Shown here: in pieces, positions 1 to 64,000 of the stretch
How positions within the stretch are numbered: the first letter of the stretch is position 1
Layout of the letters: each line of letters starts with the position of its first letter
Virus record (IMG/VR): IMGVR_UViG_3300049218_000083
Span: 5,861 to 69,860 of that record
Source: a virus
DNA: 64,000 nucleotides
Strand: one strand, 5' to 3'
Program-made: the position numbers and the translations under genes
Notes under the pieces: model-generated
The model's database searches: none
The model's input: the letters and a program-made list of their open reading frames with translations, nothing else
Told to the model about the DNA's origin: nothing

Positions 1-947
1 TCGTTGATCTTCTTCTGAAGCTCAACATTACCATTCATAGCTGTATTTAGCTTTTCGGTAAGTTCAGCGATTTCAGCAGACAAAGATTCAACGACGTTGA
101 CTTGCTCTTCTGGCAGGTCAATGTAGTGCTGTTCGAACAATGCCTTCAAACCACCAAGGAAGTCTTCTACCAACTCAGCCTTAAGGCCAGTCTCGATAGC
201 AAGCTTGTTTTCTTCCTTCCACTCAGCAACCATGCTGGTAAGGTAGTCATCGACTTGAGCTTCAAGCTCAGCTTCGATATCCGCAACTGACTCTTCAGCA
301 GCTTCAAGGATATCTTGTTCCATTTCTTCAACGACCATTACTGCACGAGCAATAACAGCGGTCTCGAAAATGGTTGTAAGCTTGGTACGGAACTCGTCAG
401 AGAATGTTTGGCCAGCAAGGATAGCATCGATGTCTTCCTTGCAAGACTTAGCCTTCATCTTCTCTTTCATCTTCATGACCTTTGCGTTCTTCGCTTCCTG
501 AATTTCTTCAGGAGTCAATTCAATTTCGGTCTCTTCTTGATGAATATGTGGATCCTTTGAAGCACCGTTGTCATCCTGGTTTGGACGAGCAAGTGCGCCA
601 TTGGTTGGCTTTGCGTAAGAACCAGCTTGAGTTCCGTTCAGGTCGTCTGGAGAGACCTTTGCAGAACCAAGAGAAGATCCCTCGGAACCTGGCTGCTCTG
701 GCAGCTTTTCCATTGGAGCTTCATCATTGTCAGGCTTTGCACCTGGCTTTTCAGCTTGCTTACGGTTCGCAGCGGTAATCTTTCCGACTGGAGTTGCTTG
801 TGGGTTGTCATACGTGACACCACCAAGATTCACAGCGCCATCAGAGGCTGGCTGAGAAGGCTCGTGGTGCATTGGTTCTGACGGTGCAGTTGCGCGAGAC
901 TTGTTAAGGACTTCTGCAGCAGCTTCGGCAAGGGTTTTGTGGGACAT
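1..947 (-). CDS. gp22: Prohead core scaffold protein, T4 gp22-like (3' end runs off the window)
   Basis: Not in the ORF track. Manual translation from ATG 947 (MSHKTLAEAAAEVL..., SD GGAG) gives acidic coiled-coil with FSDEFRTKLTTIFETAV...QVDDYL..MVAEWKEENKLAIETGLKAELVEDFLGGLKALFEQHYIDLPEE; follows gp21. Confidence 0.9.
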   Translation of the reverse strand, partial: MSHKTLAEAAAEVLNKSRATAPSEPMHHEPSQPASDGAVNLGGVTYDNPQATPVGKITAANRKQAEKPGAKPDNDEAPMEKLPEQPGSEGSSLGSAKVSPDDLNGTQAGSYAKPTNGALARPNQDDNGASKDPHIHQEETEIELTPEEIQEAKNAKVMKMKEKMKAKSCKEDIDAILAGQTFSDEFRTKLTTIFETAVIARAVMVVEEMEQDILEAAEESVADIEAELEAQVDDYLTSMVAEWKEENKLAIETGLKAELVEDFLGGLKALFEQHYIDLPEEQVNVVESLSAEIAELTEKLNTAMNGNVELQKKIN

Positions 948-974
948 AGTAATTCAACTCCTAATCAGTGATAA

Positions 975-982
975 TATTTAGT
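975..982 (-). promoter_or_regulatory. T4-type late promoter (ACTAAATA)
   Basis: TATAAATA-like octamer 28 nt upstream of gp22 start; same motif precedes many structural genes here. Confidence 0.7.
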
Positions 983-999
983 AGAATCGGGTTCTTGGG

Positions 1000-1641
1000 T
1001 TAGAGCTTGGAGAAGTAATTCTCCATGATCTTAAGTGCGACTTCTTCAAGCTGGGCCTGCTTAGCACCCTTGATTTCCTTGTACATCTCATTCACATCAG
1101 CTTCTACAATGATTCCATTGTTCCAAATCCATTCCCTACCTTCCATCATTCCATTGACGAAAGCATCCGGTGCAGACGGATCAGAAACGACATCACCTGC
1201 TGTAGCAAGGTGATAGTCATCCTGAACCATATTGACTCCGTTCTGTTCCTTCAGAGAGCCCATACCACGAGATGAAACACCGATGGCAACGTTATCGTCG
1301 ATCAGGTTCTTGACGATGTTACCGAATGGAGTTGAAAGCACTTTCGCGCGACCAATCCAGTTGTTACCGTCTTCCTTCAGAGAAAGGATCTTGTGTGACG
1401 CACGATCGTAATTGATGGTTGGTGAAGCTGGGTGACCAAGTTCACCGACTGCTCGGTTGGTGTTGATCATTTCCTTGACATAGCGATTGACTTCGCGCTC
1501 AAGGATAGCTTTCGGATAGACACGCCCATTACGATTCTTTAGTTCAGACTGCAAGAACACACCTTCGATGAAGTAGTTCTTACCTGTAGCAGTCTGCTCA
1601 ACAAGAGTCTTGGATTCTGTGTATTCTACAATCAGTTTCAT
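1000..1641 (-). CDS. gp21: Prohead protease, T4 gp21-like
   Basis: IEGVFLQ..KNRNGRVYP, GELGHP, GVSSRGMGSL, DVVSDPSAPDAFV motifs. Confidence 0.95.
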   Translation of the reverse strand: MKLIVEYTESKTLVEQTATGKNYFIEGVFLQSELKNRNGRVYPKAILEREVNRYVKEMINTNRAVGELGHPASPTINYDRASHKILSLKEDGNNWIGRAKVLSTPFGNIVKNLIDDNVAIGVSSRGMGSLKEQNGVNMVQDDYHLATAGDVVSDPSAPDAFVNGMMEGREWIWNNGIIVEADVNEMYKEIKGAKQAQLEEVALKIMENYFSKL

Positions 1642-1651
1642 TCTTTTCTCT

Positions 1652-2344
1652 TTACTTTATCGCGTATGAGCGATGCTTACCTGCTGGCCATTGCTTCATT
1701 TCGCTGGAGTGTTTAGCAACATGAGTTACAACACCACGCTCACCGCTCTTCATGCTTGGGTGAATACCATGACGCCATTGCGCATTGGATTGTCTGTGGT
1801 GAGTTCCTGGGAACTTGGTTGAACGGTTGCCGTCGTCATGAAGATGAACATGGTCACCTGGCTTCATGTCGTGACCACCAGCGATGACGGAAACGTGTTC
1901 TTTGTCACCATAGGTGCCGTCTTTTCTCTTGCCATAGGTGTGGTGGACAACGCGAGCATATCCAGAACCACCATGACTGTCCCAAGAAGCTGTGTGTTCA
2001 TGCTTCTCTGGTTTTTGTGTGTTAATCTTACCAGCACTAACCAATGGAAGATGGTGTGGGTAGTTTTGATCGTTTTCATTTATGATTGAAATAGATTCAA
2101 AAATTGCTGAATCGTCACCGTCTTCATCAACATTTGGGAAGAAGAATGATTCAGTTTTTGGCTCTTCTGGCTTGTCATGAACTTTGATTTCTGCCCAGTG
2201 GTGAGAACTCTTCTTAACACTGGCACCACCACGGAAATCTTTGACTTTCGCGCCAACAGCAAGTGGCTTGCCAGACTTTTCGTGAACAAGCTTGGTTCGA
2301 CCTTCGCGGTCAGACTCGTTCAAGTACTCTTTGAATACACCCAT
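1652..2344 (-). CDS. His-rich putative internal head protein
   Basis: N-terminus MGVFKEYLNE resembles T4 capsid-targeting sequence MKTYQEFIAE; lies between gp20 and gp21. Confidence 0.55.
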   Translation of the reverse strand: MGVFKEYLNESDREGRTKLVHEKSGKPLAVGAKVKDFRGGASVKKSSHHWAEIKVHDKPEEPKTESFFFPNVDEDGDDSAIFESISIINENDQNYPHHLPLVSAGKINTQKPEKHEHTASWDSHGGSGYARVVHHTYGKRKDGTYGDKEHVSVIAGGHDMKPGDHVHLHDDGNRSTKFPGTHHRQSNAQWRHGIHPSMKSGERGVVTHVAKHSSEMKQWPAGKHRSYAIK

Positions 2345-2345
2345 C

Positions 2346-2624
2346 TTACACCCCCATTGCGTGTCTACGACGCAAACTTCTTTTTCTCTTCAACAATGTT
2401 CGAGCCATCTTTGCTCGACGCTTGAACTTACCCTTTCGTGCTCCACGCTTTCTGTGAAGCTTTTCTTGTGCACTCATGCGCACCAGTCTTCCGCCACGTA
2501 TCGTGAAGCCTTTCACGTTACTGACTTTTACGTTGCGCTGTACCTTACCATTCTTGATCCTAAGACGAATCCTTTTGATACGACCAGCAGTTTTCTCACT
2601 AAGATACTGCTTGAAGGATTTCAT
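2346..2624 (-). CDS. gp68: Prohead core protein, gp68-like, highly basic
   Basis: MKSFKQYLSE start; Arg/Lys-rich end KRKRSLRRRHAMG like T4 gp68 RKRKKALKRRKALG; synteny. Confidence 0.7.
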   Translation of the reverse strand: MKSFKQYLSEKTAGRIKRIRLRIKNGKVQRNVKVSNVKGFTIRGGRLVRMSAQEKLHRKRGARKGKFKRRAKMARTLLKRKRSLRRRHAMGV

Positions 2625-2625
2625 T

Positions 2626-3114
2626 TTATGGATGGAATGTGTTATCGTTGTACTGGGTGTAGACGTTAGCGTATCCGCCGCCAGCGTCGCCTTCCTTGTT
2701 CAACTTAAGGATCAGCGTAAATCCGTCGCCTGGAATAGCACCTTGAATAGTAAGTCCAAGATCACCACCCAAACCGTGATTCAAATTCGCAGTGTTTGCT
2801 GCAAGTGGGTTTGGCATGTACGCTTCAAACACGCTTGAAGTTTTACCACCAACAACAGCCAAGTCACTGTTTCCGCCAGCGCCAGTTCCAACCCATTGAA
2901 GGAGTGCATAGCCATTGGCAAAACCAGCAGCATACTGAATAGAAATACAAGACAACACGCATGGCTTAGAGCTGTTTGCATAAGCGAGAGTGTTTGCCTG
3001 AATGATCTGAGTGTTACTGTTGGTTGCAGCCGTGTAATAGCCAACGATCTTAACAACAGTGCGATCGCCTGTATCGACCAAAATTTGTACTTCAGGGACG
3101 TTAGGTGTTGACAT
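2626..3114 (-). CDS. Hypothetical virion structural protein
   Basis: 162-aa low-charge beta-rich ORF tightly packed in the head operon. Confidence 0.55.
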   Translation of the reverse strand: MSTPNVPEVQILVDTGDRTVVKIVGYYTAATNSNTQIIQANTLAYANSSKPCVLSCISIQYAAGFANGYALLQWVGTGAGGNSDLAVVGGKTSSVFEAYMPNPLAANTANLNHGLGGDLGLTIQGAIPGDGFTLILKLNKEGDAGGGYANVYTQYNDNTFHP

Positions 3115-3123
3115 CGTATCCTC

Positions 3124-4293
3124 TTACTTCAAATGGGTCGACACAAATTTGGCGACCTTGCTCAATCCTGCTGGGCCACTGTTGATAAGAGACTCAATCT
3201 TCTTCTTATTCTGTGGATTTACCTTACTATGTAGCTTCATGATCATTGCTGCTGTAGGATGATCAACCATGCCTGAAGAGCCGTTCTTGTAACGCACCTG
3301 AGCTGGATGACGTGTTTTCGTAATTGCGTGCAGCGTGTGAATCGTTGCTTCATGTACAACATCTTCACCGAGCTCGGCAGCCGCATGCTTGTACTTGGCA
3401 TAATGATGGTTTGCGCGACCTTCGTCACCTTCGATGTGATGGCCGGCAGCTGACTTGAAATGATTTAGAGCTTTCTCACCATAACGCTGACGGACGACTT
3501 TTTCAATGTGACGATGTGGGCGGAATGATGGATCTTTCAGATTGCGCGGACTTTGTAGATGCTTGACGTACATACCGAATAGGTTGTCGGAAGTATCTTC
3601 ATTGACGCCAATCAGTGCCATGTAGTCTTCGTACACGTCATCGATGATGTCATCATTCCAGTCTGATACGTCGTCTCCATTCTCTTCTAGTTCAGAACCG
3701 AGCCAGTTGTAAAGAGCGATGTCCAATTCACCCTTGTTACCTTCGCCAACCAAACGCTTGTATGCCGCCTGTATAACGTCGATCTTGCGCTGACGGGGAA
3801 TATCGTCGAACCCTTCTGTAAGAGTGTCTAGGTTCTCACCGTGCTGCTTGATATGATGCTGAAGCGTCTTGACAGACAGCTGATGCTTGTTAGCAGCCTT
3901 GATGTGTGCAGCTAGATTGCGAGGGTATGCCTTTGGGTCCGCAGCAGTGATGTCAGCCTTTTGCTTCGTTTTGGTCATAGCTTTACGAGTCGTTTCGACA
4001 TCGCGTTCAAGGGTACGACGATCGGTGCGGATCTTCTTCAGTTCCGGACTCATTGCTTCATCAAGTGATTCTGTGAAATTGCCTACAGTGCTCAGCAAAC
4101 GCTTTCCTAATGTTTCTGGGTTGTATGGAATCGCAACCTCAAGATCAAGGTTGTCATTGCGATAGGTTGCGACACGCTGGTTGTTTGGAAACAGACGAAT
4201 CGCCTTTCTACGCATTGTAAGAACTGTAGGTGGATCCTGGAATGCAGGTGACTCCGTCAGTTCTCGAGTTCGTAGTTCTTTCAAAGTTTTCAT
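3124..4293 (-). CDS. Putative internal head polyprotein
   Basis: MKTLKELR..LTE start; repeated hydrophobic-X-E motifs (LTE, LDE, LTE, VNE, VHE) separating modules. Confidence 0.6.
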   Translation of the reverse strand: MKTLKELRTRELTESPAFQDPPTVLTMRRKAIRLFPNNQRVATYRNDNLDLEVAIPYNPETLGKRLLSTVGNFTESLDEAMSPELKKIRTDRRTLERDVETTRKAMTKTKQKADITAADPKAYPRNLAAHIKAANKHQLSVKTLQHHIKQHGENLDTLTEGFDDIPRQRKIDVIQAAYKRLVGEGNKGELDIALYNWLGSELEENGDDVSDWNDDIIDDVYEDYMALIGVNEDTSDNLFGMYVKHLQSPRNLKDPSFRPHRHIEKVVRQRYGEKALNHFKSAAGHHIEGDEGRANHHYAKYKHAAAELGEDVVHEATIHTLHAITKTRHPAQVRYKNGSSGMVDHPTAAMIMKLHSKVNPQNKKKIESLINSGPAGLSKVAKFVSTHLK

Positions 4294-5999
4294 TAGTATG
4301 CTGTGTCCAATGCCTTGGTGGTGTGTGGGTGACCCTTGACCGGACCACCCTCATCAGCCTCTTGTCCCATTTTGTGCAACTCAGCGTGCTTACCAGAGTG
4401 ACTCTTCACCAACTCTTTCTCAGCTTTGTGGTACAAAGCATGGTGCTTGGTGTTCTTGTGAAGGAAGTCAGCAGCATCGTGACGCTGTCCACCACTGTTA
4501 GCAGAAAAGGCTCCATGTAGGACTGAAGTCAAATGCGGGAACTTCTCAGCTGCTTCTGTGATAACTTCTTCCTTGGTCAGTCTGTCGGTTGCTTTTTCGA
4601 TACCGTTGATGCGCTTTACAGCTTTCTTCCAATGAGCGCGAGATGGTGTTCCACGTTCAAGGTTTTGACCAGCAGTATGTGCATGAGCTGCTGCGCCGTT
4701 CAAACCACCAGATGCCTTCTTGATGTAACGGCCAAGCAATCCCTTTGACAATTCATTGACTACAGCTTCATCCTGACGGTGGGACTTGTCCCAATGAGCT
4801 GCATCTGTGTGACGACTTTCGTCTTCTTCACGTTCCTTCTTTTCTTTTGCCAAGCGAGCAACCAATGCTGCGTGGATTCCCCTTGATACAGTTTGACCAG
4901 CACGGAAATACGCACGAGAACCAGCGCGGAATGTTCCACGACGTGCTTCGTCAAGCTCTGTTTCCTCACCAACGTGACCGAAGTTTTGAGCGAAGGTTGC
5001 CATCTTAGCAGCATGACCACCAGCAGCCTTTCCCTTTGCTATGTCAGCAGCGGTAATCGGTGCGTTTGGGTCCTTGTGTAGCCACGCATGGAACGCACCT
5101 TTCTTCACATGAATCGTTGATTCTTCAACCTGTGGAAGAACAGATTCATCACGACGTTGGTTTTTCTCTTTGTCTTTTCGCTTCTGGTTGAAACGTTCAG
5201 CACGCTTGTCCTTGAAGGTTTTCTTGATAGAAGCAGTTTCGTGGTTTGGGTTGTTGCCTGATTCGTTCATTGTATCTTCCTTAATGGAGTGAATAGCACC
5301 CTTACTAAGTGTCGTGTTAAAACTCCCACGACTGTGCTTTCCATATGGCTTCTCACCCTTCACGTGAGCAACGTGGTGATCTTTGAATATGGTGTCATTG
5401 TGAACAGCATATCCATGTCGCGCCGCATCAGCTTTCCAAGCATCTAGATCAGTATGCTTCTTTGTGTGGTGAAGGATTTCGTCAGATGGATCTTCGACAC
5501 CCTCTTTCACAGCATGAACACCTTCACGGTTGGCCCACTGCTTAGCATGAGAATGCGCTTCTTCTTTATCGTCAGTATGATAGTCAGCCTTCTCTTGATG
5601 GACGCCATCTACGAAGTGCTTTACACGGTGTTCTTCCCATTCCTTATCACGGTACACTTTCGCAGTGCGGTTGCCGTTGGTGTGGGTAGCTGTAAGCTTC
5701 AATGCTTCGTCAAGTGTTTCTTCCTTGACGTTGTGGTTTTTCACATGCTGATGATCTTCATAACTAAAGCGATGGTGTTCACCAGTTTTATGATCACGAA
5801 TAACGTAATGATCATTGGCAACGTGGTGAAGATGACCTTCCTTCTTATCACCATGTTCTGGGTGATAGTAGTCCATGGTGCTTACCGCAAATCCGCGTGC
5901 CTTGTCTTTCTTGTTCGCAGCATGGATTCGATGAATCGTTCCCGTATCGAACCCGATATGCTTTGTCGCAAGATCGCGATATGAAGCTTCAGTCAACAT
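4293..5999 (-). CDS. His/Lys-rich putative internal head polyprotein
   Basis: 568 aa; about eight hydrophobic-X-E linkers separate basic His-rich modules. Confidence 0.6.
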   Translation of the reverse strand: MLTEASYRDLATKHIGFDTGTIHRIHAANKKDKARGFAVSTMDYYHPEHGDKKEGHLHHVANDHYVIRDHKTGEHHRFSYEDHQHVKNHNVKEETLDEALKLTATHTNGNRTAKVYRDKEWEEHRVKHFVDGVHQEKADYHTDDKEEAHSHAKQWANREGVHAVKEGVEDPSDEILHHTKKHTDLDAWKADAARHGYAVHNDTIFKDHHVAHVKGEKPYGKHSRGSFNTTLSKGAIHSIKEDTMNESGNNPNHETASIKKTFKDKRAERFNQKRKDKEKNQRRDESVLPQVEESTIHVKKGAFHAWLHKDPNAPITAADIAKGKAAGGHAAKMATFAQNFGHVGEETELDEARRGTFRAGSRAYFRAGQTVSRGIHAALVARLAKEKKEREEDESRHTDAAHWDKSHRQDEAVVNELSKGLLGRYIKKASGGLNGAAAHAHTAGQNLERGTPSRAHWKKAVKRINGIEKATDRLTKEEVITEAAEKFPHLTSVLHGAFSANSGGQRHDAADFLHKNTKHHALYHKAEKELVKSHSGKHAELHKMGQEADEGGPVKGHPHTTKALDTAY

Positions 6000-6017
6000 G
6001 GAGAAGACTCCTGGAAA

Positions 6018-6530
6018 TTAAGACATCTTCCCAAGGTGCTTCACGTCAACACCCTTGCTACCGTGGTGGACTGCAAACTTGTGCATTCCGCCAGATCCAG
6101 CAACATAGTAGTGCATTTCATGCTTGTCAGCATCAATGCCACCATGGTCCTTGCTGATATGGTAATGTGGAGTGTGGAACTGCTGGAAAGTACCACGAGT
6201 GCTTACTGGCTCATGTTGGCCGGTTGCAGCAGCGTGAACAGCGTGTGCCATATGCTCAACAGAGCCTGGAGTGATGACCTTTTCGTCAACGACTTCAGTG
6301 TCTTCTACGACCTTCTTTCCTGGCATCGTTGGCTTACCCTTGATCTTTGGTCTCCAAGAGATATGAGGAAGCTTTGGGTCATGAATACCACCAGCCTCGT
6401 TGATAAGAGTTGAAGCGACTTCGATCTTGGTCTCAGCAAGGATAGCATCTACCTTTGCTTCGACAGCTTCGTTGAACTTCTGCTTGAAGCCGATAGCATC
6501 TTTGTTTTGAGCGGATTGTACTAGTGACAT
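6018..6530 (-). CDS. gp67: Prohead core protein gp67-like with His-rich C-terminal extension
   Basis: First ~45 aa (LVQSAQNKDAIGFKQKFNEAVEAKVDAILAETKIEVASTLINE) match the gp67 pattern; immediately after gp20. Confidence 0.65.
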   Translation of the reverse strand: MSLVQSAQNKDAIGFKQKFNEAVEAKVDAILAETKIEVASTLINEAGGIHDPKLPHISWRPKIKGKPTMPGKKVVEDTEVVDEKVITPGSVEHMAHAVHAAATGQHEPVSTRGTFQQFHTPHYHISKDHGGIDADKHEMHYYVAGSGGMHKFAVHHGSKGVDVKHLGKMS

Positions 6531-6563
6531 TGTGATTCTCTCGTGGGAACGGGACTTACCTGT

Positions 6564-6571
6564 TATTTAGT
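6564..6571 (-). promoter_or_regulatory. Late promoter (ACTAAATA)
   Basis: Intergenic, upstream of gp67-like gene. Confidence 0.7.
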
Positions 6572-6583
6572 GTTATCAGGATC

Positions 6584-8218
6584 TTAGACAAGCTGATTCA
6601 TTACTCGCTTGTTGAGCTCGCCAGCCTGATCCGTTGGTTGTTGCTCACCTGGCTTGACTGGACCTGGAGGAGGTGGTGGACCTGGAGGAGCAGCAGAACC
6701 AGCCAATGGGCCAGCTTCCTTCTCAATGTCCTTCGCTTCCTTCTTCATTTGCTTCTCTTCCTTGGCGATTTCAGCTTCGTCCATCATCAGGATGTTTTCC
6801 TTGACCCAACGCTCGCTGTAGAAACGACCAATGAAAGGCTCGACCAATGTCAGCGTGTTCATGCGGTTCGTAATCAACTCGGCTTCCTTCAACTCGGTGA
6901 AGTTGTTGTCCTTCACGAAGCGATAGGTGACATCCTGACGCATCTCAGCCCATTCATCGAGGGTACAGATGCCTTTCAATGTCAACTGACGCTGAAGCAA
7001 TTCATCGAACAGCATTGAGAAGCGATTACGAAGTTTCTGAACGAATTTGTCGAACTTGATTTCGTCACGAGTGATTTCAGCTGGACGACCAAGGTTGAAA
7101 CCAGAATTTGTTTCAAGACGTGAAATAGGAACGCACAATGCGCGGTAAAGCTTCTTCTCGAAGTACAATACGGCATCCATGTTGTCAAATCCCTGACCTG
7201 ATGGCAGCGTGGTAATTTCGGTTGACTTGTCTGGGGTTGAACGAGGCATCCAGAAGTCTTCAAGCATAGAGAAATGTTTTCTGTCGTCTCGAATTTCACC
7301 AGTTCCAGCATCATATACAAGCTTGTTGCGGTACTTGGTCATAATGTCTTTCAAGTACTGTTCAGCCTTTGCTTTTGGCAAACCACCAGTACCGACGTAA
7401 AATACACGACGCTCAGGAGCGCGAGAAACCTTGTAGATGACAGTTGCGTCTTCGATGAAGCGCAGCTGGTTCATTGGACGGATAGCTTTGTGCAGATAAC
7501 TCAACACGGTTGACTTGGCTGGGTCGAACAGTCCTGAAGTCAAGTGAATCACGGAGTCTTGAGACAGTTTCACACCACCAGCAAAGTTGCCGATGATCTG
7601 TGGTGACTGAATGCTGTTGTTTACGATCTTCTCATTGTAGAGATAGAACACTTCGATTTTTGTGATTACATCAATTCCATCAGAATTCTTCTGCTTTGTG
7701 ATGTTACGGATTTTGCGAATACGACGTGGATCAATGAACGTCAGCTGTTGGATACCGTCGCGTGGATTTTCAGGATCGATGACAACGTTCCAGTATGCAC
7801 GACCGTCGACATACCAACGACGGAAAATATCAGGACCATATTTGTTGAAGTCAAGAAGCTTGAGAACGTTCTTGAACTCGTCACGAATCATTGTCTTGAT
7901 TTCATCTTCCTGATCAAGGTCATCGAGGTTGATTTCAACGCTCTTGCCATGATCGTCGTGGACGATAGCTTCGTTGATGATGTCATCGATAGCGTTTTCC
8001 ATTTCTGGTTGCATCGCCATCGTGCGATACTTTGATAGGAGGTCGACTTCGGAACGGTATGTGCCATCAAGGTCAACGTACACCCCATAATGGGCTCCTG
8101 AATTGATGTTTATAGCACCATCTTCAAGACTTGGTGATACTACACTTTCCGGAACTTCCTTCTCAGTGTCTTGGCGTTTTATTTCGAACCCGAAGAGCTT
8201 AATAGAATTTTGTGCCAT
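6584..8218 (-). CDS. gp20: Portal vertex protein, T4 gp20-like
   Basis: IFRRWYVDGR, SYLHKAI.P.NQLR..EDA.VIY..SRAPERRVFY, MLEDFW.PR, EITRDE.KF motifs. Confidence 0.97.
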   Translation of the reverse strand: MAQNSIKLFGFEIKRQDTEKEVPESVVSPSLEDGAININSGAHYGVYVDLDGTYRSEVDLLSKYRTMAMQPEMENAIDDIINEAIVHDDHGKSVEINLDDLDQEDEIKTMIRDEFKNVLKLLDFNKYGPDIFRRWYVDGRAYWNVVIDPENPRDGIQQLTFIDPRRIRKIRNITKQKNSDGIDVITKIEVFYLYNEKIVNNSIQSPQIIGNFAGGVKLSQDSVIHLTSGLFDPAKSTVLSYLHKAIRPMNQLRFIEDATVIYKVSRAPERRVFYVGTGGLPKAKAEQYLKDIMTKYRNKLVYDAGTGEIRDDRKHFSMLEDFWMPRSTPDKSTEITTLPSGQGFDNMDAVLYFEKKLYRALCVPISRLETNSGFNLGRPAEITRDEIKFDKFVQKLRNRFSMLFDELLQRQLTLKGICTLDEWAEMRQDVTYRFVKDNNFTELKEAELITNRMNTLTLVEPFIGRFYSERWVKENILMMDEAEIAKEEKQMKKEAKDIEKEAGPLAGSAAPPGPPPPPGPVKPGEQQPTDQAGELNKRVMNQLV

Positions 8219-8739
8219 TACAATCTACTCCACCCATCAGTGCCAAGTAGGCTACGGATTCGGCTATATGTTTTATCGACCAAATTTCTGCCTCTCTTGT
8301 TTGCTCTTACTGGAATCTTACCAGCCAAAGCTTCGGCAGCTTCACTTACGGAACCAAATGTTCCATACGGAGTATTTATTGCGCAAGCATTGTTGTTGAT
8401 TCCACCTGTCTGGTTGACGTGTGGACGCTTGCCGCGCATTGCTTGTTTGTGTGCTTCAGTTTTCGGCTTGGACAGCTTAGCAATCGTCTCAAGAGTATGT
8501 TTCATACCCAAGCGATATTTGTGTCCTTTGTTTGCTTTGGATACAGCGATCCTTGCTGCCTCTTCATGAGTGATCAACCCAGCGAGTCCTTTCCAGGCAA
8601 TTTCATCCTGCCACATACCATGTTGCTCAAACAAAACACGATGAGCTTCAGCGTGCTGTTCTACCGTTAAATCGACGATATTAGATGGGTCATTTGACCC
8701 ACCCATATGCTTCGGAATTACATGGTGTTTATGCATCAC
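8218..8739 (-). CDS. Free-standing HNH homing endonuclease with NUMOD3-like motifs
   Basis: HKHHVIPKHMGGSNDPSNIVDLTVEQHAEAH HNH core; GMKHTLETIAKLS NUMOD3-like; inserted between gp19 and gp20. Confidence 0.85.
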   Translation of the reverse strand: MMHKHHVIPKHMGGSNDPSNIVDLTVEQHAEAHRVLFEQHGMWQDEIAWKGLAGLITHEEAARIAVSKANKGHKYRLGMKHTLETIAKLSKPKTEAHKQAMRGKRPHVNQTGGINNNACAINTPYGTFGSVSEAAEALAGKIPVRANKRGRNLVDKTYSRIRSLLGTDGWSRL

Positions 8740-8744
8740 AAAGT

Positions 8745-8752
8745 CCTAAATA
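8745..8752 (+). promoter_or_regulatory. Late promoter (CCTAAATA) on the plus strand upstream of tRNA
   Basis: Same octamer as upstream of gp18; 10 nt before the tRNA 5' end. Confidence 0.55.
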
Positions 8753-8762
8753 TGAGGTTAAT

Positions 8763-8851
8763 GCGCCTGTAGCTCAGGGGAGACCCTCAGAAAGTCACAG
8801 AGCAATTGCCTGATAAGCAATAGGTCGTTGGTTCGACTCCAACCAGGCGCG
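8763..8851 (+). tRNA. tRNA-Ile(GAT) with expanded D-loop, CCA not encoded
   Basis: Acceptor GCGCCTG/CAGGCGC, D-stem GCTC/GAGC, anticodon arm ATTGC-CTGATAA-GCAAT, variable AGGTC, T arm GTTGG-TTCGACT-CCAAC. Confidence 0.85.
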
Positions 8852-8864
8852 CACCTCAGTTCAA

Positions 8865-9431
8865 TTAAACAGCAGCTGGCTGATAATCTCCAGCACCAGA
8901 ACTAAGAAAGTACTGAACAGCAAGCGTGCACGACCATTCCTCGATACTATCATTCTGACCCCAGTCAACTTCAATCGGGCTGATATCGATTGGCCAAATG
9001 CCAACGAATTGGTACTGCGCAATTTGTGATCCATCCTTGCCATACTGAGTCACAGTTGCATCGACGCCATAACCACCATCGATAACGTCAGCAGCCGTGT
9101 TGCGAACGTTGAGGATTGGGTCGTTGATACCGTTGACCCACTGCTCGAACGCAGAACGGATGGTGAAGTTTTCATCGTTGATGATTTGAATGGTCCAGTC
9201 CTGGTACTGACGGTTGCCGGCAAGCTTGACTTCACGACCGAAGTAGTAAAGAGGAGCCATGCCAACAGAAGTGCCTGGAAGCTGTGCAGCCTTCGCTTGG
9301 AAGGTTGCTAGCTGTGAAGCACCACCACCGAACGCCACGTATGATGGAAACGGAAGTTGGATGTCGAACAGGTTGGCACGTGCGCCATCACCGGTCAGGT
9401 TTGTACGGAATTGTGTGACATCGAATGAAAT
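8865..9431 (-). CDS. gp19: Tail tube protein, T4 gp19-like (start extended to ATT at 9431)
   Basis: SFDVTQFRTNLTGDGARANLF N-terminus upstream of the track's GTG; AAQLPG, GREVKLAGNR.YQDWT.QIINDENF, WP.DIS motifs. Confidence 0.93.
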   Translation of the reverse strand: MSFDVTQFRTNLTGDGARANLFDIQLPFPSYVAFGGGASQLATFQAKAAQLPGTSVGMAPLYYFGREVKLAGNRQYQDWTIQIINDENFTIRSAFEQWVNGINDPILNVRNTAADVIDGGYGVDATVTQYGKDGSQIAQYQFVGIWPIDISPIEVDWGQNDSIEEWSCTLAVQYFLSSGAGDYQPAAV

Positions 9432-9445
9432 GGTCCTTCTCCCTG

Positions 9446-9880
9446 TTAGGCTTTAGCCTTTTCCATCCAGATACGCTTTCCGGTAATTGGATCTTTCTTC
9501 CAAGTTTTACCAACTGACGACATCTCTGGATGTTGTTTATAGAATTCTCTCATCACATTACCATGGCCCAGTCGACCATTCTTAGCGAAATGATGATTCT
9601 CTCTGATATTTAGCTTTGCTTCTTTCGTGTGTCTGTAGTCGCGAATCTTAGCATTATGCTCTTCTGTATGCCTTCTGCCCAAGTGCCATTGTCTATTTGC
9701 TTCAATAGACTCTGGCGAATGCTTTCTTCCATACCAATAGGAGTCTTGTCCGCTAGGAACAGGAGGTCCTGGTAGTCTTGTTACACCTTCCGGCAATACA
9801 ATCCTACCACTTACACGCTCATCACAAATTACAATGGGTGTCAGTTCAACACCCATTACTTTCGCTATGGCTTCATTCAT
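9446..9880 (-). CDS. NUMOD3-repeat protein, homing endonuclease derivative with no visible catalytic domain
   Basis: YGRKHSPESIE, LGRRHTEEHNAKI, RHTKEAK repeats; between gp18 and gp19. Confidence 0.7.
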   Translation of the reverse strand: MNEAIAKVMGVELTPIVICDERVSGRIVLPEGVTRLPGPPVPSGQDSYWYGRKHSPESIEANRQWHLGRRHTEEHNAKIRDYRHTKEAKLNIRENHHFAKNGRLGHGNVMREFYKQHPEMSSVGKTWKKDPITGKRIWMEKAKA

Positions 9881-9883
9881 ACT

Positions 9884-11626
9884 TTAGGCGATACCAGTCT
9901 GGCCAACAACTTCGTTGAAGCTGACTCCGGTTCCAACAGCGACGAAGTTCAACAAGATGAAGTTGATAGAACGCGCTGGCTGGACATAGATGTCGCCAAC
10001 GAATTGGTCTGCATCGATGACTGCTGGCGTGTTGTTTGTGGTGTCGCAAACAACTTGGAATGCCGTAATACCACGCTGACCTTGGATTGTACGCAAGTAT
10101 GGAGTGATCAAGCTTACGAATTGTGCACGAGTGAACGTGTCATTGAACTCGAACAAGCTAGAACGTGCTGCCAAACTGATTTGCTGTTCCATAACAAGGA
10201 ACAAACGACGAACGTTGATACGATCAAACGCAGAGTCGTAGTTCAAGTGGGTCTTGTCACCGTAAAGCAAGGTTCCCTGACCTGGCAAAGAAACAACTGG
10301 GTTGATTCCTGCAAGGTAAAGAGCATTACGATCAGATTGACCAGGGTTGTAAGCAAGCTTGACAACGTTGTTGATGACACCACGCTGAAGACCAGCTGGA
10401 GACCACCATGGAGCATTGGTTGCGTCTGTACGTGCGCACAAACCAGCGATGTCGCCAGCAAGTGGAATGTAACGGTAGACGTCGTTGTACTTGTCATACT
10501 GGTACTTGTAGCCAGTGTCAAGAACAGCGTATGAGCTGTAAGCAACGTTTGCACCCCATGCAAGAACTGCCGCAAGAGCCGCACCCTGGCCTGTAGCCTG
10601 AGCCGCAGCAAGTGGAGCAGAAGCGAACGCAACAGAGTCCTTACGAACTGCCGCAACGTCTTGGATGACGTAGTTCTGAACAGTGGTGTTAGAGTTTCCG
10701 GTGATCAACAATTCGACGCTAACGAAAGTTGGATCAGCGAAGTATCCCCATCCAGTGATCAAGTTTGCGCTGGTTACAATACCGTTGTTTCCGTTTGAGA
10801 ACTGAACAACGTTTGCAGTTGCGTCAGAACCAAAGCTTGGAGCAACAAGCATTTGCGCAGTCGTGTTACCCCAACCAACAGTGTTAGCCTGAGGAACGCC
10901 GACGTTGTAGATGTACTGAGACTGAGCCCAGATGACTTCCTTGTAATAATTTGCCTGGCCAGTAGCAGTCTGCGCGTCCTTCAACTTTGAAAGACCCTGG
11001 TAGACTTCAAGAACCGTGTTAGCCTGACCAGTGATCAAGCCACCTGCGTCAACAACAAGGATGTGAACTTCGTCACCAGTTACGACGCCATTTGTAAGCT
11101 GGCTAACATAAGGAGTGGTGTTAGGAGCCCATGCGAACTGGTTTGCGAAGCTGTAAAGTGGTGAAGCTGGGTTGGTTGCAGCAGTTGTCCACGCTGCGCC
11201 ATTAGCGAACGTGATGACTGAGATGCTGTTTCCAAGACCGCCTGGGAAGCGAGCGATGTAGTTGTTAGACGCAAGAGTGGTCTGGTATACACCGTCAAAG
11301 TAAGCTGTTGGATTGTCAACCTCGATTGCGATTCCGGTGTTAGAGCCGGTTGCGTTCAACATTCCCGTACCTTGTGCACGAAGAACTTGAAGGTTGTTTG
11401 AGTATGACAAGAAGTTAGCACCTTGGAAGAATGATTCCGCAGTGTTATTGTCAGGTTCTGAGAACGTAGATACCAACTGAACTTCGTTAGAAACCGGAGT
11501 AATGTAGTTTACAGGTCCCCAGTTGAACTGGCCAACCAATGCCGCAACAGAAGTTGCAACAGCGGGAACTGAAGATACAAGACTGACTTCGTTTGTTACG
11601 ATTCCAGGGCTGACTGGGAATGACAT
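9884..11626 (-). CDS. gp18: Tail sheath protein, T4 gp18-like
   Basis: VSPGI..NE, FNWGP, YKYQYDKYND.YRY.PL.GD.AGLCARTD, WWSPAG..RG, SAFDRINVRRLF, PARSINFI.LNFVA. Confidence 0.97.
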   Translation of the reverse strand: MSFPVSPGIVTNEVSLVSSVPAVATSVAALVGQFNWGPVNYITPVSNEVQLVSTFSEPDNNTAESFFQGANFLSYSNNLQVLRAQGTGMLNATGSNTGIAIEVDNPTAYFDGVYQTTLASNNYIARFPGGLGNSISVITFANGAAWTTAATNPASPLYSFANQFAWAPNTTPYVSQLTNGVVTGDEVHILVVDAGGLITGQANTVLEVYQGLSKLKDAQTATGQANYYKEVIWAQSQYIYNVGVPQANTVGWGNTTAQMLVAPSFGSDATANVVQFSNGNNGIVTSANLITGWGYFADPTFVSVELLITGNSNTTVQNYVIQDVAAVRKDSVAFASAPLAAAQATGQGAALAAVLAWGANVAYSSYAVLDTGYKYQYDKYNDVYRYIPLAGDIAGLCARTDATNAPWWSPAGLQRGVINNVVKLAYNPGQSDRNALYLAGINPVVSLPGQGTLLYGDKTHLNYDSAFDRINVRRLFLVMEQQISLAARSSLFEFNDTFTRAQFVSLITPYLRTIQGQRGITAFQVVCDTTNNTPAVIDADQFVGDIYVQPARSINFILLNFVAVGTGVSFNEVVGQTGIA

Positions 11627-11655
11627 ATGTTATAACTCCTTGAAGCAATACAGTG

Positions 11656-11663
11656 TATTTAGG
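11656..11663 (-). promoter_or_regulatory. Late promoter (CCTAAATA)
   Basis: 30 nt upstream of gp18 start. Confidence 0.75.
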
Positions 11664-11687
11664 AAATACGGTTTTTCGCGCTGTAAT

Positions 11688-11713
11688 GAAAAGACACGCC
11701 GAAGCGTGTCTCT
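11688..11713 (-). terminator. Intrinsic terminator with cUUCGg tetraloop
   Basis: GAGACACGC-TTCG-GCGTGTCTT followed by T residues; closes the accessory island before the gp18 promoter. Confidence 0.75.
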
Positions 11714-11746
11714 TATAGAGCTTCAAAGACTTATGTAGGGATTACG

Positions 11747-12091
11747 TCATATGGAGAATCCATCTCGCCTGAAGTTAGGATCAGGTTGCCATAGGCATTT
11801 GGACCACTCAACGATTCTATTGCCATCGTAGCCACGGAAGTAAGCAAGGCGCTCAGCTTCTGTAACCTTTTCTAGATTGCCTGGCTCAACTGCCCACAGC
11901 GTCTCATAGATCTTCACTCGGATGACGAGAGTGCGTGCTTCAGGATGAATGTATGCTTCGCTGATTACGATGCAGAGCGTATCATTCCAAGTGTCATCGG
12001 GTTTGAGCAGTCCTTTGATTCGAACCACGTCGTTGATTTTGTGACCCATGAGACCCTCTGCGTTGAGACCCATAAGTATATAGCGAGTCAC
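11747..12091 (-). CDS. Hypothetical protein
   Basis: Chain of overlapping start/stop codons with neighbours. Confidence 0.5.
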   Translation of the reverse strand: MTRYILMGLNAEGLMGHKINDVVRIKGLLKPDDTWNDTLCIVISEAYIHPEARTLVIRVKIYETLWAVEPGNLEKVTEAERLAYFRGYDGNRIVEWSKCLWQPDPNFRRDGFSI

Positions 12092-12273
12092 TCGTCTGAG
12101 GAAGATTTGTCCTTGTCTCGCTGCTCAACGAAGCTGCCGTATGCGCACAGCCAAAGGAAGAACGCGCCGAACGCAAATGCGAAATAGGTGAGGCTGTAAC
12201 CAGCTATCGCCTTTTCAACCATCGAAAGAAATGCCACTGTAAATGCCATGATCAAATAGATGAACATTTTCAT
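12088..12273 (-). CDS. Small membrane protein
   Basis: Two hydrophobic segments; ATGA overlap. Confidence 0.55.
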   Translation of the reverse strand: MKMFIYLIMAFTVAFLSMVEKAIAGYSLTYFAFAFGAFFLWLCAYGSFVEQRDKDKSSSDE

Positions 12274-12593
12274 GCGTGTCCTTCTTCAACCAGTAATTGA
12301 GCATCTTCACTCGCAGTCGACTTCGACAACTGTTTCTTTTTGTCGTTGTGAACAGCCCAGTAAGTTCCGACGAACGCGCCAAGGACACCGTCTATAACGA
12401 CCCAATGGTTGCTCAACCAGATCTGGGTGGACATTGTACCAGCCAGAACGATCATGGCTGACCAGAACGCTGCCTTGCCCGCATTTCGGTCAGCGGAATT
12501 CATGTTGTACTTGGCCCAGAAGATGTCGACGACTAGAGTGATACCAAAGACGGCGGAATGTGGCCATACCATCTGTATAAATGCTGGAATCAT
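12270..12593 (-). CDS. Small multi-pass membrane protein
   Basis: About three hydrophobic helices, GAFVGTY motif. Confidence 0.6.
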   Translation of the reverse strand: MIPAFIQMVWPHSAVFGITLVVDIFWAKYNMNSADRNAGKAAFWSAMIVLAGTMSTQIWLSNHWVVIDGVLGAFVGTYWAVHNDKKKQLSKSTASEDAQLLVEEGHA

Positions 12594-12895
12594 GATTTCT
12601 CCTCGTCAAGTGATTGAAGGTACTCGTCGACACTTCGAACAAAATCATCCAGGTCGTCCTTGACCTGGTCGATCTCGACGGTTGGATTCAACAGCCGTTG
12701 CAGCTGATGGTTCTCTTCCTGAAGCTCTTCGATTCGAGCCTCGAGAGCATGGATGTACTCGATGGTATCGTCTACCGTCTGGGTCAGCTGATCCTCATCG
12801 AGATCTTCGAACCAATAATAGAACCAGTCGATGATCTTGTCAATCATGGAGAGCCAGATCCTCGTTGAGAAGCTGGCTGGGTGTTCCCATGACAA
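12590..12895 (-). CDS. Acidic coiled-coil hypothetical protein
   Basis: Heptad region YIHALEARIEELQEEN. Confidence 0.55.
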   Translation of the reverse strand: MSWEHPASFSTRIWLSMIDKIIDWFYYWFEDLDEDQLTQTVDDTIEYIHALEARIEELQEENHQLQRLLNPTVEIDQVKDDLDDFVRSVDEYLQSLDEEKS

Positions 12896-13011
12896 TCTCT
12901 TTCACCTGAACTTCCGTCAGATTGCTCCAGCGCGCAGTCCAGTAGATAGACTGCTGTTGGTTCATTCCAGACTCGATCAGTTGGTTGAAATGAGTGCGGA
13001 CTTGGTCCGAC

Positions 13012-13206
13012 TTAGTTGTTTGCTGCTGCTGCTCCATAAAGTCCCTTCATGTCGTGAATGCCGCGACTGCGTAGCCAACTGCGTGCCTCGTTGATCTTGC
13101 TGTCGAACTGCCGTGGCTGCTCGACGGTTTTGATGATCTGTCCCTTGACAGTCTTCGTCTCTTCATCCAATTGCGCTTGGTCCACCACTTTGAGAAATCG
13201 TATCAT
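13012..13206 (-). CDS. Hypothetical protein
   Basis: Overlap-coupled small ORF. Confidence 0.45.
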   Translation of the reverse strand: MIRFLKVVDQAQLDEETKTVKGQIIKTVEQPRQFDSKINEARSWLRSRGIHDMKGLYGAAAANN

Positions 13207-13442
13207 GATGCTAATGCCTCCTGGATTTGCCTTTCGGATTGACGATGAAGAACGTAGGCACGACGCAGCGACTCGACATCGAATGTCGCAACCTCATAAG
13301 CCACCTTGGTATGAACCTCAGTCGGCTTGCGCCCACAATGCGTGAACCGTTCAACCGTCGCGAACCTTGCCGTGTTGGCAGCAATAAACGCATACCAGCG
13401 GTTCAATTCATCTCGATTGCCCATTCTCACTTTCTCCACCAT
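13203..13442 (-). CDS. Hypothetical protein
   Basis: SD GGAGG and early promoter directly upstream. Confidence 0.55.
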   Translation of the reverse strand: MVEKVRMGNRDELNRWYAFIAANTARFATVERFTHCGRKPTEVHTKVAYEVATFDVESLRRAYVLHRQSERQIQEALAS

Positions 13443-13458
13443 TTATTTAACCTCCGCA

Positions 13459-13505
13459 ATCATAGCTCGTCTTCGTAGAAATGTAACGATACGCAGTTAT
13501 CGCCG
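13459..13505 (-). promoter_or_regulatory. Early promoter with CGATA-N6-TATCG box
   Basis: GGCGATAACTGCGTATC-GTTACA-N17-TATGAT. Confidence 0.6.
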
Positions 13506-13673
13506 ACCGATACAAGGTATCTCAGATTCCGGAATAACCTGGTACGATCCTTTGTTCGAGGCAATGGCCACGGTGAATTTCTTCGGCGGCGAACCACAGA
13601 AGATACAGGTCCGGTATCCCAGCGCAACACGCGCCGGATCGATGATCTCTTCGCACTTGTCAGACTTACACAT
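13497..13673 (-). CDS. Small C4 zinc-finger protein, DksA/TraR finger-like
   Basis: CKSDKCEEIIDPARVALGYRTCIFC. Confidence 0.55.
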   Translation of the reverse strand: MCKSDKCEEIIDPARVALGYRTCIFCGSPPKKFTVAIASNKGSYQVIPESEIPCIGRR

Positions 13674-13829
13674 CACGTCCACAATAGAACACCTTTTTGA
13701 AAAGCCAAACGATGAAGTCCACGATGTGGCAGATAGCACACTCGAGCATTTCAAGCATGAGCTTTAGGCCACAGCATGCCCAGGCTAGCAACACCAGCAG
13801 GATGATTTCTCCGCCAGCGCTGCCAGGAG

Positions 13830-13994
13830 TCATTTTGACTGCCTTACGCAAACACCCTTTGACTCTAATTTTGTGTTTGCGATCACGGCCAATGCATCCT
13901 TACATTCCTGCTCGGATGAGAACCCAGGGACGACAGCGGTTGTTACACCGCCACCGTATGCGTAGAACAACGCGATGAGAACCCAGGTGTTCAT
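13830..13994 (-). CDS. Small exported/membrane protein (54 aa)
   Basis: Manual translation MNTWVLIALFY...GFSSEQECKDA...GVCV; below track cutoff. Confidence 0.5.
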   Translation of the reverse strand: MNTWVLIALFYAYGGGVTTAVVPGFSSEQECKDALAVIANTKLESKGVCVRQSK

Positions 13995-14185
13995 ACTCGA
14001 ATGCCCTTGCGACCAAGGTTTTCGATGTCGGCGGCAACGACTGTTGCCTTGGCTGCTAGAGCCTTCTCATCGAGACCCTGATAAATGCCAGCCTTCTTTG
14101 TGATGGCTCGCTGATCGTTCAGACGACGGCCAAGAGCACCAGTGCGTCGCTTGGAAATTCGACTCACGCTGTTACGCATGCCCAT
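13991..14185 (-). CDS. Basic hypothetical protein
   Basis: Overlap-coupled ORF. Confidence 0.5.
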   Translation of the reverse strand: MGMRNSVSRISKRRTGALGRRLNDQRAITKKAGIYQGLDEKALAAKATVVAADIENLGRKGIRV

Positions 14186-14445
14186 TAGTGAACCCTCTGC
14201 ATGACGATCATCTTGTGACCGACCTGCTTGGAAGTGAGGACGAAGGTCAGGATGCTGGGACCATCGATGCGCTCCTGGACCTGGAATCGGACAGCTGCAC
14301 CGTTGCGAAGCTGCAGATCCAAACCAAACTCGTCACCGAAGTCCTCGAAGATGGCTGACGGACCACGAACAGTCGCCAAGTCATCGGCATTGGCCATCAG
14401 AGTCTTGTTGGTGGGATCGATAGTAAACATGGTTGCTGGGAACAT
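14185..14445 (-). CDS. Hypothetical protein, probable paralog of 20344..20655
   Basis: Shared FT...KTL..(A/E)A.DL...GL...F pattern. Confidence 0.55.
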   Translation of the reverse strand: MFPATMFTIDPTNKTLMANADDLATVRGPSAIFEDFGDEFGLDLQLRNGAAVRFQVQERIDGPSILTFVLTSKQVGHKMIVMQRVH

Positions 14446-14459
14446 TTCACTCTCTCCAT

Positions 14460-14726
14460 TTATGTAATCGTCACAGTAACTGTACGCTTCTTTTCCAAAG
14501 AAAGCTTCACTTTTTCTACGATCTTAATGTTGAAGTCAATGTGTGATTCAACACTACCATAATGCCTTTCGATCCCGAGTTCTTCTGCGAGTTGCTTGTT
14601 GACTTCAATCAAGTAGCAGAACAACCGCGCTGATAGAATTCGTCCAGCTTCCGCACGCTCTTTGGCAATCTTGAGTGCTTCAGTAAGATCCGAAATCTGG
14701 ATGTCTTTCTTGGTTGGCTTAGCCAT
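14460..14726 (-). CDS. Hypothetical protein
   Basis: ATG with upstream AAGGA. Confidence 0.5.
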   Translation of the reverse strand: MAKPTKKDIQISDLTEALKIAKERAEAGRILSARLFCYLIEVNKQLAEELGIERHYGSVESHIDFNIKIVEKVKLSLEKKRTVTVTIT

Positions 14727-15114
14727 AACGCTTTTCCTTGTAGAGATCCGCTTCGATAGCGTCTCGTCGTGCGCGAAGTTCCTGAATCTCGTCGCGCATA
14801 ATACGAGTCGGACGAAGGAAGTACTCCTTCAGGCAAATGTTGATGGTGTAATTGATCTCAGCCAACTCCCAACGGAGCTCGGTAAGCTTGTCCATCGAAT
14901 CTCTCCTAAAGTAATCGGGGATCTACAGGCCACTGCGCGCTAGCTTTGATCGCTTCTTGGAAGTTGGCTATGGCCTCCTCAACTTCGCGCTCAGTACCAC
15001 CAGGCACTCCGTTCCGCCATGGGCGGATAGTAGTGATACCATCTTCGACGCAGACTCGCTCAGACGTTTTGAACGGAATGTGGGTCTTTCCACGTTCAGA
15101 GAACACCATGAGTT

Positions 15115-15345
15115 TCATTCTACCGTCTCCCGTATGTAGTGCTTCTTGATGAAGCCAATCACAAACATCGCCAGATGACTGAAGCCGAGGCTGATCAAAC
15201 CAACTATTCGGCCAGGGATACACAGAATCACTGAGATGCACATCATAACAAAAGCGCAAATGATGAACGTGATCATAAGCGCCAGCGCGACCAGCGCACC
15301 AAACCAAAAGAAGAAACTGGCTAGAAAGCCAAGTGCCCATATCAT
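15115..15345 (-). CDS. Hydrophobic membrane protein
   Basis: Almost entirely hydrophobic 76 aa. Confidence 0.5.
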   Translation of the reverse strand: MIWALGFLASFFFWFGALVALALMITFIICAFVMMCISVILCIPGRIVGLISLGFSHLAMFVIGFIKKHYIRETVE

Positions 15346-15776
15346 ATAAGTTCCCTCAGTTCCAGATACATGGAATGATATTTCGCCAAACGCTTCATTT
15401 CCTTGGGCCCAACGTCCTTCAGGCGGCGAATGTCGCTGTTGTGGCGTAGGTCAGCCAACTTGACACGGATCGCGTCCTTGTTGCCGCGAAGCTGCATCAT
15501 GTAGACTTCCTGAGAAAAATTCTCCTTGACCTTGCTCATGGCAAGAACGACGCGATCGGTAAAGCCCATGTCAAGGAGTGTCTGGGCTGTCACATCTGTG
15601 TCTTCAATCAGATCGTGACCGAGCGCGATGCACTGCAACTCTTCGTCGTCGGACTTGGTGTAGTACATGACTTTCAAGCAGTGAAGGATGTACGGATGTC
15701 CACCCTTGTCGAATACGCCTGCGAACTTGTTGGTTGCTAGAACAAGCATCTTGTCTAGCATCTCACCCTTCTTCAT
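15342..15776 (-). CDS. HD-domain hydrolase, SpoT/MESH1-like small alarmone hydrolase family
   Basis: DKGG.PYILH, ALGHDLIEDT, VKLADLRHN motifs. Confidence 0.85.
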   Translation of the reverse strand: MKKGEMLDKMLVLATNKFAGVFDKGGHPYILHCLKVMYYTKSDDEELQCIALGHDLIEDTDVTAQTLLDMGFTDRVVLAMSKVKENFSQEVYMMQLRGNKDAIRVKLADLRHNSDIRRLKDVGPKEMKRLAKYHSMYLELRELI

Positions 15777-15985
15777 ACAGCGTTGATCCTTTTGGTTACA
15801 CGAGCAGCTTCGTATTCCATCAGTTGTTTGACGACGATTGCTACGATGTCTGGTTTGTACGCATAGAGCGCAAGGTATTGCTGGACACTGCGACCACTCG
15901 TCATACGAGCAAAGTCAGCGGCACGCTCCGGAGTTTCGTTCACCCAGTCATTAAGACGAATCTGGGCTTGTTCGAAGTAGTTCAT
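15773..15985 (-). CDS. Hypothetical protein
   Basis: TAGAAT -10 element 6 nt upstream of ATG (possibly leaderless). Confidence 0.5.
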   Translation of the reverse strand: MNYFEQAQIRLNDWVNETPERAADFARMTSGRSVQQYLALYAYKPDIVAIVVKQLMEYEAARVTKRINAV

Positions 15986-16022
15986 GCCGCAATTCTACTC
16001 GGTTGCTTAAGAAAGTAAAGAC

Positions 16023-16871
16023 CTAGTATCCATCGAACGCATCACGCTCTTTCATAATGTGTTTCTTCAACTTGATCTCATGTTCAAAGCAATTCGGGCA
16101 AAGATTTCCACCCTTGTAGAGAGGCAAATGATGGTAGGTGTTACCGCAACGCTCGCAGTCAGAAGTTTGAATCGTCGTCTTATCAATTCGATCATCTTTG
16201 TCGAACTCGCCGTTGTATGCCATCCACTTGGAGTACTCTTCGCCTTTCAACTCGAAAGTGTTTGGATCAACAGTAACATTCTTGCGATTTCTGTGAACAT
16301 AGCCGTTGACTCCAATGTCATACCGAACTTGTTCAGCGCAGTTTTTGCAATGGTGGGTATGATCTTTGGTTTGATACACTTCATCGTTCTCAAGAATCCT
16401 ATTCTGACAACGTTCATCTTCGGTCAGATGAATCCACTCTCCATTCTTATCCTCTCGACGCTCTTTTCCACATGCTGGACACTCTCGACCTTCTGGATAT
16501 TGATTATCCAGACATTGACCATCTTTGTCGATAGTCTGTTGTTCAGGGAAGAAGAGGTCGATAGGCTTGTCCAGATAGGACGCCTTTACAACCCAGCCGT
16601 GACGTTTGATGATCTCGATGCCGATAGTTGGTAGAGCCTCAAGTAATCCCTTCTCATCGATCGCAGGCGACTGTCTAATTCGGTAGAATAGGAAGTCCGC
16701 GTCTTTACGCTTTCCCTCCTTGTACAAGCAGCCACCTGTGAATGCTACGTGGCAACCAAACTCTGGGCAGATAGCCTCGATGGCTTTGGCCAGTTCGATT
16801 GCGTCTTCCCGCTCCCAAGGATGTTCCTTGTCCTTGATGAGCAATTCTTCCAGAGCACTAAGCGACGGCAT
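16023..16871 (-). CDS. Nucleotidyltransferase-like domain fused to Cys/His zinc-ribbon repeats
   Basis: hTGG.LY...RKDADF (GG/DxD pattern of Pol-beta NTases); C-terminal CxxC pairs; start placed at MPSL. Confidence 0.55.
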   Translation of the reverse strand: MPSLSALEELLIKDKEHPWEREDAIELAKAIEAICPEFGCHVAFTGGCLYKEGKRKDADFLFYRIRQSPAIDEKGLLEALPTIGIEIIKRHGWVVKASYLDKPIDLFFPEQQTIDKDGQCLDNQYPEGRECPACGKERREDKNGEWIHLTEDERCQNRILENDEVYQTKDHTHHCKNCAEQVRYDIGVNGYVHRNRKNVTVDPNTFELKGEEYSKWMAYNGEFDKDDRIDKTTIQTSDCERCGNTYHHLPLYKGGNLCPNCFEHEIKLKKHIMKERDAFDGY

Positions 16872-17038
16872 CTTCGCCTCTATACCATGTCTGACATGAA
16901 TTACATTCGAAGAGTTCCGGATCATCCTTATCCGGCTTGTGAAACACGTTGCAACCACACTCACATCTGAATGTCACACCGTTGACTTTCGGCATGAACT
17001 GATGGAGCGTGCCATCTTCATGTAATAAAGGTTCCATG

Positions 17039-17221
17039 TTACATCAGGTGTAGAATAATGCCGGCGAATATTGCGCAGACAATCAACCAAACCAGACCCA
17101 GCAAACCGATACCAACGCAGTTGTCGCTGTCAAGTTTGTAGTGGGCTGGAAGCAGCGTTGCACAAGCCAAGCCAAAACCACCAGCCAAGAGAAGAATCAA
17201 AACAAATATTAAGTGATCCAT
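17039..17221 (-). CDS. Small two-helix membrane protein
   Basis: Two hydrophobic stretches. Confidence 0.5.
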   Translation of the reverse strand: MDHLIFVLILLLAGGFGLACATLLPAHYKLDSDNCVGIGLLGLVWLIVCAIFAGIILHLM

Positions 17222-17469
17222 GATTTCCTGATTTCCCGCATCTTTAGAGCCAATTGCTTGCGGTCAATAAGGACCGCACCATTTCGTATAGCTTCATCAC
17301 GCTTGGTCAGCGAAACATCATAGTGTGGGAAGGATGATGGTTGGAACCAGGCACGCTTCAAACCGATCAGGTCAGCCATTGCATGTAGCTCGACAAGCGT
17401 ATCGGCTATCATGTGACACATGATCAGGCGTCGGTACGGTGCCCGCATATCATCTACGTAAACACTCAT
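17209..17469 (-). CDS. DUF4031-like protein
   Basis: VYVDD...MCHMIADT..ELHAMA..IG..R.WFQ...HYD....R..AI..GA. Confidence 0.8.
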   Translation of the reverse strand: MSVYVDDMRAPYRRLIMCHMIADTLVELHAMADLIGLKRAWFQPSSFPHYDVSLTKRDEAIRNGAVLIDRKQLALKMREIRKSWIT

Positions 17470-17718
17470 GACAAATTATAACCTAAGATGGACTCAAAGG
17501 GTGAGCCTCGTTGTCGAAGCCCACCGATTCAGCCTTACTTCTGACCGACTACTGGAGCATTCAAGAACGGGATCGGAGCGGCATCGCGAAATACATCAAT
17601 TTGTCATCAATCTTCCGCTTGCAATATTTGCCATAGTACAGCTTGATGCCCAAAGGTAACAGAACGAACAGGTCGAGTAAGATGCAAACGGAAACAACAA
17701 TCATCGGCCACGTGTGAA

Positions 17719-18204
17719 TCATTGTACGCAGCTCCTGGAGTGGTCCAGATCTATACCGATCCTAGCGTTGTTTTCGACGGTGTAGATCTTGTACGACAGC
17801 GCGCTGTACTGCCATACACGCTGCACAACCATGTAGTCAGGGTTTTCGACAACGAGGCTGTCAATTCCCTTGCTCACCAGGTAATGACCGGCAGCAAAGA
17901 GGCTCATTCCGATATAGACCTGGCGAGTTGTTGGATGGTTGCTGATCATTGACAACTGGCCGATTTCTTCGAAGCATGCACCGTTCTTTGCGATCTGCAA
18001 AGTCTGCATCGTGTCGACGACGTTCAGCAACTGCCAGACGATTTCCGCAGCAGTCGTTTCACGGTTGGCGAAGCCAACATAAAAGTGCGTGCGGTAAACT
18101 TTTGGAGAGTCAGTCCCGTCAATGTCATCAGCTTTCGCTATTGAGAAGGTTGACAAGACGAGCAGGAGCGATGTTAGCGCTCCGCCCAGGAAATTGGTCT
18201 TCAT
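17719..18204 (-). CDS. Signal-peptide membrane protein
   Basis: N-terminal signal (..IAKA-DD) and internal hydrophobic helices. Confidence 0.55.
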   Translation of the reverse strand: MKTNFLGGALTSLLLVLSTFSIAKADDIDGTDSPKVYRTHFYVGFANRETTAAEIVWQLLNVVDTMQTLQIAKNGACFEEIGQLSMISNHPTTRQVYIGMSLFAAGHYLVSKGIDSLVVENPDYMVVQRVWQYSALSYKIYTVENNARIGIDLDHSRSCVQ

Positions 18205-18206
18205 GG

Positions 18207-18707
18207 TTAATAGTCCTCCGGATTGGGAAACATCGCGTTGAGCTCGTTCATCTCAGCAAGCAGCGGTTGCCATTTAGCGTTGAACGCAACCTTGGCAGCT
18301 TCGTACTCACGTTCGATCGTCAAGGCACGCTCTTGGGCTTCATCTCGAAGAGAATCGAGACGATCACGAAGCGTTTCAGCGACAAGCGTGCCCTCGAGAA
18401 TTGGTCCATTGGGTTGGGCAACAACGCTGTGGCGCGGATTCCGCAGCTTGTAAAACGCATTCCCAAGAGTTACAAGAGGCGGCACTTGGTGGAACTTAGA
18501 GCTCGCCAGATAGGCCAGAGCATTTCCAATTTCGTTGGACGTTCCCCACTTCCTCTCGAGCGCACTGTGTACTTCGCCAATCGAATGGGGACGACCATCA
18601 TCCCAAATCGTCAGCTTCATAATCACCTTGGTTCTGCCTTGCTTACGCACGATGTCCTTGGGAGCACCCATTGCACCTGTACGCTCGCCGATGGTCGCAT
18701 TCATCAT
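18207..18707 (-). CDS. Winged-helix-like N-terminus plus coiled coil
   Basis: Helix-helix-wing spacing ending in FYKL; C-terminal heptads. Confidence 0.45.
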   Translation of the reverse strand: MMNATIGERTGAMGAPKDIVRKQGRTKVIMKLTIWDDGRPHSIGEVHSALERKWGTSNEIGNALAYLASSKFHQVPPLVTLGNAFYKLRNPRHSVVAQPNGPILEGTLVAETLRDRLDSLRDEAQERALTIEREYEAAKVAFNAKWQPLLAEMNELNAMFPNPEDY

Positions 18708-18934
18708 TGTGTCACCTCTTGTAGATCAGATCTGGGAATGGTGAAGAACGCTTCACCAGTTGGACGTTCGGAGACACAGACGTATTCGACACCCTCGATG
18801 GCAGTGTCATCAGCGGCAACGCCATAGACGTCCTGGACAATGTAGACGATGTCGCCTACCTGGGCATCGGGCCGAGCCGCATTTTCTACGTTCATCACTT
18901 TGTATCGTTGCGTCATAAATCTCCTCGTAAGCAA
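18704..18934 (-). CDS. Hypothetical protein
   Basis: VGDIVY...DVYGVA.DD...PTGE.FFTIP; likely start MTQRY. Confidence 0.55.
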   Translation of the reverse strand: MLTRRFMTQRYKVMNVENAARPDAQVGDIVYIVQDVYGVAADDTAIEGVEYVCVSERPTGEAFFTIPRSDLQEVTQ

Positions 18935-18957
18935 GTATGGCCGAGTGAACTTTAATT

Positions 18958-19422
18958 CTAAAGAAGTTTGTAGATGGGAATCTTTTTCCCGAACCGTTCT
19001 ATGAAGAGGTCATCCTTGTTCTCCTGATAAAGGATGACTCCAACGCACTCTGGAGAGAAGTCCACACTGCTGCGGCAGCGGTCTTCTGTGTTGGAAACCC
19101 GATCGATCTTGTGTAAGATTTCTTCGACGGTGGAACCTGTCTCGATGAAGTCATCCAGGATCATGTACCTCTTGACGTCGGTATGGTAGTCACACTCAAT
19201 GGACTGTCCATGGCTACGTTCAGTTCCTTTCCGGATGACGATCAAAGGAATCCCGGTGATGTAACTCACCGGGAACCCAACGGAGTAGCCTGAGACACCA
19301 CGCACGGCGATTGCATCGAAGGGCACCCGTCTACGGAGTGCCTCTATTTGCTTCGCTAGACTGTCTGCCTTGGTCCTGATATGATCAGGATTCAGGTTCA
19401 GGTACGCAGTGCCAAACCTCAT
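18958..19422 (-). CDS. Type I phosphoribosyltransferase
   Basis: PRPP-binding loop ILDDFIETGST; IPLIVIRK..E.SHG. Confidence 0.85.
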   Translation of the reverse strand: MRFGTAYLNLNPDHIRTKADSLAKQIEALRRRVPFDAIAVRGVSGYSVGFPVSYITGIPLIVIRKGTERSHGQSIECDYHTDVKRYMILDDFIETGSTVEEILHKIDRVSNTEDRCRSSVDFSPECVGVILYQENKDDLFIERFGKKIPIYKLL

Positions 19423-19599
19423 TCGACCACCAATGCCTCAACCTCTTTGAGATTGATGTTGTACGTGGCATTGGTTTTGGAACCAAACCTGAAGTTGTAG
19501 TTCGTGAGCGCAGTTTCCTCCCTCGTCACTTTCCATTCAACGATGTTCGTCATGACAATACGGGAACCCGACTTCATGTAGAACGTTGCTTTGTAGTGC

Positions 19600-19827
19600 C
19601 TACGGAACAACTTGGCCAGTAAGTACAGCACTTGCTTTCTCCTTGTTTGCCTTCTTGCGGTACTTGACGACGTCTTCACCAACGCGCTCGTTGCTGACGT
19701 TGAAGATGTCAGCCACCATACACGAGGTGACCAATTCCGACACCACCTTCGGATCCATGTTGCCTGGGTCTGCGCAACTGTCATTCTCCGCAATCCACTG
19801 AATCGCTGAACGATAACCTGCTCTCAT
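19600..19827 (-). CDS. Hypothetical protein
   Basis: SD AGGAG upstream; YR.AI.WIA.ND motif. Confidence 0.55.
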   Translation of the reverse strand: MRAGYRSAIQWIAENDSCADPGNMDPKVVSELVTSCMVADIFNVSNERVGEDVVKYRKKANKEKASAVLTGQVVP

Positions 19828-19839
19828 TTGAATCTCCTG

Positions 19840-20250
19840 TTACTGATACTCAGGACGGTGCCGAGACCGCCCAATCAACCAATGGCCGCTGGATGCGCGT
19901 GCCCACTGGACCTTCGACAGAGTGTTCCAAAACAACTGTTGGAACCGTTGACCGTGACCTTGTAGTTCGTTCCTCCAGCGACGCGTAGACGTCCAATAGT
20001 CGAGATAGTGTGCATACTCGTGAGCCAGCAGAATGATCCACTCGTGGGAGGGTGTTCCCTTGACGATGTGCATCGTGATCATCCGTTTGGCCTGGTAGCA
20101 CATTCCCCAGACTGCCTGGTGACCCTCGAACTTGGGCTCATGCCAGATCACGTAGATGGTCGGAGCCTTGAGCCGGAGCCCACGCTTGCGAATCCATTCA
20201 CGGCAGATCTGCTTCGCCAGCTGAGACCGTTGTTTTCGCAACAGTTTCAA
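19840..20250 (-). CDS. SprT-like zinc metallopeptidase
   Basis: LAHEYAH plus downstream HG.RF. Confidence 0.7.
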   Translation of the reverse strand: MKLLRKQRSQLAKQICREWIRKRGLRLKAPTIYVIWHEPKFEGHQAVWGMCYQAKRMITMHIVKGTPSHEWIILLAHEYAHYLDYWTSTRRWRNELQGHGQRFQQLFWNTLSKVQWARASSGHWLIGRSRHRPEYQ

Positions 20251-20343
20251 ATGAACCTCCGGTTCGCTGGGTCAATGACCGCCATCACGCACAGAGCGAT
20301 GGCAAGAACGTTGATGAAGATTCCTACGTACATGATTTCCTCC

Positions 20344-20655
20344 TTAGTCGTTGAACACAGTCACCACCCAGCCGCGAAGCTGGGGAAAGGAAGCCAGCGT
20401 CTTGTCATTTGGCGCTAGCGTCCAGAACATGATGTCACCCTCGCGATCCTCGCGACCAACGATCACGAACTCAGCGACCTCGTTGGTTTTCTCGGACATT
20501 ATGAAGAGGCCAACCGGACCACCTTCCATGATATCGAACGGCTGCTTATGCGTCGTCCGGGCACTCAGGTCCGAAGCTTCACAACTCAGGGTCTTGATCG
20601 ACTTCGAGACCGTGAAGAGCTTCGAGAGGTGGACATTCTTTGTAGCGATTGGCAT
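20344..20655 (-). CDS. Early hypothetical protein
   Basis: SD GGAG and boxed early promoter upstream. Confidence 0.6.
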   Translation of the reverse strand: MPIATKNVHLSKLFTVSKSIKTLSCEASDLSARTTHKQPFDIMEGGPVGLFIMSEKTNEVAEFVIVGREDREGDIMFWTLAPNDKTLASFPQLRGWVVTVFND

Positions 20656-20688
20656 TTCAGTTCTCCGTTCAGTTTCTACCTAGGACCA

Positions 20689-20735
20689 ACTCTAAGCGGA
20701 GTCGCCGAGTGTAGAAAGATACGCAGTTATCGTTT
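20689..20735 (-). promoter_or_regulatory. Boxed early promoter
   Basis: AAACGATAACTGCGTATC-TTTCTA-N17-TAGAGT. Confidence 0.65.
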
Positions 20736-20741
20736 CGTCGA

Positions 20742-21569
20742 CTACTTCGTAACTTCCTGAGCCTTGATGGTTTCGCGCAGAGCGACCAGGCGCTCGATCT
20801 CAGCGACATCGGCAGCAGCGTCCGGGTACACGGCGAGCGTAGCTGCAGAGTGCTTTGCGCGCCAGTGGTTGAGCTGGTAGGGGATGTCCTGGTAGAGCTG
20901 GCGAGAGACTTCCGAGCGCTGCTCATAAGGAACCGCGAGCACGCGCTCCAGGATCGCCTTGCGGACTTTCTCGAACGACCGACTCACTGCCTCCAGCGCG
21001 TCTTTCTTGGCGGACTTGGTCCGGAAGGTGCCTTCGATGTGACCAGTTTTGACATCGACCTTGGTGTTGGCTGGTTTCTCGACCTTGATCTTTTCGGCAG
21101 GGATCAGCGCAGTGCCGAACTTCGGCAACACGCGAGTGGTTAGCATCTCAGCGTGGTCACGATTCATGTCGCGGCGCATTTCGGCCGAGTGGACCATGCT
21201 GGCGCGAACCGACTTCTGCTTGTACTCCGGCTGCTCAGCGAACACGAAGGTGATCATCTTGTAGCCGTACCGATCAGCACCCTCTTTATCACGACCGACG
21301 TAAGTGTTTTCGCTGTACTTCTCGATCACGCACGTTTCAAGACGCTTGGCTTCGGCGTCGAACGTGGCCGCATTCTCGAGGCAGGACTTGATGATTTGGT
21401 TGGTCAGGGTGATTTCATGCTGGGCAGGCTTGCGGTCAGCGCCAGGGCAAACACCGTTGAAGAAGTTATGCTCGACCGTGTAGCCGTGCTTGGCTACGTT
21501 TTTGCTCTTGAGGTTGAAAGCCTGGGTCCGACCACAAGCTTGGCAGGTTCCATCATGAGTATGTCGCAT
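20742..21569 (-). CDS. Early protein with N-terminal Cys/His metal-binding motif
   Basis: GTCQACGR...HGY...CPG; strongly GC3-biased codons suggest high expression. Confidence 0.7.
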   Translation of the reverse strand: MRHTHDGTCQACGRTQAFNLKSKNVAKHGYTVEHNFFNGVCPGADRKPAQHEITLTNQIIKSCLENAATFDAEAKRLETCVIEKYSENTYVGRDKEGADRYGYKMITFVFAEQPEYKQKSVRASMVHSAEMRRDMNRDHAEMLTTRVLPKFGTALIPAEKIKVEKPANTKVDVKTGHIEGTFRTKSAKKDALEAVSRSFEKVRKAILERVLAVPYEQRSEVSRQLYQDIPYQLNHWRAKHSAATLAVYPDAAADVAEIERLVALRETIKAQEVTK

Positions 21570-21853
21570 TTCATTTCCAAGTAAGTAACCGATAGAGCAA
21601 CTCTACGCGGACTGCTTACGAAAGGTAGACGATTTTACAATAACGTCAAAATAGTCGCCGAAACGATAACTGCCTATCGTTCTAAATCCAATTCTTTGTA
21701 GCTGAAGCCCATTTCTAGGTCAGGACAAGCATCAAGCTGAACAACGATCACATCCCAGTCGATGAATTTGACGACTTTTCCAGCCATGTAGCGGAGTTCC
21801 GACCAGTCTGATATCACGCGCACTCGCGTGCCCGGAGTCTTTATGCCCATTTC

Positions 21854-22243
21854 TCACCTCTTTAAGATGTGTGTTTCTTTCTGTAGTTTTCTAGCGTATC
21901 GTACCGTTGCCCACGTTCCGGATCGCAAGATTTCTTCATCCTGCTCTGGGGTGGCGATGAGAACATCACAGGCATCGACGATGTCGTGGTTGCGATCAAG
22001 ATATGGCTTGGGTGTGTGAATATGATGAGCACCAGTACAGAACGCTCGCCGATAATCGTTGGTCGGCGGATGGATGTGGATTAGCAGGAACATCACGCGA
22101 GCTAGATTATGAGCCTGAGCATCAGCGCCGACACAATCTCCATGGTGAAACTCTGTTGCGTTCAACTCAACCAACTTTGTGCCCAGCTGCTGCATCTGAT
22201 TGTCAGACATGCCGGCTGAAGTTCCAGTGAACCCAATGATCAT
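21854..22243 (-). CDS. SLOG-superfamily nucleotide-binding protein (DprA/YspA-like)
   Basis: IGFTG, HGDCVGADA.A, RN.DIV..CD.LIA, SGTWATVRYA. Confidence 0.8.
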   Translation of the reverse strand: MIIGFTGTSAGMSDNQMQQLGTKLVELNATEFHHGDCVGADAQAHNLARVMFLLIHIHPPTNDYRRAFCTGAHHIHTPKPYLDRNHDIVDACDVLIATPEQDEEILRSGTWATVRYARKLQKETHILKR

Positions 22244-22472
22244 AATCGCCTCTTCTTCCAGGTGTACGGTTGGCCGTTGGGAAGCAACCCATCTTTGACA
22301 CCATCGACTCCGATTGAATGGTGGCTCGCAGTTGTGACAAAGAACATTCCTTGCTCACGCAACTGAGCTGCACGCGCAAGCAGCAGTCCGATCTGTTGTT
22401 CACCGTCAGGGAACTGCTCGACGTTTGGAGCCATGACTCCGTCAAGGCTTTCGCACCAGTACACAACCATTG

Positions 22473-22733
22473 TCATTTCTTCAGTCTCAAATAAGCGATC
22501 GATCCAATCCAGAAGAAGTTGGCTGCCATGATTGCACAACCGCCAGCGAATGAAAACCACTGATCCAGGTGTGGGTAGTAGAATAAATTCCAGATTCCCC
22601 ATCCTGCGAAGTAAATCACACTGACCAAAGAAATGCCTCTCGCCTGACGAGATTGCCACAACGCTTTGGTGTGATTCAGGATGAATAATGAACCAAAGAA
22701 CTCGAACAGTCCATTCACCAAATCAGGAATCAT
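22473..22733 (-). CDS. PQ-loop/SemiSWEET-like three-helix membrane protein
   Basis: Three hydrophobic helices with the linker ..ARGISL..; motif degenerate. Confidence 0.5.
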   Translation of the reverse strand: MIPDLVNGLFEFFGSLFILNHTKALWQSRQARGISLVSVIYFAGWGIWNLFYYPHLDQWFSFAGGCAIMAANFFWIGSIAYLRLKK

Positions 22734-23119
22734 ACTTGAGCCTTGGTGACACGAAATTTGTCGAACAGTTTTTCAGCAAACTGCCAAGCCAGACTTGAAC
22801 GGCCACCTGAGCGGTCATCGCTGTTGTACTTGCCAAACGTGGCGGAGTCGAGATGGTGATACCACTCGTGGAATACAGCCTTCAGATGAGAGCGACTGTG
22901 AACCCAGATGATTCTACATCCATATTGTCCCAAGCAACCAACCTCAGGCATTGCGGTGCTGACGACCGGACGGCTGACACCATACTCTTCCGAGAGGATG
23001 TCACAAATCTCCTGCGCCGTTCGTCGATCCACCTTGAAGTAATATCCCTTCCTGGTAGGAAAGAGATCAGCCAAGGCTTGCGGACAGCGAACGTCCCACT
23101 CTTTAGTCACTCGGAGCAT
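22730..23119 (-). CDS. Zincin-like protein (HExxH)
   Basis: G.Y....I.V......VFHEWYHHLD. Confidence 0.55.
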   Translation of the reverse strand: MLRVTKEWDVRCPQALADLFPTRKGYYFKVDRRTAQEICDILSEEYGVSRPVVSTAMPEVGCLGQYGCRIIWVHSRSHLKAVFHEWYHHLDSATFGKYNSDDRSGGRSSLAWQFAEKLFDKFRVTKAQV

Positions 23120-23840
23120 TTGGGTGCACTTCCTTTATGAGAAAAATCAGTTTGTCATTCTCGGTGTAAAACGAGTCCACATGTCTATCATGAGCATTGC
23201 TTATGATCTGTCCAATTCGCCAATGCTTTCGGTGCGGATGGCGGAATAGTACCCAGGCCAGCCGAAGTATGTCCCAAATTGACGTGCGCATCCTAGGTTA
23301 CTTCCTCAATTGCCCAGTCAGATTCCGGTTCATCGATAGAAGTCGTCCAGCTTTTCCACGTGTACGGCTGACTCGTATCGTGAGGAATACCCTGTTCCCA
23401 ACGTTCTGCGATGCTCAGTTCTTTCATCCTGGGTCACTCTCGTCGAGAAGTTCTGACAACAGCCGCAGCGCTCTGGCCACGTCTCTGTCCCAGATGGATG
23501 CTGATCCTTCTTTGGCTCGCAACTCTGCAGTCGCAGCCATCCACTCAACACGTTCCGGTGAGATCGGTTCTTTGATTGGTTCTTTCATCCAATAAGTCTA
23601 CCTCGTAATTACACGCCAGCGGCAAGTTTTCCTTTCGAGAAAATTCCTTTGTTGACTTTCTTGCGTATGTGGACAGCTTCCTTGTGATGATGCCACTCAT
23701 CCCCATACGCATGATGAGAGTCATCGATGCAACCAAGTATGATTTCGCCCAGACCATTCCTACACCTCCAGGGATTCGAGATTGCCGATCCGCACACAGG
23801 GCAGACCGGCATCTCAAGCCGGATGAACGGTGAGAGGACG

Positions 23841-24083
23841 CTAGACACGGTGGCTCCGAATGGCCCCGAGGTTCAGCTTGACCAGGTCCCAGCAGTCAGC
23901 GACCTGGTCGATGTTCAGGCCAGCGGCCACGCCGGCATCGACGAACTGCTTGTATCCAATGGAGTCGCGGACCTCGCGGAAGGACTTAGTCGTGTCCCAC
24001 TCGCAGCCCACCATACACGCGTAGAGCGTCCAGCGATCCACCAGCTTCTCAGCAACCGTCGAGACGCAGAAGAGCGCGCTCAT
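23841..24083 (-). CDS. Hypothetical protein
   Basis: ATGA-coupled; GC3-biased codons. Confidence 0.5.
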   Translation of the reverse strand: MSALFCVSTVAEKLVDRWTLYACMVGCEWDTTKSFREVRDSIGYKQFVDAGVAAGLNIDQVADCWDLVKLNLGAIRSHRV

Positions 24084-24409
24084 GACAACTTCTCCGTGAC
24101 ATCCATGAACCCGAAGGAGACAACGACGAAGGTCTTGTAGACGTCATCCTTCACTTCGACGAACACGTCACCGACCGAGGAAGAACGCGAACCCTTCATA
24201 CCATGGTCCTTGGAACCGTAGAAGGTGACGCCATCATTCTCCCACCAGCCTTTCTCGATGGAGTTGGTCAGGTGATACGCGGTGTCGAGGCTCTCGGTGT
24301 CGACCGTCGCAACATGGTGGTAGTCTTGCATCACGTTTGGGACGAAACCCTCACAAACCATGAAGGTCGGCTCATTAGCGTGGAAGACCATAACAACTGC
24401 TTTCTCCAT
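24080..24409 (-). CDS. YodL-like domain protein
   Basis: Y..VA.V....L..AY..TN...RS.SVGDV; start MEKAV after SD GGAG. Confidence 0.55.
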   Translation of the reverse strand: MEKAVVMVFHANEPTFMVCEGFVPNVMQDYHHVATVDTESLDTAYHLTNSIEKGWWENDGVTFYGSKDHGMKGSRSSSVGDVFVEVKDDVYKTFVVVSFGFMDVTEKLS

Positions 24410-24441
24410 TTCAATCTCCAGTTCAGTTTCTACTAGGAATG

Positions 24442-24488
24442 ACTCTACGCGCACTCGGCGAGTTACGAAAGAGCCGCAGTTATCGTTT
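24442..24488 (-). promoter_or_regulatory. Boxed early promoter
   Basis: AAACGATAACTGCGGCTC-TTTCGT-N17-TAGAGT. Confidence 0.65.
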
Positions 24489-24768
24489 TGGGGAAGAAGT
24501 CGCCGAGGGTCGCACCCAGCGGTTTCACCTGAAGAGCTTCGGCACGACGCTCGGCATCGCGCTTGGCTTCGGCACGTTCCCATTCCAGTTCGCGCTCCGC
24601 GATAGAATTGAGCTCGTCGATGGCCTCCGCGAGAGCAGCCTCGTCGTTCCAGAAGTCCTGGTTGATGTTGCGGGGACGGTGGCCGTAGGCTTCCTTGTAG
24701 ACGTCCGAGTAGACGCTCTGCAAGCCTTCCAGCTTGGTGAAGGTGAACTCGGTAGAAAGGTCGCTCAT
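24463..24768 (-). CDS. Conserved phage early protein (YSDxYKxAYGxRPR type)
   Basis: YSDVYKEAYGHRPR motif; SD AGGAG. Confidence 0.65.
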   Translation of the reverse strand: MSDLSTEFTFTKLEGLQSVYSDVYKEAYGHRPRNINQDFWNDEAALAEAIDELNSIAERELEWERAEAKRDAERRAEALQVKPLGATLGDFFPKTITAALS

Positions 24769-24800
24769 CTTAGGTCTCCTGTTGGTTCAACGTAGAACGA

Positions 24801-24847
24801 ACTCTACGCCCAACTCGGCGACTAAGAAAGAGCGCCAGTTATCGTTT
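24801..24847 (-). promoter_or_regulatory. Boxed early promoter
   Basis: AAACGATAACTGGCGCTC-TTTCTT-N17-TAGAGT. Confidence 0.65.
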
Positions 24848-25374
24848 CACCAAACCCAGTTGATATCGTAGAAAGTGCTGATCATGAAGAATAGGTTGAC
24901 GGCAGCGACCACTTCAAAAAAGTAGCCAAGCCGAAAAGCCTGCTTCTGGAACCGCAATCTGGTCTGGGCACGCTTGATGCACACCCAGGCTGAATAGATG
25001 GTTCCAGTGATCCAAAGCAACCAGAGTAACGCATGAATATGGACGATCATTTCTTTCTCTCCTCCGCGCATCCAAAGCGATTTTTACACTTACGAAATTC
25101 GATTGGTATGTATGCAGCAACGATCCAACCGCACTTCTTACACTTTGCCACACCGATGCCTGGTTCTGGATCACACTTCGGGCCATCCGTCATCGTCTGG
25201 CTCCAGAGCAGTTGAAAGGAGGTCCCAGCAAGGATCCGGCACAGTCGCAGACTCGAAGAGGTTGTGATACAGGCTTGGGTTGAAGTGCGTCACTGATACG
25301 CTCAAGCAGCGTGGCGTCCTCGATCTGTGGTCCCTCGGCGAGTATCTGTTCCCGCACCAATTCGTTGAGCGTCT

Positions 25375-25884
25375 TCAATCGGTGTACTTCTTCATGATAG
25401 CTTCGACAGCGTCTTTGGCCTCTTTCAAGCCTACGCCAGTTCGCGTGCGATAAATCTTAATTGCCATAATCTTCTGTGAGCCGACGTGTCGTTGAAGTGG
25501 GCCACCAAGCACGTTCAGCATCTCTCTTTCTAGCTCGCTTGCCTTCGCCTGAGCCTCTGCAGCGACCTGTTCGGCAAACCTCCGCTTACGTGTTTCGGCT
25601 GGGTCGCGTCCCTCTCTGTAGCCTTCTACTAGCGTGCGCACGACATAGCCAATGAGCCACCCAGTCTCGTATGGCGCAGATTTGAAACCGTGCCAAATCG
25701 CTTGAAGAATCGTAAGCGACCCTGTACGAATCCCGGCTGCAAATTTTTGCAATTTTGCATACAGCGGCACGCTCGGGGAAGTACCGGATGATGACGGAGT
25801 CGGTGGAGCATTGTCGACTGACCCCATCGCCTGCCCATCATGATAGGATTTTCGCGTAAGCCATTTCCACATGCCATTCTCCAT
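25375..25884 (-). CDS. Protein with C-terminal ribosomal bL12 (L7/L12) CTD-like motif
   Basis: KIMAIKIYRTRTGVGLKEAKDAVE. Confidence 0.75.
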   Translation of the reverse strand: MENGMWKWLTRKSYHDGQAMGSVDNAPPTPSSSGTSPSVPLYAKLQKFAAGIRTGSLTILQAIWHGFKSAPYETGWLIGYVVRTLVEGYREGRDPAETRKRRFAEQVAAEAQAKASELEREMLNVLGGPLQRHVGSQKIMAIKIYRTRTGVGLKEAKDAVEAIMKKYTD

Positions 25885-26427
25885 CTTGCGTGCTCGATCT
25901 TGAGCATGGCAATCTTGGGTTCATCAATGAGCACTCGTAAAGGACTTTCTTGAGTCAGTTGTCGAAATAGATAACTGGTACTCGTTTTCGACAGTCTTAA
26001 TGGTTCTGACACGAGCAGGAGTCCCACGACAAACATTAAGTTCTCGTAATGTTCAGTATTCGTCTTGCGTAGCCATACAGTGAATAGATAGTCTTTCGTT
26101 TGCAGTGTGGGCACGCAATGGCTACATTACGGAAACTTAATGTGAGACGATGCAGTTCGTGGCCTGTGCCAGCACTCATATGGATGAGTCAAATGTGCAA
26201 GCATTACGATACGTCTTTCGGCACTCAATCAGGTCGGGTACAATGATCGTGTAGGATACGTTAAATTCTTTCTTCTCTGAAACGATAACTAGTACTCTAT
26301 TATTCTCGAAAATACGATCGGTAGCGTACGGTAGCGTACTAACGCACGATCTAAATCCCGGTAGAATGTAATCGTGAAGTAAAGAGGTTTCTAACGGTTT
26401 CTACATTAACTTTCAAGGAGACATTAT

Positions 26428-26769
26428 ATGAGCAGCAAAAAGCGTACATCTCATCGGACCATGGTCCGGAACATCTCGGTGACGAAGGTCACTGGTGCAA
26501 CGGATGGTGGGAAGATCGTTGGGCGGCAGGCGTCCGGCAGTCGGTATCCGCGTTTCACGCCATTCGTGCAGGGACTCGACGATCTCAACTACCAGATCGG
26601 TGTTGGGTTCAAGGAGTCGGCGAAAGAAGGTCTCAAAGTGCTGACTGGCACGATGCGCACTTTCAAGGGCAGGTACAAGGATGCCAAGTCCATCGCTCGG
26701 GCCATGACCAACGTGGCACGCCAGGTCAATAAGGGTGTCAGTGGCGAATCGGCGAAAGTAGCAAGCTGA
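26428..26769 (+). CDS. Basic hypothetical protein, first gene of a plus-strand cluster
   Basis: SD AAGGAG; Lys/Arg-rich. Confidence 0.65.
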   Translation: MSSKKRTSHRTMVRNISVTKVTGATDGGKIVGRQASGSRYPRFTPFVQGLDDLNYQIGVGFKESAKEGLKVLTGTMRTFKGRYKDAKSIARAMTNVARQVNKGVSGESAKVAS

Positions 26770-26847
26770 CGAAGGTCAAACCCTGGGCCCACATGAGGAG
26801 TGGTTGCTCATAACAACCACTCCTCTACAACAATAAGGAGGCTGAAT

Positions 26848-27111
26848 GTGCCATTCTATCCTGATCCAGTTATGATCCCGATGACTCCACGGTGTGCTAT
26901 TACGATTGCGAGATCGATCGAACGTAACACACCATTCTTTGATGATCCACGTGACCACGAGGATTATCTCCATGGGCTGGATCATGCGCTTGAGTGTCTT
27001 GAGCATATGACCAAGTTGCTGAAGTACATCCGAAGCAGCTTGCCATCTGTCGAGCCGAAACTCAAGGTGATGATCACTCGTCAATTACTGAAAGGATGTG
27101 ACCTAGAATGA
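26848..27111 (+). CDS. Hypothetical protein
   Basis: SD AAGGAGG then GTG start. Confidence 0.55.
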   Translation: MPFYPDPVMIPMTPRCAITIARSIERNTPFFDDPRDHEDYLHGLDHALECLEHMTKLLKYIRSSLPSVEPKLKVMITRQLLKGCDLE

Positions 27112-27323
27112 ATCATGAAAACACCTATCGTGTAACCATCAATCTCATTGGCACCAAGCATATCAAAACCATGGTTGGCAAAAGCCTGGTTGACATTACA
27201 TCTGAAATCATGCGTGAGTCTGAGGATGCATTCTATGCAGTGACCATTGAAAAACTCGTCGAAACGCAAACACTCTTTGATGTCACTGGCACGTTTCGCA
27301 CCAGAGCACTGAAGGGGGGGTGA
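27108..27323 (+). CDS. Hypothetical protein
   Basis: ATGA overlap with upstream ORF. Confidence 0.5.
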   Translation: MNHENTYRVTINLIGTKHIKTMVGKSLVDITSEIMRESEDAFYAVTIEKLVETQTLFDVTGTFRTRALKGG

Positions 27324-27338
27324 GAAACCAAAGGAAGG

Positions 27339-27512
27339 ATGATGAAATGCATTATTCGTAACTGTACCAACGACCTGGCACCCAGAGCCAAGTCTAAGAT
27401 GTGCAGCAACTGCCGCTCCAGCATTCATCGATGGGACAAACGCAGACCCAGTGAACGGCTGGAGCGCATTCGTAATCTCAACCTTTACACTGCAAGAATG
27501 AAGGAGGTGTAG
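27339..27512 (+). CDS. Small C4 zinc-finger protein (57 aa)
   Basis: Manual translation KCIIRNC...KMCSNC; SD AAGGA. Confidence 0.55.
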   Translation: MMKCIIRNCTNDLAPRAKSKMCSNCRSSIHRWDKRRPSERLERIRNLNLYTARMKEV

Positions 27513-27513
27513 C

Positions 27514-27831
27514 ATGCGAAAGCACAAGGAAGAATACAAACGCAGCATTGCCAAGCGTGTGAAGGCTGGTGAAGCAGTAGCTGCCATTGCCAAGTCAGAC
27601 AAGCTTGCGAACTCTCTGATCTACAACTGGACCAAACGGTTCTCAGACCCCAGTCCAAAGGCTGTTAAGAAACGCAAGCATACTCCAATGCAGGAAGCAA
27701 TCATCTATCTGCACCATGCTCGGACAGCCGCCGTGCTGTCAGTCACACAGGACCCAAGCAGGATGGATGACCCAGTGTATCTCTTTGCCATGATGGCGCT
27801 CAGAACACTTGAGGGTAAGCTGTTGGAGTAG
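27514..27831 (+). CDS. Helix-turn-helix DNA-binding protein
   Basis: EEYKRSIAKRVKAGEAVAAIAKSDKLANSLIYNWTKRF (HTH_Tnp_1-like); SD AAGGAGG. Confidence 0.7.
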   Translation: MRKHKEEYKRSIAKRVKAGEAVAAIAKSDKLANSLIYNWTKRFSDPSPKAVKKRKHTPMQEAIIYLHHARTAAVLSVTQDPSRMDDPVYLFAMMALRTLEGKLLE

Positions 27832-27871
27832 AGTGGGTGAGTTGGATGGCCATGGATGGCTGTCCAACACA

Positions 27872-28435
27872 TTAAGAATCTTTAATGTTCTTTGTACTAT
27901 CTATTTTCAATTTGCCAAGCTTCCAATCCTTGAACTCTTCCTTCACTGGCACGTTGTCAATCACGACTATCATCTGCTGACGTTCACCATTGTTGAACCA
28001 CTTCAGCTTGCCTCCAGGTGATTGTTGCAATTCTTGGAACAATGGTCCTGCACTTCCAATGGCATGATCGTTCCCAAGATTCGCAGTGGCAATGGCTGCA
28101 CGTGCTGCTGCAGTATGCGTGCCACCCTCTGGGAATCCCTCTTTACTGTTGAGCACCAATGGGTTTTTGTAATCGAGCGTGCTGAGAATCGCTGTAAGTT
28201 TGGCAGCACACTGTTCCTCGGTTCCAACTAGCAGCGTGGATACACGAAACAGCCTTCTGTTATTGCCATTTGCCTTGGTTATAGCGATCAGCTTTTTACC
28301 ATTGCCAATGTATGCATCGCTGGACTGATCCGTCCCAAACGATAAGTCGGTTGAGCGATGCAGTCCATAGAAGTACGCACCCGTTGGAATGAACACAGTA
28401 CGAAATACGAAATTCAAGCGAGGTAGATTATTCAT
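27872..28435 (-). CDS. Degenerate GIY-YIG (Seg-like) homing endonuclease
   Basis: FVFRT....GAYFYGLH.......YIGNG; NUMOD-like HTAAARAAIA and WFNNG motifs. Confidence 0.55.
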   Translation of the reverse strand: MNNLPRLNFVFRTVFIPTGAYFYGLHRSTDLSFGTDQSSDAYIGNGKKLIAITKANGNNRRLFRVSTLLVGTEEQCAAKLTAILSTLDYKNPLVLNSKEGFPEGGTHTAAARAAIATANLGNDHAIGSAGPLFQELQQSPGGKLKWFNNGERQQMIVVIDNVPVKEEFKDWKLGKLKIDSTKNIKDS

Positions 28436-28752
28436 GATTGTAGTTACGAGTTGTCCGATTTTTGTTGGTCACGCTCTATATAGTCTGTGATCTCTCTCTA
28501 TCAGCATCACGTACAGTCCAGGCACTCTGTCTAGTTGATTCAGATACTTGCACATCAAAACGTCTTATCAATGCATAGATCATACATAACCTTCACAATG
28601 ATAGGTCTGAGTAGAGCAATCATTTCATTGATTGTTAGCTTACCTTTATTCTCATTATAGATTTTTCTTGGCATGGTCTAGTAATGCAAGTGGTGTTTCT
28701 GACCCATTTGGTAGTCTCTTGTGTCGGCCAAGGAATTCATCGATGAATGTAA

Positions 28753-29036
28753 TTACATGGCGTCCGGAGATGTTTGGGTACGTGTTGCGATCAGATTCTG
28801 TTGGATCTCAGCATCTCGAAAGGTTTCTGACTTCTCTGTATTCTCTCCTGTCAGGCTTACGAATTCATCCAGTCCATCCCTCAGGATTGGAATGTATGGC
28901 ACATAGAACATATGCCAACAGATCGATCAGGTTCAGCGCGCCCATTGGTTCTTTTGATGTATTCTTCATCCGTGCCAACCAGGTCTTCAGACTCTGGTTC
29001 AGGTTCAACAACTGTTACGATTACATTATTCGCCAT
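28753..29036 (-). pseudogene. Frameshifted or two-part small gene carrying a gp23-like GxFYxPYIP motif
   Basis: ORF 29036-28881 and ORF 28911-28753 (MFYVPYIPILRDGLDEFV); removing one AT from GGCATATG joins them as ..VGMFYVPYIP. Confidence 0.5.
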
Positions 29037-29286
29037 CGACATAATACACCATGCCATTGTTCAATGCGCTTGCTTCATCTGGTTCGAGAGGATAGGTTTC
29101 GTTGTAGACATATCGATCCATGAATGGTTTGCCATCGATATATCGAACACGCTCCAGATAGCTTGGTCTGTATATTGTAGTCGTAATTGCTACGAACTCA
29201 TCCAAATCATCATGGGATGGTACTTGGTCCGTCATCATCTTCATCCTCAGTCCATTGTGTGATTCTGTCCTGTAACAGAATCGCAT
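29026..29286 (-). CDS. Small acidic protein
   Basis: DDLDEFV motif; real start probably near 29238. Confidence 0.5.
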   Translation of the reverse strand: MRFCYRTESHNGLRMKMMTDQVPSHDDLDEFVAITTTIYRPSYLERVRYIDGKPFMDRYVYNETYPLEPDEASALNNGMVYYVDGE

Positions 29287-29572
29287 TCGGACTCAATTCT
29301 AAATGGCTCTTGCGAACACCTGGAGACTGGAAAACCTTTTGGCCCCTTGGCTCATCACCATTAAGACCAGATCGTGTTCGTAGCCAAACAGCAGATGCTG
29401 GAACATCACGTTCTCGAATTATTACATCATTGATTGCGCTAATCAGATCAAATTCCACACCATTGCGTTCATTGGCTGTGTGAATGTCTGGATACTCACG
29501 CTGGTAGTAGATCAGAGTGACCATGTCATCCAGTTCACCAAAGAAATCATCATCGTCTTCAGTCATCGTCAT
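29210..29572 (-). CDS. Small acidic protein
   Basis: Starts MTMTEDDDDFFGELDD. Confidence 0.55.
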   Translation of the reverse strand: MTMTEDDDDFFGELDDMVTLIYYQREYPDIHTANERNGVEFDLISAINDVIIRERDVPASAVWLRTRSGLNGDEPRGQKVFQSPGVRKSHLELSPNAILLQDRITQWTEDEDDDGPSTIP

Positions 29573-29792
29573 CACCAAACAGTGCGTCGCGCTCATCATC
29601 CGTGAGAGTTTCGCGAGCGGCTCTTTCTTCATCCATTCGCATTCGTTTCATCAGTTCATCGATTGACATGAACTCCCAATCACCTTTCAGTTTGCGGTTT
29701 TGAGCAGTGACTGTAACCTTCTCGATGGTGATCCTGAGTCTGTTTGGTGTGGGTGCATCCGTACCAACGATATCATCAAATTCATCACTCAT
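29559..29792 (-). CDS. Mini-protein containing a gp23 major capsid fragment
   Basis: ITIEKVTVTAQNRKLK vs gp23-family FSIEKVTVTAKSRALK; start MSDEFDD after SD AAGGA. Confidence 0.7.
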   Translation of the reverse strand: MSDEFDDIVGTDAPTPNRLRITIEKVTVTAQNRKLKGDWEFMSIDELMKRMRMDEERAARETLTDDERDALFGDDDD

Positions 29793-30192
29793 CTCGGATT
29801 CCTTGTTGGATTGCAATGCCACGAGCGTCATCGTTGTCGATTTTCGTAATCTTGGCATGCTTCATTGCTTCGATCATGTCAATGCCATGGACACGATTCA
29901 TGTAATCAATCTGTTCCTGCGATATGGTTGCCCAACGTCCATCTGGCAGCTTGACTTGCTGCGCCTTTGGTTTTGGTGTGGCTATGCCAGCGCGAAGATT
30001 GAACTCATCATCTTCATCTATTTCTGGATCTTCTTCGATGATCTTTTCAACCACGGTTTTCGTAATCTCAGCAATCACCTTTTTGTCAATCTCATCACGA
30101 ATGCTCTTGGCAGCGGCTCGCGCTGCTTCATCATCTGCATACTCCATGTCATACAGATTCTGTTGCATTTCTACTGTGTACTTGGCGTCCAT
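29785..30192 (-). CDS. Mini-protein containing gp23 major capsid fragments
   Basis: AKYTVEMQQNL, IRDEIDKKVIAEI and RVHGID vs gp23 AEYxLELAQDL, ILAEINREVIRTI, AVHGxD. Confidence 0.65.
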   Translation of the reverse strand: MDAKYTVEMQQNLYDMEYADDEAARAAAKSIRDEIDKKVIAEITKTVVEKIIEEDPEIDEDDEFNLRAGIATPKPKAQQVKLPDGRWATISQEQIDYMNRVHGIDMIEAMKHAKITKIDNDDARGIAIQQGIRDE

Positions 30193-30476
30193 TAGAATTC
30201 ATCATCCTGTAATCCGATCTTGTGTTTAGATATGTATTCGACTGCTGCTGGTGATTGGTAAACGTCCACATGCCTGCCGCGATACATTTCACGAACGTGT
30301 TTGGTCTTTCGTATCCATTTGGATCCAGGTGGCAAATCAGACTCCAACACCATCTTGACCACGAAACCAAATCCAATGCCAAACTCACGCAGATCCTCGC
30401 AGTCGTCTTTTGGTGGATCAACCAGCATGACCCAGATTTCCATACCAAATACATCAATGTCGTCATCTTCATTCAT
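30192..30476 (-). CDS. Small acidic protein
   Basis: EDDDIDVFG start, QDDEF end; TAATG coupling. Confidence 0.55.
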   Translation of the reverse strand: MNEDDDIDVFGMEIWVMLVDPPKDDCEDLREFGIGFGFVVKMVLESDLPPGSKWIRKTKHVREMYRGRHVDVYQSPAAVEYISKHKIGLQDDEF

Positions 30477-30854
30477 ACGCTTCTATCTCTGTCTGGCTGA
30501 GCCATCGATCAACTTCCGGCTCGAAGTTACCATCAATCGTTTGGACATAGTATAGAATGATTGGTTCTTTCCAAGCCAGAAAACCAACCACCTCGCAATG
30601 AACACCAGTGGCTATGTGTCTGACTTTCTGACCCAGCTGAAACCTTGGAGTTTCGTAACGACCAAAGCAATCAACATGCATCCAGTGATTACAGTCCAGG
30701 CTTTCCATAGATCTTTTCGTACATCTCTGCACGCCCATCCTTGCCTGGATTCTGTTTGCGGTATTCAGCAACAGCGTCTAGCCATTGCTCGAACTTGCTG
30801 ATCTCTTGCTTGTCATTGGGTGACAGCTTGCGCTTCTTGTTCCAGAAACGAACC

Positions 30855-31130
30855 TTATGAACGAGGTGGGAGATAATAGTCATGGTTGGTCCAGGATGAA
30901 TAGCCATTCTTGTCTTCGTATTCTAACGACAGATGAACAATGGACAGGTGTGGGTTGTCCATTACCTTCTTCAGCTGTTCGATCACGTCTGCAATCACTT
31001 CTGAGCGCGGTATGATATGGTCAATCTCTTGATCCTCATCCGGAACAGCATACGAACCAACATCGTGGGAGAAGAACTCATCGCTTTCGTCGAGTTGCTC
31101 TTCATCGTCAAATGGATTGTTTTCGCTCAT
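30855..31130 (-). CDS. Small acidic protein
   Basis: PFDDEEQLDESDEFFS. Confidence 0.55.
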   Translation of the reverse strand: MSENNPFDDEEQLDESDEFFSHDVGSYAVPDEDQEIDHIIPRSEVIADVIEQLKKVMDNPHLSIVHLSLEYEDKNGYSSWTNHDYYLPPRS

Positions 31131-31429
31131 GGTTTCGCCCCGATCAGTTGTATTGCTTCTCGCATGCTTGGTGTGTCTACTGGTGTGCCTTCAATGATAG
31201 CTGTTAATGCGCTGCGCACTTCGCTAATGTATTGATCTCTGGTCATGCCCCATGGTATGGTAAAATAGATCAGCAGGTTGCTATCTATTACACCAAAGAA
31301 CTCGTCGAAGTCAGGATCACCAGTTGCCATGTCATTGGCAGGAGCGAAAAGGTTTCGCTCAGCCATAGCATCTTGAACATCCTTTAGGAACATCGATGTA
31401 ATGATTTGTTGACGTAGAGTTGCGCTCAT
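31127..31429 (-). CDS. Hypothetical protein
   Basis: DPDFDEFFG motif; ATGA coupling. Confidence 0.55.
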   Translation of the reverse strand: MSATLRQQIITSMFLKDVQDAMAERNLFAPANDMATGDPDFDEFFGVIDSNLLIYFTIPWGMTRDQYISEVRSALTAIIEGTPVDTPSMREAIQLIGAKP

Positions 31430-31722
31430 TTCTTTTGACCTTCTATGTGCATTCTAGCCATGTACTCTGGTGACCAGTATTCTTTCATGTCTTTACAGTT
31501 TTTGGCATATCCCATGTAGATAGCAGACATTGGAATGTCTGGCTCATAGCAGAACGTTACATCGATCATGTTATCCACCACGCGCCTGTATAGACACAAT
31601 GGTTTCTTCTTGGGTGGTTCGTATGGTTGCTCTGTGGCTTCTACAAACTCACTCAATTCATCAAGTTCAGTCTGGTCTTTCTGCTGAGACAATGGATATG
31701 CCGCCTGTATTTTCGCTGTCAT
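31426..31722 (-). CDS. Hypothetical protein
   Basis: ELDELSEFVE and DVTFCYEPDIPM motifs. Confidence 0.55.
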   Translation of the reverse strand: MTAKIQAAYPLSQQKDQTELDELSEFVEATEQPYEPPKKKPLCLYRRVVDNMIDVTFCYEPDIPMSAIYMGYAKNCKDMKEYWSPEYMARMHIEGQKK

Positions 31723-32017
31723 CAGGTGATATGTAGGGAGACTGCCTGTTCAACTCACCCCATGACGAACCGATACCATCAGAAACATTGAAACCACTGT
31801 CACGCAATGCTTTTCGCACCCAATCAGCAATCTGATCTGGCTCGACATCCGGATTGGTGTCAGCCCACCAGTAAGCCTTGATTGCTATCTCGAACATGAG
31901 ATGAATCAGTTTCTGTTGGCGATCGTAGCTCATTTCATTTCCAGTACCAGTGCTCACACCAGTTGTTACCACAGTGAAGAACTCTTCCCAGTTGGAATAC
32001 AGGACAGGTTCAGACAT
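31667..32017 (-). CDS. Hypothetical protein
   Basis: SD AAGGA upstream. Confidence 0.5.
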   Translation of the reverse strand: MSEPVLYSNWEEFFTVVTTGVSTGTGNEMSYDRQQKLIHLMFEIAIKAYWWADTNPDVEPDQIADWVRKALRDSGFNVSDGIGSSWGELNRQSPYISPDDSENTGGISIVSAERPD

Positions 32018-32167
32018 TTTGTTGTTCCTTGACTGCTTTTCGAACCTCGATCACGAACATGACAATCAGCTTGATCAAGTTGATTACCCATGTGATTAGG
32101 TTCAAGAGTCCAGTTACGCTCAGCCAGCGTATCATGAACGATGCATTCCACCACTCTTGAAACAGGC

Positions 32168-32587
32168 TCATCGCTTCGGCACCAGCGGTATGTCGAAGAA
32201 GTTCCAGATAGCATCAGCAATGCTGCCAATGAACTCGAATACGATATCCAGATTGCCAACCAGCATGATCACATTGAGTGTTGGTGTAACAACAGCAATC
32301 AGACGCCAGAAGATGTGGCCGAGCTTCAACGTTGGTGTGTATACGTCTGCCGAAGCAATGTATCCACGACTGCCAAACTCATGGCTCTTTGCATTGTATT
32401 CAGCAACCTCACGCTCGTATCGCGCTCTGTCTTCGATACAATGTGCGCGGCTCTTGATGTCATTGTAATATTCTGCGACAGTGCGCTTGCCGTAGATAAC
32501 TGCCAAAGCACCACCTGGCAATGCATACGCATAAAGCGCCAGTGTCATTGTGTGTGCGTAGTAATAGCCAAGAATCCAATCAATCAT
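32168..32587 (-). CDS. Membrane protein
   Basis: Two hydrophobic segments. Confidence 0.55.
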   Translation of the reverse strand: MIDWILGYYYAHTMTLALYAYALPGGALAVIYGKRTVAEYYNDIKSRAHCIEDRARYEREVAEYNAKSHEFGSRGYIASADVYTPTLKLGHIFWRLIAVVTPTLNVIMLVGNLDIVFEFIGSIADAIWNFFDIPLVPKR

Positions 32588-32821
32588 AAATTGCTCCCGT
32601 TATCGTACCGACAGCCTGTTCCCATGACAATGTCATCACCAACACCACTGCAAACAGCAAACCCAACGCCACCCACAGTGGAACGTACCAAATCAGCCGC
32701 CACAGAATCACATGTGGCATACGAATATTGCGGTATTGCCACATCCACCAAAACTGTTGCCAGGCATTCATGCCGCTGTTGCTCAGGTAATCTTGTTCCT
32801 GAGCGTCAGGTCGAAAGAATA

Positions 32822-33766
32822 TCATCGGCGAACCCTCTCTTCCCGCCAACGAGGATACAGGTTGCGGCGGAACAGGTGCTCATAGTCCTCGACGTCGACA
32901 CCGATATCCTCGCACAGCTCCTCAAATGCCTCTACGCATGGCTTTGGCTGGATGGTCTGCATGTACTCATTGGTGCATAGCTGCACATGAGTGTAATCTT
33001 TATTGGCAGTGCGTTCCTGCATCCAACGAATGTAAGCACACAACCAATTGATCTGGTGGAACTGTTCATCCCAGGTCGGTGCCATCTCGAAGAAGCGAAA
33101 CTCGAACGTGTCCATCTCGGTTCCAGTCCATAGGAACATCATATCCTTGTTGCCCTGACCATACAGACTGCTGCTTTCAATGTATTCATCGCGCATCAGA
33201 TAGTTCAGGAAGCGATCGGTGCTTCCAGCCCATTCGTTATGCCCAATCTCAATCTTCTTGTTGATGTAGACGTTCATTGCGCCTTCTTCATCCGGCTCAC
33301 CAAAGATCCATGGCAGGTATGGACGCATGACCAAATCCTTAGCGATTGCCCATTTCAGCTTGTGGTCGTTGATTCCAACGTGGATATGCGCTCCACCACA
33401 AACAGCAGTTGGATTCTTTGGAAAGAATAGGTTCTCTTCGTAGGTGTCACGTACACCAATGCTGAAATGACGCAGCTGATCAAACGTGCGGCATATCTTG
33501 CTGGACGTTTCAATGCAGTGCCCATCAGCACCACAATTGGCATATGATACACGCCTACGACGCAACCCATTGCGGATTGCAGCATATGACTGGTTGAGGA
33601 TTTCGCCAAAGCGATTGCGACGCCAATGAACGCGCTCTTCACGAGGCACGGTGTCTGGAATTGCTATTTCGCCCCACTCACCAATACGAAGATTGTATTT
33701 TTCATCGTAGGAGATATGGATCCCTGTTAGTTCAGTTCCAAACGTATACGGCAGCACTGGATTCAT
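32822..33766 (-). CDS. Putative amidoligase (COOH-NH2 ligase fold)
   Basis: TFGTE, D..CIE.SS, CGGAHIHVG, FEFRFF motifs. Confidence 0.7.
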   Translation of the reverse strand: MNPVLPYTFGTELTGIHISYDEKYNLRIGEWGEIAIPDTVPREERVHWRRNRFGEILNQSYAAIRNGLRRRRVSYANCGADGHCIETSSKICRTFDQLRHFSIGVRDTYEENLFFPKNPTAVCGGAHIHVGINDHKLKWAIAKDLVMRPYLPWIFGEPDEEGAMNVYINKKIEIGHNEWAGSTDRFLNYLMRDEYIESSSLYGQGNKDMMFLWTGTEMDTFEFRFFEMAPTWDEQFHQINWLCAYIRWMQERTANKDYTHVQLCTNEYMQTIQPKPCVEAFEELCEDIGVDVEDYEHLFRRNLYPRWREERVRR

Positions 33767-33916
33767 GATATAGATTGCCTCTCACAGATGTATTTGAGCC
33801 GCTATGATAACTAATGCCTTCATGAAAATCAAATCACCACCACAGTATGCCAGCCAATACATGACTGCACCAAGGCAGATAAGATAGACAATCAACCAGA
33901 AGACTTCTAGCTTCTC

Positions 33917-34282
33917 TTACTTGTCATCTTTCAACTCAGGAAACAAACGCACCAATGCGTCACCCTTCTCGCGTATGTACACACCAGTCTGTGTTGGTTC
34001 AACGCGCCCAAGCTGCATCTGAGTAAGGCGAACCAACTCAGCTTCTGTTTCAAGTTCCAGCATGCGCACCTTGTACTCTTCAGGTGTTTCATGTGGCAGC
34101 ATTGGCGCAGTATGCTCAGGAATTGGTATCAATGCGCGCTCGGCAGCGATTTCCTCAGCAGCTTGCTGAATTATTGGATTGTCGAATGGCTCAATCGTTT
34201 GGAATGAGCGACCCAAACCAGAGCCTGATGTGGCTTTGATTTTCTGGATGCGGGTGAGCGCTGGATTGATTGGCTTGTTCAT
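33917..34282 (-). CDS. Hypothetical protein
   Basis: ATGA-coupled ORF. Confidence 0.5.
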   Translation of the reverse strand: MNKPINPALTRIQKIKATSGSGLGRSFQTIEPFDNPIIQQAAEEIAAERALIPIPEHTAPMLPHETPEEYKVRMLELETEAELVRLTQMQLGRVEPTQTGVYIREKGDALVRLFPELKDDK

Positions 34283-34608
34283 AGATTGAGCGTTGAAACC
34301 TCTTTGACTATACCTTCTCGGTTCACGAACAGGTATATATGACGGCCAGTTGGAAACACATCAGCAATTGTACCGTAACCAGTGCCTTGAACATACACTG
34401 TCCACTTCATATCGTAGTGGGTCAGGATGGCAAGTGCGGTTTTCTTTGGCAGGCCACGGAATGTCTGGACGATTTCGTCGCGAGTCGCCAGCTTAACTGG
34501 TCGAGTCTGTTTCACAATGTTGCCTGCCCAGTCGGTGTTAGTCACCTCGACAGTCATTGTCGTAGTCCAGTCCTCATAGGTTTTCTTCAGCTTGGCTTTC
34601 ACTTTCAC
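34279..34608 (-). CDS. Hypothetical protein
   Basis: GTG start with SD GAGG. Confidence 0.5.
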   Translation of the reverse strand: MKVKAKLKKTYEDWTTTMTVEVTNTDWAGNIVKQTRPVKLATRDEIVQTFRGLPKKTALAILTHYDMKWTVYVQGTGYGTIADVFPTGRHIYLFVNREGIVKEVSTLNL

Positions 34609-34644
34609 AGGTTGACCCTCATGATGTAATAACGAATCACTATT

Positions 34645-35052
34645 CTAAATCGTATCGCGTATCTTTAGTAGAATTTGCGTAACCTCAGTCGATGCTGGTG
34701 AGTTACCATGCTTGTCTGGATGACACAGTCGTATCATACGCGAAACAAGTTCTTTGTTGAATGTACCAGGTGGACTTTTTCCACTGTGTCCATTCTGTAA
34801 CATCTGGGCTCGAATTTCTAGCATGTGATAATCGTGAGCCAATTTGTTGTATCTGAGCTCGAGCATCAGTTTCTGAATCTCAGCCATGATCTGTTTATTC
34901 TTGGTCGCTTCCAGCTCACGTTGCAACTGTTCGACTTTCGTCTGTAGCTGGACTGTTTCGGCTGCCATTTGACGTATAGCTCCAAGATATGTTATGAGCT
35001 TGACGAACGCCCAGGCAAGCATGAATGCCAATAGACCAATCACAAAACCCAT
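34645..35052 (-). CDS. Membrane-anchored coiled-coil protein with C-terminal J-domain-like HPD motif
   Basis: N-terminal TM helix, heptads, MIRLCHPDKHG. Confidence 0.65.
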   Translation of the reverse strand: MGFVIGLLAFMLAWAFVKLITYLGAIRQMAAETVQLQTKVEQLQRELEATKNKQIMAEIQKLMLELRYNKLAHDYHMLEIRAQMLQNGHSGKSPPGTFNKELVSRMIRLCHPDKHGNSPASTEVTQILLKIRDTI

Positions 35053-35104
35053 AATGTAATTCCTTTGCCCACCATCATATGCTAGCTGAAGAAAATCGTA
35101 ATCG

Positions 35105-35317
35105 TTAGTCCATCCACATATGGTCGACTGCCACTATCTTGTGTGGCGACGCAACTCGGCTCAAGAATTGCGCTTCGGCTTCTGCTGCTTCCTTTGTGTG
35201 ATACTTGGTAGCCAAATTCACACAGTTGTGCCACGTACCAGGACATGTATAGTAATGGGTGTAAGATGCCGGCTCCGTATGCATCTCAATCAACCAGTAA
35301 ACCTTTCCCATGCTCAC
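35105..35317 (-). CDS. Hypothetical protein
   Basis: SD AAGGAG directly after gp17 stop. Confidence 0.5.
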   Translation of the reverse strand: MSMGKVYWLIEMHTEPASYTHYYTCPGTWHNCVNLATKYHTKEAAEAEAQFLSRVASPHKIVAVDHMWMD

Positions 35318-35320
35318 TCC

Positions 35321-37039
35321 TTAATGATAGCTGTAACCAGAGTATGTCAGGCCACCTTCGTCACCCTGACTCTGACCGACTTCTTCCCAGATGATTCCAT
35401 CCTGCTTGAACTTCTTTGGACCTGGGTCGGCGACTACTCGCTTCATCTCAACTGGCATTTCGTGTGCCAAGTTCTGGATATGATCCTGGTATAGCTCTGA
35501 GCGCGTGTCGATAGCAGACATTGCCTTGAAGAACGCCTGGGTCGTTAGCCAAGCGAACAGCACCAGGGTCATAACGGTATCATCATTGCTCTCTTCGTCT
35601 GCTGCATACGTCTTGTTAGGCTTGATGACGAACGTTGTCAGCTCACTAATTGTGGTGAAGTCCTGGATCTGCAACTGGCTATTCTCAACCAATGCCTTGA
35701 GTGCATTACATCCCTGACGCTTGGTCTTTGGTGTTGTGCGAACACCTGCTGTACGCATAGATTGGGTTGTGACCTTTGTATCCTTGTACTGTGGATCTGA
35801 CTCTGTGTAGAATATGTTTTCGTATTCCAAATCATCGGCGAGTATCTTCAGCACTAATGAACCAATGTCATTGGATTCGCAGAGTACATATGCCATGTTG
35901 TAATAGGTTGCAATTTGATAGATCACAGATGGATACAGTTCAGCTGGCACATCGTTGGCATGGTATACACCAACAACCTTGTATGGCATGCTGGTAACAT
36001 CTACCACGCTGATTGCGTGATAGTCCAACTCTTTACCGTGGCTAACATCACAGCAAGCAACATAACGGTTGGTTGGCACCACGTCTTCATACATGTAGAA
36101 CTTGTTCTCGAACAGTTCCTTTACAGGATCGACATAGATTAGGTTCTTGAGCGCACGGCTGCTGATCAATGTACCTGCGGAACCCATGAACTCGACTTCC
36201 TGTTCCTGTAGGAACTTCTCCTCGCTCATTACAGATTTCTGGTCTTCCATCCATAGCTTGTTACGTCCAGGAACCTGATCCCAGGTCACTGTGATATGCT
36301 TGAACTTGGACTTCTTGTTCTTAGCATCCATGAACATCTTGTAGAAGTGGTTCATACCATTTGGTGTGCTGGATATGATAACCTTGGATTTCTGACCAGA
36401 TGAGATGGTTGGGTATACAGAAGTGAAGAAATTCAAAGCAACATTGTTTGGTACGTGGGCATACTCGTCCAGATACAACAAGCTGATTGTGTATCCTCGG
36501 ATAGCATTGCTTGATGTTGGTGCTGAGAAACAGCGAGAACCGTTCTCCAATAGGAAGCTGGTCTTGTTCCATACGACGATACCCTGTTGCATCCATAGCG
36601 GTACATGCATATACATTTCTTGCACGCGACTCAGAATTTCAGTAGACGTATCCTGCTTGTTAGCAAGAATAGCAACGGTCTTCAGGTCCTGGAATAGAAT
36701 ATACCATAGGATGTATGCAGCACTGGTCTGTGTCTTGCCTGACTGACGTGCAGCACGCATAATCAAACGGTTCCAACGGTGCATCTTATGCACCATACGC
36801 TTCTGATATTTGCGCAACTCAAATGGAATCAAACCAAGGTCGGTGGATACGATCTTGACATAGTTGACAATGAAGTATTCAGGGTCAGATGCGCAGCGCG
36901 TGTACTCTGTGATTTGATCCTGGGTCAACGCTATCTTTTGACCAATCTTCTTCAGTCGTGGATTGCTGTTGAACTTCTCAAGGAAGTCACTCGCACCCTC
37001 GACCTCTTGTACAATTGGAAATGTCTTTTGTTGTGCCAT
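35321..37039 (-). CDS. gp17: Terminase large subunit, T4 gp17-like
   Basis: Walker A RQSGKT, LYLDEYAHV, IISSTPNGMNHFY, nuclease DVS.G..DY and NDD.VM.LV. Confidence 0.97.
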   Translation of the reverse strand: MAQQKTFPIVQEVEGASDFLEKFNSNPRLKKIGQKIALTQDQITEYTRCASDPEYFIVNYVKIVSTDLGLIPFELRKYQKRMVHKMHRWNRLIMRAARQSGKTQTSAAYILWYILFQDLKTVAILANKQDTSTEILSRVQEMYMHVPLWMQQGIVVWNKTSFLLENGSRCFSAPTSSNAIRGYTISLLYLDEYAHVPNNVALNFFTSVYPTISSGQKSKVIISSTPNGMNHFYKMFMDAKNKKSKFKHITVTWDQVPGRNKLWMEDQKSVMSEEKFLQEQEVEFMGSAGTLISSRALKNLIYVDPVKELFENKFYMYEDVVPTNRYVACCDVSHGKELDYHAISVVDVTSMPYKVVGVYHANDVPAELYPSVIYQIATYYNMAYVLCESNDIGSLVLKILADDLEYENIFYTESDPQYKDTKVTTQSMRTAGVRTTPKTKRQGCNALKALVENSQLQIQDFTTISELTTFVIKPNKTYAADEESNDDTVMTLVLFAWLTTQAFFKAMSAIDTRSELYQDHIQNLAHEMPVEMKRVVADPGPKKFKQDGIIWEEVGQSQGDEGGLTYSGYSYH

Positions 37040-37578
37040 TACACTACTGGCCTATCCGTATCCACGTCATCATCCGCATCGTCCTGATCTTCAATTACCA
37101 CTGGACGAACGTCACGTACCATTGTCAACAGGTCAGCAGTTGTTCCAACGAACACTGCATTCTGCACCTGCAACGTGGTGTTACCCAATCCTGGGTTGGT
37201 ATTGCTCTGGCGAGCGTTATTGACAAGCGTGATTGCGTTGTTCTGAACCTTTTGATGGTCAGCATGTATCTTGAGCAGCTTTTCACTGATGTCCGCGTTG
37301 TGACGCAGCATAGCAGCAAGCACTTCGTAATGCCTTGCTGACATTGACTCACGAGAAACCTTCATGAGCTCTTCGATTGCTTCGTTATTCTTTCTGAGCG
37401 TATCGTACAGCGTCTCACGAGCAAAGTCAGCATCAGTCTTAGCCTTTTCAACCACGGACTGTGATTCGGCTAATGCGCGTCGCTGCTCGGTTTCTTCTTT
37501 CTCTTGATTGTTAGCAAGCACAACACCCAATGCTGCTGCCATCGCTTCCTTTCTGTCTATCGGTGCATCATCTATCAT
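37039..37578 (-). CDS. gp16: Terminase small subunit, gp16-like
   Basis: DADFARETL, ARHYEV.A.M, NAVFVGTTADL; directly upstream of gp17. Confidence 0.85.
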   Translation of the reverse strand: MIDDAPIDRKEAMAAALGVVLANNQEKEETEQRRALAESQSVVEKAKTDADFARETLYDTLRKNNEAIEELMKVSRESMSARHYEVLAAMLRHNADISEKLLKIHADHQKVQNNAITLVNNARQSNTNPGLGNTTLQVQNAVFVGTTADLLTMVRDVRPVVIEDQDDADDDVDTDRPVV

Positions 37579-37581
37579 GGT

Positions 37582-38601
37582 TTATACCGTCTTAGGGAAC
37601 TCTGTAATCGCTGTATTCACTGTGTATGTAGTAGAACTGTTCGCATTCGCTGGGTCTGGTGTGTTGGTAACGGTGGCAATGATGATGTTTGGTGTAGTCT
37701 GTGCGACTGGATAAGTTGCACCAGTGTTAACACCAGTGACGTTCTCGCCAGCCACGAATGTGCCCTGGACGTTGGTAACAACAAGTATTCCAGCGTTGGC
37801 ATTCCAAGAAGATACATTACCAGTTCCAGATGAATCTGGAAGGTTGGCACCCTGATATACGATTTCATTCAACTGGTATGTACCGATACCAGCTGCTGTA
37901 TTCATCGTCAACGTTTCTTCTGCAGGCATTCCAGCACCACCCAATGAACTGTCGATGTAGAAATTGGTGTTGACCTGAGTGATAACGTTGCCAGTGATGA
38001 TTGGACCAAAGAACTGCGCTTGAATGGTGAATCCTAGCGTCCAGATAATGGTTCGCTCTTTCTCTTGTGCATCACCTTCGTAGTCATCCTGACAGGTTAC
38101 AGAGTCAAGGAGGATAGGTGTATTGCGTGAGATACCAAGCTCCGGCACATAGTTGATTGTCAGCGTGTAGTCTGGTGAAAATACAGGCAGGATCTGTTCA
38201 ATCAACTGTTCGCCGTCTGCTCTGTTGCGCACATAGATGTACAATTCCATACCAATGTTCCATGGCACGGACTGATACTGCTGTTGTGCTGAACTACCAA
38301 CACCTGGCACCGTTACACTGTTGAACGTGCTAAGCTTACGGGATGGATCGTATTGGTAGCTGACAACCTCGAATGATGCGCGTGGCAAACTGATCTCAAT
38401 TGGCTTGGCACCACGTGGGTTCTCAAGCAAACGATTCAGGAAGTTTTCTTTACCAGCACGCTGAATAGGTACAGTCAAACGACTGATTTCCTGGTTGGTC
38501 ACGTTGTCATACTTGACCATCACCATGTTGTTGAACAACGAAGCAAACGCTGCGTTAATGTATCGTATCGTGCGGAAGTAATATGGAGGAAAATTTAGCA
38601 T
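37582..38601 (-). CDS. gp15: Tail sheath stabiliser/terminator, gp15-like, with C-terminal extra domain
   Basis: F.SLFN, LPR.SFE...YDP.RKL, QLIEQILP.F.P.Y, DDYEGD...R.IIWTL.F. Confidence 0.9.
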   Translation of the reverse strand: MLNFPPYYFRTIRYINAAFASLFNNMVMVKYDNVTNQEISRLTVPIQRAGKENFLNRLLENPRGAKPIEISLPRASFEVVSYQYDPSRKLSTFNSVTVPGVGSSAQQQYQSVPWNIGMELYIYVRNRADGEQLIEQILPVFSPDYTLTINYVPELGISRNTPILLDSVTCQDDYEGDAQEKERTIIWTLGFTIQAQFFGPIITGNVITQVNTNFYIDSSLGGAGMPAEETLTMNTAAGIGTYQLNEIVYQGANLPDSSGTGNVSSWNANAGILVVTNVQGTFVAGENVTGVNTGATYPVAQTTPNIIIATVTNTPDPANANSSTTYTVNTAITEFPKTV

Positions 38602-38880
38602 GATGTAACCTTCTTACAATTATCAAAGTGGTATCTGGACATATTTATGCTAGATCCAACCTTGCCACAATGTGGACATGTTCTAATTGCTTGTATAACT
38701 TTCTTTCTTGGTTTAGATAGTTTCCAAGTTTTACCAGTATTCATCCTGCCAACGTCCATATTGTTCGAACAAAATACGATGAGCTTCAGCGTGTTGTTCT
38801 ACAGTCAACTCAATCAAGTTAGATGGATCATCAGTTCCACCAGCATGTCTTGGAGTAATGTGATGTATGTGCATCAACAT
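38595..38880 (-). pseudogene. Internally deleted, frameshifted HNH homing endonuclease
   Basis: Frame 1 MLMHIHHITPRHAGGTDDPSNLIELTVEQHAEAH...WQDEYW* (stop 38731); frame 2 ..TCPHCGKVG..MSRYHFDNC. Confidence 0.8.
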
Positions 38881-39788
38881 TAGCTGTCTCCTTGCACGGG
38901 ATTCGACTCACTCCAGTTGAGAATATTGTTAGCGATAGCCTCGACATCATCATTGTCTGACAGTGGATGGTTGATAGAATCCAGCACGTCATATGACGCA
39001 AGAGTCCACTTCGCACCACTGTTAGCTCCAAATATGTAGGTGTTTGGTACGAACAATCCACTGATTGTTTTGAGCTGTAGCGTTTCGGTTGGCAAGTTCC
39101 AATTGACAATGGTAGCAGTAGCTGATTCCACACCATTGATATTGTTGTTGCTGGTTTGAAATACCTGTTCACTTTGATCGTATGAACCTGTGCCACCACT
39201 TTCCAACACAAAGTTGTATACGAACGCAATGCTGTTGATGACATTGGAAACTTCAGGCACGTTGGTTGTGACGACTTCGTCATTGTATCTGAACTTTTCA
39301 ATAATCAACGAGAAGCCATAGAATCCAGTCTCTGGTGCCTGTGGGTCAGTAGCACCCTTACCAAAGTCATAGAAGAAATACTCTTCATCGGCATACTTGA
39401 TTTCAAACAGCGCACCAAAGTTGCGCAACCAGATCAAATCACCTTCTTGTGGACGCAGATATGCGCCTTGGACTTCACGTTTCCAGGCTATGTTCGGCAT
39501 AAGCAAGCGTGCTTGCTTCTTTACAGTCAGGCCAAACTTACCAAACATTTCACCACCCTCGAAATTGTCCACGGACTGGACATAACATTCGATGGTATAG
39601 TTGTTGGCATATGCTTTGGTTGGGTCATCACCATACAGCAAATCAATGGTCTGACCTTCAGACTGTGAGGTGCGCGGTATGTATGTGACGTCTATTCCCC
39701 AAGTTTGTATAAACTCGTTGAGAAGGTCTTCGTGCAATCTTTGATCCTGAAGGCTGCCGAAGTTGTTCATTATGGTGCGTGTTACCAT
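38880..39788 (-). CDS. gp14: Neck protein gp14-like
   Basis: E.IQ.WG.DV.YIPR, F.G...FGKFGL, RP.EGDLI, LFEIK. Confidence 0.9.
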   Translation of the reverse strand: MVTRTIMNNFGSLQDQRLHEDLLNEFIQTWGIDVTYIPRTSQSEGQTIDLLYGDDPTKAYANNYTIECYVQSVDNFEGGEMFGKFGLTVKKQARLLMPNIAWKREVQGAYLRPQEGDLIWLRNFGALFEIKYADEEYFFYDFGKGATDPQAPETGFYGFSLIIEKFRYNDEVVTTNVPEVSNVINSIAFVYNFVLESGGTGSYDQSEQVFQTSNNNINGVESATATIVNWNLPTETLQLKTISGLFVPNTYIFGANSGAKWTLASYDVLDSINHPLSDNDDVEAIANNILNWSESNPVQGDS

Positions 39789-39922
39789 TTGATGGTATAT
39801 CCTGCTGGTTCAGTTCCTGGGATTCTCAGTATTCTATGGCCTAATTGACTTACGAAAAGTTTCCTACCAATTTTAGATGCTCCGACTTTTGCTCTGTTTT
39901 CTTTAGTTACCCAACAAACCAT
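39782..39922 (-). pseudogene. 46-aa homing-endonuclease remnant
   Basis: Manual translation MVCWVTKENRAKVGASKIGRK...PGTEPAGY; NUMOD-like; fills the gp13-gp14 gap with TAATG coupling. Confidence 0.45.
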
Positions 39923-40692
39923 TAACCAAAGTCGAAGTTTGCTGGTGCCTCGAACGTATCTCTGATGTATTGCTTGAGTCTGATGACTTCTTCATTGCCT
40001 TCGTCAAATATCTTCTGGCCATTGACGACCAAACCACCAGGTAGAGGTGTACTGCTGAATTTTTTCAAATTCGCGCCCCACTGGCGCTTGATCAGTGCTG
40101 TGGATAGCTGCTTGAGTGCTGGAGATGACCAGAACCTGGTATCCCCATCTGGTAGATACGTGTAGCATTCAGCAATGATGTAGCTTCCAACAGTTACGTC
40201 ACCACCCTGACCAAATCCCCAGTCAAGGTCGCAATTCAATATGTTGGTGTAACGGTTGTATCGAACTGGAATATCACCGATGAACAACATTTCCAGTGTA
40301 CGGATATGCTCATTTGCCAATTCGAAGTAAACATAGTCAGCGCTCGTGAAGTCATACAACTCATTGAGCCTGATCTGGTAGTTCAAGTCAAAAATGTTGA
40401 AGTTCTGAGCGCTGGTGCTATTGACTGTATCAGTTGACAAAGGAAACACACGCGTCACGTTGAAGCAGGTGTTTGGCATTGTGAAATACTGGTTGGCAAG
40501 AACGGCTGGCGTGACCAACAGGGAGATGTACTGCTTCTGTGTACCGTCGAACTCGAAGTCATGGATAAAGTCTAGAGCCTCATCGATACGGTCATCAGCC
40601 TGTTCTGGTGTGACATTGATATCGACAGCACCCTGACCAAGCTCACGGAAGCACCATCCAATCAGTTCTTGCTTGCTACTTGGCTGCGCCAT
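39922..40692 (-). CDS. gp13: Neck protein gp13-like
   Basis: L..WC.R.LG..V.INVT.EQ.DDRIDEAL, TALIKRQWG.NL.KF...LPGG...NG. Confidence 0.92.
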   Translation of the reverse strand: MAQPSSKQELIGWCFRELGQGAVDINVTPEQADDRIDEALDFIHDFEFDGTQKQYISLLVTPAVLANQYFTMPNTCFNVTRVFPLSTDTVNSTSAQNFNIFDLNYQIRLNELYDFTSADYVYFELANEHIRTLEMLFIGDIPVRYNRYTNILNCDLDWGFGQGGDVTVGSYIIAECYTYLPDGDTRFWSSPALKQLSTALIKRQWGANLKKFSSTPLPGGLVVNGQKIFDEGNEEVIRLKQYIRDTFEAPANFDFG

Positions 40693-40693
40693 G

Positions 40694-41494
40694 TTAGTAT
40701 CCTATCGCGAAGTATTTGATTGCGCTGGTTGTGATAGCACCACCAGAGTAAGAGGTTGACCAGATGAACGCATTCGCATTTGAACTGTTGACATAACATG
40801 GTGTAGCACCATTTGGTGTCAACGTCACAAAGAATGAATTGTTCGGGAACGATGTGTTGAAATTGTTGATCTTGACTGGACCTTCACCACCTGGAGCAGA
40901 AGCGAACTGGCCCCACTGAAGAATCAAACCGCTGGACAATTCAATGATACCATTAGCAGCCAGCGTTTGTGATGTTTGAATCAATGGCGCAATCCAGGTG
41001 CCGTCAGCACGCAAGAAGTTAGTCGTTCCACCGCCAGATGCAGGGACAACACCACGACCACTGGAAGTAAATTGACTCAACGCTGTTGTTGAGACAGCTG
41101 TTATACGACCACGTGCGTCAACAGTGAACACAGGGATAGCAGATCCATTGCCATAAGAACCAGCCGTTGCTCCAGAGTTGGATACACCAGTGTTTGCTAC
41201 TGCATAAGCAGCTTCGGCCACAGCCAATGCAGTAGCAGCATTGTTGATGCCATTGTTTGCCGCAGCATAAGCAGCCTGAGCGGTTGACTGAGCAGTAGCA
41301 GCAGCGCTGGCAGCAGCATTAGCAGCAGCATAAGCAGCAGTCGCCACGCTGTAAGCAGAATTGGCAGCACCATACGCGGTGTTTGCCTGACCGTATGCCG
41401 TACCGATGTTGGCAGAGAGGTTGGATAGCAAAACGTCCAGTGTCACATTGGCTGTATTACGAATTTGCTGTAGGAATGGTTCTTGCTGTGACAT
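40694..41494 (-). CDS. Fibre protein: Ala-rich AYxxAN heptads plus C-terminal LILQWG fibre-tip domain
   Basis: Heptad repeats, VDARGRIT fibre motif, GLILQWG; occupies the wac position upstream of gp13. Confidence 0.7.
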   Translation of the reverse strand: MSQQEPFLQQIRNTANVTLDVLLSNLSANIGTAYGQANTAYGAANSAYSVATAAYAAANAAASAAATAQSTAQAAYAAANNGINNAATALAVAEAAYAVANTGVSNSGATAGSYGNGSAIPVFTVDARGRITAVSTTALSQFTSSGRGVVPASGGGTTNFLRADGTWIAPLIQTSQTLAANGIIELSSGLILQWGQFASAPGGEGPVKINNFNTSFPNNSFFVTLTPNGATPCYVNSSNANAFIWSTSYSGGAITTSAIKYFAIGY

Positions 41495-41517
41495 GTTAAT
41501 CCTGAGGTGGCTGACTG

Positions 41518-41525
41518 TATTTAGG
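41518..41525 (-). promoter_or_regulatory. Late promoter (CCTAAATA)
   Basis: Intergenic upstream of 41494. Confidence 0.7.
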
Positions 41526-41539
41526 CATTACGAATTCAG

Positions 41540-42121
41540 TTAAAGTATCGTCACTGATACGTTTTCCTTGGCCTGAATCAAGTCGCCAGTGTTGGCACTG
41601 TTAACGAATACAAGCACCTGGCCAGTAAGAGTGTATATTGCGTTGCTGTTAGGCTGCTGCACACGGTTGTAGAAGATCACGACATTTGAGGTGTTTGCTG
41701 GAGCATATGATAGGTAGAAACTGTTCTGTCCCTGAAGTGCAATGAACTCATCATCCAGCACCTGGTTGACAACGTTCGGAGTCAATGGTTGTGTTACGAC
41801 TGCGCTTGGCAATACGATGAAGTCGCCGGACAACAGCTGAACTATTCCATTGCCTGTGTTAGCAATGATCGTGTAAAGATAGCTGCCATACGCAATGTTT
41901 GCTGTGTTGGCTGCATCCAGGGTGATCATGGTGTTACCATTGGCTGCGTCAAACGCAACGATCTTTAGATTGGCTGCTGGAAAGTTGCTGTACGGATTCT
42001 GACGTACAACACCAGTGAACGCATAGTTGGCAACGTTGATAGCGGTGCCGTTGTCATTCAACAGCTGCATATCGCTGCTGAAATCAGCACCTTGATATAC
42101 GAATAGAGTTTTGGTTGACAT
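41540..42121 (-). CDS. Virion structural protein (QGADF-type Ig-like adaptor)
   Basis: VYQGADFS...G.I.I.L.A..T..I..G.Y.Y pattern. Confidence 0.6.
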   Translation of the reverse strand: MSTKTLFVYQGADFSSDMQLLNDNGTAINVANYAFTGVVRQNPYSNFPAANLKIVAFDAANGNTMITLDAANTANIAYGSYLYTIIANTGNGIVQLLSGDFIVLPSAVVTQPLTPNVVNQVLDDEFIALQGQNSFYLSYAPANTSNVVIFYNRVQQPNSNAIYTLTGQVLVFVNSANTGDLIQAKENVSVTIL

Positions 42122-42124
42122 TCT

Positions 42125-42391
42125 TTAATCTGCCTGTACAAGTAGCCAAGCAACATTGGATACATCTGAACCACTGGTGCTATGAATTTGGAAACTGTTT
42201 CCAACGTTGCGTGAATTGACGTATGGAGTGCGTGGTGAGCCACCTGATCCACTGGCTCCGGTTGCTCCTGTTGGACCGACTGGACCTGTTGCTCCACTCG
42301 CACCTGTTGCGCCTTGGCCACCGCTACCAGCTGGACCAGTTGCGGCTACGAGTTTGAAATCTTGGGTTTGGCCTGAAACGATGACTTTCAT
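42125..42391 (-). CDS. Short protein with collagen-like G-X-Y stretch
   Basis: [22 protein letters not shown]. Confidence 0.6.
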   Translation of the reverse strand: MKVIVSGQTQDFKLVAATGPAGSGGQGATGASGATGPVGPTGATGASGSGGSPRTPYVNSRNVGNSFQIHSTSGSDVSNVAWLLVQAD

Positions 42392-42412
42392 TGGGAGTCC
42401 TGGTTGATACTG

Positions 42413-42433
42413 TATTTAGCCAACCCATAAATA
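42413..42433. promoter_or_regulatory. Back-to-back late promoters (GCTAAATA minus 42413-42420; CATAAATA plus 42426-42433)
   Basis: Two late octamers at the strand switch. Confidence 0.6.
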
Positions 42434-42438
42434 CCAAG

Positions 42439-43074
42439 ATGAACGATGTAATAGAACAACTGGACAAGGCTTTAGCGACGGCAACTCGATACGATGACCC
42501 ATATGTCCTGTATCAGTTCAAACCGTTCAGCGATGACTTCTACCATCTTTTGCGATCTAACTTGCCAGATGAAAAACACTACTACGAGTTTGACCACCCA
42601 GACTCCATGCGTCCGGATGGATCAAATTCTCGTTTGATCCTATCATTCAGAGAACGATTGGATGCTTTGCCAGAACCACAACGCACGTTTTGGAAAGAAC
42701 TGAACACCGTGTTACGCAGCAAAGAACTCTGTGATATTGTTAAGAAATATCATGCACCAGAGTATGGTGATCTCCATGCTGTCCCAATGCTTCAGAAAGA
42801 TAAACTTGGATACACCATCAAGGTTCACCCAGACTGGGTTCGGAAAGCGATTACGATGCAGTTCTATTTGCCTTCGGATGATAGTCTCAGACAATACGGA
42901 ACAGAAATTTACCGAACCAAAACAGAGAAGGTTAGAACACTGGATTTCTTACCCAACACAGGCTATTCATTCAAAGTCAGTCATAATACTTGGCATGCTG
43001 TTTCACCAATTGGTAATGTAGTGCGTGATTCCATGATGTTGATCTATTACTTTGAAGAGTGGGAAGAGAAATGA
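42439..43074 (+). CDS. 2OG-Fe(II) oxygenase superfamily protein
   Basis: HxD (KVHPD), distal H (TWHAV), R.S (VRDS); start set at ATG 42439. Confidence 0.8.
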   Translation: MNDVIEQLDKALATATRYDDPYVLYQFKPFSDDFYHLLRSNLPDEKHYYEFDHPDSMRPDGSNSRLILSFRERLDALPEPQRTFWKELNTVLRSKELCDIVKKYHAPEYGDLHAVPMLQKDKLGYTIKVHPDWVRKAITMQFYLPSDDSLRQYGTEIYRTKTEKVRTLDFLPNTGYSFKVSHNTWHAVSPIGNVVRDSMMLIYYFEEWEEK

Positions 43075-43634
43075 ATGAAGTGTACATAGTTGCTGGCGGC
43101 CCATCACTTGCTGACTTTGACTGGCGTTCGCTTGATGACAAACATGTAATTACAATCAACAACGCAGCATTCAAGTTGCCCAATGCAAAGTATGTCTATT
43201 TCTGCAACAGAGATTGGTTCGAGAAATGGAAATATGAACTGAGAGCGCATAAAGGAATAGTCATACAAGGTTCAGTTCCAACCGATTCAAACAACGTCGT
43301 ACATGAACTGTGGGTAGAACGTTGGGCGTTCGTAGATGGGTTCGGTTTGACCACGAAACATGGTTGCCTTATACCAGGAGGCAACAGTGGCTATGCCGCA
43401 ATCAATCTGGCTGTCCAGCTAGGATACAAGAAAATCTATCTACTCGGTTATGACATGAAGCATGACGGTGATAGAGCAAACTATCACGATGATCACTTAT
43501 GGCACTCATCCAAAGAAAGCTTTCCTGGATGGCTTCGACGGTTTGAAGATCTTGTTCAGCCTTTGAAAGATTTGGGTATCCAGGTTGTTAACCTGACTCC
43601 AAATTCTGATCTGAAAGTATTTCCAGTTACTTGA
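43071..43634 (+). CDS. Glycosyltransferase-like Rossmann protein (sialyltransferase/Maf-DUF115-like)
   Basis: IVAGGPSL, I.INN, NSG.AAINLA..LGYKKIYLLGYDM. Confidence 0.7.
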   Translation: MNEVYIVAGGPSLADFDWRSLDDKHVITINNAAFKLPNAKYVYFCNRDWFEKWKYELRAHKGIVIQGSVPTDSNNVVHELWVERWAFVDGFGLTTKHGCLIPGGNSGYAAINLAVQLGYKKIYLLGYDMKHDGDRANYHDDHLWHSSKESFPGWLRRFEDLVQPLKDLGIQVVNLTPNSDLKVFPVT

Positions 43635-44391
43635 AGGTGAAATAAGCACCACCGTTTATACCAGGGTGTGATGTTCCAACGATAACTGCACCATTACCAC
43701 CTGCACCCAATGCAATACCGCTGGGTGATCCTGTAACAGGTGTTCCACCTGTACCTGTAGAAGTTCCTCCAGCTGTGTTTTGAACATTACCACCGGATGC
43801 AGAACCACCAGCACCACCACCTGTAGTTTTACCACCAACACCAAAATTGGCAGTCATTGTTGTGATGCTCAATGTTCCTGATGAACATACAGAGTTTGTT
43901 CCATTTGATCCATTACCGTGCACCACACCACCAGCACCACCAGTTCCAACTGTAACAGACAATGTCTGACCACCTGAGCAACTGTATGTACTTTTGGAAT
44001 ATCCACCTGCACCACCACCATAACCGGGAGAGGTAGAACAGCCTGATCCAACGTTACCTGATCCACCACCGCCACCGCCCCAAATTTCTATAGTCACAGA
44101 CGTTGCGCCTGTTGGGATTGTAACTGTTTCAGTGCTTGCGACATTGACAGAATATGTTGCTGTTCCAAGAGCAGCAAATATGGTGTTCAAATCATTGCCA
44201 CCGCTGTGAACACCAGTGGCAGAGTTTGCAGATCCATGAGATAACGCAGCAAACAGCGTGTTAAGATCCGCTCCACTAGATTTGATGCTAGTTGCAGATG
44301 CTGTTGCAATTGATCCTATGCTTCCACCAGTGACGTATGGTGCAAAGATAGAAGAAAGATCAACACCAGCATGTTCAACGTTAGTTGTCAT
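43627..44391 (-). CDS. Gly-rich fibre-associated protein
   Basis: T.TIP.G...V.IE.WGGGGGG...GGG.GGY...G.GG glycine-rich domain. Confidence 0.75.
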   Translation of the reverse strand: MTTNVEHAGVDLSSIFAPYVTGGSIGSIATASATSIKSSGADLNTLFAALSHGSANSATGVHSGGNDLNTIFAALGTATYSVNVASTETVTIPTGATSVTIEIWGGGGGGSGNVGSGCSTSPGYGGGAGGYSKSTYSCSGGQTLSVTVGTGGAGGVVHGNGSNGTNSVCSSGTLSITTMTANFGVGGKTTGGGAGGSASGGNVQNTAGGTSTGTGGTPVTGSPSGIALGAGGNGAVIVGTSHPGINGGAYFTFK

Positions 44392-44561
44392 TATGTGTTA
44401 GGTGTAGGTGCTTTCATGTTGTGAACATTGTGCCAATGATCTACAGTTTGATCTTGTGTAAGACCAACAATTCCTGTTAAGATATCCGCAACCTTCGCAA
44501 AGTCTGGATTCGTATAAAGCGACTCAAACTCCGCATTTGCTGTATTTGCTGTGGTATCCAT
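44391..44561 (-). CDS. Small hypothetical protein (56 aa)
   Basis: Manual [15 protein letters not shown]...; TAATG coupling at both ends. Confidence 0.55.
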   Translation of the reverse strand: MDTTANTANAEFESLYTNPDFAKVADILTGIVGLTQDQTVDHWHNVHNMKAPTPNT

Positions 44562-47506
44562 TATTTCCTCTTTAGCAGTTCAACTTCTGCTCTCAATGCT
44601 TTCAATTCTTCAACCAATGCGCCTATGATACCATTGTAGTTAAGGCTTTTGTGTCCTGTCTCTTCATTCGTATCAACGAGCTCAGGCATAACTTTTTCAA
44701 CGTCCTGGGCAATCAAACCAGCAGATGCTTTGTTGTTGTTCTTCCAGTTAAATCTGACACCATTCAGACCAGCTATGATGTTTTGTGCATCAGTGATTTT
44801 CTTTACATTATCCTTCAGATCCAAGTCAGATGTTGTATTCAAAATGGTAGCAGCCAATGTACCAGTGCTTGACTGGATCGTTACCGCTGCGCAAGTGTAA
44901 TTAGGTGCTGGTGATCCTGAAGTACCATTTGACCAGACAACAGGATATGCAGTTGGATCTGTTCTACCGCTGTTTGTTGTTAAGGTTCCAGCAGTTGTTG
45001 CTGATGTGGCTGAAGTAGCTGAAGCAACAGCGCCAGAAACAAGAGAACCAGGAACGGTTCCGGCAGTCAATGTACCGTTCATCCAATACCAATCCCACGC
45101 ACCAGAACTTGTGTTGTAGAAACCACTGATTCGACTGCTCTGTGTGGTGTCACTGACCATCAAATGTTGGTTTTGATATGACTGGTTGAAATGTATTCCA
45201 GTCCATGATGATGTTGTTCCACTTATTGCTATAGCACCATAGCTCGTTGGTGATGGTGATATGGTTGAAGATGTACCAAATTGGAACACAAGTCCACTGC
45301 TGGTGATTCCAAGTACTGATACTCCACCAACTGCTCCATTATCACCACCAACGTTAAACAGGTGGGCACCACCATTGGCAACATAATTCATGTTTCCGAC
45401 ATAATCTGAACGAACACGACCTTTAACAGATGTTCCGTTGTTAAATTCAAGTGCTGATTGACCTGAGCCGTTGACGTTCTTTACAACAATTCCGCCAACA
45501 GATCCAATACTATTTGCGTATGCTGCACTGTTAGCTGTGACAACAAGTTGCAACTGTCCAGATGGATCCGTTGAAATGATTGGTGGATATGCACTGCTTT
45601 GTGAATCGAAGACCAATGTGCCAGATGGTGCTGTGTTTGGTGTTGAACCAGCATTTGGATACAACGTTACATCGATAGAACCAAAAACATTGACCGCAAA
45701 ATAGCTGTAATTGGCTGCGAGACAGTATAGGTAAACAGATACAGATGAATCTGATTCGGTGTAACAACGAACACCTGAACCATTTATCAACTGTTGACCT
45801 TCGGAATAGAATTTCCAAGAGAAGCCATTTCTATTACCAAAGCATATCGTGTAATGTGATGCTCCACTTGCTGACCAACCGCTGTTGAATTTACCATCGA
45901 TTGTTAGGTTGTCATAACTTCCAGATGTACTTGCAGGAAGGTTAGCAATCTTGTAAAGCGTTGTGCTGGCTGGCGCTGAACCAACACCCTGGAAACCTAG
46001 CAAATTTCCTGGGTTTGAAATCATGTTGGTTGCTTGAACATTTCCAGTAAAGTAGTGGACAGCATTTGGATCTAAGCCATTACCATATGAAATAGCTGTT
46101 ACGTTTGATGTTCCGTTAGCTCTAGATACCGCAAAAATGTTGTTGATATTTGCGCCATTGTCATTGAGAGTCTGGAAAATCCATTCGCCTGTTGCTACGT
46201 CTACGTATGACCTATACGTGCCAGTGTTAGCATTGGCTGTTGTGCTTTTCTGAACAAACAATGGATATGCGTTAGCGAACACCAAAGTAGAGTTGGCAAC
46301 GTTGTATGTCAGGTCACTGTATCCTGCAAATACACCATTGGCGTTGATTTGTAGATCTAGGTTTGCACCACCCGGAATTCCTCCACCACCTGTCAGTGCA
46401 GTATCGATCGTGACGTTAGTTGTGTTTCCACCGATGATAACGTTCGATGTATTGGCAGATTTGATAGCAAGTACACCACCACCTGTTGCTCCAGTTGCGC
46501 CAGTTGGTCCTGTTGGTCCTGTTGGTCCTGTTGAACCAGTACTTCCTGCTGGTCCGGTTGGTCCTGTCGGACCTGTTGAGCCAGTGCTGCCAGTTGAGCC
46601 AGTGCTGCCAGTGCTGCCAGTTGGACCTGCTGGTCCAGTACTTCCTGCTGGTCCGGTTGGTCCTGTCGGACCTGTTGAGCCAGTGCTGCCAGTTGGACCT
46701 GTTGAGCCAGTGCTGCCAGTGCTGCCAGTTGGACCTGCTGGTCCAGTACTTCCTGTTGGTCCGGTTGGTCCTGTCGGACCTGTCGGTCCTGTTAATCCAG
46801 TTGCACCAGTGCTGCCAGTTGGGCCAGTCGGACCAGTGCTGCCAGTTGGACCTGTTGGTCCTGTGCTTCCTGTAGAACCTGTAGAACCAGTTGGTCCTGT
46901 TGGTCCAGTACTTCCTGTTGGTCCAGTTGGACCTGTTGGGCCTGTAGCACCTGTCGCTCCTGTGGCACCTACACCAGTGGAACCTGTTGATCCTGTAGCA
47001 CCGGCTGGACCTGTTGGTCCAGTGGCACCAGTTGCTCCGACTCCAGTTGCTCCCGTGCTACCTGATGGTCCGGTCGGTCCGGTCGGTCCAGTTGCTCCAG
47101 TTGGGCCAGTAGGACCTGTCGGTCCGGTAGCTCCGGAAGCACCTGTCGCACCAGATGCACCTGTTGCGCCGATAGCCGCATTGCCTCCAGGAAATACATC
47201 GATGAATACGTTGACGGACTGGTGAGTGAAGTCATCTGTAACCTTCAACAGCACGTTTGCGCTGTTGCTGAAATTCAAGTTCGCTGTGACGTTGACTAGA
47301 ACGCCATTCTCTTCAATCTTAAGTGAACTGCCACCGCCAAGTGGTGCGAACTGATTGTTCGCATACGCACCTTCAAAGGCATTAAGATCAGTGTTGAAAC
47401 GAAGATCGCCTTCCTTCGGGTTTGGGCGCTGCGCTGTATTTCCGGTTGGGAGAGTTAGCGCATCTTTCGCAATCGAGAAGTCAAAAGACGCATTATTTGC
47501 TGACAT
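44561..47506 (-). CDS. Tail fibre with collagen-like domain and C-terminal S74 intramolecular chaperone
   Basis: LP.G.TAQRP...G.LRFN N-terminus; ~230 aa of G-X-T; [10 protein letters not shown]...[13 protein letters not shown]. Confidence 0.9.
46482..47172 (-). repeat. Collagen-like (G-P/S/A-T)n coding repeat
   Basis: 9-nt period degenerate repeats encoding GPT/GST/GAT. Confidence 0.95.
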
Positions 47507-47533
47507 GGGTGTCTCATGTAGAACGAACCCATG

Positions 47534-47541
47534 TATTTATC
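47534..47541 (-). promoter_or_regulatory. Late promoter (GATAAATA)
   Basis: Intergenic upstream of fibre gene 47506. Confidence 0.6.
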
Positions 47542-47547
47542 GCGAAC

Positions 47548-48621
47548 TCACAGTTGATACCAACCTTCACCTTCGTAGACGTTGAGCACATCCTGAAAGA
47601 ATCGCTCGTATCGTGGCGCAATAGCCTCAAGCGAATAGTTCTCTGCCACCTGCCTACACTTGGCAGGCTCAATCTTGTGGACGTTCTGAGCCGCCTCTAC
47701 GAAGTCCTTGTATGTCCTGCAACGATAGCCTGTTACACCATGAGTGTTATATTCCGTGAACGCACCCCAGTCAGTCGTAATAATTGGAGTGCCGCTGAAC
47801 AGATTCTCAATCGATACACCGGCAAACGGTTCGAGATACAGGCTCGGTATGAAGGACGCTGTAGCCTTCGACATGAGTGTCCGACGCTTTTCTGTATCAG
47901 CGTAGCCAACATACTCTACATGCTCTGGAAACTTGATGCTGCCATCCGTTTGACCTGCGATGATCAGTTTCTTACCCAATGCCTGAGTGACTTGGATTGC
48001 GATGTCAACACCTTTCCCTGGGTATACGCGCCCAAGGAACAGAAAGTAGTCATCCTTCTTGTCACTGTAAGTGAAATCTTCTGGGTCAAAGTAGTTTGGA
48101 ATGACAACGTGATACCAGTCCTGCATACACTTGCCCACAGCTGGCATTCCATAGTATGCGTGGTAGATAGCATATGATTCAAATATCTTCCACTTGGTGG
48201 TGGCAACAGCTGGATAGCCGATACCTGGCTCAATCACAATCATGCTGTCTTTTTCAGCCAGATAGATTCGCTCCAAACCAACACCCCAGAATGGTAGCAG
48301 GATGTCTGTCTTGCGCTTGCGTTTGTTGATTTCTCGGATAGCATTGGCACAGAACACCTGGTGAGCATGATCGTTGACGTCATGCTTGAAGAAGTTCTTG
48401 CGCCAGTCATAGTTGCCGTATGCGATCTCGAGGTCTTTGTTCGTAACGACTGTCACATGCTCAGAACAATCGACGACGCTATCTTCATGACCATAATGAA
48501 TCACCTCGTGGCCGCGAGCGTGCATCATCTTGCAAAACTTGAAAACCTTTTGGGTGAACGCGCAAGCAGTGTACTCTTTGCTCGTTACCGTATGTGGCAA
48601 GCCACAAACATGTAATCTCAT
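47548..48621 (-). CDS. GT-B (GT4-like) glycosyltransferase
   Basis: VIPN, FLFLGR...KG, IAGQ, EPFAGVSIE (E-X7-E), GTPII. Confidence 0.9.
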   Translation of the reverse strand: MRLHVCGLPHTVTSKEYTACAFTQKVFKFCKMMHARGHEVIHYGHEDSVVDCSEHVTVVTNKDLEIAYGNYDWRKNFFKHDVNDHAHQVFCANAIREINKRKRKTDILLPFWGVGLERIYLAEKDSMIVIEPGIGYPAVATTKWKIFESYAIYHAYYGMPAVGKCMQDWYHVVIPNYFDPEDFTYSDKKDDYFLFLGRVYPGKGVDIAIQVTQALGKKLIIAGQTDGSIKFPEHVEYVGYADTEKRRTLMSKATASFIPSLYLEPFAGVSIENLFSGTPIITTDWGAFTEYNTHGVTGYRCRTYKDFVEAAQNVHKIEPAKCRQVAENYSLEAIAPRYERFFQDVLNVYEGEGWYQL

Positions 48622-48833
48622 AATGTCTTGACCCAATCCTCGAACATTTTCAACTCAAATTTTTCAGCAAAGCAAACGGTTGTAATACCAAACACCTGGC
48701 TTACATTCCAACGTTTGTCCTGGTATGGAAAGCCTCTCCAGGAAGTGTACTCGGACTGAAAATGCTCTTTTAGATGATCGAAGATGCGCTGACTGTGTGA
48801 GTAGTAATCCCGATCGAGTACAATTTGATACAT
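48618..48833 (-). CDS. Hypothetical protein
   Basis: Coupled between oxygenase and glycosyltransferase. Confidence 0.5.
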   Translation of the reverse strand: MYQIVLDRDYYSHSQRIFDHLKEHFQSEYTSWRGFPYQDKRWNVSQVFGITTVCFAEKFELKMFEDWVKTL

Positions 48834-48834
48834 G

Positions 48835-49407
48835 TCATCTCCATTTCGGACCATCGATCCAGGCAGCTATACTGTAGCGCATTCCTGATGTAACTGGTAG
48901 AGCAGCGTGCTCAATGAACGATGGGAAGAAGATTACAGTTCCCTGGCCGCGAATCTCGGCAGCGTTGGGTTGCTCCTGAACACCGTACAATTCAAAGTTA
49001 CCACCCTCATATGTAGCAGGATCAGAAAGCTGGATGATTGCGGAAAGCTTGCGATGGTACTTGGGATCGTTGTTCATCCAAAAGACGTCGTTGTGTTTCT
49101 TGTATTCACCCTTGACTGCGCCATCGTATTCGGCGATTTGGAGATAACTCAGCTTGGACAAATGGAAGCCAAACCATTGATCGTTTGACTCTAAAGCCAT
49201 GCCCCATAGGTCATTGAAAATGAAGCCTAGTTCGGCGTCGTTTGGATACACGAAGCGTGTCTTAGACTTACGATGTTGGTTGTTTGCTGCCTTACCGTCA
49301 ACACCAAGCTGTGCATCAGAACCTGGGCGAGATTTCGCGATACGGATGATATCGTTACAGATTTCTGGGCTGTATTTGTTCTTGTAGTAAACCCATTCAC
49401 CTTTCAT
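48835..49407 (-). CDS. 2OG-Fe(II) oxygenase, prolyl-4-hydroxylase/PKHD-type
   Basis: Q..EY, HND, RKLS..QLS...YEGG, FPSF..H...PVT.G.RYS..W..GP. Confidence 0.9.
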   Translation of the reverse strand: MKGEWVYYKNKYSPEICNDIIRIAKSRPGSDAQLGVDGKAANNQHRKSKTRFVYPNDAELGFIFNDLWGMALESNDQWFGFHLSKLSYLQIAEYDGAVKGEYKKHNDVFWMNNDPKYHRKLSAIIQLSDPATYEGGNFELYGVQEQPNAAEIRGQGTVIFFPSFIEHAALPVTSGMRYSIAAWIDGPKWR

Positions 49408-49439
49408 AACGAACTCCCATTATTAAATGATCTACAACT

Positions 49440-50297
49440 TTACCTGAAATACGTGAACAGTACAAATCCACCTTGACCTGATGCAGCTTCTACTGCGCCA
49501 GAGAATAGGACGACTGATCCACTACCTCCTCCACCTGGAGAAGACGCAGCAACTGTACCACCAGTAGATGGATAACCACCTTGTCCATATGTGCCAGTCG
49601 GTCCCAACTGATAGTTCCCATATGGTGTATTATCGAACACACTTGGCTGAACACTTCCACCAGAGCCAAGTCCACCTGGACCGCTAAAGCTTGTTCCACC
49701 TTCTACACCTGCACCGCCAGTCAAGTTCTTGATGTTACCACCAGCAGCCGTACCACCAGCAGAGTCTGGTGTAAACGCAGCCGTACCACCAGCACCATTG
49801 TTAGCATGCATAGTTGTGATAGTTGCACCTGAAACTGAGGTGTTTGTTGTTCCTCTTGATCCAGCACTTCCTGCAGTTGATCCACCAAGGCCACCTGTAC
49901 CACAAACATATGAGAATGTTTGACCAGATGTACATGCGACGTTGGTCAATGCATAGCCACCAGATCCACCACCGGATCCGACAGTATCCTGAGCACCACC
50001 GCTGTAGTATCCACCACCGCCACCACTGCCCCAAGCCTCAATGGTTACGTTTCCCGCACCTGATGGGACGGTTTCTGTTCCTGAACCTGAATATTGTAGA
50101 ACACCATCCATCCACTGATTGCCTGCATACTTGCGTATGTTCAGCTTTCCAGATGATGGAATGTTTACGATTTGACCGTAAGTGTTGGAGACTTCAGAAC
50201 CACCGTTGTAATATGAAAGAAGGTTCTTTGGTGTTGTGGTTCCAGTGAACTCTTTGATGATCTGCAGTAGAGAGATCGTGCCTGTTGCCGGAATCAT
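49440..50297 (-). CDS. Gly-rich fibre-associated protein
   Basis: P..G.ISL..I..EF...L..YY...IP.SG N-terminal module plus IEAWGSGGGG glycine-rich domain. Confidence 0.75.
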   Translation of the reverse strand: MIPATGTISLLQIIKEFTGTTTPKNLLSYYNGGSEVSNTYGQIVNIPSSGKLNIRKYAGNQWMDGVLQYSGSGTETVPSGAGNVTIEAWGSGGGGGYYSGGAQDTVGSGGGSGGYALTNVACTSGQTFSYVCGTGGLGGSTAGSAGSRGTTNTSVSGATITTMHANNGAGGTAAFTPDSAGGTAAGGNIKNLTGGAGVEGGTSFSGPGGLGSGGSVQPSVFDNTPYGNYQLGPTGTYGQGGYPSTGGTVAASSPGGGGSGSVVLFSGAVEAASGQGGFVLFTYFR

Positions 50298-50298
50298 C

Positions 50299-53646
<3,348 letters not shown>

Positions 53647-53673
53647 TTAGAGTAGATCTTCAGCTGGAGTCAA

Positions 53674-53898
53674 TTATTTAGCGAGTGTTGGCGTGGAATT
53701 TGAAAGCGAAGCAAACATCTGTTTCAGTTCCTGAACCTCACTACGAAGGGTGCGCAACTCGTTTTCACGTGCTTCATCCTTCTTGAGATCAGCGATACGC
53801 TTTTCGTGGCGACGAACGGCGAGTTGGTCTGTATTCAATACAGCCTGAGTGGCCATGTCTCTCACCAGGTGGGAGTGGTCCTTTATCTTAGCTAGCAT
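53674..53898 (-). CDS. Small coiled-coil protein of T4-like tail region
   Basis: K..H..LVRD..T.A.LNTD...EL..L..EV.ELK. Confidence 0.7.
   Translation of the reverse strand: MLAKIKDHSHLVRDMATQAVLNTDQLAVRRHEKRIADLKKDEARENELRTLRSEVQELKQMFASLSNSTPTLAK
53675..53682 (-). promoter_or_regulatory. Late promoter (GCTAAATA)
   Basis: 29 nt upstream of the fibre start at 53646. Confidence 0.65.
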
Positions 53899-53899
53899 G

Positions 53900-54466
53900 T
53901 TACTTGTCCTTTTTGTTTTGGGACGCAATTTCAGCTTTCGTTGCGTTTACCCAAGCCTGCAAACCTTCGGCAGTTGCCTTGTATTGCAAGCAGATACCAT
54001 AGTTCGCATTATCTATTGCCAGTGCGTCAACAGGTGTGACACCGGATGGAGTCGCTGCTGAAGCTGCTGTAGGATCGATAGGCAATCCCTGAACGATATT
54101 GTTGTACGCTGCTACCCATCCATCTGATAGGATGTAGTGAGTGTCAGGCACGAACTTTACAACGGTCGCTGCATTGTCATGCACAACCTTTGTGATGACC
54201 TTCACGCGGTCAACATACTGGATCTGAATCTTGGTGTTAGTTTTGGTGACGATTTCATGCAATTCATCAGCATCCTTCTTCTGGGTTGCGATGTATGCGT
54301 TGATTTCTTTCTGTGCTTCAGCTTCCACCTTGTTGTGGAACCAAACCTTGCCCCAAATGAACAAACCAACCAAAAGCACTGCGGCACCGCCAGCAAGATA
54401 TGCGTTTGGAATCAATTTGAAAGCTGCACCAACACCGTCTTCAAGAAGGGTTGTAATTATGCTCAT
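53900..54466 (-). CDS. Rz-like spanin candidate
   Basis: N-terminal TM helix, periplasmic helix, YVDRVKVI, NY..C.......LQAW. Confidence 0.6.
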   Translation of the reverse strand: MSIITTLLEDGVGAAFKLIPNAYLAGGAAVLLVGLFIWGKVWFHNKVEAEAQKEINAYIATQKKDADELHEIVTKTNTKIQIQYVDRVKVITKVVHDNAATVVKFVPDTHYILSDGWVAAYNNIVQGLPIDPTAASAATPSGVTPVDALAIDNANYGICLQYKATAEGLQAWVNATKAEIASQNKKDK

Positions 54467-54470
54467 GATC

Positions 54471-57272
54471 TTAACCTGCTGGGACTGCGATGGCACGATA
54501 ATTTTGTACCAGTGGTGGTACGGTTTCATCGTTAGCAAACAGCACGATCTTGATTGCAAAATACTTGAAAGTGCCACCGAGTGGATATACAACGCCACCT
54601 TGCGTGTAGCTCAACTGACCCTTTCCGCCAGTGTTGAAGCTAAGAGAGATCTGGGTGTTTTGATCAGCACTGTAAAGGTCCTGAGCTTTGCTCATCTGCT
54701 GCCAGTACTTGTTGGTGAACAAATCGGTATCTGTTCCAGACATGACCTTGTAGTAGACCTGGATGTCTGTACCTTGTGGGCGGATGCAGTCAACAAACAC
54801 CTGCAAGTCACCGGCATCGAATCCATCAGCCAACGTGATTTGCTTGGTCACATAACGTGTCAAACCGTTTCCACCTGACTGACCAGTCTCACCAGTGATT
54901 ACACCAGTTGCGTTTGCTGGAGCACCAGGTTCAGAGAACGTAATTGTTGGAGAGACTACGTATCCTCCACCTGGGTTGATGATGTTCACAGCAGTGACGC
55001 TGTTGCCGGTAAGAGACAGCACGTTTGCCGTTGCCTGGATAGCCAAGTCGCCGGTTGGTGCGCTGATTGTGACAACGATGTTTGCTGCGTTTATGTGATT
55101 TCCTGGGCTGGTGATTGAAATAGAACCAGCGTCGATTTCACCGTTGTTGATCAGGTTGGTGACTGCCAAAAGACTTAGACGTTCTGCGTTGAAGATTGGA
55201 GATACATCTGGGTCAACCGTGAAAAGCGTTGCCTCTACCAAAGTGCTGTTACCATTACCAGCTGAGATGATACGACGACGGTTGCTTGACAATGAGCTGT
55301 TCTTCAAATCAGCGCCGAAGTTATACAGGCTGTTTGGATCGATCGCGAAGTATCCTGTGTCTGGTGCACCAGTGTTAGCAATCGTAGTCAACATTGAGTA
55401 ATCGATGTTGGCAACTGGGAATGTCAAGTCAGATGAGTGGAGCAGCGCCAAGTCCATGTAAGTGTTCTGGACTGGTGAATCTGCAGCGAATACCATGCTG
55501 ACTGGTGTCTGGCTGAACTGTGCCTTGTTCAATACGAACATCATCTGAACGCCTGGCAATGGGTTCCATGCGCTTGAGTTTTGCGCTTCATAGAAGTTGC
55601 CGACGTAGTTGCCTTGTTGAACCAGAGCAGTGCTGTTAGCCTGCGGCTCTCCAGTGTTTGCTACCCAAACTTCGTAGTCTGGTGATTCAGAGTACACAAC
55701 GATTGCGTATTCTGTTGCTGGAGCCAAGTAAACTGGGTCCCCGAAACTGAACTTTGTGATTGTGGCAGCATTTGAGCTGTCTGGATATACACCAGTGTTG
55801 CTCTGAGCGTTATAACCTGCGGTGGTATTAACATCAGCCCACTCTACGGTTGCGGATGCAAGAATGGTTGAGGTTGGGAATCCGTTGACTACCTCTGCCA
55901 ATCTTACAGTTACGGGGAACTGGGTGCTGTTACCAGATGGCTTGTTTTGGAAGAACAGGTCGATGCTGGTGCAATAGATGCCGTTGTCGGTTTTCGCAAC
56001 GTTTGGTGTTGGAACCGTGAACGTTTGTGCCAAAGGATCTGGAGATGCTTGTGGATCGTTACCGTTGGTTGTGTTGTTAACCTGGCCCTGTGTAGCCGCA
56101 CTCTGAGGAACAACAGAACTGTTGCCAGCAGCGGTCAGCGTTGGAGACGTAACAACGACTGGCGTCTGTGCAGTCGTGCTGGTAGGCGCAATAGAACCAA
56201 CAGCAGCGAAGATAGCTGTCGCACGCATCGTTGCGTCTGGGTCCTGATATGACACACCGTCGTTGATAGTGAACAGACGGTTGCCGGCTGAGAAGTTGAC
56301 ATTCTGATCTTCAGGGATGTTGAAGATACCGGAAACATGGCCGACATCATCGACGACAGGAGAACCGATTGCGTAACCTGCCTGAAGCCTGTTGGTTCCA
56401 GTTCCATAGATTGGATATGTCAATGCAGTGTTCAATGACAGCACGTTGTTTGCTACGCTGATGATTTTTGCGCTCTGGCCAACACCGTCACCAGATACGA
56501 TAGACACAATACTGTTGACAACAGAAGATGGTGGCGTACCATTGATGATCAAGTTAGAAGTGTTTGACTGCGCAACCGTGATCAAACCACTCAATGAGCT
56601 GTATGCGTTGGCAAGGAAGAAGTTGTTTACATTCGCGACGTTAGTTACACGTGCGTTCAACGGGAACTTTGAACCAAACACATGGTTGACAACGTTAGCG
56701 ATACCGCCATTTGCGGTTATTGCCTTGCCAACCTTGTAGATGATATCGTTGCCTACAGTATTTGCGATCAAACCATTGTTTGGCTGGATGACCAATGCTT
56801 GGTCTTTGTAATTCCAGAACACGACGGTTCCGAGGAAGGTATTTGCTTGACTGTTCTGGCTGTTGTTAGCCTGATAGACGATGTCACCAGGAGAGTACCA
56901 ATCGCTGTAGAACGTGTTTGAGTTTGCTGGACCGAATGGTGTTACATTGACAGTCAGGAAGTTCTCATTGACGTAGATCAGGTTGGCTTGGCTCGTGTCG
57001 ATGACTTCGACGTAAGCGTGTGTTGTATTGCAGTAAAGTCCGGTCCCGTCAGCGAACGCATTGCTTGATGTTCCGATGTTCGTTGAAAGCACAGAAGCTG
57101 GCTGAACGAATGGATTAACGAATACATCGTCAAAGTAGCAATTCGCTGAAACATAAGGTTTTAAGTCATGTGCAGAGAACTCAACTTGGATATTACGAAT
57201 AGATGGAACGATGCTATGATCGATCTGCGATTGACCAGCGATTACGATGATTGGGTTAGTCAAAGTGGACAT
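54471..57272 (-). CDS. Large baseplate/virion protein (C-terminal half of DUF4815/VrlC-like family)
   Basis: DPLAQTF, TSIDLFF..K, T.F.F..PVYL, RYVTK.ITL, F..FAIKIV. Confidence 0.75.
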   Translation of the reverse strand: MSTLTNPIIVIAGQSQIDHSIVPSIRNIQVEFSAHDLKPYVSANCYFDDVFVNPFVQPASVLSTNIGTSSNAFADGTGLYCNTTHAYVEVIDTSQANLIYVNENFLTVNVTPFGPANSNTFYSDWYSPGDIVYQANNSQNSQANTFLGTVVFWNYKDQALVIQPNNGLIANTVGNDIIYKVGKAITANGGIANVVNHVFGSKFPLNARVTNVANVNNFFLANAYSSLSGLITVAQSNTSNLIINGTPPSSVVNSIVSIVSGDGVGQSAKIISVANNVLSLNTALTYPIYGTGTNRLQAGYAIGSPVVDDVGHVSGIFNIPEDQNVNFSAGNRLFTINDGVSYQDPDATMRATAIFAAVGSIAPTSTTAQTPVVVTSPTLTAAGNSSVVPQSAATQGQVNNTTNGNDPQASPDPLAQTFTVPTPNVAKTDNGIYCTSIDLFFQNKPSGNSTQFPVTVRLAEVVNGFPTSTILASATVEWADVNTTAGYNAQSNTGVYPDSSNAATITKFSFGDPVYLAPATEYAIVVYSESPDYEVWVANTGEPQANSTALVQQGNYVGNFYEAQNSSAWNPLPGVQMMFVLNKAQFSQTPVSMVFAADSPVQNTYMDLALLHSSDLTFPVANIDYSMLTTIANTGAPDTGYFAIDPNSLYNFGADLKNSSLSSNRRRIISAGNGNSTLVEATLFTVDPDVSPIFNAERLSLLAVTNLINNGEIDAGSISITSPGNHINAANIVVTISAPTGDLAIQATANVLSLTGNSVTAVNIINPGGGYVVSPTITFSEPGAPANATGVITGETGQSGGNGLTRYVTKQITLADGFDAGDLQVFVDCIRPQGTDIQVYYKVMSGTDTDLFTNKYWQQMSKAQDLYSADQNTQISLSFNTGGKGQLSYTQGGVVYPLGGTFKYFAIKIVLFANDETVPPLVQNYRAIAVPAG

Positions 57273-60200
57273 TACAGAACCTTCACGGATGTTGGAGAGA
57301 TCGTTGTAGAGTTCTTCACAGTGGCCCCAGATGCCAACTGGATTGAACTACCCAACTGAGCATTATTTAGTGGAGCAACTGAAGCAGCTGCAACTGAAGC
57401 AACAGGTACACCATACCAATTAGTGATTGGGCTGATGACACCGTATGAACCTGCGCTGACTCTGACCTGGACATAATGGTATCCGCGATAGCCATTGTAC
57501 CAGTAGTCGAATGGATAATGCCAGAAGTCGAGAACATCGATGTACGTAGAAACAACAACTGGTGCGCTTGGTGGAGCAACGTTTGCTGCTGGCTTCAATG
57601 CTGGAGCCGTGACTGGCTTTGGCAATGGTGGCAATGCTGGAGACGCAGTTGGTGGTTGAATAATCTGTGGTGTCAAAGTTGGGCTGAACCAGTAGTCGGT
57701 TTCTGGCGTCAACTTCATGGTTCCTGTGAACTGAGCGAACAAGAATGGCTGTACAGAGATAGCCGTGGTTGCTGCATTCTGAACGACAGCTGGCACTTCA
57801 GTGTATGGCAATGAGTAAGTCTTGTCACCTTCGTTGATTGCCGCAGTATTTGAAATTAGGTTCAATCCCAATGGAGTCTGAATCTTGAATGGAGACATGG
57901 TTCCTTGCTGCAAGTAGCAGGTAAGATCCGTGCTCAAATTGTCGACATAACTGAAGTCACCGAAGTCATCTGCGATGATTCCATACTGTGGTTTTGGAGT
58001 TACACCGTCCTGATATGTCAATGTTTCTGCAGCCGCCTGTGACTCAAGCTGGCTCAATGCGCTGTAGTATTCAAGCTGGCTGATACGTGAGTCAAGGCTA
58101 GCGATATCCTTCATCGTGTATCGCTTGTTCTCAACATACTGTAGACCGATCTGTTCAACGTTTGCAGTGTAAGCTGGAACAGATACGATATACAAGGTCA
58201 TAGCATCAGAAGAGTCAGCTGGCGCTGCTGGGAACTGGCTTGGTACACCTTCGACAACAACGAACTGACCATTCTTATTCAACATCAGCTTGTCTACACG
58301 TGGTAGATAGAACTGGTATGAAAGGACCATGGTGTTGTCTGGCTGTGGCAACTCTAGACCGAATAGGGATAGAGAAGCAACGCTGGTTGACAATGCGTTC
58401 GCACGTGTTGGACGGAAGTCAATAGAGTCACGAAGAGAGAAAGTTCCCTTGCTTGGTGAGTTGTAGTAAGGAATCAAACCAGCACTGTATACACTTGAGC
58501 TATATGAGTCAACGTCGAAGAAACCGTTTGCTGTAGCGTGCTGGAAGTATTGCAACATAACGACTGTCTGACCTGTTGGACCAGAGCATCCAGCTTTCAA
58601 GGTCAAAGACGCGAAGTCGTAGTAGTTGTCATTCTGTCCGCTGTTCAGATAGTAATTGCTGGTGATGTCAATTGCGTTGGTTGCGTTTGGCGCATAGTTG
58701 ACGTTACCGGAATCGTAAACCTTGATGATGTTGAACACGTCAGGAAGGTACAGAGACTGGCTGGCACCTGGAGTCTTAGCAACAGCAGCCTTTGCCGTAT
58801 CGACATACCAAACATAGCCGTTGGCAATATCGATGTACACGTTGTTAGTGTTGGAGCCTGTCAAACCAACAACAAAGTTGCCGTTGAGATATGAGTCGGT
58901 AGAAGCAAGAACGACGTTGCTTGAGTTACCACAAAGTGTCTTGGAACGAACCACGCTGGTTGCGTTGTTCTGCTTGTTGGTGTAGTAGATGTCTGCTACG
59001 AATGCGCTTGAAGCAGAAGAGTAGATAACAACTTCGGTTGGAGATACCTGGTAAACACCGTTTCCTGATGTACCACCATGGAAGTTACGATCCATGACAA
59101 GGATTTCACCGTTGCTCAAGTTGCTTGACAGAGAGTTGGTGACTTGAACAATGAAGTTTGCGTTGGCGCCAATGTCAGTCAAGAACTGGCTTGAGAAGCC
59201 GAATGGGAATATCTGGCTGCCGGTCAATGACAACGTGAAGTTGCTGTTTGAGAAAGACGCGCCATAGTAACTTGAACGAGTAGTGAACGTCGCGTTAGCG
59301 ATTGTTCCCTGTGCAATTGGAGACTGTGGCAACTGGAACAACAGAGTGTTGAAATTAGTGTCGACCAACTGAGTGTTTCCAGTTGCGTCCTTACCAGCAA
59401 GCGCGATATCCATACATGCATTGTATGGGGTGGTGCCTGTACCCTGGGTTGCGTAAGTGTTGCCTGTGGTGCTTGGGCTGACAACCAAGGTCTCAAGGTC
59501 TTTGATTCCGTATTGCAAACTGATCACAGAAGTGCTGTTTGCTGCGGTAGACAACTGGTTGTTGAACGTAGCCACGCCAGTTGCACTGTTGTAAGATACG
59601 ATTACACGGTTGTCGATAAATGGGCCAGTCGTGATGGTTGCCAATACATTCGCGTATGCGTTCGCAGCAATACCGATGTATGGCGCACCAAGGTTTGCGC
59701 TGATAGTTGTACCAGACACCGCAGTCAGGGTGTTTGGTGTGATGTTCATGTTTAGGACGTATGCGTAGTAATCACCAAGTCCTAGATATTCGATATCACG
59801 AATCTGACCTGTACCGATTTTGGTTGCAGCGTATGCAGCACCGGTTGCGTTGTTGATTGTGCCAGAACTTACAAGATGAAGATCAACGTTCTGGAACGCA
59901 GCGATGTTGAATGATCCAGTTGTGTTACCTGGGTGCAGGTTGGTGACGGTCAGAATGTTACCGAACTCGGTTGAGAAGCTGTAGTCAGTAATCGTGTTGG
60001 TTGACAATGCCTTGTCAGATGGAAGACGAGTCGTTCCAACTGTGTTGTATTCGTAACCCTTGACGAAAGCCTCACCAGGAGAAATCACCAATGTGTACTG
60101 GTTTGCGTTTGCAGAGTTGATGTCAGCGGTTGCAATGAATGGACGCACCGTGAAGTCGCCATTCGTATCGTAGGTGCGCTGTGCCAATGTTGCGTTGATT

Positions 60201-61036
60201 GTACCAAGGACCGGATAATCGATCTGGCTGACGATCAAACCGTTGTCGATGGTGACAAGGTTGTAGAACTGACTGGTGTCTGTAGAGCTGAAGTCGCGGT
60301 AAGCCAATACAAGGTCGTATTGGTAGCGGTCGGCACCTGGCGCTTGGTAATTGAAAGATCCCTGTGCAGGGTCTAGCAAGGTCGTGTCACTCGTTGCGCT
60401 TACGATAGACTGCTGGATCTGCAAACCAACATAGCAGCTTGGAGTTGCCGTGTTTGAAGAAATCAGAATAGTCTGTGGTTCGATCGTTACGAAGTAACCA
60501 CCACTGTAGAAGATTCCATAGTTGATGGAAGCAACGGATGCTGGGCTTGATGCACCAGACGCGATCAACTGAGCCTGAGACTGAACACCTGTAGCAACCT
60601 GTATGGTTGAACCGTCAGCGAATGTTGTGCCAGTCAGATACTTGACAATGATGACTGGATTGACTTGCGTGTTGTCAATAGCGACAACATATGCCTTGAC
60701 GGTTGTTGCGCCAGAAGCATTGATAATCAACGTGTTTTCGCCGTTGACGAAGAAGTCGGAAAGGTTGATGTCAGTGTTTGAGAACTGCTGCTGTAGCTGA
60801 ATTGCTTGAACAGTGCCGTCGAATGAAATGTGGCCGCCAGTTACCGGAGACCCATCTGCCAATACGAACTCACCGACCTGAGAAACCTGATTCTGCAGAA
60901 TAGACTGAAGGATTGACAATTCACGTGCTTGGACTGCATATCCTGGCTTGAACAACACCTGCATGTAATTGTTATCAATTTCATACGTGTCATCAATGTA
61001 ATATGGAGCAACGTTCAGTGCAATTTTATTGGACAT
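57272..61036 (-). CDS. Large baseplate/virion protein (N-terminal DUF4815/VrlC-like)
   Basis: PYY.D, VLFKPG.AVQAREL..LQSILQNQ, APGADR, LRDSIDFRP, RYTMKDI..L..RI..LEYY..LS.LE. Confidence 0.8.
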   Translation of the reverse strand: MSNKIALNVAPYYIDDTYEIDNNYMQVLFKPGYAVQARELSILQSILQNQVSQVGEFVLADGSPVTGGHISFDGTVQAIQLQQQFSNTDINLSDFFVNGENTLIINASGATTVKAYVVAIDNTQVNPVIIVKYLTGTTFADGSTIQVATGVQSQAQLIASGASSPASVASINYGIFYSGGYFVTIEPQTILISSNTATPSCYVGLQIQQSIVSATSDTTLLDPAQGSFNYQAPGADRYQYDLVLAYRDFSSTDTSQFYNLVTIDNGLIVSQIDYPVLGTINATLAQRTYDTNGDFTVRPFIATADINSANANQYTLVISPGEAFVKGYEYNTVGTTRLPSDKALSTNTITDYSFSTEFGNILTVTNLHPGNTTGSFNIAAFQNVDLHLVSSGTINNATGAAYAATKIGTGQIRDIEYLGLGDYYAYVLNMNITPNTLTAVSGTTISANLGAPYIGIAANAYANVLATITTGPFIDNRVIVSYNSATGVATFNNQLSTAANSTSVISLQYGIKDLETLVVSPSTTGNTYATQGTGTTPYNACMDIALAGKDATGNTQLVDTNFNTLLFQLPQSPIAQGTIANATFTTRSSYYGASFSNSNFTLSLTGSQIFPFGFSSQFLTDIGANANFIVQVTNSLSSNLSNGEILVMDRNFHGGTSGNGVYQVSPTEVVIYSSASSAFVADIYYTNKQNNATSVVRSKTLCGNSSNVVLASTDSYLNGNFVVGLTGSNTNNVYIDIANGYVWYVDTAKAAVAKTPGASQSLYLPDVFNIIKVYDSGNVNYAPNATNAIDITSNYYLNSGQNDNYYDFASLTLKAGCSGPTGQTVVMLQYFQHATANGFFDVDSYSSSVYSAGLIPYYNSPSKGTFSLRDSIDFRPTRANALSTSVASLSLFGLELPQPDNTMVLSYQFYLPRVDKLMLNKNGQFVVVEGVPSQFPAAPADSSDAMTLYIVSVPAYTANVEQIGLQYVENKRYTMKDIASLDSRISQLEYYSALSQLESQAAAETLTYQDGVTPKPQYGIIADDFGDFSYVDNLSTDLTCYLQQGTMSPFKIQTPLGLNLISNTAAINEGDKTYSLPYTEVPAVVQNAATTAISVQPFLFAQFTGTMKLTPETDYWFSPTLTPQIIQPPTASPALPPLPKPVTAPALKPAANVAPPSAPVVVSTYIDVLDFWHYPFDYWYNGYRGYHYVQVRVSAGSYGVISPITNWYGVPVASVAAASVAPLNNAQLGSSIQLASGATVKNSTTISPTSVKVL

Positions 61037-61622
61037 TTATCAGTTCTCTACAGTTGTCAAAGTGCCAGCGTTTCATATTTCTAGCAGGTCCGATCTTATT
61101 ACATTGTGGACACGTGAGCTTTGGAGTTGTATATCCACGCCAGTAACCGACTGGTGGACTTAATGTCTCCAGTTGATAAACATTATTTAGTCCGTCAGTG
61201 TAATACACACAAAATGATTTGCCTGTACGCCATTCACTTTGCTTCTTTCTTGTTTCTGCAGTATAAGAATGAGGACGTTTTCCTTTCTTATTAATGCTTA
61301 TTTTCTTTCTAGTTTCTTCCGATGGAACCCAACCCAACATTGATAGTGGAATACATCCACCAGGTGTCAAATTGTAATTCCAATCATGTTTAATGAATTC
61401 TTCTGTTACGATCTCAGCTTCTTTTGCATATGCTTGTTCAATATACCAATATGCAAACAACGTCTCACGTTTGAAAGATTCTGTACCATATTTCTTTATG
61501 GCTCGAGAAATATGTTTTCCTGAACCCAAATAACCATCAAATTCGTATGGATTTTCCTGTTAATGTACACCTATGTAGATTTGATTTGTGACCAAATTTG
61601 TTATGATATAGACGATGAACAT
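61026..61622 (-). pseudogene. GIY-YIG (Seg-like) homing endonuclease with premature stop
   Basis: ATG 61622 gives MFIVYIITNLVTNQIYIGVH*QENPYEFDGYLGSG; in-frame TAA at 61560-61562; NUMOD3 and CPQC..WHFDNC tail. Confidence 0.85.
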
Positions 61623-63295
61623 CAGAATGAAAAAATTAAGCGCACTTCTTCCACTTGAAGAGGGAATCGCTGGATTGGTGCAACATTCTCAACATACAAA
61701 TCCACTCCACTAAAAGTTTGAACCTCTGGTTCAGTTAACGTGAATGCTGTAGTTGTTATGTATGGTGTTGTGTTAGTAGGTGCACCAAACGATGTTCCAC
61801 TGATTGGTGATTGTGGAATAAACGACGCACTCCCACCGATGTTATTCAGGTGTAATTCTTGGGTTGTGGCGTTGTACCATACAACAGTGCCGTAGAAGGC
61901 TGCGTTGGCCAAGATACCTGTCTGAGGATTCTGGTAAGCGATGTCACCCATCTGGAAGATGTTAGCTGACACATTGCCGGCAACCTGTATGACTGTGGTC
62001 ATATCGAAGTTGGTGTTGGTTGCGACGTTTCCAGAACCTTCGAGAAGAGGATTAAGAATCAATGACAGCTGGCGATACTTGAAGAACTCACCGGCTGCGT
62101 CTTCTGTTGGGATCGTACCGTTCTCTGTATCAGAAAGAGTGGTGCTGATCATCAAGGTTGTGGCACCGAGCTCGAGAGCAGCATTTGAACCCCAACCACC
62201 ACGTGGGCCAATCTTAATTGCGAACACAGCACCGGAACCGTTTGCTCCAGTGTTTGCTGTCAAGGTTGCAGCAGTGTATTCTTCACCGCCACTCAGGACG
62301 TTGATAGCAGTAATGGTTCCGTTTGCGTCGACCTGGGCAGAAACGTTAGCACCTGAACCATCGCCTGTTAGTACAAGGATTGGAGCGTTACATGCGGCAA
62401 CGTTTGCGTTGTATCCACGACCACCTGCAAGAATATCAATTACATCAAGGCGACCATCGGTTGCTGATGCTGTAACCAACGCGTCGGTTCCGACTGGCAT
62501 CCAGGTTGGTGTAAGGAACAGCTTCTTCTGACCTGCTGACATCGTGTACAGGTACTTCCATTTGTAGCCATCGTCCGTGATTACATATGGATTGGATGGA
62601 ATAGATCCACCGACAGAAATCAAAGGCATGGAGTTAGAAACAGTGCCGTTGTTGTTATCCAAGCACACGAAAACCTGATCATACACATTACGAACATAGA
62701 AGTTCTTTGCGTAGTTTGGAAACGTGTTTGCCCAATTCTCTATGCTGCTGTTCACGTACGTGCCGCTGACATTGGAGTTGACAGTCATGTAACGTGAGTT
62801 AGCAATGCTGATGACTTCTTTCTGTACTGGGTATGTGTAGATTCCATCACCAGTGATGTTGATAATGTCACCGATCTGGTAATCTTCGTTGAAAGTGGTG
62901 AGATTCGTTCCAAGGATGATGTTTGAATTTTGAACATTCACGGTGCCGTTTGCTGAGCTCACCTGGACGTAAGTGTACATGTTGTTGCCGTTAGCGAAGG
63001 CATCGTAAACATACGTGTTATTCGCCCAATCAGAACGCTGAACGACCAATGATGCGCTGGCAACAGAAAGCTTCTTCAAAGCAACCAAGTCACGATGAAC
63101 CTGGTTAAGATAGTCGATAGTTTCCTGTGGCTGAGGAATGACCTGGTCATTGTTGGCCCAGATGTAGCCGTGGCCGATACCCAAGTAGACGCTATCACCA
63201 GTTGCACCACCAAGCTGGTTGATTGTGTCCTGCGCCATCTTGACGCGACCTTCAACGGTTTGGAGGATCAATGGTTGGTTAAGTGGAGTTGGCAT
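61622..63295 (-). CDS. gp8: Baseplate wedge subunit gp8-like
   Basis: NFYV.N...VF.CLDN, DGYKWKYLYT, F.T..WMPV, LYVEN..PI.R...Q.EE.RL. Confidence 0.85.
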   Translation of the reverse strand: MPTPLNQPLILQTVEGRVKMAQDTINQLGGATGDSVYLGIGHGYIWANNDQVIPQPQETIDYLNQVHRDLVALKKLSVASASLVVQRSDWANNTYVYDAFANGNNMYTYVQVSSANGTVNVQNSNIILGTNLTTFNEDYQIGDIINITGDGIYTYPVQKEVISIANSRYMTVNSNVSGTYVNSSIENWANTFPNYAKNFYVRNVYDQVFVCLDNNNGTVSNSMPLISVGGSIPSNPYVITDDGYKWKYLYTMSAGQKKLFLTPTWMPVGTDALVTASATDGRLDVIDILAGGRGYNANVAACNAPILVLTGDGSGANVSAQVDANGTITAINVLSGGEEYTAATLTANTGANGSGAVFAIKIGPRGGWGSNAALELGATTLMISTTLSDTENGTIPTEDAAGEFFKYRQLSLILNPLLEGSGNVATNTNFDMTTVIQVAGNVSANIFQMGDIAYQNPQTGILANAAFYGTVVWYNATTQELHLNNIGGSASFIPQSPISGTSFGAPTNTTPYITTTAFTLTEPEVQTFSGVDLYVENVAPIQRFPLQVEEVRLIFSF

Positions 63296-63315
63296 TACAG
63301 ATTCCTATTGTCCAA

Positions 63316-63323
63316 TATTTAGC
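63316..63323 (-). promoter_or_regulatory. Late promoter (GCTAAATA)
   Basis: 21 nt upstream of gp8 start. Confidence 0.65.
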
Positions 63324-64000
63324 GACGTGCACCGGACACGATTTGGTAGCTTGCAGCCACGATGTCTGGCTGTACACCCATTACCATGTTGGCACAGTTA
63401 TGAGCAAACACAGTGTTCACAGTAAGGTTGTTAGATCCTACACCGAGAACAAGAGAATATGTCAGAGTGTTTGCTACATTCAAAAGCACAACGTCATTGA
63501 CGGCAATGTTACCAATGAAGTCAGTTCCAACAGACACGATGACGTTGGAAGTGTTGGTAACACTAACCAAGTTGTCATAAGTGAACATGGTGTTTGATTC
63601 CAGATTCAATGACGTGTTGCTTCCGACTGCTGTGATGAGCTTGCTCTGAAGACGGCGAGTTGTGTCAGAAGTGTTGAAAATGATCATGTCACCAACATTT
63701 ACACCTTCAGACAAGAACGTGGTTCCGGATGCTGTAAGGTTGGCTGTGTAAACGTTTGGTGTAACAGTTCCAGTCAATGGGCTGATGTATGACACATTGC
63801 TTGACGGTGCTGGGTATGCTGACGCGACGGCTGGAACAACATAGATACCAAGCATAGACATACCAGCTGGATGAGCGATCTTCATCAACACACTCTTGTA
63901 ATCTGCTAGAGCCTTCTCGACGATGATCTGGTAGCTGTAATTGTGATATGTGTTTGCGTCCTGCAAGTACTGATCTGCACTTAGGAAGCCATCCGTGTTC
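63319..64000 (-). CDS. gp7: Baseplate wedge gp7-like, C-terminal part (start outside window)
   Basis: GFLS..QYLQD..YHNYSY.I......Y...L....HPAG. Confidence 0.75.
   Translation of the reverse strand, partial: NTDGFLSADQYLQDANTYHNYSYQIIVEKALADYKSVLMKIAHPAGMSMLGIYVVPAVASAYPAPSSNVSYISPLTGTVTPNVYTANLTASGTTFLSEGVNVGDMIIFNTSDTTRRLQSKLITAVGSNTSLNLESNTMFTYDNLVSVTNTSNVIVSVGTDFIGNIAVNDVVLLNVANTLTYSLVLGVGSNNLTVNTVFAHNCANMVMGVQPDIVAASYQIVSGARR

Follow-up and report, generated by a model that had tools for sequence, protein, structure and literature searches.

Modular His-rich proteins encoded between the portal and prohead protease genes of an uncultured T4-like phage as candidate cargo polyproteins of the head

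The internal proteins of phage T4 are the textbook example of pre-made effectors that are injected together with the phage DNA. Two of them, IPII and IPIII, have a 10-residue leader with Glu as its last residue. This N-terminal leader is cleaved in T4, and its positions 4, 7, 8 and 10 have been shown to matter (PMC9026906). Ip1-3 inhibit GmrSD-type restriction (PMC3012670, PMC9026906, PMC12373910), a block of restriction enzymes has by now been established for all three internal proteins (PMC12373910), and T4 internal proteins also touch DNA phosphates (PMC3012670). The core proteins of T4 are cut at many sites and their fragments mostly leave the head (PMC9026906). In phiKZ, 201phi2-1 and SPN3US the inner-body or ejection proteins undergo gp21-like processing after Glu (PMC5694885, PMC7411985, PMC10052503), and the polyvalent proteins of phages and conjugative elements carry conflict-related domains in one chain (Iyer et al. 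2017, PMC5512222). Here we analysed a window of 64,000 nucleotides from the IMG/VR virus record IMGVR_UViG_3300049218_000083 (positions 5,861 to 69,860), in which an earlier note made from the sequence alone had proposed cargo of this kind.

The portal-to-protease interval and its genes

Six tightly packed minus-strand genes fill the putative cargo interval (1652-6530), with the portal on one side and an S77 prohead protease on the other. The order on the minus strand is portal, ORFs of 170, 568, 389, 162, 92 and 230 aa, S77 protease and scaffold, and the portal-to-protease operon is tight, with intergenic gaps of 1-53 nt or overlaps. The proposal that the interval is filled with genes where T4 has only genes 67 and 68 was borne out, as six ORFs stand in place of the 667 bp between T4 genes 20 and 21. 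Across the lineage the interval goes from 0.5 kb to 5 kb. The upstream boundary is a portal protein of gp20 type (6584..8218, minus strand; Pfam Portal_T4 4e-161, phrog_213 8e-186), which shares about 50% identity with its counterparts in Kyanoviridae-type phages. The presumed processing enzyme is a gp21-type prohead protease of 213 aa (1000..1641, minus strand; Pfam Peptidase_S77 2.4e-38, phrog_207 8e-76), scoring 132 bits with PF03420 against a gathering cut-off of 27. The gp22-type scaffold protein (3..947, minus strand; Pfam T4_CASP 3e-42) is truncated by the window edge and has 407 aa when complete in the genome. Because the phage's own capsid protein retains the T4 gp23 maturation site F-L-T-E, the S77 protease probably has a T4-like hydrophobic-x-Glu specificity. 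The T4 late promoter TATAAATA was not found in the window, so that late timing of the cargo genes is suggested by operon context only.

No DNA similarity to cultured phages was detected, tblastn of the 162-aa and 389-aa ORFs against cultured phages gave no match, and locus scans for close relatives with the 568-aa ORF and the library protein P0012 confirmed nothing. A Pfam search of the interval ORFs gave no family above threshold in any of them, and no peptidase domain. Among ten of the strongest library matches only P0003 passed the Pfam threshold, with DUF5661, a domain of unknown function.

Directly after the portal lies the gene for a gp67-like protein of 170 aa (6018..6530, minus strand), in which a prohead-core N-domain (residues 1-45) is followed by two extra modules. 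Residues 3-44 matched phrog_1064 ('prohead') with E 1.7e-3, and a paralogue at locus L018 did so with 1e-6. The protein aligns with T4 gp67 position for position, yet the BLASTP E of 1.0 was not significant, and its length, net charge of 0 and His-rich tail set it apart from a gp67 of ~80 aa with a strongly acidic tail. Its last module (84-170) contains 16% His and is found behind a leader or a joint in loci L013, L010 and L005.

The 389-aa protein (3124..4293, minus strand) was aligned with 13 relatives. It consists of the conserved N-domain (about 20-62) and the C-domain (316-389) of a lineage-wide 150-aa protein, with about 230 aa of modules inserted between them. All 14 alignment rows have a hydrophobic-x-Glu triplet within ~3 residues of the C-domain start, which is [LIV]xE in most rows and has Ala or Gly first in a few. 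VIA on the AlphaFold model of this protein gave Z of at most 5.3, to be read as leads only.

The 162-aa and 92-aa ORFs also lie in the interval and were absent from the earlier description. The 162-aa protein (2626..3114, minus strand) has no leader, is neither basic nor His-rich and is conserved in 16 related loci; it had no Pfam, PHROG, PDB-sequence or cultured-phage match. The 92-aa protein (2346..2624, minus strand) has a 10-residue T4-type leader and an 82-residue body. It contains 38% Lys+Arg, with a body net charge of +32, and is conserved in 21 related loci, where its gene mostly lies immediately upstream of that for the protease. As judged from sequence it is the likeliest candidate for a DNA-binding internal protein. 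An assignment as gp68 was rejected, as its likeness to the basic tail of T4 gp68 was not significant by BLASTP. The 230-aa protein (1652..2344, minus strand) is an orphan with a 10-residue T4-type leader and 14% His in body residues 91-230; a homologue search returned only the protein itself, and the only further match was one of 21 residues in locus L009. The modular pattern that had been extended to the other ORFs holds for the 389-aa mosaic and is weak for the 230-aa ORF, which has a good leader and a His-rich body with no detectable homologues.

Among 253 ORFs searched with a leader regex, real matches were obtained only in the 92-aa and 230-aa ORFs, whose leaders agree with the T4 leader at positions 4, 7, 8 and 10. 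The 389-aa ORF has a longer variant of 14 residues. The 568-aa ORF has only four residues ahead of its first Glu site and no full leader, which speaks against the cargo reading in that it does not account for targeting to the head.

Modules of the proposed cargo and the joints between them

The analysis established the modular anatomy, the joint motif with its specificity, exchange at joints, leader homology and genomic context of the putative cargo. The 568-aa ORF (4293..5999, minus strand) encodes a putative polyprotein of a 4-residue leader and then about eight modules, as delimited by library matches, coverage edges, the joint signature and AlphaFold. Its joints lie after residues 98, 166, 246, 293, 351, 416 and 482. 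Its 759 library matches were each to single modules and at varied positions, and steep edges in homologue coverage coincided with the joints, giving an independent view of the module borders. AlphaFold predicted separate confident domains (pTM 0.30). The description of this ORF as a string of modules was thus confirmed by coverage edges and by these domains. As to a single fold running across the linkers, most joints lie in low-confidence linkers, as do sites 14, 79 and 160 of the 389-aa protein, whereas site 315 of the latter protein and, in the 568-aa ORF, joints 416 and 482 sit in predicted helices. Five of ten [LIV]-x-E sites fell strictly inside segments with pLDDT<50, which was not significant.

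Both the 568-aa and the 389-aa ORFs are mosaics, the modules of which recur at varied positions in hundreds of metagenomic proteins, and some modules occur alone, directly after a 10-residue T4-like capsid-targeting leader. Shuffling of modules among related phages, which the earlier note had suggested looking for, was found, and one phage has a changed order despite a portal identity of 81%.

Module B (residues 99-166; 5502..5705, minus strand; phrog_7884) is predicted to be a three-strand plus helix domain (pLDDT 97-98). It occurred 96 times in the local set, and its BFVD matches were phage proteins of 60-70 aa with TM 0.8-0.95. It is also found in the head-gene blocks of SU10-portal phages, as a leaderless early gene in phage Achelous and, in T7-like Pseudomonas phages, at the early end. 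The single locus related to P0068 is a SU10-portal phage whose copy is without module B. Module E (residues 294-351; 4947..5120, minus strand), a small helical domain (pLDDT 93-96), was present at 43 viral loci. Modules B and E are the best conserved ones. Module G (residues 417-482; 4554..4751, minus strand) is a helical repeat unit with 218 copies across 79 proteins and up to 8 copies in other proteins. Module H (residues 483-568; 4296..4553, minus strand) contains 14% His and has the stand-alone forms P0015 and P0073. Foldseek against PDB gave nothing at E <= 1e-3, PDB sequence profiles gave nothing credible for module B or for the families of the 162-aa and 389-aa proteins, and an Atlas search returned unnamed viral clusters only. 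For module B, VIA gave Z 7.5 to MmoD and Z 7.4 to AP2 as leads only.

Every junction motif listed in the earlier note is present at its place. The raw [LIV]-x-E count was rejected as evidence, since it was not above chance and the protease (11 sites in 213 aa), the portal and the scaffold (14 sites) have as many or more. When an acidic context was required, the 568-aa ORF had 5 sites against ~1.5 expected. The extended joint [DE][DE][TV][LIVM]xE was found four times in the proteome of 49,389 aa, three times in the 568-aa ORF and once in the 389-aa ORF (shuffle P < 5e-5). The separation of modules by protease motifs was thus upheld for the extended joint, which is specific, and not for the plain motif. 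A [LIVMT]-x-E triplet directly precedes module B in 82 of 95 copies, module E in 23 of 25 and module G in 211 of 213. In module G the joint belongs to the repeat unit, and its conservation by itself fits a cut site and a structural feature alike. The joint and the end of the N-terminal leader can stand in for each other; in P0015 a 10-residue T4-like leader lies close upstream of module H, and the 568-aa ORF has a joint at the corresponding start.

Proposed fate and role of the cargo

On balance we favour the reading that the interval encodes cargo polyproteins that would be targeted to the head core and cut by the prohead protease into roughly 15-20 pieces. The modular chains with joints like T4-type leader and protease sites, one part of the polyprotein reading put forward earlier, are supported by comparative evidence, and the count of 15-20 products is arithmetically correct if all joints are used. 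The cargo genes would be expressed late, alongside the head genes. The 92-, 230- and 389-aa ORFs would join the prohead core by their T4-type N-terminal capsid-targeting leader, with the gp67-like core domain as another route of entry. The S77 protease would then cleave after Glu at the hydrophobic-x-Glu joints, and about 15-20 small folded or His-rich pieces would be freed and kept in the head with the DNA. For the cargo as a whole we infer that it is packaged and cleaved, stays in the head and then reaches the cell. It would most likely act at the very start of infection, an immediate-early role indirectly supported by the leaderless module B gene that T7-like Pseudomonas phages have at their early end.

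The composition of the cargo brings up another function. The His-rich pieces could serve capsid physics, as pH- or metal-switchable counter-ions that condense the DNA and let go in the neutral cytoplasm, instead of being anti-defence effectors. This proposal concerns function and is compatible with packaged cargo. In His content the 568-aa, 230-aa and gp67-like ORFs rank first, third and fourth among 223 ORFs (9.4-10.2% as compared to a genome median of 2.3%). Most modules contain 5-16% His with a Lys/Arg charge near zero, and in sister phages His amounts to as much as 12-15%, with low-complexity runs rich in His/Lys; the contact of T4 internal proteins with DNA phosphates also fits (PMC3012670). 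The modules had been described as basic and His-rich, of which the latter was correct and the former was not, as Lys+Arg minus Asp+Glu is -2 to +7 across the modules of the 568-aa ORF and -13 in one module of the 389-aa ORF. For most modules charge likewise lends no support to the suggested DNA-coating role, and only the 92-aa protein is strongly basic. However, modules B and E are not low-complexity polycations but compact folds in which His and Asp keep fixed positions, and other phages employ them outside capsids, so we consider the counter-ion function unlikely.

Alternatively, the products could be accessory prohead-core or scaffold proteins that are degraded to peptides and leave the head before DNA packaging, with nothing delivered. 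Their genes lie where T4 has genes 67 and 68, one of them has the gp67-like N-domain, the scaffold itself has its 14 [LIV]-x-E sites, and T4 core proteins are cut and mostly expelled (PMC9026906). In the cargo, however, the [LIV]-x-E sites fall at module borders, with none inside the confidently folded modules B, E and H. The same modules are also free-standing small genes in unrelated phages, one of them in an early region, for which a disposable scaffold would have no need. Such a fate is therefore quite unlikely.

The third alternative, which we find improbable, is that the proteins, whether packaged or associated with the head, keep their several domains in one uncut chain, with the acidic joints as flexible linkers and possibly as recombination-friendly boundaries. 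The joints are similar to one another at the DNA level, some lie in predicted helices and that of module G is within a repeat, all of which would fit uncut proteins. Against this, the joint tracks the T4-type protease or portal and swaps with the end of a leader that is cleaved in T4 (PMC9026906). Module B had the joint at 10 of 12 loci with T4-type markers as compared to 5 of 45 without them (Fisher 3.7e-6; 2.9e-4 when dereplicated), and module E in 14 of 19 T4-type contexts as compared to 7 of 24 others (P 0.006), in tests where the loci are related and non-independent and diverged proteases in jumbo-phage contigs could escape the marker search. Outside T4-type contexts both modules are leaderless small ORFs or stand at other junctions, including a T7-like early gene. 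Judged from these comparisons, the joint goes with T4-type proteases or portals and not with the module itself. That the products are late cytoplasmic proteins outside the particle is highly improbable, for although packaging is only inferred and the 162-aa and 568-aa ORFs have no full leader, the genes are embedded and translationally coupled within the head-core block, the leaders match those of T4, and module B also occurs within head-gene blocks of SU10-portal phages.

If the cargo polyprotein reading is true, uncultured T4-like phages carry an injected arsenal that is far larger and faster-changing than one would expect from the model phage. Such cargo could then be spotted in metagenomes by a simple rule, the joint motif, and T4-type capsids could be loaded with several proteins together by means of the leader-plus-joint grammar. 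Small proteins active during the first minutes of an infection could also be chosen by way of the connection that joins a packaged module to a T7-like early gene. As a tentative generalization, which may well not hold, T4-type phages could follow a general plug-in rule. Any small early-acting protein whose gene would otherwise have to be transcribed first would be injected ready-made once it is placed in the portal-protease interval, after a leader or a protease joint, and the cargo of this lineage, having become His-rich, could hold the packaged DNA by a pH or metal switch. The rule would include three delivery modes, as T7-like early genes, as SU10-portal head proteins and as T4-type polyproteins.

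Comparison with known systems

No published description of a cargo design with chained modules was found in the literature, and the system is a variant of the T4 internal-protein system not previously described in the literature found. As in T4 internal proteins, there is a 10-residue leader with hydrophobic positions 4, 7 and 8 and Glu at position 10 (92-aa and 230-aa ORFs), an S77 protease is encoded, here next door, and a diverse and fast-evolving cargo stands behind a constant leader. The T4 internal proteins, however, are individual proteins whose genes lie at other places in the genome, whereas here unrelated modules are chained with leader-like joints, lie between portal and protease, are His-rich and have no family match to the described internal proteins. 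With T4 gp67 and gp68 the cargo shares the genomic slot and a putative gp67-like N-domain, but T4 gp67 has a short acidic tail where His-rich modules are found here. The 92-aa protein resembles gp68 in having a basic tail at its end and directly precedes the protease in most relatives.

Giant-phage inner-body proteins are similar in that many head-internal proteins are delivered to the cell and a gp21 homologue cuts them after Glu. The papers on these phages describe mainly large proteins that lose a propeptide, and paralogue families, and not strings of exchangeable small modules, and no sequence relation to the cargo was seen. Polyvalent proteins also combine many unrelated domains in one polypeptide, which presumably accompanies the invading DNA and is cut into units. 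They have recognisable enzymatic domains and an embedded metallopeptidase, whereas the cargo ORFs have no Pfam domain and no embedded peptidase, and cutting would here take place in trans, by the head protease.

Gene block between the portal and the prohead protease

The portal (gp20 type; 6584-8218, minus strand) of this IMG/VR virus record (166.7 kb) shares about 50% identity with its counterparts in Kyanoviridae-type phages and in Stenotrophomonas phage DLP_6. Between it and the S77 prohead protease (gp21 type; 1000-1641) lie six ORFs, all on the minus strand like both flanking genes: a gp67-like ORF of 170 aa (6018-6530), followed by ORFs of 568 aa (4293-5999), 389 aa (3124-4293), 162 aa (2626-3114), 92 aa (2346-2624) and 230 aa (1652-2344). 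The scaffold gene (3-947, minus) is cut by the window edge. Intergenic gaps in the block are 1-53 nt, with overlaps elsewhere, and a good ribosome-binding site precedes the 568-aa ORF. As the earlier note had stated, the same slot in T4 is taken up by genes 67 and 68 alone (667 bp). Two HNH-type endonuclease-like ORFs were also seen among the structural genes, between portal and tail tube (8218-8739) and between tube and sheath (9446-9880); in one relative (L010) such an ORF separates the portal from the gp67-like gene.

The distance from portal to protease, compared over 52 related loci, increased with portal identity to this phage, from about 0.5 kb at about 50% identity to 1.0-1.2 kb at about 60%, 1.7-3.5 kb at 65-73% and 5.0 kb in the closest complete relative (77%). 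The conserved order was gp67-like gene, variable His-rich ORF(s), 150-aa family, 162-aa family, basic 92-aa family, optional leader-bearing ORFs and protease. In sister phages the gp67-like N-domain was joined straight to His-rich modules with 12-15% His. Three gp67-like fusions with His/Lys-rich runs in their tails (L018 2475-3791, L017 11061-12107, L007 3489-4661) carry four clustered Cys residues (C-P-E-C ... C-M-C) that point to metal binding. The 162-aa ORF is conserved within the cargo block of 16 related loci; it lacks a leader, is not basic or rich in His, and found no match among families, PDB sequences or cultured phages. The homologue search returned no homologues of the 230-aa ORF, and none of the fold and family searches of the cargo ORFs yielded a function. 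Module B of the 568-aa ORF (residues 99-166) resembles AP2 and MmoD in structure (Z about 7.5), which is a lead only.

Modules, joints and leaders

The earlier note had read the block as polyproteins of His/Lys-rich modules, parted by gp21 protease motifs, cut in the head and injected; its observation was confirmed in part and its interpretation gained partial support. With exhaustive HMMER searching, 759 proteins of 64 to 1188 aa matched the 568-aa ORF (E <= 1e-3), each with single modules at differing positions. Homologue coverage showed steep edges near residues 91-98, 160-170, 291, 350, 401-411 and 481-491, which are the proposed joints. The AlphaFold model of this ORF (33-row alignment, pTM 0.30) was confident within modules B (100-160, pLDDT 97-98) and E (300-345, pLDDT 93-96) and fell below 50 around joints 93/98, 166, 246, 293 and 345/351, but joints 416 and 482 were placed inside long helices of low-to-medium confidence. 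The 389-aa ORF is the conserved 150-aa protein of the lineage with the linker between its N-domain and C-domain enlarged by about 230 aa of additional modules. All 14 aligned rows had a hydrophobic-x-Glu triplet at most about three residues from the C-domain start, [LIV]xE in most and with Ala or Gly first in a few.

Plain [LIV]-x-E sites in the cargo ORFs were not more numerous than expected by chance, and the protease (11 in 213 aa) and scaffold fragment (14) contain them as well. The motif pattern held instead for a longer form of the joint, [DE][DE][TV][LIVM]xE, known from sister phages and library hits (metagenomic matches to the 568-aa ORF); the whole proteome of 49,389 aa contains just four copies, three in the 568-aa ORF and one in the 389-aa ORF (shuffle P <5e-5). 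His content also exceeded chance: among 223 ORFs (median His 2.3%) the 568-aa, 230-aa and gp67-like ORFs ranked first, third and fourth. The modules are His-rich as described, but not basic: net charge (Lys+Arg minus Asp+Glu) of the 568-aa ORF modules was -2 to +7, and the 92-aa protein is the only strongly cationic product (+32).

In T4 IPII and IPIII the first 10 residues form a leader whose last residue is Glu; its positions 4 and 7 serve head targeting and positions 8 and 10 processing (PMC9026906). The 92-aa and 230-aa ORFs agree with it at all four positions and, besides one false positive, were the only ORFs among 253 with the N-terminal pattern, a third measure above chance. A T4-like leader was found at the N-terminus of 22 of 149 library hits; in several of these it abuts a module that the 568-aa ORF carries internally. 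The motif [LIVMT]-x-E ended no more than a few residues from where the module starts in 82/95 copies of B, 23/25 of E (residues 294-351) and 211/213 of G (residues 417-482). The T4 gp23 maturation site F-L-T-E is kept in the capsid protein of this phage. Judged from sequence, the joints behave like leader ends.

Shuffling of modules among related phages was borne out: in a phage with an 81% identical portal the polyprotein has a full leader and another module order. A 768-aa polyprotein of a sister phage contains about nine joints that are nearly identical to one another. The DNA of four joints within 4293-5999 is alike, of the type AAGGAAGA..AC..T.GA.GAAGCA, and could offer microhomology for module exchange.

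The leader of the 568-aa ORF has only four residues. This ORF and the gp67-like ORF are in frame, parted by a single TAA and six codons (5999-6020). Relatives have the gp67-like domain fused to cargo, or a polyprotein with full leader. The pair hints at a former fusion, but the frames would agree by chance in one case of three; read-through or re-initiation could also account for the junction.

Joints and genomic context

The context of the joint was compared across viral loci, 57 carrying module B and 43 carrying module E. The module B joint was present in 10 of 12 loci with T4-type markers and 5 of 45 without (Fisher P 3.7e-6; 2.9e-4 dereplicated), and the module E joint in 14 of 19 and 7 of 24, respectively (P 0.006; 0.017 dereplicated); these P values are only indicative because the loci are mutually related and the marker search may miss diverged proteases. 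They indicate that the joint depends on context. In loci with a T4-type protease or portal, the module-bearing ORF was nearly always located between the two.

Without T4 markers, module B took two forms: leaderless ORFs of 65-76 aa, and parts of Gly/Lys-rich proteins whose genes follow SU10-type portals at a distance of a few kb. The latter were 250-820-aa proteins on the contigs L089 (5613-11626), L094, L096, L101, L106 and L120, with a junction ending in K-P, not Glu, and may represent a second, unrelated virion carriage of module B. In BFVD, the structures that matched module B were Pseudomonas and Pectobacterium phage proteins of 60-70 aa. The cultured T7-like Pseudomonas phage Achelous encodes module B as a separate gene of 67 aa (L084 1286-1489), again with no leader, in the left, early part of its genome; an acetyltransferase adjoins it, and the RNA polymerase lies downstream. 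This homologue offers a convenient starting point for work on function.

Comparison with known systems

Full-text literature searches that combined the capsid-targeting sequence with polyproteins turned up no account of this design. Giant-phage ejection proteins (PMC5694885, PMC10052503) and polyvalent proteins (PMC5512222) follow the same logic, but their anatomy and domains differ from those of this phage. The nearest known system is that of the T4 internal proteins, which bear a capsid-targeting sequence and form a diverse, fast-changing injected anti-restriction set (PMC3012670, PMC9026906, PMC12373910). In comparison to these, the system described here strings unrelated small modules together after a single leader or core domain and has leader-like joints between the modules, modules swapped at the joints, genes located between portal and protease, and a putative cargo rich in His.

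Follow-up and report, generated by a model that had tools for sequence, protein, structure and literature searches.

An array of small acidic genes in a T4-like phage that joins a shared motif to segments related to the major capsid protein gp23

Small proteins that correspond to one segment of a larger protein are known in phages and eukaryotes alike: the Srd and Srh proteins of T4 reportedly resemble parts of host sigma factors, and the microProteins of eukaryotes carry a single segment of a larger protein and compete for its partners. At the locus described here, too, small proteins appear to contain individual segments of a larger one, but in this case the phage's own capsid protein would have been copied, in several pieces each with a common tag. 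Among capsid segments, the Gol peptide, a "29-residue region" of T4 gp23, binds EF-Tu when expressed alone and thereby switches on the Lit protease of prophage e14 (PMC3014915). Common tags on diverse small proteins are exemplified by the internal proteins IPI-III and Alt of T4, which bear the 10-residue capsid targeting sequence MKTYQEFIAE (PMC9026906; doi 10.1101/2021.01.19.427310). Leaders of this type are about 10 residues long, have their targeting residues at positions 4 and 7, and are cleaved at an L/I-x-E site (PMC9026906). The clamp-binding epitopes of the T4-family proteins gp43, gp55 and gp33 provide a comparable case, in which a short hydrophobic-acidic motif on several proteins serves one hub; these motifs are interchangeable and functional even when internal (reviewed in PMC2988020). 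We found no paper describing capsid-fragment mini-genes with shared tags.

The window analyzed here is a stretch of 64,000 nt (positions 5,861-69,860 of IMG/VR record IMGVR_UViG_3300049218_000083) belonging to a T4-like phage from moss metagenomes; contigs from four other moss metagenome runs are identical to it. At 28753-32017 its minus strand encodes about 13 small, tightly packed genes, situated downstream of the terminase gene and between the head and tail genes, which have the same orientation. Most of the products are acidic (pI about 4-5), and nearly all the genes contain a common acidic motif, the DEF box, a short acidic/aromatic element that often takes the form ...LDEF followed by a hydrophobic residue or, within one subfamily, the form DEF-x3-[VI]-G-T; all ORFs with the box have a pI of 4.1-5.2. 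The original prediction that these are separate small genes agrees with the overlapping starts and stops, through which the genes are translationally coupled, and with codon statistics that favor the annotated frame for ORF A, ORF B and every other array ORF except 28881-29036. Inspection also revealed SD-like sequences 5' of most of the starts. Sigma-70-like sites near the array are not commoner than in shuffled sequences, and the window has no copy of the T4 late promoter TATAAATA. An operator-like box occurs at 13.5-21.7 kb, away from the array.

The first array gene (31667-32017; all array features are on the minus strand) encodes a 116-aa acidic protein with an EEFF box near its N-terminus and, as judged by eye, a probable homologue in a related phage (L116:5243-5620). 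It is followed by a 98-aa ORF with a SEF variant of the box (31426-31722), an acidic ORF of 100 aa that has a DEFFG box and no gp23 similarity (31127-31429) and a 91-aa acidic DEF-box ORF (30855-31130), the last of which has homologues in the relatives L005, L098/L007 and L116 and probably, as judged by eye and unscored, in L115. Two overlapping small ORFs that lack the box interrupt the array at 30469-30907: one of them (30689-30907) codes for a 72-aa basic protein with a homologue in L098/L007, and the other (30469-30771) for up to 100 aa. ORF B (29785-30192) and ORF A (29559-29792) lie between two full-length paralogues, a 94-aa acidic ORF with an N-terminal variant of the box and the C-terminal end DDEF (30192-30476), and a 118-aa acidic ORF with an N-terminal acidic FFG box (29210-29566), whose start was set at an internal ATG overlapping the ORF A stop. 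The remaining members are an acidic ORF of about 70 aa with an LDEF box (29026-29238), a 51-aa ORF with an EDLVGT variant of the box and an ambiguous coding signal (28881-29036), and a 52-aa ORF (28753-28911) with an LDEF box beyond its first 9 residues. Apart from the matches described below, the array and its neighbors matched nothing in PHROGs, PADLOC or Pfam, and megablast of the region against phage records recovered no close relatives.

ORF A (77 aa, pI 4.3) consists of an N-terminal DEF box, a gp23-like strand, and a predicted helix with an acidic tail. Its residues 22-66 (29595-29729) correspond to residues 196-240 of the phage's own gp23, with the strongest similarity in residues 22-39 (29676-29729), which match gp23 196-213 and include an identical 8-mer. 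The gp23 resemblance originally proposed for this ORF was borne out: the Smith-Waterman score has a P of about 2e-5 against 2,000 shuffles, the BLASTP match extends to gp23 residue 240 with a pairwise E of 2e-5, and a local gp23 HMM ranks ORF A first among 1,173 small six-frame ORFs (E 7e-4). When the array ORFs were compared with all 244 large ORFs of the genome, ORF A alone had a real match (E 0.001), and no array ORF matched any large protein other than gp23. Searches with general profiles recovered the same relationship, with Pfam Gp23 (E 0.012, 15.5 bits, profile positions 129-171) and PHROG 138 (E 0.011). An 8-codon core is identical to the gp23 gene in 22 of 24 nucleotides and has own-lineage synonymous codons in common with it, which suggests exchange at the DNA level; apart from this core the gp23-like fragments are synonymously saturated, yet about 36-39% identical to gp23 in amino acids. 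On these sequence comparisons the local homology of ORF A to a gp23 segment, beyond chance, is confirmed. In a low-confidence AlphaFold2 model of the isolated protein (pLDDT 61) the gp23-like strand is mostly unstructured, as would be expected of a peptide that requires a partner.

ORF B (135 aa, pI 4.6) has an N-terminus resembling the spine helix of gp23, followed by an acidic linker that contains a DEF box at residues 62-64, and then by a C-terminal part. Its N-terminal 48 residues align with gp23 208-256 at 34% identity with one gap, the probable gp23-derived segment being residues 2-48 (30049-30189). The local gp23 HMM places it second among the 1,173 ORFs, Pfam Gp23 matches it at profile positions 151-198 (E 0.068, 13.0 bits), and the shuffle P is 0.008. 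It belongs to a small family, which also includes L005:6278-6625 and P0126-P0130 and is found as an intact ORF in at least 6 other metagenomic sequences; the helix-like N-terminus is retained across lineages in which gp17 is only about 66% identical. The family profile matches the gp23 profile with an E of 0.0015, and Gp23 is the top Pfam family for three of five relatives (P0126, P0127 and P0129). The N-terminus of ORF B is thus probably derived from gp23, with a small though appreciable chance that its resemblance, taken alone, is coincidental; the motif RVHGID, cited in the original prediction as a further point of similarity, is unsupported by itself. ESM Atlas yielded nothing usable for ORF B, for which the AlphaFold2 pLDDT is 55. 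Sequence searches of the PDB with ORFs A and B did not recover gp23, and a word-indexed search of 5.8 billion protein clusters returned only the ORFs themselves. Both score below the gathering threshold of Pfam PF07068 (24.4 bits) and leave most of its 376 positions uncovered; they are evidently fragments of gp23 and not capsid proteins.

The locus had been envisaged as an array with a gp23 piece in each of six ORFs. Only two of these six matches hold, one solid and one probable, and the array is therefore not of that kind; detectable gp23 pieces are present in just 2 of its approximately 13 genes. The similarities proposed for 31426-31722, 29026-29238 and 30192-30476 are at chance level against shuffles, and the motif in the last of these is common to its paralogue at 29210 rather than to gp23. 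The opening residues of 28753-28911 (MFYVPYIP; the first 9 residues resemble gp23 390-398) give a marginal match, with a shuffle P of 0.009 in its favor, but a genome-level E of 0.2 and an equally good match to an unrelated protein against it. Only conserved gp23 segments are recognizable, so the impression that the pieces are always conserved ones is partly an artefact of detection.

The sequences flanking the gp23-like pieces had been regarded as unrelated acidic stretches, but they contain a common motif, the DEF box. Nine of the 26 DEF tripeptides in the genome fall within 4 kb that make up 2.4% of it (P 6e-9). The DNA flanking the box is not conserved, which rules out a DNA-level repeat and identifies the box as a protein-level motif. 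We also considered whether the whole DEF-box family might have arisen from a gp23 fragment, with the box corresponding to the gp23 stretch that precedes the strand; this was rejected because the profile of one subfamily (A2, 8 sequences) aligned to gp23 with an hhalign probability of 0.15%. Since this profile is not detectably related to gp23, capsid mimicry is not the function of the whole array. A scan of the collection for DNA encoding MDELDEF returned mostly chance matches. DEF-like C-termini of other ORFs were uninformative, one belonging to a baseplate gp26-like protein (identified by eye) and another to a spurious frame antisense to the clamp gene.

Sister phages were found to have arrays in synteny with this one, also downstream of the terminase gene, in which the DEF box is accompanied by other gp23 pieces. 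DEF-box arrays are present in L005, L098/L007 and L116. The product of L005:7692-7955 scores 28.1 bits with Pfam Gp23, above the cut-off, and matches T4 gp23 92-127; L116:7026-7202 is similarly Gol-like, and L115:784-1119 matches gp23 405-429 with an E of 1e-7. Across the clade the pieces derive from the N-arm/Gol region (about 79-118), the strand 195-213 together with the spine helix 214-256, of which the window has the strand in ORF A and the helix in ORF B, and the C-terminal strand 405-429. All of these belong to the N-arm and the P-domain "floor" of the HK97 fold, and three different gp23 regions occur in four lineages, always with the same tag. These comparisons indicate that a small clade of T4-like phages has a gene array of rapid turnover, of which the present array is one version, and that within this clade the DEF box has repeatedly been joined to short conserved pieces of the phages' own gp23. 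The L005 and L116 proteins parallel the Gol/Lit system in that they copy just the Gol region, which we take to be about residues 93-122 of T4 gp23. The window differs in that its pieces map to gp23 195-256, and a genome scan of small six-frame ORFs found no Gol-like ORF; furthermore, Gol itself is a part of gp23 and not a separate natural gene. The N-terminal 30 residues of 29026-29238 are homologous to L005:7692-7955, the Gol-fragment mini-protein of the relative, yet the Gol-like piece itself is absent. As this ortholog either lost the piece or never had it, the gp23 pieces are dispensable.

Two readings are clearly disfavored. Coincidence among acidic, helix-rich small ORFs is suggested by the sub-threshold Pfam scores of both ORFs, by four of the six proposed matches lying at or near chance level, and by our estimate that chance alone would give about one exact 17-nt repeat in a genome of this size. 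We regard it as very improbable, given the shuffle statistics of ORF A, which was the top match in three independent searches, the adjacency of the two best-ranking ORFs and the fact that their relatives reach or approach the Pfam cut-off at matching alignment positions. Also very improbable is a decayed second copy of gp23 overprinted by chance ORFs. Two adjacent ORFs do match adjoining parts of the protein (195-213 and 208-256), but the order of these parts on the DNA is reversed, the region has no other gp23-like sequence in any frame, both ORFs have clear in-frame coding statistics, and the ORF B family is intact elsewhere. The original prediction had dismissed a single decayed copy, and in this it was right.

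A weightier alternative, which we nevertheless consider rather doubtful, is exaptation without mimicry: in a hyperplastic region, new small genes would have been built from gp23 DNA that ectopic recombination or template switching happened to supply, and the DEF box would set their function, which would be unrelated to the capsid. In favor of this proposal, most array members are devoid of a gp23 piece, the DEF-subfamily profile is not gp23-like, and the ORF A core shares synonymous codons with the gp23 gene. The array also turns over rapidly: in a relative whose gp23 is 85% identical, the approximately 37 kb examined contain a different island with a single DEF-box gene. Against it, three gp23 regions recur independently in four lineages with the same tag, and random capture should have sampled other genes too. 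In a concrete version of exaptation, falling under the same doubtful estimate, the box would be an epitope binding the sliding clamp (gp45), and the proteins would modulate replication or clamp-dependent late transcription. The box is of the same short acidic-hydrophobic type as the T4-family clamp-binding tails (gp43 SLDFLFG, gp55 SLDFLY.., gp33 TLDFLL), with a similar L-acidic-x-hydrophobic-hydrophobic pattern, and the gp43 of this phage ends in LESLFGE, as compared to LEGLFG and LEKLFEE in the L005 lineage. However, as judged by sequence, the invariant phenylalanine of the box is one position earlier than in the clamp motif of the clade (L-D-E-F-hydrophobic versus L-E-x-L-F, a register that also separates it from the phage's own gp43 and gp55 tails), and the latter motif is C-terminal whereas the box is mostly N-terminal. 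Alternatively, the box could be a capsid targeting sequence delivering internal or ejected proteins to the prohead core, with the gp23 pieces helping to seat them against the shell or scaffold. The sharing of one short, commonly N-terminal tag by otherwise unrelated, fast-evolving small proteins recalls the design of the T4 internal proteins (PMC3012670, PMC9026906), in the relatives the box frequently stands right at the N-terminus, with the T4 targeting positions 4 and 7 occupied by hydrophobic residues, and the head and tail genes on either side of the array are on its strand. Yet in the window the acidic box ranges from residue 3 to residue 62 with no consistent L/I-x-E cleavage site, and the products are mostly acidic whereas T4 internal proteins are basic. 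Moreover, genes located between portal and protease have canonical T4-like leaders (MKSFKQYLSE, MGVFKEYLNE), which do not resemble the DEF box. The late-promoter-like motif CTAAATA is found ahead of structural genes, but nowhere in 11662-41524, which includes the island. This makes a role as internal proteins quite unlikely.

The reading that we prefer, and put forward tentatively as possible though somewhat short of probable, is that the array proteins are modular micro-proteins that combine a tag with a capsid peptide and serve as competitive mimics. Each gp23-derived peptide would engage the usual binding partner of the corresponding segment of unassembled gp23. This partner could belong to the host (a capsid sensor, chaperone or EF-Tu, for example) or be a further component of head assembly, while the DEF box would dock all members of the family on one common hub. 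Should mimicry be correct, we infer that a decoy for a host sensor or host factor and the modulation or poisoning of head assembly are about equally plausible. Mimicry is favored by the coding signal of the genes, the gp23 homology of ORFs A and B, the recurrence of the design at this locus in relatives, the retention of the helix-like N-terminus in the ORF B family and of amino-acid identity to gp23 despite synonymous saturation, the shared tag, and the largely unstructured strand in the ORF A model. Counting against it are the small share of array genes with a gp23 piece, the lack of gp23 relatedness in the DEF-box subfamily profile, the bias in detection, the dispensability of the pieces, and the burial of the spine helix and P-domain strand in folded gp23, where a sensor of the folded capsid would not see them. 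In a more specific version, the array would serve the phage as a library of capsid-peptide baits that blunts capsid-triggered immunity before gp23 is made. Each mini-protein would then offer one conserved segment of unassembled gp23, of a kind that mutates only with difficulty, to a surveillance factor of the host. This could be a Lit-like protease acting with EF-Tu, or a capsid sensor of the CapRel, Avs or another type. Once captured, the factor would be tied by the DEF box to a common hub such as the sliding clamp or a protease. We consider this version unlikely. The window pieces are not the Gol region sensed by Lit, and Gol-like pieces are confined to the relatives.

Several bacterial defenses are triggered by the major capsid protein, the most conserved segments of which cannot easily mutate away from recognition. 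Free-standing copies of those segments, equipped with a common tag, would be a compact means of competing for whatever reads them, whether an immune sensor, a chaperone, EF-Tu or a neighboring capsid subunit. What is new here is the acidic DEF box as such a tag, the clade-level evidence that different gp23 pieces have repeatedly been joined to it, and the use of pieces other than Gol, namely the P-domain strand, the spine helix and the C-terminal strand. If a partner is found, these peptides would directly map its recognition surfaces; if there is none, the array would still be a clear example of new small genes arising from fragments of an essential gene.

The virus record, a T4-like genome of 166.7 kb that is about 98% complete and whose bases 5861-69860 form the window, contains only one gene with a full Gp23 match, that of its own T4-type major capsid protein gp23 (genome 4185-5549, minus strand, 454 aa), directly before the window; thus, no gp24-like vertex paralogue was detected. 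The nearest gp23 from a cultured phage, a Synechococcus phage, is less than 60% identical, and several moss metagenome runs contain the window stretch letter-for-letter. Gene order on the minus strand runs from the terminase gene (35321-37039) through a few small genes, the array of small ORFs and roughly 20 kb holding other genes to a set whose size and position suggest sheath, tube, portal, protease and scaffold, the scaffold being the only one whose reading frame was checked in translation. A 90-nt tRNA-Thr (anticodon AGT) was called by ARAGORN at 8763-8852 (plus strand). The array comprises about 13 ORFs of 51-135 aa, from 32017 down to 28753 on the minus strand, whose stops overlap or abut the starts of their neighbors. 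With a codon model that used the 52 longest ORFs as training set, the annotated frame comes out best in every main array ORF, by clear margins in ORF A (29559-29792) and ORF B (29785-30192), and 28881-29036 is the sole ambiguous case. The products of 30192-30476 and 29210-29566 are full-length paralogues (P 4e-4).

Two neighbors of the array recur in relatives. Three lineages (window 34645-35052, minus strand; L005:4164-4496; L116:4000-4350) have, immediately behind the terminase gene, a gene whose 135-aa product in the window carries a membrane helix at its N-terminus, a coiled stretch and, at the C-terminus, the motif CHPDKH, which resembles the HPD signature of the J-domain of DnaK co-chaperones; Pfam searches found no J-domain. 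At the downstream end of the array three lineages have an ORF of about 190-206 aa (window 27872-28435, minus strand; L005:11090-11691, there present as two ORFs; L098:15265-15885), which by eye looks like a homing-endonuclease-type gene; family searches gave no match.

The original prediction held that these mini-proteins are built from fragments of gp23, and for ORF A this is borne out. Its residues 22-66 align with residues 196-240 of the phage's own gp23 (pairwise BLASTP E 2e-5), including an identical 8-mer, and none of 2,000 shuffles exceeds the Smith-Waterman score (Gumbel P about 2e-5). When all array ORFs were compared with the 244 genome ORFs of at least 120 aa, this was the sole non-self match below E 0.1 (E 0.001). 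ORF A also matches Pfam Gp23 (E 0.012) and PHROG 138, major head protein (E 0.011), and ranks first among 1,173 small six-frame genome ORFs with a local HMM built from 118 gp23 sequences of the clade (E 7e-4). Its eight-codon core agrees with the gp23 gene at 22 of 24 nucleotides and has its own phage's codons at all three synonymous sites that vary among gp23 orthologues, while synonymous sites in the flanks are saturated (pS 0.75); on these grounds the piece may be read as an old paralogous segment bearing a recent short conversion patch, though a 17-nt identity could conceivably have arisen by chance.

ORF B, which adjoins ORF A, probably carries a gp23-like piece too, in residues 2-48 (34% identity to gp23 208-256 with one gap). 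It ranks second among the same 1,173 ORFs, with a Pfam Gp23 E of 0.068 and a shuffle P of 0.008, and a two-sequence family profile matches the gp23 profile at E 0.0015. For the first nine residues of 28753-28911 the case is marginal: a shuffle P of 0.009 stands against a genome-level E of 0.2 and an equally good match to an unrelated protein. Shuffles place the proposed matches of 31426, 29026 and 30192 at chance level, and 30192 has its motif in common with its paralogue 29210-29566, not with gp23. Collagen-like Gly-X-Y repeat proteins (44561-53646, minus strand) give spurious low-complexity tblastn matches to the Gly-rich N-terminal part of gp23 and have to be disregarded whenever this genome is scanned for gp23.

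The flanks of these pieces, earlier described as unrelated and acidic, instead share a short acidic/aromatic motif, the DEF box. The six frames of the genome hold 26 DEF tripeptides, and nine of these, every one of them on the minus strand, fall within 27260-31306 (binomial P 6e-9); the surrounding DNA is not conserved, which indicates a protein-level motif. Counting the variants SEF, EEFF, DDFF and DVF, the box occurs in nearly all array ORFs, mostly near the N-terminus; it is internal in ORF B, and 30192-30476 has a second copy at the C-terminus. All DEF-box proteins are acidic (pI 4.1-5.2).

Syntenic arrays are present in phages with 64-68% terminase identity, with patchy orthology (28-44% identity). 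In one relative, L005, about ten ORFs have the box at their start or further in, in several cases as the exact sequence MDELDEF; in L098/L007 only three have it. L005:7692-7955 encodes 87 aa with an N-terminal box and scores 28.1 bits against Pfam Gp23 (cut-off 24.4; E 1.7e-6) and P 4e-10 against L005's own gp23; a PDB sequence search places the match at T4 gp23 92-127, the Gol region, and window ORF 29026-29238 is homologous to the first 30 residues of this protein but itself lacks the Gol-like part. The Gol-like fragment of L005 retains 39% amino-acid identity, yet uses the gp23 codon at only 2 of 14 identical residues, which argues for protein-level constraint. An exhaustive profile search added five members to the ORF B family, with Gp23 the top Pfam family for three: P0126 (22.1 bits, Pfam positions 149-198), P0127 (175-199) and P0129 (336-356), the last having a box followed by 20 residues 70% identical to gp23 410-429 (local HMM E 1e-7). 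P0126 belongs to a further array, likewise downstream of a terminase gene, in which a 58-aa box protein carries a Gol-like piece (E 9e-4). Thus, four lineages join one tag to three gp23 regions, all in the N-arm and P-domain. A word-indexed search of 5.8 billion protein clusters gave no close homologues of ORFs A and B. In L103, a relative whose gp23 is 85% identical, the island is different and has a single box gene, L103:1015-1278, in which MSDEFYDLIGTE precedes a small domain that is apparently beta-rich and whose box is nearly the same as in ORF A.

Two analogies for the box may be drawn, neither established. The diverse internal proteins of T4 have in common only a 10-residue leader, in which positions 4 and 7 drive capsid targeting (PMC9026906), and some relatives' box proteins fit this spacing. 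However, the array proteins are mostly acidic, their box varies in position and no consistent protease site follows it; moreover, canonical leaders occur elsewhere in this phage, on three genes between portal and protease (1652-4293, minus strand: MKSFKQYLSE, MGVFKEYLNE and MKTLKELRTRELTE), which counts against such a role, and we consider it improbable that the array encodes internal proteins. Alternatively, the box has the character of the closely similar acidic-hydrophobic clamp-binding motifs at the C-termini of T4 gp43, gp55 and gp33 (PMC2988020), but the invariant Phe of the box is shifted by one position relative to the clade's own motif, seen in this phage's gp43 (LESLFGE) and similar gp55 tail and in the L005-lineage tails LEGLFG and LEKLFEE. 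The C-terminus of ORF A itself (29559-29600, minus strand), DALFG followed by four Asp, resembles the clamp-binding LESLFGE tail of the phage's own DNA polymerase.

The T4 late promoter is absent from the window. The genome has 28 copies of a related heptamer, CTAAATA, a likely late-promoter core; 26 are on the minus strand, and several precede structural gene starts by about 35-40 nt. The minus-strand copies in the window lie at 50, 981, 6570, 9613, 11662, 41524, 42419, 53681, 57370, 61190 and 63322; no CTAAATA falls between 11662 and 41524, and the array therefore has no late-type signal. A search near the array established no early promoter.

The view that the array is not one decayed gp23 copy holds: it covers only gp23 residues 195-256, in two pieces of reversed order on the DNA, comparison with the phage's own gp23 and the local HMM scan found no further gp23-like stretch in any frame, and coding statistics are clean in both ORFs, all of which argues against a pseudogene; decay and chance resemblance together are very improbable. 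The array combines a common tag with payloads that vary; some of these are copies of conserved gp23 segments and have been retained across considerable divergence. A full-text literature search found no description of natural capsid-fragment mini-genes, and the Gol literature treats the Gol peptide as part of gp23. Exaptation, with the tag defining a function unrelated to the capsid, is rather unlikely in itself, though nearly as likely as mimicry. We tentatively favor, as the best-fitting mechanism, competitive mimicry, in which the gp23-like micro-proteins would compete for a target that may equally be a host factor or head assembly.
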